From Candidatus Nanoarchaeia archaeon (GTDB taxonomy: Archaea; Nanobdellota; Nanobdellia; Woesearchaeales; JANQNC01): a DNA stretch of 32,000 nucleotides. Of the stretch, positions 1 to 32,000 are shown piece after piece; within the stretch, counting starts at the first letter, position 1, and each line of letters opens with the position of its first letter. A model generated the notes under the pieces. The model searched no databases. It was not told the DNA's origin and saw only the letters and a list, made by a program, of their open reading frames with translations. The translations under genes and the position numbers were made by a program. The DNA is taken from contig JANQNC010000001.1 of the NCBI GenBank assembly GCA_028279745.1, positions 330,001-362,000 of the forward strand, in the 5' to 3' direction.

Positions 1-491
1 CAAACGGGTTTTGAGTACATCAAAGGTTTTTTGCCTCTTAATAAGTCATCAATAAACCCAAGAATCTCTTTTTTATCTGGAGGACAGCCTTGGATGTAAT
101 AATCTACTTTAACATATTTGTCAACAGGACTTGGATCAACATCCGTAATCTCTAAAGCTTTATGGTAAATTAATGGTTGAATGTTTTCAGGAGGTGTGAA
201 GTTTCTTAATGCTGGAACTCCTCCAGTAGTTGCACACGCACCTAAAGCTATGAAAATATCACATTGATCTCTGATCTTTTTTACCATCTCTTCATCGTGC
301 TTAGATGTAACAACCCCTTCAAAGAAAACAATGTCTAAATGCCCGTCATACACTTTTTCTTTAATGAACGGAAAACTTTTTACATCTATCTTTTCTAAAA
401 CTCCCAATAACTCTTCCTCGTTAAATATAACTGAAAGTAGACAACCTTGACATCCTGTCACGCTATAAAATCCTACTTTAGGCTTAGTCAT
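1..491 (-). CDS. hydD: [NiFe]-hydrogenase small (delta) subunit, group-3b sulfhydrogenase-like; partial, C-terminus lies beyond window start
   Basis: Not in ORF track because it is truncated. Hand translation from ATG at 489-491 gives MTKPKVGFYSVTGCQGCLLSV...ALGACATTGGVPAL...YIQGCPPDK. The GCxGC, GxCAxxGG and GCPP motifs match NuoB-like hydrogenase small subunits. ATGA overlap with the upstream gamma gene, and the beta-gamma-delta order matches hydBGDA. Confidence 0.75.
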   Translation of the reverse strand, partial: MTKPKVGFYSVTGCQGCLLSVIFNEEELLGVLEKIDVKSFPFIKEKVYDGHLDIVFFEGVVTSKHDEEMVKKIRDQCDIFIALGACATTGGVPALRNFTPPENIQPLIYHKALEITDVDPSPVDKYVKVDYYIQGCPPDKKEILGFIDDLLRGKKPLMYSKPV

Positions 492-1287
492 TTTTGAAAT
501 TCTCCAGCTCATCCCATCTAAAGACAGGACCATCTAAACAAGTATATTTGCCATGAATCATGCAATGACCACACATTCCTAAAGCACATTGCATCAATCT
601 TTCAGCACTTAAGAAAATTTGTTCCGATTTGAAACCTTTTTCTTTCAGTAATCCTATTATCTTGTTGATCATGATAGGTGGACCGCAAAGGAATGCAACA
701 GTGTTTTCGCTGTTTATATCTAGTTCTTTCATCCTTTCCATCAGATAACCCGTTTTCATCTCAAAACAAGCCAGGTCATCACCTTCTTCTGCTTTGTCAA
801 CAGACATCATCAAATTGTATTTATTTTTCCATTCAGGAGTTTCTCTTCTGAATAAAACATCATGAACACTTCTATAACCGAAGAAAAGATCGATGTTTTG
901 GTAGTCTTCTCTGTTCTGGTCAACATAATCAATAATCCCTTTTAGTGGAGCAACACCACAGCCGCCACCTATGATCAAAAGGTTGTTGCCTTTTAGCTCT
1001 TGCATAGGATAACCTTTACCGTAAGGACCTCTGACCCATATCTCGTCACCTTCTTTTAGCTTTCCAAGACTGTTTGTTACTGAGCCAATCTCTCTAACGT
1101 TTAGTTTCATGTGATCTTTTGAATATGAACAGATAGAGATCGGAGCTTCACCAATACCTGGGAGAGATACTTGAATGAACTGACCTGGTTCGTGGTCAGT
1201 TTTGAAATCTATCACGATAGAGAAATTATCAGGGCTTTCTCTATAAAATTCTAAAATTTTTACCTTTTGTGGGATGTAGTCATTCAT
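484..1287 (-). CDS. hydG: Sulfhydrogenase gamma-like subunit (FAD/NAD(P)-binding oxidoreductase with C-terminal 2Fe-2S site)
   Basis: 267 aa. Ferredoxin-reductase-like fold signature (GGGCGVAPL) and C-terminal CALGMCGHC...C cluster motif. Overlaps the beta and delta genes by 4-8 nt. Confidence 0.75.
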   Translation of the reverse strand: MNDYIPQKVKILEFYRESPDNFSIVIDFKTDHEPGQFIQVSLPGIGEAPISICSYSKDHMKLNVREIGSVTNSLGKLKEGDEIWVRGPYGKGYPMQELKGNNLLIIGGGCGVAPLKGIIDYVDQNREDYQNIDLFFGYRSVHDVLFRRETPEWKNKYNLMMSVDKAEEGDDLACFEMKTGYLMERMKELDINSENTVAFLCGPPIMINKIIGLLKEKGFKSEQIFLSAERLMQCALGMCGHCMIHGKYTCLDGPVFRWDELENFKND

Positions 1288-2264
1288 TTTTTAGCTTCCT
1301 TCTTCATTTCATTAATTTTAGTTACAAAGTCTATCTTTGTAGGACAGTGTCTTATGCATCTGCCACATCCAGTGCATAAAGTTTTTCCAAACTTATCTTT
1401 AAAGTATTGGAGTTGGTGATAAATTCTATGTTTGAACCTGTCAATCTGAGCTTTTCTGAAAATATGATCTCCTGCAACCCTGCTGAAACATTCAAGCTGG
1501 CATTCTGAAAGGAATCTTTTCTTCTCCACAGAACCGTCTTGTTTAGGAACATCTCTAAACTCAAAACAGAAACAGGTAGGACATAAAGCATTACATTGAC
1601 CACATGCAAGGCAGTCTTTAACTAAAGCACTCCAACCTCTGTTGTTGGTGTAAATATCGTCTATGTCATGAGAATCTAACTTAAGCTGATTATCTATTTC
1701 CTTATCTTCTTTGGTCATCTTGTAATCAGACTCTTCAAACAAGTCTTGATTATCTTTTATTATGGTTTTACCTTTATCAGAACCTACTTCAACCAAATAG
1801 TGATCTGCTCTCTTGTAAAAGAAAAGATCATATTCAACTTCTAAGTCAACCGATTGGCAGAAACAATATTCATCACCACATTGTTTCTGATGATATCCAA
1901 AAAGAGTTACTTTTTTTCTTCTTTCGTTATAATAAGGATCTGCATATTTGTTGTTCATGGCGATATCATGCTTCTTGATTGATGCCAAGTCACACATTCT
2001 AAGTCCTAATAATATCTTTTCTTTAATCTTGGATAAATCTGGTTCAACCACTTCACCCTCTTTATGGGTAAGGATAAGTTCTCCTTGTTTTAGGAAATTA
2101 TTTTTTGCTGTGTATTCAGTCAGCACATCTGCGTTAAATTCTTCCGCACTTTTTAGCTTTTCAAAAGAGGACACTTTACCTTTTACGGGCGCAAAAACAT
2201 CAGTCTTTTGTATTAGAGAATCTAAGAATTTGTTGTAGTTCTCAAAACTAATCGCGTATACCAT
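1284..2264 (-). CDS. hydB: Sulfhydrogenase beta-like subunit (4Fe-4S dicluster protein, AsrA/HydB family)
   Basis: 326 aa with two ferredoxin-type motifs (CLACGQCNALCPTC and CTGCGRCIRHCP). First gene of the beta-gamma-delta operon. Confidence 0.7.
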   Translation of the reverse strand: MVYAISFENYNKFLDSLIQKTDVFAPVKGKVSSFEKLKSAEEFNADVLTEYTAKNNFLKQGELILTHKEGEVVEPDLSKIKEKILLGLRMCDLASIKKHDIAMNNKYADPYYNERRKKVTLFGYHQKQCGDEYCFCQSVDLEVEYDLFFYKRADHYLVEVGSDKGKTIIKDNQDLFEESDYKMTKEDKEIDNQLKLDSHDIDDIYTNNRGWSALVKDCLACGQCNALCPTCFCFEFRDVPKQDGSVEKKRFLSECQLECFSRVAGDHIFRKAQIDRFKHRIYHQLQYFKDKFGKTLCTGCGRCIRHCPTKIDFVTKINEMKKEAKK

Positions 2265-2390
2265 GATAAACCCCTTTTTAGTTGTTTTTTATATTTGGGA
2301 TTTATAAAGGTTTCTCCTTAACAGACTGTACCAGTTTAGGAAAAGCTTTTAAACATCTTTTCATAGAATTGGTATATTGAGGTGATCAAT

Positions 2391-2780
2391 ATGAAAAAAA
2401 CATTAATGATACTGTCTGTGTTCTTATTGGCTTTATCTGTAGTTATTGCGCCGCCCCCGCCTGAAGTGGTGGACTGTAGTGAGTTAATCCCTACAGAAGA
2501 TTGCGGACTATACTATGGCGACCTAGAAAATCCAAATCCGAATAACCCCACAGCAGACCCTGCTGTTTGTGAAGCACACTATGAAGCAACTCTTAATCCT
2601 GAGAGACCATGTAAATGGTTCCAATTTGAGTGCCATCCTGCTTTTGGGGGATTAGTTGATAATGAGATCTGTTCATTCCCAGAACCCGCTGCAGAAGTTC
2701 CAGAATTTGGACCGGGAGCAATAGCTGCAATAGTTATAGTTGCACTGGTGGCAGGATTTGTCTTTGTAAAGAGAAAATAA
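2391..2780 (+). CDS. Small secreted Cys-rich protein with PEF-CTERM-like C-terminal sorting signal
   Basis: GAGGTGA SD at 2379-2385, 5 nt before the ATG at 2391; the track start at 2382 is a GTG inside the SD. N-terminal signal peptide MKKTLMILSVFLLALSVV. Six Cys in the mature part. C-terminus is VPEFGPG + hydrophobic helix + KRK. Confidence 0.7.
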   Translation: MKKTLMILSVFLLALSVVIAPPPPEVVDCSELIPTEDCGLYYGDLENPNPNNPTADPAVCEAHYEATLNPERPCKWFQFECHPAFGGLVDNEICSFPEPAAEVPEFGPGAIAAIVIVALVAGFVFVKRK

Positions 2781-2804
2781 ACTTTTTATTTTTGTTTTTT
2801 ATTT

Positions 2805-4004
2805 CTACAACAACCCTTTAAGGTTATCATTAAAGAAATCAATAACTTTCTTGCAATCCTCTTCAGAGTTGTACAAGTATGATGAGAACCTAACTGCACC
2901 TGGCAGATTATGCTTATTAAACCAAGAATGGACACAGAATGCACCAGATCTTACCATTATATTATGAGAGTTAAGCATCAAAGCTATCTCATGCGGGTCA
3001 ACTTTTTCTGAATAGAAACTTAAAACACCTCCTCGCTTTTCTGGATCTGTGTTACCTATCATATTGATTGGGAAACTTTTAAGTCCTTCAGTTAACATTT
3101 TGTTAAGCTTGATCTCATGTGAGTGAATGTTGTTCATACCAATCTTTTTTAGGTAGTCTGTTGCTGCACCAAAACCAATCATTCCAGAATAGTTTTGAAG
3201 GCCTGCTTCAAACTTATGAGGTATTCCCTCTAAATCATAACTATCATATCTTGAATCAGTTACGGTTTCACCCCCCAACAAGAATGTGTTAAGATTGTTT
3301 AGTTCTTCTTCTTTTCCATACAACATACCAATACCTGAAGGACCAAGCATCTTGTGGCCTGAACAAGCCAAGAAATCAACATCCATCTTTTTAACATTAA
3401 GCTCGGTGTGAGGTGCTGACTGTGCAGCATCGACCAAAACTTTAGCTCCTGCATCGTGTGCTATCTTAGTTATCTCTTTAAGTGGAGCAGACATTCCATC
3501 AAGATTTGCTGAATGAGTTATTGAGACTAATCTTACATTACCTTCATGTATAAGTTTTTCAAAATTCTCTATACTGAACGAGTTATCCTCATTTGATTCG
3601 GCAATCTTGTAATCAATTTCGCCATCATCTTTTAGCCTTATCCAAGGCAACAAGTTTGAATTGTGTTCTTTGTCTCCTGTGATCACAACACCTCCTTTGA
3701 TGTTTAATGAGTTTGCAACTAGGTTAATTCCTTCAGTTGTGTTTCTAGTAAAAATGATCTCTTTATCTTTCTTAGCTCCGAAGAATTTTGAAAGTTTCTT
3801 TCTTGCCTCTTCCACATTACTGGTTGCTTCTTCACCTAAAGAATGCATGCTTCTACCAACACAGCCGGAATACTCATAATAATACTCATTAGTCTTGTCT
3901 ACCACCTGTTTTGGTTTTAATGACATACATGCAGAATCAAAATAAATTAAGTCTTTCTTATTTTCAAATATTGGGAAATCTTCTTTGATCTTGTTTATGT
4001 TCAA
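2805..4004 (-). CDS. Cysteine desulfurase / class V PLP-dependent aminotransferase (SufS/CsdA-like)
   Basis: 399 aa. PLP-lysine motif SGHKMLGPSGIGMLYG and C-terminal RSGAFCVHSW loop resembling the SufS active-site Cys loop. Confidence 0.8.
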   Translation of the reverse strand: MNINKIKEDFPIFENKKDLIYFDSACMSLKPKQVVDKTNEYYYEYSGCVGRSMHSLGEEATSNVEEARKKLSKFFGAKKDKEIIFTRNTTEGINLVANSLNIKGGVVITGDKEHNSNLLPWIRLKDDGEIDYKIAESNEDNSFSIENFEKLIHEGNVRLVSITHSANLDGMSAPLKEITKIAHDAGAKVLVDAAQSAPHTELNVKKMDVDFLACSGHKMLGPSGIGMLYGKEEELNNLNTFLLGGETVTDSRYDSYDLEGIPHKFEAGLQNYSGMIGFGAATDYLKKIGMNNIHSHEIKLNKMLTEGLKSFPINMIGNTDPEKRGGVLSFYSEKVDPHEIALMLNSHNIMVRSGAFCVHSWFNKHNLPGAVRFSSYLYNSEEDCKKVIDFFNDNLKGLL

Positions 4005-4921
4005 TCTAACAACCTCTTATACACTCTGTATGGTTTGGGGCCAACTACTGGTTCACCATTTACAAACACTAAAGGTGTTCCATATATATTAGTTTTTAAT
4101 AGTTCCTCAAATTGCTTGACTCTAAGCTCATTTATTTCTGTTGAGTTCATACATTCTTGTATTTTTGACTTATCAAGACCTACACTTTCTACAATGTCAA
4201 GTACTTCGTTAACATCACCTATTTTGACAGCGTCTGCCTTGAAAATGATATCATTAAACTCTTTAAGTTTGTCAGGGTCTGCACCATACACACAGTTGCT
4301 TATGTCAGTTACATGATCAGACTCACCTTTAACAGGGAAATGTGCAAAAGTGAATTCAACATCCTCCCTATCCCTAAGCTTCACGATATTATCATAAGCA
4401 TCTCTAGTATACTCACAATGATAACAGCCAATAAAGACAACTTCGTTCTTTGCACCAAGATTGTAGTGAGGGAACAAAGCAAGATTAACACCTTCTAAAG
4501 TTAGCTCTTTCTCTATTGTAGGATCTACAACACAAACATCTTCCACACTTGAAACCTTAGAGTTTGATCCCGTAGGGTCAAAGATGCAAAAACCGTCCTC
4601 TTGAGGTCCATTACAGTTGCCATAAGCATAAAAGTTGTATCCCGCGATTGCTGTTGCAACCATACTCCATATAAATAATGCTGTGAATAACCATGACATA
4701 ATCTGGAAATGTTTGAAAACAAACCTTCCTGTCTTTGGGGAGAACTTCAATAGTTTTCCAACTATCTGAGATTTAAGTTTTGTATCCAAACCAGTCTGAC
4801 ACTTTCTAAAAGTGATCTTTCTAAAGACACAGTCAAACGCTTCCCATGCTATCTTCCTGTGAGTAGCGCTAAAAATACCCATAACACCAAACACAAACAT
4901 AGCTACAAAACATAATACCAT
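4001..4921 (-). CDS. Membrane protein: N-terminal 2-TM Cys-containing module fused to an extracytoplasmic DsbA/thioredoxin-like domain
   Basis: 306 aa. Two predicted TM helices flank a K/R-rich loop (DCVFRKITFRKC). This is followed by CNGPQEDGFC and a thioredoxin-fold domain with CYHC and a C-terminal GTPLVFVNG motif. 4-nt overlap with the downstream cysteine desulfurase. Confidence 0.6.
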   Translation of the reverse strand: MVLCFVAMFVFGVMGIFSATHRKIAWEAFDCVFRKITFRKCQTGLDTKLKSQIVGKLLKFSPKTGRFVFKHFQIMSWLFTALFIWSMVATAIAGYNFYAYGNCNGPQEDGFCIFDPTGSNSKVSSVEDVCVVDPTIEKELTLEGVNLALFPHYNLGAKNEVVFIGCYHCEYTRDAYDNIVKLRDREDVEFTFAHFPVKGESDHVTDISNCVYGADPDKLKEFNDIIFKADAVKIGDVNEVLDIVESVGLDKSKIQECMNSTEINELRVKQFEELLKTNIYGTPLVFVNGEPVVGPKPYRVYKRLLD

Positions 4922-4972
4922 TTAATCCCCTCAACCTAAAAAGCTTAGAATTTTATATATAAACGTTTCTGT

Positions 4973-5686
4973 TTATGAGTAGTTTTTCTCTTTATTCATC
5001 TGTTCCTGCTTAGCTTGAACATACACAATTTCAGCTTTAACAGTCATATCGATCAAAGTTCTCATGAACTTTCTGACAAGATCTGGTTTGTTAAGATCAT
5101 ATTTTTCAGATGTATTAACAGCAGCTGCAATCCCCTTCTTCTCCACTTCAGGCACTACCAAAGCTTCTTTCATCTCTTCTTCAGTATCCGCATAAAGAAG
5201 TGAAGGGTTATTTTGAATCTTCCACTCAGCAACACACCTGCCGATTCCAGTTATCCTTTCATTGTAAAGAAGAATGTTATTTGAGTCACATTTGACAGTT
5301 TCACCATACTGCTCAATATCTTCTCCAGGTTCACAAAGATAATGCAGGATACTCAGATACTCTTTTATGATTTCTTTGTCCAGCCCAAGATCAACAGGTA
5401 AAACTCCTTTTGTTGATTTTACTTCTCTTATAATTTTTGAAGGAGCCAAGTCAGTAACCTTAAATAATACCGGTTGGTTTTCTGGAAAAAGATGTTTTCC
5501 ATGCCTAGAATCTACACTTTGATCAAACCTCAATCGGTCTTCAAGCCAACTCTCTCCAGTATCTGCAAAGTCGTTCAAATAAAGAGACCCGTTCTGTTTG
5601 TATCTTGATCTGTCTTTAAGGCCAGAGATAATTCTGTCATTCATCTGACGCATCTGAACTCTTAAATCATCGATATCGATCTTCAT
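4973..5686 (-). CDS. Chorismate mutase-like protein, long eukaryotic-type AroQ architecture
   Basis: 237 aa. N-terminal DDLRVQMRQMNDRIISGLKDRSRY resembles the AroQ helix-1 motif. By-eye collinearity with yeast ARO7-type CM, including ...ERITGIGRCVAEWK... versus ...RRIHFGKFVAEAK.... Confidence 0.45.
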   Translation of the reverse strand: MKIDIDDLRVQMRQMNDRIISGLKDRSRYKQNGSLYLNDFADTGESWLEDRLRFDQSVDSRHGKHLFPENQPVLFKVTDLAPSKIIREVKSTKGVLPVDLGLDKEIIKEYLSILHYLCEPGEDIEQYGETVKCDSNNILLYNERITGIGRCVAEWKIQNNPSLLYADTEEEMKEALVVPEVEKKGIAAAVNTSEKYDLNKPDLVRKFMRTLIDMTVKAEIVYVQAKQEQMNKEKNYS

Positions 5687-5749
5687 TTTGACAAAGAAAT
5701 AGCTTGCCCTTTATAAATCTTTCTATATGTACTCACTCCCCAGTGGTTA

Positions 5750-6445
5750 TTAAACTCTAATCTCAACCTTTTCAAAATAGGGCTTGAGCATATCTTTGAT
5801 ATCCTTTAATTCATCTTCAGAATAAGTACGTTCATCAAGCAAAGAATCATCAATCATACCTTGCACAGGTCTAAATTGCTGTAAACAATACTTCTTAGCA
5901 CCATCTAACCATTTGCATATCTCAATAAAATCGTCTCTTGAGATAAAACAAGGAGCTGCAGTGGTCCTAAATTCATAATCTACCTTGCTTTTCATGATCA
6001 TTTCTACAGACTTCTTTATCTTTTCAACATCAAACTTAACTTTGGTGGTTTGCTCATAATGTTTTGGAGAATTCTTAATATCCATCGCAATAAAATCCAA
6101 TAAGTTTTGGTCAATCAAACTTTTTAGCATTTCAGGATTGGTGCCATTAGTGTCTAGCTTGACCTTAAGACCTAACTCTTTGATCTTTTTGATAAAATCT
6201 GGCAGGTCTTTATACATTGTTGGTTCGCCACCACTTATTACAACCCCTTCAATCAGCTTGCTCCTCCTTTTGATCAGATCAAGGATCTTTTTCTCATCCA
6301 ACTCTTCAAGATCTGGAGAATTCTCAACTAAAGACTTGTTATAACAAAAAGGACACCTAAAAGTGCATCCCGCAGTAAAGACTAGTGCAGAAATATGTCC
6401 TGGGTAGTCCAGCAATGTTGTCGGTTGAAATCCTTTAATTATCAT
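5750..6445 (-). CDS. nrdG: Anaerobic ribonucleotide reductase activating enzyme (radical SAM)
   Basis: 231 aa. CTFRCPFCYN radical-SAM CxxxCxxC motif and GGEP SAM-binding motif. Last gene of the nrdD operon. Confidence 0.85.
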   Translation of the reverse strand: MIIKGFQPTTLLDYPGHISALVFTAGCTFRCPFCYNKSLVENSPDLEELDEKKILDLIKRRSKLIEGVVISGGEPTMYKDLPDFIKKIKELGLKVKLDTNGTNPEMLKSLIDQNLLDFIAMDIKNSPKHYEQTTKVKFDVEKIKKSVEMIMKSKVDYEFRTTAAPCFISRDDFIEICKWLDGAKKYCLQQFRPVQGMIDDSLLDERTYSEDELKDIKDMLKPYFEKVEIRV

Positions 6446-6504
6446 CTTTTATGGGTAAATTTGGCTAAAATAAAAACCTTTGGAATACAAATAATAAAAA
6501 AGAA

Positions 6505-6750
6505 TTAATTATCCAGCACTTCTTCAACTTCGTCAATGTCGTGTGCTGTTGCAACCTCGTTGTCATCCTCATCAAAGAAAACAACTGTCGGAACACCCAT
6601 AACGTTGTAAGTCTTAGCTTCTTCCATACCCTCAGGAGAGGTAGCATCGATAATAACTTTATCAATGCCATCTACGCCTTCAAGGTATTGTTTCATGCTT
6701 CCGCACTTAACACAGGTTGGTGTCGTAAAGACCTTGCATTTCTTTATCAT
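6505..6750 (-). CDS. Glutaredoxin/NrdH-like small redoxin
   Basis: 81 aa. TTPTCVKCGSMKQYL (CxxC) and GVPTVV cis-Pro motif of the thioredoxin fold. Sits between the glycyl-radical ORF and nrdG. Confidence 0.75.
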   Translation of the reverse strand: MIKKCKVFTTPTCVKCGSMKQYLEGVDGIDKVIIDATSPEGMEEAKTYNVMGVPTVVFFDEDDNEVATAHDIDEVEEVLDN

Positions 6751-6753
6751 TCT

Positions 6754-6999
6754 CTAATAGTTCGTTATCTTCTGAGCCATAGCGGAAGGTTTTCCAAGTT
6801 TTCCAAATTCGCTACCAACAGATTTGCATTCTTTGAACTCAGATCTATCTTTAAACTCTTCTTTCTTTCCTAAGTTCCAGTTTTGGACTGGCCTATGGTA
6901 CCCTACCACTCTACTAAAGACTTCGCATCTTTTTCCGCAGCCTTCTTTACTGTCTGCGCTTTTTGTCTGTTCTACTTTCTCTTTTTTTTCTTCAGCCAT
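6754..6999 (-). CDS. Free-standing NrdD C-terminal glycyl-radical domain
   Basis: 81 aa. CGKRCEVFSRVVGYHRPVQNWNLGKKEEFKDR matches the NrdD C-terminal signature (CxxC...EVySRvvGY...WNxGKxxEfxxR). Own SD GAGGTGA (7004-7010), 4 nt before the ATG. Confidence 0.75.
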   Translation of the reverse strand: MAEEKKEKVEQTKSADSKEGCGKRCEVFSRVVGYHRPVQNWNLGKKEEFKDRSEFKECKSVGSEFGKLGKPSAMAQKITNY

Positions 7000-7051
7000 T
7001 TTTTCACCTCTTTAGGTCCAGAAACACTTTGTTGTGCTTCTTACCTCTAAC

Positions 7052-9088
7052 CTAAGCTTGAGTAACTCCTCCAACTTCTTCTTTCTTAGCAACATCTTCT
7101 CTTTTCAACAGAGGCTGCCCATCTATAGGACAACAATGATGTTCTCCTACAACATATCCATGATCTGGACATACACTAAATGTCGGAGTTATCGTAAAGT
7201 AAGGAAGCCTGAAATTTTCGGCAATCCGCTTTACCAGTTTTTTACAAGTCTGTTCATCACTAATCTTCTCACCCAAGAAACCGTGTAATACAGTTCCGCC
7301 AGTGTATTTTGTCTGAAGGCTGTCCTGAAGCTCTAAAGCTTCGAATATATCTTCAGTGAATCCAACTGGAAGTTGGGATGAGTTAGTGTAGTAGGGTTCT
7401 TTGTCTCCTTGCTGGATTATGTCATGGTACTTCTTCTTATCACTTCTTGCGAGCCTGTAAGACGTTCCTTCAGCAGGGGTCGCTTCTAAGTTATACATGT
7501 GTCCAGTCTCTTCCTGGAATTTTGTTAATTTGTCTCTCATGAAGTCAAGGATATCTTCAGCAAAAGCTTTCCCTTCCTTAGATGTTATGTTATATTCAGG
7601 ACCTAAAAAGTTAAGCAGTGCTTCATTCATGCCCACTAAACCAATTGTACAGAAATGGTTGTCCAAAGTTCCCAAATATCTTTTTGAGAAAGGCATCAGT
7701 CCTTTTTCCATGTTATGTTCAACAAGTTTCCTCTTGATCTCTAATGACTCTCTTGCCATATCCATCAATTTTTCTATCCTTTTGAACAATTCTTCTTTAG
7801 ATTGTGATAAGTAACCAATTCTTGGAAGGTTTATAGTTACAACTCCAACTGAACCAGTCATCTCTGCTGAACCAAACAATCCTCCCCCCCTTGACTTAAG
7901 CTCTCTCATATCCATCTGAAGTCTGCAACACATACTTCTTACATCTCCAGGATCAAGTGTTGAGTTGATGAAATTCTGGAAGTAAGGTATCCCATACTTA
8001 GCAGTCATCTCAAACAGAAGTTTCGCATTTGAAGAGTCCCAATCAAAATCACTAGTTATGTTATAGGTCGGGATAGGGAAAGTGAATATTCTTCCGTTAG
8101 CATCTCCTTCAGTCATAACCTCAATAAATGCTCTGTTGATCATCTCCATCTCTTCTTTACAATCACCATACGTAAAATCTTGTCTTTTTCCACCAACAAC
8201 AGCTTTCTTTGTCTTCATGTCTTCAGGACACACCCAATCTAAGGTAACGTTACTGAAAGGTGTTTGACCTCCCCATCTTGAAGGAACGTTCATGTTAAAC
8301 ACAAAACCTTGAATGCTTTGTTTAACTTCTTTGTAGCTCAAGTTGTCTGTTTTTACAAATGGTGCTAAGTAAGTGTCAAAGCTTGAGAATGCTTGTGCAC
8401 CTGCCCATTCATTCTGTAATGTACCGATAAAATTAATCATCTGCCAAAGCGCAGAAGCTAAATGTTTTGGCGCTACTGAATCTATTTTTCCAGGCACACC
8501 GTTAAATCCTTCTTCTAATAACTGTCTTAAACTCCAACCCGCACAGTATCCCGCAATCCCCATGCTTAAATCATGGATGTGGAAGTCCCCATTTATGTGA
8601 GCTTGACCTATCTCTTTAGGGTACATCTTGTTAAGGGTGTAGTTTGCTATAACTGTTCCCGCAGAATGCATCAAAAGTCCTGATAAAGAATAGTTCATGT
8701 TACTATTTTCATTAACTCTCCAATCAGACTGCATCAAGTAACCATCCATCGTCTTTTGGACATCTAAAGCAAAAGACTCTCCTTTCCTTAACTCTTCGTG
8801 CTGTTTCCTGTAAAGAATGTAAGCCTTTGCTGTCTTAGCATGGCCACCTTCAATAAGTGTCTTTTCTATTAAATCTTGAATAACTTCAATTGTAGGAATT
8901 GCATTACTCCTAAAGAAAATATCTAAAACAGAAATAACTTTATGTGTTAATTTTTTTGCCTTATCATAATCTTCCCCGCCAACTGATTTTACTGCTTTGA
9001 AAATTGCATCAGTAATCTTACTTTCATCAAATAGAACTATTGTACCATCTCTTTTTTTTACTCTTTTTATCGTATACGATTCTGCCAT
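7052..9088 (-). CDS. nrdD: Anaerobic (class III) ribonucleoside-triphosphate reductase, large catalytic polypeptide lacking the glycyl-radical motif
   Basis: 678 aa. N-terminal ATP-cone (YTIKRVKKRDGTIVLFDESKITDAI). Finger-loop region SMCCRLQMD...GGGLFG...GSVGVVTINLPR. C-terminal TPTFSVCPDHGYVVGEHHCCP. No RxxGY motif before the stop. SD GAGGTG at 9098-9103. Confidence 0.9.
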   Translation of the reverse strand: MAESYTIKRVKKRDGTIVLFDESKITDAIFKAVKSVGGEDYDKAKKLTHKVISVLDIFFRSNAIPTIEVIQDLIEKTLIEGGHAKTAKAYILYRKQHEELRKGESFALDVQKTMDGYLMQSDWRVNENSNMNYSLSGLLMHSAGTVIANYTLNKMYPKEIGQAHINGDFHIHDLSMGIAGYCAGWSLRQLLEEGFNGVPGKIDSVAPKHLASALWQMINFIGTLQNEWAGAQAFSSFDTYLAPFVKTDNLSYKEVKQSIQGFVFNMNVPSRWGGQTPFSNVTLDWVCPEDMKTKKAVVGGKRQDFTYGDCKEEMEMINRAFIEVMTEGDANGRIFTFPIPTYNITSDFDWDSSNAKLLFEMTAKYGIPYFQNFINSTLDPGDVRSMCCRLQMDMRELKSRGGGLFGSAEMTGSVGVVTINLPRIGYLSQSKEELFKRIEKLMDMARESLEIKRKLVEHNMEKGLMPFSKRYLGTLDNHFCTIGLVGMNEALLNFLGPEYNITSKEGKAFAEDILDFMRDKLTKFQEETGHMYNLEATPAEGTSYRLARSDKKKYHDIIQQGDKEPYYTNSSQLPVGFTEDIFEALELQDSLQTKYTGGTVLHGFLGEKISDEQTCKKLVKRIAENFRLPYFTITPTFSVCPDHGYVVGEHHCCPIDGQPLLKREDVAKKEEVGGVTQA

Positions 9089-9146
9089 CCTTATCTACAC
9101 CTCTATTTTATGTTGTCACTCACCCGAAACAAGAATTTTGGGTAAA

Positions 9147-9196
9147 ACACAACAGGTTGTGGTTGAGAACTGGTTGAACCACAACATCTTGTGGTT
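9147..9196. promoter_or_regulatory. Two tandem NrdR-box-like palindromes upstream of nrdD
   Basis: ACACAACAGGTTGTGG (9147-9162; perfect CACAAC-ag-GTTGTG core) and AACCACAA-catc-TTGTGGTT (9177-9196; perfect 8-bp arms). Centres are 32 bp apart. They lie between the TATA-like element and the nrdD start. Confidence 0.6.
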
Positions 9197-9212
9197 ATTA
9201 GGATTTTTAATC

Positions 9213-9220
9213 TTTATAAA
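9213..9220 (-). promoter_or_regulatory. TATA-box-like element of the nrdD operon promoter
   Basis: TTTATAAA flanked by an A-rich BRE-like stretch on the minus strand (aaaatatTTTATAAAga). It is the only such element in the 292-bp intergenic region. The predicted TSS falls inside palindrome 2. Confidence 0.4.
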
Positions 9221-9380
9221 TATTTTGTATTTTGAAAGTATATTGTGGAATAAATATATTATGTTGAGACATTACAAGAGAAGAGTAACACGTGTCGAAT
9301 GGAGATTAAATTAGCGTTGTTTTTTGAATAAAAAGATAAAAATAAATCTTTGAGAAAGGTTCATCACTCTACAAGAAAAA

Positions 9381-10886
9381 CTATTTCACACCATAAATGT
9401 CATAATATTTCTCTTTCAGATAAGATAAAAAGTCCTCTGGAGTGATCAATCTGCCAGTTGCCCTCTTGATTATGTCTTTAGTAAGCATAGTTGAACCATA
9501 CCTATGAACTTTCTTATGAAGCCAGTCATGGATTGGAGCTAAATTGCCTTTTCTTATGTTTTTGGTGATGCCCTCCTTTTCCATCTGGGTAAAAAGCATA
9601 GCTGAGTACAATGTACCCAATGCATAAGTTGGGAAATAACCGAAGTAGCCTTCACTCCAGTGCATATCCTGTAATGCCCCTTCAGCATCATTTCTTGGAG
9701 TTATTCCCATATACTCTTTGTATTTCTTGTTCCATGCTTTTGGCAAGTCTTTTACTTTCAGTTTTCCTTCAACTAAGTCTAGTTCCAGCTCGAACCTTAT
9801 TATTATGTGAAGACAGTAAGTTATTTCATCACCCTCAATCCTTATGAATGAGGGTCTAACTTGGTTGATAAGCTCATAGAAATTTCTCATATCTGTATTT
9901 TTTAGGCACTTAAACTGTTTCTTGTAAAATGGATAATAGAATTTCCAAAAGTCTAAGCTTCTACAGACCTGGTTTTCCCAAATCCTTGATTGAGATTCAT
10001 GAAGCCCATAGGATGGGGCGTCTGCAAGAATAGTGTACCTCAATTTAGGATCGAAGTCCAATTCATATAATGCGTGACCTGCTTCGTGAGCAGTTGAGGT
10101 AAATGAGAACATCGGCTGGCCTTCCCTGTATGCAGTTGTAATCCTAACATCATCTGCTGCAACAGTTAAAGTAAATGGATGTACTGAAGTTGAGATAATA
10201 CTTCTGTCAGCTTCCATACCCATCAGTTTTGTTAAATCTTTTACAATTACTTCTTGAGACTTTTCTGGGAAGTCCATCTTTTTCAGCAAATCTTTTTGCT
10301 GCTTGTACTTTTTGGTCTTCTTGATATTATTTAGTATCTCGATAAGTCCTTCTTTAAGCGCACCGAATATGATCTTAATATCTTCATATTTCATGCCTTC
10401 TTCAAAATCATCCAAGAAAACATTGTAAGGATGTATTTTTGGGTTTATTAGTTTCGCTTCTTTAACTTTCAGAGCTAAAACCTTTTCAAGATAAGGTTTG
10501 AAAATACTGAACTTCTTTTTCTCTTTAGCTTCCTCCCAAGCAGCTGCTGACTTCATAACAATCTTTGAAAACTTCTCAACATGAATTGAAGGAATCTTGC
10601 TTAATTTCTTAATTTTCTTTTGATGTTTATCAACAACCAGCTTATCTATCTTTGAAAGCTTTTTGTAGTTATTAGGTTTAGATAAAGTTTTGATTACTTT
10701 CTTTAATTCATTAGAAGTTGCTTTCTCATGCATCTGCTTATTTAACATTGCTAGCTTTTCAGCTCGAAAGTTTAATCCTTTCTTTGGCATTAAAGTTGCT
10801 CTATCCCAATAAAGCATTGAAGCCATACCTTTAAGCAAATAGAGTTCTTTGTCAATCTGTTTTAATCTTTCAAGTTCTTTTTTCAT
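9381..10886 (-). CDS. M32 family metallocarboxypeptidase (Taq-type carboxypeptidase)
   Basis: 501 aa. HEAGHALYE zinc motif plus the downstream HESQSRIWEN and IRIEGDEITY motifs typical of M32. Confidence 0.85.
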   Translation of the reverse strand: MKKELERLKQIDKELYLLKGMASMLYWDRATLMPKKGLNFRAEKLAMLNKQMHEKATSNELKKVIKTLSKPNNYKKLSKIDKLVVDKHQKKIKKLSKIPSIHVEKFSKIVMKSAAAWEEAKEKKKFSIFKPYLEKVLALKVKEAKLINPKIHPYNVFLDDFEEGMKYEDIKIIFGALKEGLIEILNNIKKTKKYKQQKDLLKKMDFPEKSQEVIVKDLTKLMGMEADRSIISTSVHPFTLTVAADDVRITTAYREGQPMFSFTSTAHEAGHALYELDFDPKLRYTILADAPSYGLHESQSRIWENQVCRSLDFWKFYYPFYKKQFKCLKNTDMRNFYELINQVRPSFIRIEGDEITYCLHIIIRFELELDLVEGKLKVKDLPKAWNKKYKEYMGITPRNDAEGALQDMHWSEGYFGYFPTYALGTLYSAMLFTQMEKEGITKNIRKGNLAPIHDWLHKKVHRYGSTMLTKDIIKRATGRLITPEDFLSYLKEKYYDIYGVK

Positions 10887-10938
10887 CTAAACACCTCTCA
10901 ATGATTTTTAGAATGATTTGTATTTAAATGTTATGTTC

Positions 10939-11838
10939 TCACAACGAAATAAGAAGAATACCCACAAAAATAATGGAGATCCCTATTAATTTCTTGATCA
11001 AGATCGGCTTTGAGATCGATTCTTTAATTATTTTAGGGAAAAACAAAGTAAGGAACAACCCAACACCTAAAACGAAAAATGGCTGTACCCCCAGTACAAC
11101 ACTAACAAGTGCTGCAGGGGCTAAGCTAACTGCTAACCTGAAAAATATATTGCCTGTAATGTCAATCAAGTCGTTTGTAAGGAATAACGCGAATGTGCTT
11201 TTCTTAGCAGACTTAAGCGCAGAAAATATCTTGACCCTTGACTTAGGATGTAAGAGCAGCAATATTGAAGGAATCAAAAAACCGAATAAGTCGTAAGGAT
11301 AAACCTCAAAAAATGAAAATTTAGAGAAAAGGCTTCTTGCAATAACAAAACCAATAGAATAGAAAATTGATGACAGTATCATAAACCAAAAACCCCTTCT
11401 TAGCTTGAAAACCTTGTTAAGTTTTGCCTCGATCGAAACAAGCCAACCCCCAAAGAAAACTAAAACGAAACCTAACAACACTTTATTTGACAAAAACTCA
11501 CCCAAAAAGACAAAACCCATAATCAAAACAAAAACTGGGATAAACTGGAATAAAGGCACAACAGTAGAAGCATCATCTTTCTGCATCGCTTTAGCATAAA
11601 AAAGCAGACCAATATTGGATGCTATACCTAAACACATAGCTAGAACGATACTGAAAGCAGGCAATGGGCTTAATCCCTTAAAGATCAGTACAAGAATAAG
11701 CAAAATAACTGTGCCAAAACTGCTAAAGAAGATATAGTTAGCCATACCATTTACTCTTCTATCAATGATGAACTTATCCAGATGGTTTGTCAACCCCCAC
11801 ATAAACGGAGCAAGCAGTGCAAATAAAATCCAACTCAT
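10939..11838 (-). CDS. EamA/DMT-superfamily transporter
   Basis: 299 aa, about 10 hydrophobic helices arranged as two repeated halves, as in EamA-domain proteins. Confidence 0.65.
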   Translation of the reverse strand: MSWILFALLAPFMWGLTNHLDKFIIDRRVNGMANYIFFSSFGTVILLILVLIFKGLSPLPAFSIVLAMCLGIASNIGLLFYAKAMQKDDASTVVPLFQFIPVFVLIMGFVFLGEFLSNKVLLGFVLVFFGGWLVSIEAKLNKVFKLRRGFWFMILSSIFYSIGFVIARSLFSKFSFFEVYPYDLFGFLIPSILLLLHPKSRVKIFSALKSAKKSTFALFLTNDLIDITGNIFFRLAVSLAPAALVSVVLGVQPFFVLGVGLFLTLFFPKIIKESISKPILIKKLIGISIIFVGILLISL

Positions 11839-11912
11839 AATATATCTAATTGCTTATTTTATTATAAATGTTTTGAGAAAAAAAAGAATAAAATAAAAAA
11901 ATAAGTTAAAAC

Positions 11913-12845
11913 TTATTCTTCTAATGCTGCATCGATAACTGCTTTGAAGTTAGCAAAAGGTTGAGCCCCAGATACCATCACACCATTAACAAAGAAAGCA
12001 GGTGTTCCTGTAACTCCAACAGCAGCGCCGTCTTTCATATCTTTCTTAACTTCTTCAGCCATAGCATCAGAATCCAGACATTCATTAAATGCTTCTGTAT
12101 CTAAACCAAGTTCTTTAGCATATTCTTTAAAGCTGTCAACTCCACCTTTAACACCATCTTCAAAGAGCTTGTCGTGCATCTCATAATACTTATCTTGTTC
12201 GCCTGCACACTCTGCAGCTTCAGCAGCTTTTTGAGCATTCTGATGGAAACTTAACGGGAAGTCTCTGAATATTATCTTAACCTTTCCAGTCTCAACATAT
12301 TCCTCTCTTATCTTGCTTAGTGTTTCTCTGTAATACTTTGCACAGAACGGGCATTCAAATTCAGAAAATTCAACTATTGTAACTGGAGCATCAGCGTCAC
12401 CTTCAACAGCGTCATCATCAAGGATGGATGTCATGTCTACTTTTTCAACAGGTTTCTCCTCTGGCTTTTCTTTCGGCTCGACAACTGCAGTTACGTTCTC
12501 TGTTAAGTCTATCCCAGAAGGGAACAGTAGATTTCCATCTTTTGATAAATAGCTTTCAAACTTATTGCCATTTAAGTCAATCTCAACTTTGTATAACTGT
12601 CCAACATCCTCGACAGTTTCAATCAGAACATCTGCTCCAGGAACATTACTTTCAATGTAACCTTTTACAGCTTCAGATGCATCCTCTTCAGATACGTCTG
12701 ATGTAGTTGATGAACCTCCAATAACTGCTGTTATGATCCATGCTACAGCTATTACAATTGTTGCGATCATCCAAACATTAACTTTTGATTTCTTTTTACT
12801 AACTTTTTTATGTTTTACACTTTTTTTAGATTTAGTTTCAACCAT
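11913..12845 (-). CDS. Membrane-anchored DsbA-family thiol:disulfide oxidoreductase
   Basis: 310 aa. Basic N-terminus plus a single TM (VWMIATIVIAVAWIITAVIGG), then a thioredoxin-fold domain with FECPFCAKYY (CxxC) and GTPAFFVNG. Confidence 0.8.
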   Translation of the reverse strand: MVETKSKKSVKHKKVSKKKSKVNVWMIATIVIAVAWIITAVIGGSSTTSDVSEEDASEAVKGYIESNVPGADVLIETVEDVGQLYKVEIDLNGNKFESYLSKDGNLLFPSGIDLTENVTAVVEPKEKPEEKPVEKVDMTSILDDDAVEGDADAPVTIVEFSEFECPFCAKYYRETLSKIREEYVETGKVKIIFRDFPLSFHQNAQKAAEAAECAGEQDKYYEMHDKLFEDGVKGGVDSFKEYAKELGLDTEAFNECLDSDAMAEEVKKDMKDGAAVGVTGTPAFFVNGVMVSGAQPFANFKAVIDAALEE

Positions 12846-12954
12846 ACCTACCCCCTCACTGAGTTTTTTAGTCGTAATATGCGCGAATGCTTTATAAAAC
12901 TTTTCTTTAAGCTTTTGCTAAACCTTTATAAATAAAACAAGGATTTCTGAAGGT

Positions 12955-13773
12955 ATGGACGACAAAATAATCAAATTATTGAAGAAATACACAGGCCATA
13001 GGCATGTAAGGCTTACAGATAGAGGCAACAGTGCCATTTTTGCAGCCTTGCACATAGCCATGAATGCCAATAGAAAAGCTTTCTTCCTGATACCTGACCA
13101 AGGCGGTTGGGTTTCATACAAAACATATCCCGAGTTGTTGAAGATGAATGTAAAAGAGGTAAAAACCAACTACGGAGTTATTGATCTAGAAGATCTTAAG
13201 GAAAAGGCCAAGACTGGCAGCGCACTTATTTTAAGCTCATTTGCAGGATATTTTGCAGAGCAGCCAATGGCAGAAATATCAAAAATCTGCAAAGAAAACA
13301 AATGTCTATTGATCGAGGATGCTTCAAGCGCGATAGGTGACGACTTACTTTGTAATGGCGATCATTCAGACATTATCGTCGGTAGTTTCGGGAACTGGAA
13401 GCCCGTAAATGTTGGGTATGGGGGTTTTATATCAACTAACAGCGGAACATATCTGCAAAACGCATCAGTCCCTTTCTCTCTAACAAAAGTTTACCCAGAT
13501 AGCCATAAAGAGATCTTAAAAAAACTAACAAACTCACCCAAACGGATAGAGCTATTCATTGAAGCTGCAAAAAAGGTAAAAGAGGATTTGTCACAATACA
13601 ACATACTGCATGAGAGCAAAAGAGGCCTTAATGTGGCAGTAAGATACGAATCAGAAAAGGAAAAACAAGAGATAATTGCGTATTGTGAAAAGAATAACTT
13701 TGACTATGTAGAATGCCCAAAATACGAAAGGGTAAATGAGGACGCAATAAGCATAGAGATTAAGAGAATTTAG
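12955..13773 (+). CDS. Short fold-type-I PLP-dependent enzyme, DegT/DnrJ/EryC1-like
   Basis: 272 aa. LIEDASSAIG...GSFGNWKPVNVGYGGF is collinear with the DegT-family motif (viEDaAqa.G...fSF...K...GeGG). TATA-like TTTATAAA about 30 nt upstream of the ATG. Confidence 0.5.
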   Translation: MDDKIIKLLKKYTGHRHVRLTDRGNSAIFAALHIAMNANRKAFFLIPDQGGWVSYKTYPELLKMNVKEVKTNYGVIDLEDLKEKAKTGSALILSSFAGYFAEQPMAEISKICKENKCLLIEDASSAIGDDLLCNGDHSDIIVGSFGNWKPVNVGYGGFISTNSGTYLQNASVPFSLTKVYPDSHKEILKKLTNSPKRIELFIEAAKKVKEDLSQYNILHESKRGLNVAVRYESEKEKQEIIAYCEKNNFDYVECPKYERVNEDAISIEIKRI

Positions 13774-13834
13774 TCACTTTAAAGTAGTTACAAAACCGAA
13801 AGGTTTATATACTAGTTCTGCAGTTTATAACAAG

Positions 13835-14587
13835 ATGGAATCTAAAGAAAACAATAAAATACCAGAATACACCTTAGATACGAGAATAGAAAGGGCTATA
13901 CCCGTATGGGAAAAATTAGGTATGTCTGAAGAAGATGTGATCAGGACCAAAACCGGGATAGGCAACATCGAATTCTATTTTCACAAGTTCACAGATCCAC
14001 GAATGACTCACATAGACCCAAAACAGCTAAGAGAAGCGATAATGGAAGAGAAAGAAGAACTGGTCGAGATTGAGAAAAAATATGGGTTGAGCGATTATGA
14101 TAAAAATTTAGGCAAAGCAAAACAACTTTCGCTAAAGAACGGCATACAAGCTATGTACGACTCACTAAACGCAGGGAAACCTGTTGGTCTGATAGGCAAA
14201 CCCGGATGTGGAAAATCAACACTACTTGAAATAATAAAAGAAACAGATGATGAAATAATAACAATCGATGAATTCTGGAAGGAAGGATCTCCAAACTTTG
14301 AAGAAAAGAAAGATGAGTTTGAATATTTAGTAGATGTAAATGAAAAAGTAATTGTTGCAGGCGCGCAACTTGACGATAACCAGCATATAAAAACTGTCGC
14401 TTACCTGCATCTTGACGAAAGATCAAGAAAAAGCAACATAAGACTAAGACAAAACTATACAGACAAAAATGATGATGGAGCAAGACTTGACTATTTCGAA
14501 GCGTTCAGCATAATTGACAACTTCTTATACGGACTACAAAAAATAAAAGCAAACATAATCATCGATTCAAGCAGCATAAGATACTAG
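13835..14587 (+). CDS. Hypothetical P-loop NTPase/kinase-like protein
   Basis: 250 aa. Walker A motif GKPGCGKST in mid-protein. No further family assignment possible by eye. Confidence 0.5.
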   Translation: MESKENNKIPEYTLDTRIERAIPVWEKLGMSEEDVIRTKTGIGNIEFYFHKFTDPRMTHIDPKQLREAIMEEKEELVEIEKKYGLSDYDKNLGKAKQLSLKNGIQAMYDSLNAGKPVGLIGKPGCGKSTLLEIIKETDDEIITIDEFWKEGSPNFEEKKDEFEYLVDVNEKVIVAGAQLDDNQHIKTVAYLHLDERSRKSNIRLRQNYTDKNDDGARLDYFEAFSIIDNFLYGLQKIKANIIIDSSSIRY

Positions 14588-15015
14588 AGTAACAGACTGA
14601 TTAGCTTGAATAGAATAACTGGTGCAAAGAATAACAAACTTAACTTGAACTGTTTCTTTACATCTTTACCAATCAATGATGCAGAAGGCAGACCGAACAA
14701 AAATATGAATGCCGAAATCATTAACTTTTCTGGAGAAAAGAAAAAAATAGCTCCAAAAACAGAATAGTAAATTGGTAATTTGATCGGGAACTGGTACATC
14801 ACAGTGCTAACTATAAATAATGCAACAGTTATAGCATAAACCTTAACATGCAACGAGTAAAGAAAAAAACTCACAATCACAAGGACTAACAAACGTTGTA
14901 AAAGACTAAAATATTTCTTTCCCGGTTCTAACTCTTCTTTGGTGTAATGTCTGATTACAAGACCAATTACAAATCCTAAAAAGACAACAATTGCCGAAAG
15001 AAAATAGTTTAACAT
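14584..15015 (-). CDS. Hypothetical integral membrane protein
   Basis: 143 aa with about 4 hydrophobic helices. Starts 1 nt after the PAC2 gene stop, so probably an operon. Confidence 0.5.
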   Translation of the reverse strand: MLNYFLSAIVVFLGFVIGLVIRHYTKEELEPGKKYFSLLQRLLVLVIVSFFLYSLHVKVYAITVALFIVSTVMYQFPIKLPIYYSVFGAIFFFSPEKLMISAFIFLFGLPSASLIGKDVKKQFKLSLLFFAPVILFKLISLLL

Positions 15016-15016
15016 T

Positions 15017-15817
15017 TTATCCTATATAGTTAGTCTCATCATCTCTGATCTTTTTTGAAAGTTTTTCCTTAACCGACTTCTTAGAAACTTCACTGAACTC
15101 ATTAGCTTTCTTAACCATGTCAGTTTCTAATTCCTTAATCTCTTTATCCAGCCTCTTAAGATTTACTCCGATCTTGTACTCTTTGTCCAGAATCTTAAGC
15201 ATAACTCTTGCACCATTAACACCCAAAAACATAGGATGACCAAATGTTTCTGATAACAAAGCGATACTCTTTATTCCTTTCTTGCCTGCCATGCCTAAAA
15301 GAACTCCTGTAACACCGATTATAGGACCAACAATCCCATAAAGTTCTTTTTTCACATCATGTTTTTTAGCAAATGTGTCTATAACATCAGGGTCTGTGCC
15401 AGTAATGAAAACTTTAGGCTCTTTGGGGATCTTTTGAAGACCGATACCCCCTAAAGTCACAACCTCTTTGCAGTTCAGCTTTTTCAGTATTGTCTCAACC
15501 AAAGTTTCACAGAACTGATAACAAGATTTTTCTTCTGCAGGCTGGACATCTCCTGATAAAAGCAAAATATCTCTTGATTTTCCTTTGACATAATAGATTT
15601 CAACTTTTGGAAGCTCGACCAAATTGTTTTCATTAACAAAAACTGAATGTGGAAATGAATAAGAAAAAACATCGTACAACTTTTTGGCATTTTTAGAGTC
15701 GATCATAAAATCAACTGCAACCTTACCCACATTACCAATGCCGGGCAAACCTTCTATCAAAACAGGCTTTCTAAGTTTAGGCATACGTTTTGTTGCAAGT
15801 TTAAAGTGCCAATTCAT
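15017..15817 (-). CDS. PAC2-family proteasome assembly chaperone
   Basis: 266 aa. The N-terminal VLIEGLPGIGNVGKVAVDFMI motif is characteristic of the archaeal PAC2/COG1938 family. Confidence 0.75.
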   Translation of the reverse strand: MNWHFKLATKRMPKLRKPVLIEGLPGIGNVGKVAVDFMIDSKNAKKLYDVFSYSFPHSVFVNENNLVELPKVEIYYVKGKSRDILLLSGDVQPAEEKSCYQFCETLVETILKKLNCKEVVTLGGIGLQKIPKEPKVFITGTDPDVIDTFAKKHDVKKELYGIVGPIIGVTGVLLGMAGKKGIKSIALLSETFGHPMFLGVNGARVMLKILDKEYKIGVNLKRLDKEIKELETDMVKKANEFSEVSKKSVKEKLSKKIRDDETNYIG

Positions 15818-15917
15818 TCATTTTAGGATGAAGTAGTTATTTATAAAGGTTTGGTGAGAAAGGTTTAAATAATGTAAATGCCAAAATAAGGTCTAACTCT
15901 AATCGAGGTGATTATTT

Positions 15918-16508
15918 ATGAAAAAAACAATATTAATGGTTTTTGTTCTGTTTGCAGTTGGTATAGCTAGTGCTAATATGCTGCCAGGATGCGATCCAGA
16001 ATCTAACGTTTGCGGCTCTGACTGCACAGGTGTTTTTGAATCTGGAAGTGGGGATGCTCCCTGGAGTTTAACTGCAACCCGATACTGTAGCGATTCTGAC
16101 TCCAGCAGTAAAGAATTCGTGGAATCTGATGCAAGTTGTGATGATCTATCATTAGCGGGAGTGTATGGAGAATGCGCAGGGCTTAATGAATTTTATGATG
16201 TGCCTGAAGAACAGAGGACCTACCGTTGTACTTGGTATTGCCCAAGCTTTGAAAGAAATGGTAATGTCGCAGTAACGGGAGGGGCTGAATGTGTGCTAAT
16301 TGCAGGAGATGCTGACTGTGCACCAAATAAAGCAACATCAATGGCGCAATTTAACTTCAGCAACAGATTCTTTTCAGGAGTTGAAGATGAGGGTGGCAAC
16401 GGTGGAGCTTACGGCGGAATTCCTGAAATCGGCAACAATATCTTATCCATCATAGGTTTAATTGTAGTTATCGCAGTAGCAGGATTTTTCATTATGAAAA
16501 AGAAATAA
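15918..16508 (+). CDS. Secreted Cys-rich protein with PEF-CTERM-like C-terminal sorting signal (second member)
   Basis: 196 aa. SD GAGGTGA at 15905-15911. Signal peptide MKKTILMVFVLFAVGIASA. Ten Cys. C-terminus is IPEIG + hydrophobic helix + KKK. Confidence 0.7.
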   Translation: MKKTILMVFVLFAVGIASANMLPGCDPESNVCGSDCTGVFESGSGDAPWSLTATRYCSDSDSSSKEFVESDASCDDLSLAGVYGECAGLNEFYDVPEEQRTYRCTWYCPSFERNGNVAVTGGAECVLIAGDADCAPNKATSMAQFNFSNRFFSGVEDEGGNGGAYGGIPEIGNNILSIIGLIVVIAVAGFFIMKKK

Positions 16509-16516
16509 CTATTTTC

Positions 16517-16681
16517 TTAATCTTTTTTTTCTTCTTTCTTACCCATCCTTCTATACTTGCCCATCCTATCATCAGGAGAATACTTAGCAGGGATTATTGC
16601 AAGAGTTTTAACCTTACATTCAGAACATTCTTCTTCCATAGTATAAGAATCGCACTTAGGGCACTTTAGAATACGTTTCAT
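16517..16681 (-). CDS. nop10: H/ACA RNP component Nop10
   Basis: Not in ORF track (54 aa). Hand translation: MKRILKCPKCDSYTMEEECSECKVKTLAIIPAKYSPDDRMGKYRRMGKKEEKKD. Zn-ribbon plus the PxKYSPDD motif. ATGA overlap with the aIF2-alpha stop. The aIF2alpha-nop10 order is conserved. Confidence 0.9.
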   Translation of the reverse strand: MKRILKCPKCDSYTMEEECSECKVKTLAIIPAKYSPDDRMGKYRRMGKKEEKKD

Positions 16682-17457
16682 TTTTCTCTAACGAAAGAAG
16701 CTTCAGCACCTTTTGACTCAGCATAATCAATAACTGCTTTACTGCACTTATCAACCAACTCATCCATCTTCTTAAGATCTATACCTTTTATGCTGAACTT
16801 ATACTTCCCACTTCCCAAATAGAAAACATTCGCGTCTTTTGCAACCTTCAAAGCCTCATTCAATGACTCTTTGACAACTTCAACACCTTCGCCATCGTAA
16901 CACTCGATAGTAAATGTGCCTGAGAATTCAACTTCGGGCGGTTTGATCTTGTCTTTAACCATGTCAGTTAAAGCTTTAATAGTTTTAGGATCAAATTTGT
17001 ATTTTTTCAGGTCGACTTTGTCCTGAACGATATCATTAAAGCATTCATGCAAGTATTGATAATCATTGAATATTTTTTCTGTCAGAGTATTGTAAAGTTT
17101 TTTAGCATCAGTCTTCAAGGATTTAGCAACCATCTCTGCAATCTTCTCAGCTTTCTGCTCTTGTTTAATAGAATCTAATTTCTCTCTTCTGATACCTTCA
17201 TTAACTCTTCTTAGTGAAAGGTCTATCTGGTTTCTTTCTCTGTTAACTCTAAGAACTTTACAAATAATCTTTTTACCCTCTTTAACATAATCATTAAGAT
17301 TTCTGATCCTTCCTGGACTAACTTCAGAAATATGGATCATACCGCTTAGGTTATCATATTCATCTAACCTTACGAAAACAGAATGAAAATGGATCTTGGT
17401 AACAGTACATAAAACTATGTCGTGCTCCTCAGGTAATCCATCTTTACGATATAACAT
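16678..17457 (-). CDS. eif2a: Translation initiation factor aIF2 alpha subunit
   Basis: 259 aa. N-terminal S1 domain (GLPEEHDIVLCTVTKI...GMIHISEVSPGRIRNLNDYVKEGKKIICKVLRV). Confidence 0.9.
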   Translation of the reverse strand: MLYRKDGLPEEHDIVLCTVTKIHFHSVFVRLDEYDNLSGMIHISEVSPGRIRNLNDYVKEGKKIICKVLRVNRERNQIDLSLRRVNEGIRREKLDSIKQEQKAEKIAEMVAKSLKTDAKKLYNTLTEKIFNDYQYLHECFNDIVQDKVDLKKYKFDPKTIKALTDMVKDKIKPPEVEFSGTFTIECYDGEGVEVVKESLNEALKVAKDANVFYLGSGKYKFSIKGIDLKKMDELVDKCSKAVIDYAESKGAEASFVREK

Positions 17458-17634
17458 TTAGTTTAATACCTCTAAAACTCTGGATTTAACATTAGATTTG
17501 CCACCAGTAGGCTTAGCAAGCTCTGTACCACATACAACACACTTAACCTGTGTTGACACTTTTCCAAATATAACCTGCTCGTTTTTACACTTAGGGCATC
17601 TTACCTTAACAAATTTTGAGTTTGATTCTTCCAT
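17458..17634 (-). CDS. rps27e: Ribosomal protein eS27 (S27e)
   Basis: Not in ORF track (58 aa). Hand translation: MEESNSKFVKVRCPKCKNEQVIFGKVSTQVKCVVCGTELAKPTGGKSNVKSRVLEVLN. C4 zinc ribbon. SD GGAGGT and a TATA-like element upstream. The stop abuts the aIF2-alpha ATG. Confidence 0.9.
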   Translation of the reverse strand: MEESNSKFVKVRCPKCKNEQVIFGKVSTQVKCVVCGTELAKPTGGKSNVKSRVLEVLN

Positions 17635-17703
17635 GTTATATACCTCCTATATTGCAGAAATAAGGGTTTGTTTATAAAGCTTATGGGCTATTTAAGAAGT
17701 ATT

Positions 17704-17892
17704 TTAAGACCTGTCTTCAACTAATTTCTCAAAACTTCTGTCATAAGTTGATTCTGCCTCTTTGCTGAAAAAACAAGCAGGGAACTCTCCTCTGTCTCTA
17801 TGAGATCTGACACAGTCACAACATTTGCCTGATTTACTGCAACCATAAGTGCATTTGCAATCTTTCTTGTTTTCTTCTTGTTTGCATTCCAT
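17704..17892 (-). CDS. Small Cys-rich cytoplasmic protein (9 Cys in 62 aa; resembles DUF6485-type proteins)
   Basis: MECKQEENKKDCKCTYGCSKSGKCCDCVRSHRDRGEFPACFF. The family name is from memory only. Confidence 0.45.
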   Translation of the reverse strand: MECKQEENKKDCKCTYGCSKSGKCCDCVRSHRDRGEFPACFFSKEAESTYDRSFEKLVEDRS

Positions 17893-17893
17893 C

Positions 17894-18202
17894 TTATTTC
17901 TTATCTTTAGATTCTTTCTTCTTAGCTTCCTTCATCTTTTCAACAGTCTCTTTGAAAGCCTCGATTTGACGCTCAGAAAGATTTTCATATCTTAGATAGT
18001 TCGCTTTAATATCTCTTAAGAATGAATTTTTCTCATAGAATTCTTCAGGAATGTCAAAGAATTTTTTCATTTCAGGATCCTTTATTTCACCTTGAAGCTC
18101 TCCTTTCTGGCATTCATGACACATGACATACTTGTTTCTGTAAGAAGCAGTAACATAATTCTTTTTACATCTGAAGCATTTTTGTTTGTATTGAACTGGC
18201 AT
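17894..18202 (-). CDS. Hypothetical zinc-ribbon protein with K/E-rich tail
   Basis: 102 aa. CFRC...CHEC pair near the N-terminus. Starts 1 nt upstream of the downstream Cys-rich ORF. Confidence 0.45.
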   Translation of the reverse strand: MPVQYKQKCFRCKKNYVTASYRNKYVMCHECQKGELQGEIKDPEMKKFFDIPEEFYEKNSFLRDIKANYLRYENLSERQIEAFKETVEKMKEAKKKESKDKK

Positions 18203-18234
18203 GATAAGTGAGAATGAGTGATTATTTAAAAATC

Positions 18235-18243
18235 TTTATAAAA
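18235..18243. promoter_or_regulatory. Palindromic TATA box shared by divergent genes
   Basis: TTTATAAAA lies 30 nt upstream of the aldo/keto reductase ATG (18265). It is also about 33-40 nt from the divergent ATG at 18202. No SD before either start, so leaderless transcripts are likely. Confidence 0.45.
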
Positions 18244-18264
18244 TCATTCAGATACATCAGCAGA

Positions 18265-19116
18265 ATGGAGTACAAAACAATAGCTGGCATCAAAGTGCCA
18301 GCAATAGGATATGGAACCTGGACAGTTGGCGGCAAATGGGAAGCTGACACTTCTGATGATGCTAATGAAATTAACGCAATAAAAGAAGCGATCAAAAATG
18401 GGGTTACACACATTGATACCGCTGAAATCTATTCAGGAGGTCATGCTGAAGAGATAGTTGGAGAAGCGATAAAAGAGTTTGATAGAGAAAAATTGTTTAT
18501 CACAAGCAAAGTTTATCCTGACAACCTGGGATATGAAGATGTTTTGAAAGCAGCTGAAGGAAGCCTGAAAAGAATAGGTATTGAGTATCTTGACCTTTAC
18601 TTGATCCATGCTTACAACGAAAAAATACCTTTAGCTGAAACGATGAAAGCGATGGATGAATTAGTCTCAAAAGGGTCAGTGAAGAATATTGGAGTGAGTA
18701 ATTTTTCTGTAACGCAGATGAAAGAAGCGCAAGCTCTTACTAAAAACAAGATTGTTGCAAACCAGATACAGTATAACTTGATCATAAGAGACAAAGGACT
18801 ATGGTCTGAAAACATGGAATCAGAAATAATTCCATATTGTCAAGAGAATGACATAATAGTCATTGCGTGGGCACCATTACAGAAAGGAAGATTGGCAGCT
18901 TCTGGATTCGAGGTATTGGATTCAGTATGTGACAAATATAACAAAACACCATCACAAGTTGCTTTGAACTGGTTAATCTCGAAGAAAAACATTGTTGTAA
19001 TATCAAAAGCAAACAAAAAAGAACATCTGATGGACAATCTAGGCGCAATAGGATGGAAGCTAGAACAGGAAGATATAAAAAGATTAGATGAGACTGAATT
19101 TAAAGATACAAAATGA
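18265..19116 (+). CDS. Aldo/keto reductase
   Basis: Start trimmed to MEYKTIAGIKVPAIGYGTW; the track start at 18208 runs through the TATA box. AKR motifs GVTHIDTAEIYSGG and LDLYLIH. Confidence 0.85.
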   Translation: MEYKTIAGIKVPAIGYGTWTVGGKWEADTSDDANEINAIKEAIKNGVTHIDTAEIYSGGHAEEIVGEAIKEFDREKLFITSKVYPDNLGYEDVLKAAEGSLKRIGIEYLDLYLIHAYNEKIPLAETMKAMDELVSKGSVKNIGVSNFSVTQMKEAQALTKNKIVANQIQYNLIIRDKGLWSENMESEIIPYCQENDIIVIAWAPLQKGRLAASGFEVLDSVCDKYNKTPSQVALNWLISKKNIVVISKANKKEHLMDNLGAIGWKLEQEDIKRLDETEFKDTK

Positions 19117-19319
19117 AAGAGAAACTAGTTGAAGAATTAAAATTTTGTATAGACCTGTGGGAAAAGCAAGGATATTGTGAGTTTGGAGGAAAAACAAACT
19201 GCAAAGAATGTGCAACACCCTACCTTTTACTAAAATTAATAAATGGTGAAGTATTACATGGAGATATTGAAAGATTAACGCTAGAAGATTGGAAAGAAAA
19301 AGTTAACAAACTAAAATGA
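19113..19319 (+). CDS. Hypothetical small 4-Cys protein
   Basis: 68 aa. ATGA overlaps on both sides indicate translational coupling to the AKR and DUF357 genes. Confidence 0.45.
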   Translation: MKEKLVEELKFCIDLWEKQGYCEFGGKTNCKECATPYLLLKLINGEVLHGDIERLTLEDWKEKVNKLK

Positions 19320-19603
19320 AAGAGATAACTGATGCCAAACTAAAGAAATACTTTGATGTTACAGGTAAGGCTTTAAAGAAAGCGAAGATCGCAGCGCCAA
19401 AAAGAACACACTTACATAAGATGGCAGAAGACTTTCTTTCAATGGCAAAAAATTATTATTCAGATGCACAACACTTCAAGAAAAAAGATGACTATGTAAA
19501 TGCGTTTGCAGCATTAAACTATGCGCACGGATGGCTAGATGCAGGTGCAAGAGTTGGATTGTTTGATGTGAAACACGACAGCAAATTATTTACGGTAGAT
19601 TGA
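19316..19603 (+). CDS. DUF357-like archaeal protein
   Basis: 95 aa. ...YYSDAQHFKKKDDYVNAFAALNYAHGWLDAGARVGL... matches my recollection of the DUF357 signature. Confidence 0.55.
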   Translation: MKEITDAKLKKYFDVTGKALKKAKIAAPKRTHLHKMAEDFLSMAKNYYSDAQHFKKKDDYVNAFAALNYAHGWLDAGARVGLFDVKHDSKLFTVD

Positions 19604-19604
19604 C

Positions 19605-19991
19605 ATGGGAAAAGCAATGAAAAATCCAATCATACTGACTTTGATCCTGATAGGTTTTACAGTAGTATTCTCATTCATAATTGCACTGATAGGTGTTTTA
19701 GTTGGTGCAGAACTTTATGTGCCTGGGCTGGCAGGAGTATTGGGGGCATTAACCTTGAGAGCAATATACCTCAGAGCAAATAAAGAGATAGTTCCAGTAA
19801 AAACAAAATTAACAATAGTAATAATCTACTTTGCACTGCAACAAGTGATGGGCATCATAATAACCCTGATCAGAGGAGTTGATATCTTAGTAACATTAGG
19901 ATTCCAGCTACTTATACAACTGATATATGCAGGAGTGATCTACCTCTGCTTAAGCGGTGGGAAAAAACTAGTCAAAAGACTAAAAAAGTAG
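19605..19991 (+). CDS. Hypothetical integral membrane protein
   Basis: 128 aa with about 4 hydrophobic helices and a basic C-terminus. Confidence 0.5.
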   Translation: MGKAMKNPIILTLILIGFTVVFSFIIALIGVLVGAELYVPGLAGVLGALTLRAIYLRANKEIVPVKTKLTIVIIYFALQQVMGIIITLIRGVDILVTLGFQLLIQLIYAGVIYLCLSGGKKLVKRLKK

Positions 19992-20035
19992 TTCTACAAG
20001 AAAGATTTAAAAAAGGGAAAATGAGGGATTAGGGT

Positions 20036-20992
20036 ATGGCAGACTTAGTAAGCATATTACTGTTTGTAACTTCACTAGCTCTGCTATTCTTAAGCGCTTA
20101 TGGATTACTAAAAAGTCTAACAATAATCTCAAGATTCCTGAAACTGTCACAGTTCATAACCGGATTCTTAATCTTAGGGATCGGAACGTCAGTGCCAGAA
20201 TTATTTGTGGGTGTGACCGCAGCACTAAAAGGAAGTTCTGCACTATCACTAGGAAACGTAATCGGCGCAAACATAATAGATTTGACTTTAGTGATAGGAA
20301 TCCCTATCCTGTTAGCAAGAGGTGTTAAAAGTTCATCACCAACAATCAAAAGAGACTCATTATACATGCTTGTACTTGCAGCACTGCCAATAGCACTTAT
20401 GCTTTTGGGAAACCAGCTATCAAGAGCAGATGGCGTAATATTATTAGTAGGATTCGCATTCTACCTGTGGAGAGTAATAAAACAACAATCAGCGTTCACA
20501 AAAAAGATAGACAACAAAGTATCAAGAGGACGAGTTGCAGTTAACTTCATAGTGTTTTTTGCAAGCCTGTTCTTGTTGTTTAAAAGTTCAGACTTTACAA
20601 TAAAATACGCAGTACAGATTGCAGAAGTGTTTTCTTTACCTCAACTGTTTATTGGAGTTTTCATATTATCAGTTGGGACAACAATGCCTGAGTTAATTAC
20701 AGGAGCGTCAGCAGCAATAAAAGGATACAAAGATCTGGCGATAGGGAATATAGTCGGGACAGTTATTGCAAATTCAACATTGATTTTGGGTATTGTTGCA
20801 ATGATCAACCCAATACAAGCAGAGATGTTCTTGTTTAGCACATCAGCAGCGTTCATGATACTGGTGGCTTTCTTATTTTTGGTATTTGTCAGCTCAGGAG
20901 ACGAGTTTGACTGGAAAGAAGGACTGGCAATGGTGTTATTGTATGTGTTCTTCTTAATAGTAGAACTAAACCTAAGAGGATTTTTCCTTTAG
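20036..20992 (+). CDS. Sodium/calcium exchanger family (CaCA, YrbG/NCX_Mj-like) antiporter
   Basis: 318 aa. Two alpha-repeat signatures, GTSVPELFVG and GTTMPELITG, one in each half. Confidence 0.85.
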   Translation: MADLVSILLFVTSLALLFLSAYGLLKSLTIISRFLKLSQFITGFLILGIGTSVPELFVGVTAALKGSSALSLGNVIGANIIDLTLVIGIPILLARGVKSSSPTIKRDSLYMLVLAALPIALMLLGNQLSRADGVILLVGFAFYLWRVIKQQSAFTKKIDNKVSRGRVAVNFIVFFASLFLLFKSSDFTIKYAVQIAEVFSLPQLFIGVFILSVGTTMPELITGASAAIKGYKDLAIGNIVGTVIANSTLILGIVAMINPIQAEMFLFSTSAAFMILVAFLFLVFVSSGDEFDWKEGLAMVLLYVFFLIVELNLRGFFL

Positions 20993-21660
20993 TTCTTCCT
21001 AGCAACTGTGAAATGGAATTGAGAGTTCCACTTTTCTAAATTAAGACTTGTTTCTTCAGGTTTGTAGTCTAAAACACGATAGAAAAATCTTGACGCCAAA
21101 CTGATGTAAGCGCCTTCAGGGTTTAATACACGTTCAATTTCAGACTCTATTTGAGGCACTCTTTCACTATTTGGTTCTATACTAGCATCAATCCCGCAAG
21201 CACTAACACTTACAGAATCATTTGGAAGCTTTCTTAGGAAAGAAAGTATGTCATCATTAGCATAACTTGCAGGAACCTTTCTTGGATGAGAAAGTTTGGG
21301 TTCGATCGTATGATCTAGCCTGATTACATTTCGATCGTATTTTTTCCAAGCCCTTTCTGAGTTTAAGTTTTTAACTAACTTAGCTGATTTTTTATCTACA
21401 CCAACATAAGCTCTTGATTCAGAAATACAACAGACTCTATACATACTAATGTCTGTGCCGCAACCAAGATCTACAACAATTTGATCTTTAAAATATCTTT
21501 TAGCTTCTGCCAGATAATCATCATCCGCTAAAATACCCCATGCAAACCTAAATCCAGGAACCCACCATCTCCTTCTTGGTCTTGTTGTAGTTGGTGTTTG
21601 ATCCTTTAATTTGACTAATTCCTTTAACTCTACTGTTTCTATCATTATCTCACTCCTCAA
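20989..21660 (-). CDS. Class I SAM-dependent methyltransferase-like protein
   Basis: 223 aa. Motif I VVDLGCGTD and a later LNPEGAY motif. Substrate unknown. Confidence 0.5.
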   Translation of the reverse strand: MRSEIMIETVELKELVKLKDQTPTTTRPRRRWWVPGFRFAWGILADDDYLAEAKRYFKDQIVVDLGCGTDISMYRVCCISESRAYVGVDKKSAKLVKNLNSERAWKKYDRNVIRLDHTIEPKLSHPRKVPASYANDDILSFLRKLPNDSVSVSACGIDASIEPNSERVPQIESEIERVLNPEGAYISLASRFFYRVLDYKPEETSLNLEKWNSQFHFTVARKN

Positions 21661-21718
21661 ACCACCTACAGAACCTCTTTTATGGTAGAAATGAGGTTTT
21701 TATATATAAATATTTACC

Positions 21719-22285
21719 CTAGAACTCTTCTTTTTCCTTTAAATACTTAATCAGTTTAGGAGAAATTACTGGTTTACCATCTTTTAGGACATATCTAAAA
21801 GGAAAGCTTAATGATTCGTTATTACCCATCTCGATGTCTATCCCATCCTGAAATGGGATGTCTTCGAACTTTTCACCATTTAGGATTTTATGTGTGACTA
21901 ACACAGCAGTGTCTGTTGACATCTGTTCACTTCCTAAATTTCTTTTGTTGTTTGTTAACTCTGAAAGTTTTTTTGTTCTGTGTTTTCTTGGGAAATCTCC
22001 CAGAATACCCCCAAATAACATGAATTCAAACTCTTTATCATCTTCAGTTGTTAATGTTTTATCTGTGTTAGGATCTAACAAACACATCTTGTCTCCAGGA
22101 AACTTATCAGTTAATTCAAATATAGTCTCTTCATATATCTCACCAAAGCCTTCAATCTTCTCTTTGCCTTCCTTAACATTTGTGAAAATTAAATTATCTT
22201 TTCCAACTATTTCAGAAATATGTTCATACTCAATAACACACCAGTCATACATTTCGGGTTCCATGTGTTCGATTATGTATCTCAT
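21719..22285 (-). CDS. SPOUT-fold methyltransferase of the DUF431/Sfm1 family
   Basis: 188 aa. MRYIIEHMEPEMYDWCVIEYEHI, FGGILGDFPRKHRTKKL and EQMSTDTAV are closely collinear with yeast Sfm1 (MKYIIEHMEE..., FGGILGDHPPRDRTKEL, DKQMTTDTAI). Confidence 0.7.
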   Translation of the reverse strand: MRYIIEHMEPEMYDWCVIEYEHISEIVGKDNLIFTNVKEGKEKIEGFGEIYEETIFELTDKFPGDKMCLLDPNTDKTLTTEDDKEFEFMLFGGILGDFPRKHRTKKLSELTNNKRNLGSEQMSTDTAVLVTHKILNGEKFEDIPFQDGIDIEMGNNESLSFPFRYVLKDGKPVISPKLIKYLKEKEEF

Positions 22286-22297
22286 TTTTTCAGTTGT

Positions 22298-23284
22298 TCA
22301 CTTTAATCTAGGATAAACCGTATCTTCCAAAAATACCTTGTCAGTCTTAATAGCAATGCCCCTCTTTGAGTTAACCATCTCTTTGGAAGTCATCTTAGCT
22401 AAACCAACACCAACTAATTCATTCTTTAATGTAAACATTGCAACAAACTCATCAACTTGAATTTCAGATTCAACCTTACTTATACCAGGCACTTTAAGAT
22501 TAGTTCCATGACATAAAGCATTAACTGTTGAGTCTAGAACCCAAACTCTAGCTAAATGATTAACTGCATTTTCTACGGGTTGAATCATCTTTCTAAGTTC
22601 CTTTTCATCATCATCATTTTTCCAGTAATGATAAGCGTCAGTCAGATCATGCAAAGTAACTGCTGTGGATTCTTCAAAAGGACCTGCTTTTGTTCTTACT
22701 AGTTGAGCCATATGTCCTCCGCAACCTAAAACTTCACCAATATCATGACAAAGCTTTCTGATGTAAGTTCCGGCTTGACAACCCACTCTAAACAAAACAT
22801 CTTGACCTTTAACTTCAATAATATCTATGTAGTATATTTTTCTATATCTTGACTGTCTTTTAATTGCTGACTTAACTGGAGGGAGTTGTTTTATCTTACC
22901 CACAAATTTGCCAATTGCTTTTCTAACTTTGGCTTCGTTCAACTCCTGATGCAGATGTAATATGCAAACATACTCCTTACCTGCAGGCAAAAGAAATTGA
23001 ACAACTCTTGTTGCTCTTGCAAACGCAACAGGCAACACACCAGTAACTTTAGGATCTAACGTTCCTGAATGCCCTGATTTATTCATATTAACAATTTCTC
23101 TAACATAAGCACTGACTTGATGGCTGGTAGGACCTTTAGGTTTATTGATATTCACAACACCTTTCTCAAGAAGTTCTTCCATAGTTCTTTCATCGGGAGA
23201 TTTACCGTACTTCTTGTCAGTACTGGATTCTTTTCTAACAAGAACTTCACGTTTAATCTTTTCAAAAGGCAATAGTGTTTCCAT
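22298..23284 (-). CDS. cbf5: H/ACA RNP pseudouridine synthase Cbf5 (TruB family with PUA domain)
   Basis: 328 aa. Catalytic GTLDPKVTGVLPV motif and a C-terminal PUA-like region. Confidence 0.9.
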   Translation of the reverse strand: METLLPFEKIKREVLVRKESSTDKKYGKSPDERTMEELLEKGVVNINKPKGPTSHQVSAYVREIVNMNKSGHSGTLDPKVTGVLPVAFARATRVVQFLLPAGKEYVCILHLHQELNEAKVRKAIGKFVGKIKQLPPVKSAIKRQSRYRKIYYIDIIEVKGQDVLFRVGCQAGTYIRKLCHDIGEVLGCGGHMAQLVRTKAGPFEESTAVTLHDLTDAYHYWKNDDDEKELRKMIQPVENAVNHLARVWVLDSTVNALCHGTNLKVPGISKVESEIQVDEFVAMFTLKNELVGVGLAKMTSKEMVNSKRGIAIKTDKVFLEDTVYPRLK

Positions 23285-23328
23285 AAGGTTGAGAATATTT
23301 AGTTATTTAAAAAGGTTAACTGTCAGAA

Positions 23329-23934
23329 TTACTGGTTTTCCTTATGCTTAGTCATATCTTGGTCTTTATGAGGTGCTTTAGGACTGTGTTTTTCTTCGTC
23401 TTTCTTAGCTTCAGCAACTTTTTCTTCTTTAGCAGGCTCTTTCTTTATCTCTTTCAGCTCTTCCTTCTCAACTTTCTTAACTTCTTCAGAAGGTTTTTCT
23501 TTTTCTTTAGCTTCTTCGGCCTTAGATTCTACTTTCTTCTCTTCCGGAGCTTTTGCATCTTTGCTTTTAGGAGCTTTCATACCTAACTTTTCAGCAGCCT
23601 GTTCAAGTTTTGATTTTTCTTGAGCTTCTGTCTTTTTCTTAACCACATACTCAACACCAACAACCTCAACTAAAACAACATTTTCTTCAGTCTTAATTGC
23701 TTTAACTTTAACATGGTGTGGCGGGTATTTGATGCCTCGTTTCCAGATTGCCTTGTTAATTTCAGGGCCAACCTTAATAGTATCACATTTCATGTGTTTT
23801 GATAAGAATTGTTTTAGAGCAGTAACCGCTTTTTTAGCTCTTTTGTATTTAGGAACTTTAAGAAACTCCTTTCTAAGAGGAACATTGTATTCTCGTTCAA
23901 GTTTTTCAACCTTTTCTTTAGTTTCTTTAGCCAT
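23329..23934 (-). CDS. rpl31e: Ribosomal protein eL31 (L31e) with about 100-aa Lys/Glu/Ala-rich C-terminal extension
   Basis: Start trimmed to the ATG at 23934 (MAKETKEKVEKLEREYNVPLRK...); the track start at 23964 is a TTG inside rpl39e. The core, ...KRAKKAVTALKQFLSKHMK...INKAIWKRGIKYPPHHVKV, is typical of L31e. Confidence 0.85.
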   Translation of the reverse strand: MAKETKEKVEKLEREYNVPLRKEFLKVPKYKRAKKAVTALKQFLSKHMKCDTIKVGPEINKAIWKRGIKYPPHHVKVKAIKTEENVVLVEVVGVEYVVKKKTEAQEKSKLEQAAEKLGMKAPKSKDAKAPEEKKVESKAEEAKEKEKPSEEVKKVEKEELKEIKKEPAKEEKVAEAKKDEEKHSPKAPHKDQDMTKHKENQ

Positions 23935-23936
23935 TT

Positions 23937-24110
23937 TTATGCGTGAGTGCTCTGTCTTCTCCAAGATCTTTTGATAGCAGTGTGTCTACCTGGATGAACT
24001 CTTCTGTTGCTCCCGTATATTTTAGGAACTGTCCAAAAAGGAGCCCACTTGGTTTGTCTACCTTTCTTTGCAAGTCTTTGTTTCTTGCTTGGGTGTTTGT
24101 ATCTTGCCAT
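23937..24110 (-). CDS. rpl39e: Ribosomal protein eL39 (L39e)
   Basis: Start trimmed to the ATG at 24110 (the track start is TTG). MARYKHPSKKQRLAKKGRQTKWAPFWTV...RSWRR. GAGGT SD upstream. Confidence 0.85.
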   Translation of the reverse strand: MARYKHPSKKQRLAKKGRQTKWAPFWTVPKIYGSNRRVHPGRHTAIKRSWRRQSTHA

Positions 24111-24169
24111 GCTTAAAAAACCTCGCGTTTTTTTGCACGCCAAAAATCCTTTGGATTTTTGTGCGTTTT

Positions 24170-24457
24170 TTATTTCCTTGTTATCTTAAACTCTTTTTTC
24201 GGTGCAGACATCTGCTGCAACACTTCTTTTAATTTATGATCGTCAACCATTCCCACTTTGTTAGCTTGGATCAACTGCCCAAGATAAACCATGAGTTGGA
24301 TTGCCAGTTCGGGATTGGCAGCCTTAATGTTGCCAAACCTTGACAAAGCCTCATTTGTTAGTCTTTGCCTTACCACAAGTTCAAGTTGCTGAACTTGTTG
24401 CTGCAGCTTCATTTGCTCTTGCAATTTCTGCTGCTTTATCTTTTCAACATCATTCAC
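24170..24457 (-). CDS. PDCD5/TFAR19-like DNA-binding protein (MTH1615 family)
   Basis: ...LTNEALSRFGNIKAANPELAIQLMVYLGQLIQANKVGMVDDHKLKEVLQQM...KEFKITRK. The ORF-track start (24508) is a TTG deep inside rps19e. The GTG at 24457 has a GAGGT SD 8 nt upstream; the ATG at 24412 is an alternative. Confidence 0.7.
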   Translation of the reverse strand: MNDVEKIKQQKLQEQMKLQQQVQQLELVVRQRLTNEALSRFGNIKAANPELAIQLMVYLGQLIQANKVGMVDDHKLKEVLQQMSAPKKEFKITRK

Positions 24458-24968
24458 TTTTAGGGACCTCAGCAGGTTTTTCTTCTTTTGGTTTCGCTTT
24501 AGGCTCAACCTTCGGTTCTGCTTTTGGCACCTCTTTCTTAGTCTCTTTGATAAGTTTGATAGCTTGTTTGTCTAAAATTGACATTCCTTTTGGAGTTACT
24601 ATTCTTCCTTTGTGAACTCCTTTAGCGACTTGCTTAACCAGCTGAGCTTTCTCAAGCTGTTGAAGCACAACTCTTATGATTTTTCCGCTAGCTCTTCTGA
24701 ATCTTTCTGGTCTAGCACCTCTGTTTTTTCTACCGCCAAACTTAACTCTTAGTTTGGATGTTCCAACAGGACCTAAATTAGCCACTTTTCTTAGAACTGC
24801 GGCACTTCTTACGTACCACCAGTCAGGGTTATCAGGACTTCGTTCTACATGACTTCCAGTCTTAACGAATGCACTCCAATCAGGAGCACTGATTCCTTCA
24901 ACGTTCTTTAGCTCTACAGCAACGTTTTCTATTAGTTTGTTAGTATCACAGTCGTGAAAATTTACCAT
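24450..24968 (-). CDS. rps19e: Ribosomal protein eS19 (S19e) with Lys/Pro/Glu-rich C-terminal tail
   Basis: 172 aa. ...PDWSAFVKTGSHVERSPDNPDWWYVRSAAVLRK...GGRKNRGARPERF.... SD GAGGTAA upstream. Confidence 0.9.
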   Translation of the reverse strand: MVNFHDCDTNKLIENVAVELKNVEGISAPDWSAFVKTGSHVERSPDNPDWWYVRSAAVLRKVANLGPVGTSKLRVKFGGRKNRGARPERFRRASGKIIRVVLQQLEKAQLVKQVAKGVHKGRIVTPKGMSILDKQAIKLIKETKKEVPKAEPKVEPKAKPKEEKPAEVPKSE

Positions 24969-25048
24969 TTTTTACCTCAGTTTGTCGTACCTTGCGGCAC
25001 TAGATCCGCTGATCTTATTCAGCAGTGTCTTTGAGGATTAGGAAGTTA

Positions 25049-25057
25049 TTTATAAAA
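25049..25057 (+). promoter_or_regulatory. TATA box of the helicase gene (leaderless)
   Basis: TTTATAAAA begins 29 nt upstream of the ATG at 25078. No SD lies between them. Confidence 0.45.
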
Positions 25058-25077
25058 GTTTGCATTATCAAATATAT

Positions 25078-28000
25078 ATGCCTCAAATCACCCAAAAAAC
25101 AAAACCAGATACAGAAAAAAGCGTTGAAGCCATTCTGAATCCAACAGTAAAGCAGTGGTTCTACTCAAGATTCAAGAAGTTTTCACTGCCTCAGCTATAC
25201 GGGGTTAGTGAGATTCATTCACGTAATAATATACTTGTTAGTGCACCAACTGGAGCAACCAAAACATTAACTGGATTTTTGTCGGTGTTGAATGAACTAG
25301 TGGATTCAGCAGAAAAAGGAATTTTAGAGGATAGAATATATTGTGTATACATCTCCCCATTGAAAGCGTTAAACTACGATATTGAAGTTAACTTAAACAG
25401 ACCTCTTAAAGAAATAGAAGAAATTGCGGGCAAAGAACTAGGAATTAGAGTAGGGGTAAGAACTGGAGACACAACAGCATCAGAAAAAGCGAAGATGTTA
25501 AGAAAACCTCCACACATATTGATAACAACACCTGAAAGTCTGGCTATAATGTTGGCCTCAACTAAATTTAGAGAGAATCTAAAGAATGTTGACTGGTGCA
25601 TAATAGATGAGATACATGCATTAGCAGAAAGCAAAAGAGGAGTTCATCTTTCTTTAAGTCTAGAAAACTTAAGTCATATTGCCAAACATGTGACAAGAGT
25701 TGGGTTGAGTGCCACTGTTGCACCTCTAGATGAAGTGGCCAAATTCTTGGTAGGCAGTAGAGATTGTAAAATAGTAGATGTGCAGTTCATAAAAGAACTA
25801 GATCTACAAGTAACCAGCCCCGTAAAGAATCTTATCGATTCAGAATTTGGGATGATGCACCACAAGATGTATTCAATGATAGACAAGATGGTGCAAGAAC
25901 ACAAAACAACACTTATTTTTACAAATACCCGAGCAGCAACAGAAAGAGTTGTGCATTACTTAAAAGAAAAATTTCCAAAAAAGTACACTGATGAAAATAT
26001 TGGAGCACATCATGGATCATTATCTAAAGAGTTAAGACATAGTGTTGAGCAAAGATTGAGAGATGGAAAGATAAAAGTTGTAGTTTCGTCTACTTCTTTA
26101 GAGCTAGGAATAGATATTGGATTTATTGATTTAGTTTTATTGTTAGGAAGTCCGAAATCAGTTGCAAGAGCTTTACAACGGATTGGTCGATCAGGACACC
26201 AACTGCATGCAACAACAAAAGGAAGGATCATAGTGTTGGATAGAGATGATTTGGTTGAGTGTAGTGTGTTGTTAAAGTCTGCGAAAGAGAAGAAAATAGA
26301 TAGATTGCACATTCCGACAAACTGTTTGGACGTATTAGCACAACAGATAGATGGGTTTGTGATGGATGAAACTTGGGAAACAAAGGATCTTTATGAAGTT
26401 ATCAAGAAAAGTTACTGTTACTCTGACTTAAGATATGAAGATTACGTTGAAATACTTGATTATTTAGCAGGAAAATTCATCTCTTTAGAAAGTCAACACA
26501 TATACGCAAAGATATGGTACAAAGATAACAAGATAGGAAGAAGGAGTAAGTTAGGTAGAGTAATCTATATGACAAATATAGGCACAATACCCGATGAAAC
26601 ATCAGTTACAGTAAAGATAGGAGATCAAAAGATTGGAAACATAGATGAAGGTTTCTTAGAGAAATTACGAAGAGGAGATGTATTTGTTTTAGGCGGTTCG
26701 ACTTATGAGTTCAAATTTGCAAGAGGGATGACAGCACAAGTCAATTCTTCCGTTGACAGACCACCAACAGTGCCATCATGGGTTTCAGAAATGCTGCCAT
26801 TAAGTTTTGATCTTAGTGTTGAGATAGGCAAGTTTAGAAAATATATTGAAGAACGGATGAAGAAGAAAGAAAGTAAAGAGAAGATTATCAAATTCATCAA
26901 CGATTATCTTTATGTTGATGCAAATGCAGCAGAAGCAATCTATAACTATTTCAAAGAACAATATGATTATGTTAAAGAAGTTCCTTCCAACAAAAAAATA
27001 TTGATAGAACATTACGAGGAAGAGGGAAACAAAAGAATAATCTTCCATTCATTGTTTGGTAGAAGAGTAAATGATGTATTATCTAGAGCAGTAGCTTTCG
27101 CAATATCAAAACAACAACACAGAGATGTAGACATAGGAATGAATGACAATGGGTTTTGGATAGGGGGAGAGAAAAAAATAGATGCAGTAAGAGCGATGAA
27201 AGCATTGAAAGCTGAAGAGCTAGAAGCTTTAATGAAACAAGCAATAGATGACTCAGAAGTTCTACGAAGAAGGTTTAGACATTGTGCAACTAGAGCTTTA
27301 ATGATCCTACGCAACTATATGGGCAAGAAAAAAAGAGTGGGAAGACAACAAGTAGGAAGCATGATATTGATAAGTGCTGTTAAAAGGATTAGTGAAGATT
27401 TCACAATATTAAAAGAAGCTAGAAGGGAGGTGTTGGAGGATCTGATGGATATTTCTAATGCGATGTACGTTGTGAAAGAGATAAACGACGGAAGAATCAA
27501 GTTAAAAGAGATCAATACAACAATACCCACACCATTTGCATTTAACTTGGCTTTACAAGGATTTATGGACATCTTAAAGGTTGAAGATAAAACCGCATTC
27601 TTGAAAAGAATGCACCAGATGCTAATAGCGAAGATTGCACTTTCTAAAGATGTAGATCATGAAACTAAGAAAATGTTTAGAGAGTATCAGAAGAAAGTAG
27701 AGAAACAATCAGAGGATTTAGTAGTTAAGTATAGAAATGAGATCGAGTTCTTGAATAAGGATAGTAAAAAGTTGACTAAGAAACAAAGAGAGATGATATT
27801 ACAAGTGGACAAAGCAGATAAAAGACTGCCAATCGATGCAAAACTTGAGATCATTAAGATGATAAAAGGTTCAGAAGAAGTTGATGGTGAAGTAATCGAA
27901 AGAATAATTGAGTACAAACAATTTATTTCTAAAAGATGGCCTTCACCATTATCTAAATTCGTGATCAAAAGAGCTGAGCAGTTGAAGTTTAACTATGTGG

Positions 28001-28269
28001 ATCTGTGGGAAGAATACGAAGAGAAAAGAGAAGAGAAAGCAGAACAGGAAATTGAAAAATTATTGAAAGACTTCGAAAAAGCAGCAAGAAAAATTGATCT
28101 GGAACCCAAAGTAAGATATGAACTTGAAGAGTTAATACGAAATAAAGTAGATAAAGCTTCATCTGTCACTCAGAAGTTCTTGGAAGGATTATTTTCTGGC
28201 GCAATACCCAAAGTATGGACTGATAGATTAATAAAAAAATTAAAAGAAATTAAAGAGAAAGTTAGTTAA
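25078..28269 (+). CDS. lhr: Lhr-type superfamily-2 DExH helicase with long K/E-rich C-terminal extension
   Basis: Start trimmed to the ATG at 25078; the track TTG at 25060 lies inside the promoter. Motifs SAPTGATKT (Walker A), DEIH, SAT, and QRIGRSGH (motif VI), followed by a DEAD-associated-type domain. The last roughly 240 aa are coiled-coil-like and K/E-rich. Confidence 0.85.
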   Translation: MPQITQKTKPDTEKSVEAILNPTVKQWFYSRFKKFSLPQLYGVSEIHSRNNILVSAPTGATKTLTGFLSVLNELVDSAEKGILEDRIYCVYISPLKALNYDIEVNLNRPLKEIEEIAGKELGIRVGVRTGDTTASEKAKMLRKPPHILITTPESLAIMLASTKFRENLKNVDWCIIDEIHALAESKRGVHLSLSLENLSHIAKHVTRVGLSATVAPLDEVAKFLVGSRDCKIVDVQFIKELDLQVTSPVKNLIDSEFGMMHHKMYSMIDKMVQEHKTTLIFTNTRAATERVVHYLKEKFPKKYTDENIGAHHGSLSKELRHSVEQRLRDGKIKVVVSSTSLELGIDIGFIDLVLLLGSPKSVARALQRIGRSGHQLHATTKGRIIVLDRDDLVECSVLLKSAKEKKIDRLHIPTNCLDVLAQQIDGFVMDETWETKDLYEVIKKSYCYSDLRYEDYVEILDYLAGKFISLESQHIYAKIWYKDNKIGRRSKLGRVIYMTNIGTIPDETSVTVKIGDQKIGNIDEGFLEKLRRGDVFVLGGSTYEFKFARGMTAQVNSSVDRPPTVPSWVSEMLPLSFDLSVEIGKFRKYIEERMKKKESKEKIIKFINDYLYVDANAAEAIYNYFKEQYDYVKEVPSNKKILIEHYEEEGNKRIIFHSLFGRRVNDVLSRAVAFAISKQQHRDVDIGMNDNGFWIGGEKKIDAVRAMKALKAEELEALMKQAIDDSEVLRRRFRHCATRALMILRNYMGKKKRVGRQQVGSMILISAVKRISEDFTILKEARREVLEDLMDISNAMYVVKEINDGRIKLKEINTTIPTPFAFNLALQGFMDILKVEDKTAFLKRMHQMLIAKIALSKDVDHETKKMFREYQKKVEKQSEDLVVKYRNEIEFLNKDSKKLTKKQREMILQVDKADKRLPIDAKLEIIKMIKGSEEVDGEVIERIIEYKQFISKRWPSPLSKFVIKRAEQLKFNYVDLWEEYEEKREEKAEQEIEKLLKDFEKAARKIDLEPKVRYELEELIRNKVDKASSVTQKFLEGLFSGAIPKVWTDRLIKKLKEIKEKVS

Positions 28270-28826
28270 CGTTTCTTTTTTGGTTTATCATCCCTTAATT
28301 TCTTATATCCAATCCAGATCATCAAACTAAGTTCTAAAAATAAGACAATGACTCTAGTGTACTTTTCCATGTCCCCAAAGTATCTTATCGTGCCGTAAGC
28401 CAAAACTAAAATTCCACCATACATGAAACCTGTAGCAAGGAATGCAACACCATAATAAATACCAAAAATGATTGCCAACACACCAATCGGCGCAGTTATG
28501 AAAAATAAGTTCCGGTTGTACACTTCTGTAGCCACATCATAATCTCTGCCACAATAGTCGCAGTAGTCATACATTCTACATCCATCTTCAGTCTTAAATC
28601 TTGGATTGCCATCTTCAGCATAACACTCTCTTTCTTCAACAGTCTGTTCAAAAGAACAATTTTCATTTTTTAACGGGATAGGTTCAACATCCTTCCTTAG
28701 TTCAGAATAGTTACAATAATCTTCATACTCTGGATGCTCATAGATCGCATCAACCAAAAAGCCAATAAATAACGAAAACAGTAACGCAATGACAATAATC
28801 ATCGGAACTTGTTTAATTTTTACCAT
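28266..28826 (-). CDS. Hypothetical membrane protein with Cys-rich extracytoplasmic loop
   Basis: 186 aa. N-terminal TM, then an acidic roughly 85-aa segment with 6 Cys (including YCDYC), then about 3 TM helices and a basic tail. Confidence 0.5.
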   Translation of the reverse strand: MVKIKQVPMIIVIALLFSLFIGFLVDAIYEHPEYEDYCNYSELRKDVEPIPLKNENCSFEQTVEERECYAEDGNPRFKTEDGCRMYDYCDYCGRDYDVATEVYNRNLFFITAPIGVLAIIFGIYYGVAFLATGFMYGGILVLAYGTIRYFGDMEKYTRVIVLFLELSLMIWIGYKKLRDDKPKKKR

Positions 28827-28864
28827 ATACTAATATTTGGTTGTTAAGTTTATAAACATTTTGT

Positions 28865-29611
28865 TTAGAATTCAACAGCTATTGCTGCAACATCATCATG
28901 AACTTTTCCTTCTTTATTGTTTTCAACTTCATACTTTCTAACTTCTTTAAGAATTCCTTCTAGACCAACTTCATGATAAAGATCTATAAAACCTTTAAAA
29001 TCTTCTTTTATGAAATAAGGTGGAAGAATTAAACCATCTGTCATCAAAATTATTGTCTTTAGGTTTTCTGTGTGAAGAGTTCCAGAATCCGCATATTGTT
29101 CAACATTTTCATCTCCTGTGAGGGCTGCAAGTTCTTTACTTAAACCAACTTGTTTTCTAGCTTCAATAGGATCAGAAGTCTTATCTTGTGATAGTTTATC
29201 AGGAGCAATGATTTGTCTTATTACCTTTATTTCGTTTTCATACTCGGCGATAATCATAGTGTGCCCCATGTTAACATAATCTACTTCATCTTCTCTTATT
29301 TTAATGACTGCTGCGTCTGTGTTCCAAATCTGTTCTCTATTGTTGTAATCGATTCCTGCATTAAGTTGAGCAGTTCTAATCTTAATGTTGGAATTCTTTA
29401 AAGAATCTAAGAGGTTGATGCTGTTTTCATCAAAAGCTTGTTTAGCTAAGCTTGAAACAATTCTTCCACCAGTCTCTCCTTTTTCATTTTCATACTTAAC
29501 GATAGAAGTTGCACCATCAAAAACACCAAATAAATTTTCTTTTACAAGAATTTCATCTTCGTTTAATTTGTTTGAACCTTTTTCATAAACTTGTTTAACT
29601 TTAGTTTTCAT
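28865..29611 (-). CDS. PP2C-like Ser/Thr phosphatase family protein
   Basis: 248 aa. NEDEILVKENLFGVFDGATS, LMTDGL and HDDVAAIAV are collinear with the PP2C/SpoIIE metal-binding motifs. Confidence 0.55.
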   Translation of the reverse strand: MKTKVKQVYEKGSNKLNEDEILVKENLFGVFDGATSIVKYENEKGETGGRIVSSLAKQAFDENSINLLDSLKNSNIKIRTAQLNAGIDYNNREQIWNTDAAVIKIREDEVDYVNMGHTMIIAEYENEIKVIRQIIAPDKLSQDKTSDPIEARKQVGLSKELAALTGDENVEQYADSGTLHTENLKTIILMTDGLILPPYFIKEDFKGFIDLYHEVGLEGILKEVRKYEVENNKEGKVHDDVAAIAVEF

Positions 29612-29681
29612 ATTAGCAAATAAACCACCCCAGTATAAAAATTTTGGTATTGGTAGAGAGAGAACAAATTTTTCCGAAACA

Positions 29682-29689
29682 TTTATATA
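29682..29689 (+). promoter_or_regulatory. TATA-like element of the polyK/polyDE transcription unit
   Basis: TTTATATA in the 200-bp intergenic region. It is the only TATA-like element upstream of 29812 on this side. Confidence 0.35.
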
Positions 29690-29811
29690 TCAAAAATTTC
29701 AAATTTTAAAGATTGTCAGAAAAAGAACGGTGTTTTGATGACTAAAGAAAAAAAATTCTTAAAAAATAAACTTTTGAGGTATTTAGAAAAGTAAAAAAGG
29801 AGGTGAAAACT

Positions 29812-30042
29812 ATGGCGGCAAAGAAAAAAGCAAAAAAGAAAGTAGCTAAGAAAAAGAAAGCAGCTAAAAAGAAAAAAGCAGTGAAGAAAAAAGCAAAGAA
29901 AAAAAAGGCAGTGAAGAAAAAGGCTAAAAAGAAGGCAAAGAAAAAGAAAGCTGTAAAGAAGAAAGCTAAGAAGAAAAAAGCAAAAAAGAAAGCAAAGAAA
30001 AAAAAGGCTAAAAAGAAAAAAGCTAAGAAAAAGAAACGATAA
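29812..30042 (+). CDS. Hyper-basic Lys/Ala repeat protein (76 aa, 53 Lys + 1 Arg), histone-H1-tail-like
   Basis: Perfect SD AGGAGGTGA (29798-29806), 5 nt before the ATG at 29812; the track start at 29803 is a GTG inside the SD. Sequence MAAKKKAKKKVAKKKKAAKKKKAVKKK... contains only K, A, V and R after the Met. AAA and AAG codons are interleaved. Confidence 0.7.
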   Translation: MAAKKKAKKKVAKKKKAAKKKKAVKKKAKKKKAVKKKAKKKAKKKKAVKKKAKKKKAKKKAKKKKAKKKKAKKKKR

Positions 30043-30068
30043 GATAAAATAGGTGAGGGGTGTTTTAG

Positions 30069-30170
30069 ATGTATGAAGACCTAGAAGAAGAGGAAGAAAC
30101 TCTCGATGAAGAGATGGAAGTTGCTGATCTAGACGGCTATGATGATGACGATATGGACCAAGACATTTAA
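30069..30170 (+). CDS. Hyper-acidic peptide (33 aa, 19 Asp/Glu, no basic residue)
   Basis: Not in ORF track. Hand translation: MYEDLEEEEETLDEEMEVADLDGYDDDDMDQDI. SD AGGTGAGGGG (30051-30060), 8 nt before the ATG. Starts 26 nt after the polyK stop and is followed by oligo-T runs. Confidence 0.55.
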   Translation: MYEDLEEEEETLDEEMEVADLDGYDDDDMDQDI

Positions 30171-30171
30171 A

Positions 30172-30190
30172 TTTTTTTTATAATTTTTTT
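30172..30190 (+). terminator. Oligo-T termination signals
   Basis: T8 (30172-30179) and T7 (30184-30190) immediately after the acidic-peptide stop. This matches archaeal oligo-T terminators. Confidence 0.5.
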
Positions 30191-30830
30191 AATTGATAAT
30201 TTTTTCTATGAATTCAAACTGATCTTTAAAGATATGAGCAGAAACAGAGAATACAGTCAAAGCACCAACAGACACATTAAGCTTTTTACTGATGTAATCC
30301 TGCAAAACATGCAACTGGTAAACATTTGCAGGCCAGCCAAAGAAAATATCATTACTTCTGATAAAACCAGTCATGCACAACTTACCGTCGTGAATAATGA
30401 AATCCAACCCAACCAATCCTGGAACTTCTTTGCTTCCCGCAGTGTCTTCATCAGGGTTCCATAAACTAATGTAAGCTCTTCTAGAAGAAGGGCTATTCTT
30501 AAGTAAAGGAATAACATACTCGTTTATCTGATCGATGTTCTTGTTGAAGTTAAACATCCTTGAACCATAACTATAAGCATAATCAAGACTTAATTTTGAG
30601 GAAAGCATTATGTTTGCAATCTCATCTAATTTAGGATAGCTCCAAGTTTGGAATGAGTTCAACAGATCAATCGGCGCAGTCACTTCCTTTTCAGGATTTT
30701 TTATCTCAATCACAAGATTAAGCAGTTGTCTGCAAGTCCTGCCGTTCTGATCAACAAAGTCTGTTCCTTCTTCAAGTATCAGCCTTAATGATTTTTTCCA
30801 AGCATTCAAAGTTAATTCTTCACTGATCAT
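30189..30830 (-). CDS. Thymidylate synthase (ThyA)-fold protein, short archaeal type, with Gly at the canonical nucleophile-Cys position
   Basis: 213 aa. Collinear with E. coli ThyA: SSRRAYISLWNP (SRR...WNP), IRSNDIFFGWPANV (RSxD...G.PfN) and SAHIF (DTHLY). However, ALAPCHAFFQF aligns with KEVPGLVGLDF. Confidence 0.65.
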   Translation of the reverse strand: MISEELTLNAWKKSLRLILEEGTDFVDQNGRTCRQLLNLVIEIKNPEKEVTAPIDLLNSFQTWSYPKLDEIANIMLSSKLSLDYAYSYGSRMFNFNKNIDQINEYVIPLLKNSPSSRRAYISLWNPDEDTAGSKEVPGLVGLDFIIHDGKLCMTGFIRSNDIFFGWPANVYQLHVLQDYISKKLNVSVGALTVFSVSAHIFKDQFEFIEKIIN

Positions 30831-32000
30831 TTTTTACCACCCAAGAAAGCATCCAATCTTAAATTAACTCCTTCTGCTTTCTTAAATCTATAAACAAAGA
30901 ATGGGAGCTTGTAAGAAGATAACAGCAAAATCCACTCCCTTGCAATCTCCTGCGTGTCTAGAATCCCGTGCCTTACAAACTCAACCATAACACTACCTTC
31001 AAGAACATCTGACTTTCTTTCGCAAATGTTAAGTTTCTTTTTTACCTTGGTGCTTTGCAAGTTTTCATCCTGCCTGACAATCTGATTTTCAGACTCAGAA
31101 TTTATAGAAGATGTGACCGCAACCTTAAAACGAGTAGGCATACCGCAACTTTTGTATATTGTTTCTTCAGAAAACGTAAATGCTGAAACCTTTTCCTCAA
31201 CTTTCCTTAAAAGATCAATTGTGAAATCAACACCAAACTTTTCAGTCAAGAAACCATAATTCCAAAACCTAAGATAGTTTCGACTAAGCATAAATACTTG
31301 CTGAGTGTAAGGTTCATTTAGGTTAACCAAATAATCAAAGAATTCTGCTGCCTTCCTCCGGTGGATAGAGTTAGCTGAAAGCAACGATTCTGCACAATTT
31401 ATCACAAACCTTTCAAAAGAATCACCAGAAAAACCATATCTATCATAGTACTTCTTGACATCAACACTTAAAGAGGATTGCCCGCAACTTAAGGAAGATA
31501 CTTTACCTTGAACATTCTTTGAATAATCTTTCCATTCCGCACCGTTAAAACAATAAAGACCACCTTTGCCAAAACAGTAAGGGCTCTTAGCAAGAGACTT
31601 GTTCTTAATAAAAAGTGCGACACCGTTTTGAGATAGAATGCTGATAATAGTCTCAAATAAGGATGAGTCTGCACGGATCGATTTAGGACCCATCTCAAAA
31701 ATAATATTTAAGTTAACATACTTATTTGAAGCAAAAGATTTGACAAAAGATACCAGCTTATCTTCATCCACATCATCAACATCGATGTTAAAAGAGATTC
31801 TCTTGCCAAAATCCCTGCAGTCATCATCAAGCTTGTTAAGATAAGAAGATAATTCATCTGCAGAAGTGTCTATGAAAACTTCAAAATTGTTTATACCAAT
31901 ACAATCATTAACAAGATTAAAACTGTTATTTATTATACCAAACAGCTTTTCAACATTATTGATAACTTTACACTCACAGAAAAGACAGTTTAACCTATCT
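30827..32000 (-). CDS. Hypothetical protein, N-terminus beyond window end; translationally coupled to the ThyA-like gene
   Basis: The frame stays open from 31771 (track GTG) to 32000 with no stop (...DRLNCLFCECKVINNVEKLF...DVDDVDEDKLVSF...), so the gene is partial. ATGA overlap with the downstream gene. No family recognised. Confidence 0.55.
   Translation of the reverse strand, partial: DRLNCLFCECKVINNVEKLFGIINNSFNLVNDCIGINNFEVFIDTSADELSSYLNKLDDDCRDFGKRISFNIDVDDVDEDKLVSFVKSFASNKYVNLNIIFEMGPKSIRADSSLFETIISILSQNGVALFIKNKSLAKSPYCFGKGGLYCFNGAEWKDYSKNVQGKVSSLSCGQSSLSVDVKKYYDRYGFSGDSFERFVINCAESLLSANSIHRRKAAEFFDYLVNLNEPYTQQVFMLSRNYLRFWNYGFLTEKFGVDFTIDLLRKVEEKVSAFTFSEETIYKSCGMPTRFKVAVTSSINSESENQIVRQDENLQSTKVKKKLNICERKSDVLEGSVMVEFVRHGILDTQEIAREWILLLSSYKLPFFVYRFKKAEGVNLRLDAFLGGKK

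Follow-up and report, generated by a model that had tools for sequence, protein, structure and literature searches.

A candidate two-cistron cassette pairing a lysine-repeat ORF with an acidic peptide in Woesearchaeota-like DPANN archaea

An ORF whose product is 70% lysine, followed 26 nt later by one whose product has no basic residue at all, raises two questions. One must ask whether these are genes or merely chance reading frames in an A-rich tract, and, if they are genes, which of the two products matters to the cell. The locus lies in the window, by which we mean the whole stretch of 32,000 nucleotides that was analysed. A first-pass annotation had described it as a self-contained operon and had suggested that a polycation might be held in check by a co-encoded polyanion. 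When the coordinates were checked against the window sequence, all the elements it described were found in place, and they are listed here with what each may represent.

29675-29689, + strand: putative archaeal promoter read from the sequence, a BRE-like CGAAACA plus the TATA box TTTATATA (29682-29689)
29712-29797, + strand: predicted 5' leader of about 100 nt, its transcription start placed from the position of the TATA box, containing an 18-codon upstream ORF (29738-29794)
29798-29806, + strand: Shine-Dalgarno (SD) sequence AGGAGGTGA of the lysine-rich ORF (Lys-ORF), 5 nt upstream of the ATG
29812-30042, + strand: Lys-ORF, 76 codons, built of (A/V)1-2 K3-4 repeats and ending KKKKR-stop, net charge +54
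30043-30068, + strand: intercistronic spacer, 26 nt, with the SD-like AGGTGAGGGGTG at 30051-30062
30069-30170, + strand: acidic ORF, 33 codons, net charge -19, with the core L-D-G-Y-D-D-D at 30129-30149
30172-30190, + strand: oligo-T runs T8 and T7 after the acidic stop, a likely archaeal terminator

Layout and coding character of the two ORFs

The TATA box and the oligo-T runs bound the unit as the first-pass annotation had proposed; the box stands at -130 relative to the ATG of the Lys-ORF, and the oligo-T runs overlap the stop codon of a convergent ThyA-like gene. From this single TATA box and these runs we infer that the two ORFs are co-transcribed. The strong SD claimed for the Lys-ORF proved to be the longest anti-SD match among the 36 scored starts in the window, where GAGGTG-type SDs placed 5-9 nt upstream are the norm for the other genes. 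The acidic ORF is likewise as described, beginning 26 nt after the Lys-ORF with an SD of its own and encoding 10 D and 9 E among 33 residues, with no K, R or H; it is already annotated as a gene in public collections. Neither product carries a signal peptide or a hydrophobic (transmembrane) segment, in agreement with the earlier description.

Translation of the Lys-ORF gives 53 K, 17 A, 4 V, 1 R and 1 M in 76 residues, the composition first reported. The lysine codons are divided between AAA (29) and AAG (24), and the longest run of A is 8 nt. Shuffling the lysine codons synonymously, with the same codon composition, kept the longest A-run at or below 8 nt in just 0.14% of trials, and in 0.06% when the window's own AAA usage (65%) was applied; the avoidance of A-runs (P about 0.001) thus exceeds chance, as had been suspected. 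Runs of AAA cause ribosome sliding and iterated lysine codons slow ribosomes (PMC4363877), and the pattern is consistent with selection against such sliding.

Other features also favour a reading frame that is used. All 15 lysine runs are three or four residues long, an outcome absent from 200,000 residue shuffles, and all 17 alanine codons fall in one frame, the remaining two sense frames holding 4 and 6 stops. The tandem repeats are degenerate and in frame, with periods of 15, 27, 30, 42 and 57 nt; apart from a weak 7-nt repeat, every period is a multiple of three. AlphaFold2, run on the single sequence, models the product as one long helix (pLDDT 97).

A repeat of this kind may be suspected of being an assembly artefact or a recent expansion. 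The sequence matches independent Logan unitigs of SRR20820740 exactly. The longest stretch repeated exactly within the Lys-ORF measures 22 nt, and assembly with k-mers above that length should therefore recover the right number of repeats. The same 22 nt fall within the range of synonymous shuffles, and the synonymous sites are scrambled; a recent expansion at the DNA level is therefore ruled out.

Relatives of the cassette and constraint on the acidic peptide

Standard searches return almost nothing for either peptide. The poly-lysine protein, compared with 5.8 billion proteins, gave 8,000 candidates sharing words with it, none of which scored, and an exact look-up of the 76- and 79-residue products found none on record. 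A profile of three acidic peptides recovered just the window's own peptide and that of one related lineage (L048), and an exhaustive HMMER search of 1.84 billion representatives gave back only the two query sequences. HMMER-based searches being blind to both peptides, relatives were collected through the neighbouring ThyA-like gene. The first-pass annotation had recommended profile and synteny searches together: HMMER found no poly-lysine homologues, and synteny found the cassette.

Three further Woesearchaeota-like lineages, with ThyA 60-65% identical, carry the cassette at the same place. The carriers are thus the window, L048, L060 and the group L061/62/63, and the comparison set amounts to four or five lineages, uncultivated throughout. 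Their shared plan consists of a strong SD, an ORF beginning MAKKKK, a spacer of 10-31 nt with an SD, the acidic ORF and oligo-T. At 40 more distant loci, taken from GTDB genomes and JGI metagenomes and with a ThyA no more than 56% identical, the pairing of a 552-aa gene with ThyA is kept and the cassette was not found. The non-conservation that these loci first suggested was overturned by the closer relatives (ThyA 60-72%) from the protein database. Conservation of the ORFs and of their adjacency, which the first-pass annotation had set as its own test, was thus found in four lineages at one chromosomal position.

What varies is the Lys-ORF, which has 76 codons in the window, 22 in L060, 17 in L048 and 6 in L061, the last encoding a six-residue MAKKKK that is identical across three samples and whose stop abuts the next SD. 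In L044/L045 the Lys-ORF is deleted and the acidic ORF is kept, with a peptide charge of -18; the deletion puts the homologous promoter beside the acidic SD. The net charges of the two products pair as +4/-14, +12/-17, +13/-16 and +54/-19. Given the span of 6 to 76 codons, the 76-residue poly-lysine is an expansion peculiar to this lineage, and not a polycation conserved together with a chaperone of its own.

Each of the four cassette lineages has a TTTAWAWA box between -126 and -144 relative to the ATG of the Lys-ORF; in L044 the box stands at -54 relative to the acidic ORF. The counterparts of the window's first SD are AAGGAGGT in L048, GAGGAGGT in L060 and TGGAGGTG in L061. Spacers measure 10, 23, 26 and 31 nt, each with a second SD, and the element ATAGGTGAG...GGTG of the window's spacer recurs in L044 and L048. 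Runs of T5 to T10 begin right after the acidic stop in all five lineages. In 445 kb of related DNA, an SD followed by ATG-GCN-(AAR)n occurs solely ahead of acidic ORFs with the GYD core, in four of four lineages, and the alanine and lysine codons of MAKKKK differ from lineage to lineage. The window and L048 share both the MAKKK start and the KKKR end, written in different codons.

The leaders of the four lineages are conserved in length and not in sequence, the GGAGGT SD being the sole element in common. The 18-codon upstream ORF at 29738-29794 does exist, as first noted; the leader ORFs of the four lineages are unrelated, and we have dropped it as a conserved element. The leader folds no better than shuffled sequence (z -0.4 and -0.7), neither it nor the spacer offers alternative structures, and no Rfam family reaches gathering score for the leader.

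The acidic peptide (30-50 residues, net charge -14 to -19) is the conserved part of the cassette, and its coding pattern points to purifying selection. The G, Y, D and D of its G-Y-D-x-D core are invariant in five lineages while third-codon positions vary, and a hydrophobic residue precedes the G-Y by two positions. Between L044 and L047, the closest pair, the last 11 codons differ by three synonymous changes and no non-synonymous ones. Six-frame translations of the 445 kb of related DNA confine [DE]GYD[DE][DE] to these acidic ORFs. AlphaFold2 places a helix over residues 3-21, with pLDDT in the 70s, and assigns low confidence to the tail.

On a ThyA tree, the ThyA clade is spanned by the window together with L048/L060, with L061 just outside; this placement makes the pair ancestral and the 76-codon form derived. 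The presence of the cassette fits vertical descent on this tree, its position beside ThyA is fixed in all carriers, and the surrounding genes are housekeeping genes, with none of mobile elements; beside ThyA in L046 and L049 it is missing. By these comparisons the cassette is confined to one subclade of the Woesearchaeota-like DPANN archaea. In L018 and L037 a purine-rich simple repeat near the same operon looks non-coding; the L018 tract has no start codon and several open frames.

These comparisons bear directly on whether the ORFs are fortuitous, which the first-pass annotation had named as the outcome that would undo it. A non-coding A-rich tract might act, for example, as a spacer or terminator for the convergent ThyA operon: its T-rich antisense strand could terminate ThyA read-through, the L018/L037 repeat would be a parallel, and poly-lysine homologues are missing from the HMMER results. 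We consider this highly improbable. ATG, strong SD and open frame are retained in four lineages despite a change from 6 to 76 codons, the acidic ORF is under purifying selection, and the Lys-ORF has its strict 3-nt periodicity, its avoidance of A-runs and its K3-4 regularity; the L018 repeat, by contrast, lacks a start codon and is open in several frames. Recurrence in relatives and protein-level constraint on the acidic peptide indicate that both ORFs are real and linked, and the view that they are translated, co-transcribed genes is well supported by the sequence comparisons.

Possible roles of the two products

The reading that we tentatively prefer, short of an even chance, is a conserved two-cistron cassette of small ORFs in which the acidic peptide is the effector and the Lys-ORF an upstream ORF whose length runs free. 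One promoter, with its TATA box about 130 nt upstream, would drive a transcript whose leader is about 100 nt long and whose end lies at the oligo-T. The main product would be that of the second ORF, a largely disordered polyanion with the motif hydrophobic-[D/E]-G-Y-D-[D/E]-D near its C-terminus. The G-Y core has the look of a site that docks on a folded partner, not on oligo-lysine; the peptide may dock electrostatically on a basic, probably nucleic-acid-binding, surface of that partner and act like a DNA or RNA mimic or competitor.

There are known proteins of this general character. Eukaryotic DSS1/Sem1 and the acidic C-terminal tails of SSB and T7 gp2.5 are short and acidic, with few aromatic or hydrophobic anchors and often a hydrophobic C-terminal residue, and they dock on basic nucleic-acid-binding surfaces. 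Their likeness to the acidic peptide is no more than a lead; searches of Pfam, NCBIfam and PDB detected no relationship in sequence, and the acidic family is confined to a few DPANN lineages. The acidic peptide had no meaningful match in Pfam, NCBIfam, PADLOC, PHROGs or PDB, and no known family in these collections matches either peptide.

On the same preferred reading, the first ORF, always MA(A)KKK behind the strongest SD, would be an efficiently initiated upstream ORF that keeps ribosomes on an A/G-rich mRNA near the second SD, and its body could freely gain or lose AKKK(K) units in frame and so change length. Coupling by termination-reinitiation is almost abolished at a distance of about 20 nt in Haloferax volcanii and E. 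coli (PMC10666635). Spacers of 10-31 nt are long for that process; any effect in cis would have to operate differently, and the acidic ORF has its own SD. With the window's Lys-ORF grown to 76 codons, a +54 (AKKK)n polycation should be produced as well, and it may have gained a nucleic-acid- or polyanion-binding role of its own. Two findings speak against a role purely in cis: the terminal Arg is conserved, as CGA in the window and AGA in L048, and the K3-4 spacing is regular over all 76 codons. Fusion of the ORFs by frameshifting or transcriptional slippage was ruled out by hand inspection; the frame offset varies by lineage, and the shifted frames meet stops first.

Short ORFs with a strong SD, ending near a downstream SD or start and conserved in position, are familiar from prokaryotic leader ORFs and bicistronic designs, and one might read the Lys-ORF as a regulatory leader peptide in which pausing or sliding senses Lys-tRNA, elongation-factor or ribosome state and sets expression of the acidic ORF. 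A lysine-only upstream ORF with a strong SD is indeed conserved before a small gene, iterated lysine codons do slow ribosomes and promote sliding (PMC4363877), and the six-codon form retains KKKK and then a stop abutting the next SD. The long form, however, avoids A-runs, the opposite of what a sensor of sliding or stalling needs; the downstream gene is itself a tiny peptide unlinked to lysine metabolism; leader and spacer lack any significant fold, alternative structure, attenuator or anti-SD structure. Next to the familiar bicistronic designs, the spacers, each with its second SD, also appear longer than those that support termination-reinitiation (PMC10666635). On balance we regard a sensing leader as quite unlikely. 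Leader-peptide attenuation has, to our knowledge, not been described in archaea, and we know of no precedent for a 76-codon leader of pure Lys/Ala.

The opposite extreme charges invite the reading with which the locus was first described, that (AKKK)n serves to condense or coat DNA, RNA or polyphosphate and has in the co-translated acidic peptide its chaperone, buffer or antagonist, much as with H1 and prothymosin-alpha. The ORFs lie side by side in four lineages, the Lys-ORF bears marks of selection for being translated accurately to its end, the MAKKK N-terminus and terminal KKKR are kept in the window and L048 with different codons, and AlphaFold2 gives the polycation a high helical propensity. 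The charges also rise together in rank order, which with n=4 is not significant. Set against this, the L061 basic partner is merely the hexapeptide, in three samples, that of L044/L045 is absent while the acidic peptide persists, +54 against -19 is far from 1:1 neutralisation, and the invariant G-Y anchor suggests a folded third partner. Among the lineages compared, the pair shows neither obligate co-occurrence nor matched charge or length. A chaperone or antidote fits poorly with a basic partner that ranges from +4 to +54 or is lost beside an acidic one held at -14 to -19, and we view the pairing as a possible but doubtful explanation.

Known polyelectrolytes offer comparisons. H1 and prothymosin-alpha are oppositely charged disordered polypeptides and, like them, the cassette products could bind each other electrostatically with high affinity; H1 and prothymosin-alpha are eukaryotic and not co-encoded, whereas the cassette has unmatched charges, a dispensable polycation and a polyanion with a specific G-Y motif. 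The H1-like Lys/Ala-repeat proteins (Chlamydia Hc2/Hc1, Pseudomonas AlgP, Bordetella BpH1 and the mycobacterial HupB tail) resemble the Lys-ORF product in being extremely basic and of low complexity and in repeating units of four to five residues in tandem, and the repeat number of Hc2 varies between strains. AlgP associates with polyphosphate granules (PMC9239181). The Lys-ORF product is more extreme, with nothing but Ala/Val beside its 70% Lys, is archaeal, and always precedes an acidic ORF. Its orthologues do not keep a comparable size, which a chromatin component would be expected to do, but shrink (22, 17 and 6 codons) or, in L044/L045, vanish. No Pfam family, HC2, Hc1 and Linker_histone included, matched at E up to 10, and no NCBIfam family did, although HMMER's composition correction suppresses matches for sequences of this kind. 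No description of such a Lys/acidic pair was found in the literature, nor any paper that cites the source run.

A further variant makes a toxin-antitoxin-like, defence or host-directed module of the cassette, with a membrane- or nucleic-acid-damaging polycation held inactive by the polyanion. Two tiny neighbouring ORFs of opposite charge, patchy among close relatives and missing beside ThyA in L046 and L049, might suggest as much. PADLOC and PHROG searches, however, gave no toxin, antitoxin or defence match at E up to 10, and an SD-MAKKKK scan of viral contigs found unrelated phage mini-ORFs, none with an acidic partner. The fixed position, apparent vertical descent and lack of nearby mobile-element genes are equally unfavourable, the supposed toxin dwindles to six residues or disappears whereas the supposed antitoxin is the gene that is conserved, and neither product has a signal peptide or a hydrophobic segment. 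We hold such a module to be very improbable.

A further reading concerns the lineage of the window: its 76-residue (AKKK)n and the G-Y acidic peptide might form a working two-component polyelectrolyte system, a co-translated, charge-buffered condenser of nucleic acid or polyphosphate or a coacervate, that evolved from a minimal MAKKKK upstream ORF. We think this unlikely.

Implications for small proteins in DPANN archaea

Genes of this kind are invisible to standard profile searches, and only synteny offers a practical way of finding them. The system is restricted to a few uncultivated DPANN lineages; within these, if expressed, the acidic peptides with their G-Y-D-x-D motif would be a new archaeal small-protein family whose binding partner could be sought. 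The Lys-ORFs would provide a natural length series for poly-lysine translation (6, 17, 22 and 76 codons) and show how an archaeon tolerates 53 lysines in 76 residues, by interleaving AAA with AAG and capping lysine runs at four. They may also offer a snapshot of gene birth, a polycation arising by repeat expansion of an upstream mini-ORF. Were the polyelectrolyte reading true, no operon-encoded polycation-polyanion pair would precede this one, and the cassette would let one trace how a leader ORF, expanding in frame, gave rise to a functional protein.

Coding evidence in the window

Coordinates, translations, and shuffles bear out the two ORFs, the Shine–Dalgarno sequences (SDs), the TATA box, and the oligo-T runs described in the first-pass annotation.

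28865-29611, minus strand: PP2C-like gene, divergent neighbor of the cassette
29682-29689, plus strand: TATA box, TTTATATA
29812-30042, plus strand: Lys-ORF, translation MAAKKKAKKKVAKKKK...KKKKR, 76 aa
5 nt before the Lys-ORF ATG, plus strand: SD, AGGAGGTGA
Before the acidic ORF, plus strand: SD, AGGTGAGGGGTG, similar to the GAGGTG-type SDs of other window genes
30069-30170, plus strand: acidic ORF, MYEDLEEEEETLDEEMEVADLDGYDDDDMDQDI, 33 aa, 19 D/E, zero basic residues
Directly 3' of the second stop codon: oligo-T runs T8 and T7
30189-30830, minus strand: ThyA-like gene, 213 aa, convergent neighbor

The Lys-ORF product comprises 53 K, 17 A, 4 V, 1 R, and 1 M, and among 36 window starts that were scored, its SD gives the longest anti-SD match. 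Lysine is encoded by 29 AAA and 24 AAG codons with no A-run longer than 8 nt; synonymous shuffling of these codons kept the maximum at ≤8 in 0.14% of trials, or 0.06% when AAA usage was set to the window's own 65%. This avoidance of iterated AAA fits the known sliding of ribosomes on A-runs (PMC4363877). Each of the 15 Lys runs spans 3 or 4 residues, a regularity matched by 0 of 200,000 residue shuffles. Every Ala/Val codon falls in a single frame, stops interrupt the other sense frames, and the repeat periods longer than a weak 7-nt one are all multiples of 3. Exact DNA repeats reach at most 22 nt, within the length seen in synonymous shuffles, so the expansion is old: its synonymous sites have had time to scramble with the frame kept open. 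So regular a long Lys-ORF suggests constraint on its product or on its translation.

AlphaFold2 models the 76-aa product as a single long helix (pLDDT 97), with Ala/Val positions spread over more than one helical face. In composition it resembles the bacterial H1-like proteins Hc2, AlgP, and BpH1, but it has no profile match to them and its size is not conserved as would be expected. The window is matched at 100% identity by independent Logan unitigs of SRR20820740, which are broken inside the repeat; two of them, L001 and L002, break at 30007-30036 with a 30-nt overlap. The protein collection records the 33-aa acidic ORF as a called gene and holds no record of the full 76-aa Lys product.

The cassette in related lineages

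Profile methods fail to detect relatives of the cassette. The poly-Lys query gave zero scoring matches among 8,000 candidates, profiles of the acidic peptide, run against 5.8 billion and 1.84 billion proteins, recovered only the window's own peptide and that of locus L048, and Pfam, NCBIfam, PADLOC, PHROG, PDB, and Rfam returned zero matches for the cassette. Synteny with distant loci (ThyA ≤56% identical) is uninformative: 40 such loci lack the cassette and keep the pair formed by ThyA and a 552-aa hypothetical gene. Closer relatives were reached through ThyA homologues 60-72% identical in a protein database, whose contigs were then retrieved. Beside ThyA, four lineages carry the same cassette, so that the adjacency of basic and acidic ORFs, first read from the window alone, is conserved.

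Table. The cassette beside ThyA in the window and in loci (L0xx) of other lineages or samples: ThyA identity; Lys-ORF with length and net charge; spacer; acidic ORF with length and net charge.
Window: 100%; 76 aa, +54, SD AGGAGGTGA; 26 nt; 33 aa, -19
L048: 65%; AAGGAGGT, MAKKKKKAKKKKAKKKR, 17 aa, +13; 31 nt; MEGELILEEDQEEVLDMDGYDDDIEDSDEGF, 31 aa, -16
L060: 62%; GAGGAGGT, MAKKKKAVRKKSKKKAKRCSCC, 22 aa, +12; 23 nt; MKKDETVAEEDDPDEELLDVDGYDEDEEKMDDDFGSNEP, 39 aa, -17
L061/L062/L063 (three samples, identical over the pair region): 60%; TGGAGGTG, MAKKKK, 6 aa, +4; 10 nt; MEDKALPDDDDIETTDFEGYDEDMEESDAF, 30 aa, -14
L044/L045: 69%; no Lys-ORF; 50 aa, ending ...DDDDEFEGYDEDEHDSEI, -18
L047: 72%; Lys-ORF region beyond the contig, which stops inside the ...GYDEDEHDSEI ORF
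L046, L049: 72%, 61%; cassette missing

The acidic peptide is the conserved component of the cassette. G-Y-D-x-D is invariant, a hydrophobic residue always stands two positions before G, and third-codon positions vary (GGC/GGT/GGA, TAT/TAC, GAT/GAC); between L044 and L047, the last 11 codons show 3 synonymous changes and 0 non-synonymous ones. Outside this core the peptide evolves fast, in the manner of disordered proteins, and its AlphaFold2 model has no more than a moderate helix at the N-terminus, with a tail of low confidence. In 445 kb of related DNA, the motif [DE]GYD[DE][DE] (six frames) is confined to these ORFs, and an SD followed by ATG-GCN-(AAR)n is found nowhere but immediately before them. 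The peptide defines a new small family, its detectable relatives confined to a few DPANN lineages.

The Lys-ORF keeps its start, strong SD, and open frame through length changes of 6 to 76 codons, with synonymous differences between lineages in the MAKKKK codons. It ends in KKKR-stop in both the window and L048 (Arg codon CGA versus AGA). In L060 (Lys-ORF at about 935-1003, minus strand), the C-terminal end is ...AKRCSCC; compared with L048 (AGA TAG), an ancestral stop looks to have been lost, adding four codons that include three cysteines. That the region is a non-coding tract is unlikely given the invariant motif, synonymous changes, frame, SD, and A-run avoidance; comparative evidence argues that both ORFs are coding, and the cassette is real and conserved.

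In a neighbor-joining tree of ThyA, carriers cover the clade and its nearest outgroup, which makes the pair ancestral and the 76-codon form derived, with a short Lys-ORF probably the earlier state. The 70%-lysine protein is an expansion, specific to this lineage, of an upstream ORF that is conserved and much shorter.

Transcription unit and surroundings

In 4/4 carriers, the Lys-ORF ATG is preceded by a TTTAWAWA box at -126 to -144, and oligo-T begins directly after the acidic stop codon in 5/5 lineages (L044 included), from which we infer a single transcription unit. The leader (~100 nt) is conserved in length, not in sequence, with only the GGAGGT SD in common; it folds no better than shuffles. 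The possible upstream ORF that the first-pass annotation had noted at 29738-29794 did not hold up, leader ORFs being unrelated between lineages. In L044/L045, the acidic ORF sits behind the same ATAGGTGAGAGGTG leader. The L044 promoter region, homologous to that of L060 (TTTAAATACTAnCnGTTTCAG), now stands at -54 from the acidic ORF, which indicates a deletion of leader and Lys-ORF.

The window, ordinary chromosomal DNA from a DPANN archaeon of low GC content (about 35%), has genes including S19e, Cbf5, aIF2-alpha, NrdD, and Lhr; the closest relatives of its ThyA carry the labels Woesearchaeota, Nanoarchaeota, or Pacearchaeota. The ThyA-like gene overlaps by 4 nt the 552-aa gene, which crosses the window end (30189-32000, minus strand); the two are conserved as a pair in about 40 Woesearchaeota and Nanoarchaeota loci, and Pfam gives zero matches for the 314 aa of the 552-aa protein that can be read. 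The PP2C/SpoIIE-like phosphatase scores just under Pfam cut-offs, appears leaderless (TATA-like TTTTTATA about 25-32 nt upstream of its ATG, minus strand), and does not keep its place beside the cassette in relatives.

Two look-alikes should be kept apart. Locus L018 4375-4640 (= L037 2375-2640) holds a purine-rich simple repeat, AAGGAAAAGGAAAACAACAAAGAAG..., directly after the stop of the 552-aa-family gene; lacking a start codon and open in several frames, it looks like a non-coding counterpart of the Lys tract. The repeat is followed by a gene pair inserted between the 552-aa-family gene and ThyA, nucleotidyltransferase-like (200 aa) and HEPN-like (169 aa), names given from sequence reading alone. 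IMG/VR viral contigs (L050, L052-L056, L059) carry a 15-codon mini-ORF, MAYKKKKAKKMKRKY, behind an SD, then ORFs of 57-77 aa for very basic proteins; this cluster has no acidic partner and was rejected as unrelated.

Possible roles of the two ORFs

The cassette is so far undescribed, literature searches having found no published account of one. The first-pass model, a polycation with a neutralizing polyanion, could hold for the expanded form. Against it count the Lys-ORFs of only 6 residues (L061 type) or none (L044/L045), the charge mismatch between the products, and the G-Y motif; H1 and prothymosin-alpha resemble the pair in charge only. Its alternative, a toxin–antitoxin-like or host-directed module, is unlikely, as is a defense module, because position is fixed, descent looks vertical, model matches are zero, and what would be the toxin is the member that can be lost.

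The acidic peptide keeps a steady acidity and a specific hydrophobic-x-G-Y anchor. It may be a short-linear-motif polyanion that mimics a nucleic acid, or competes with one, by docking on a folded partner at a basic surface.

The Lys-ORF behaves as an accessory, free in length and dispensable; it lies upstream, with always the same beginning behind the best SD and always an end just before the second SD. A Lys-sensing leader fits in part: the ORF is Lys-only and its stop abuts the next SD, but alternative structures are lacking and A-runs are avoided. The architecture resembles leader-ORF/bicistronic arrangements, from which it differs in having no attenuator and an unusually long, pure Lys/Ala first cistron; spacers of 10-31 nt seem too long for classical termination-reinitiation (PMC10666635). 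On the reading we favor, the Lys-ORF would primarily be an upstream cistron with efficient initiation and an effect in cis: it would load ribosomes, or keep the mRNA open or shielded. In the lineage of the window, it has lengthened in frame to encode (AKKK)n, a polypeptide of net charge +54; since such a product would bind any polyanion, a secondary role in trans is plausible.
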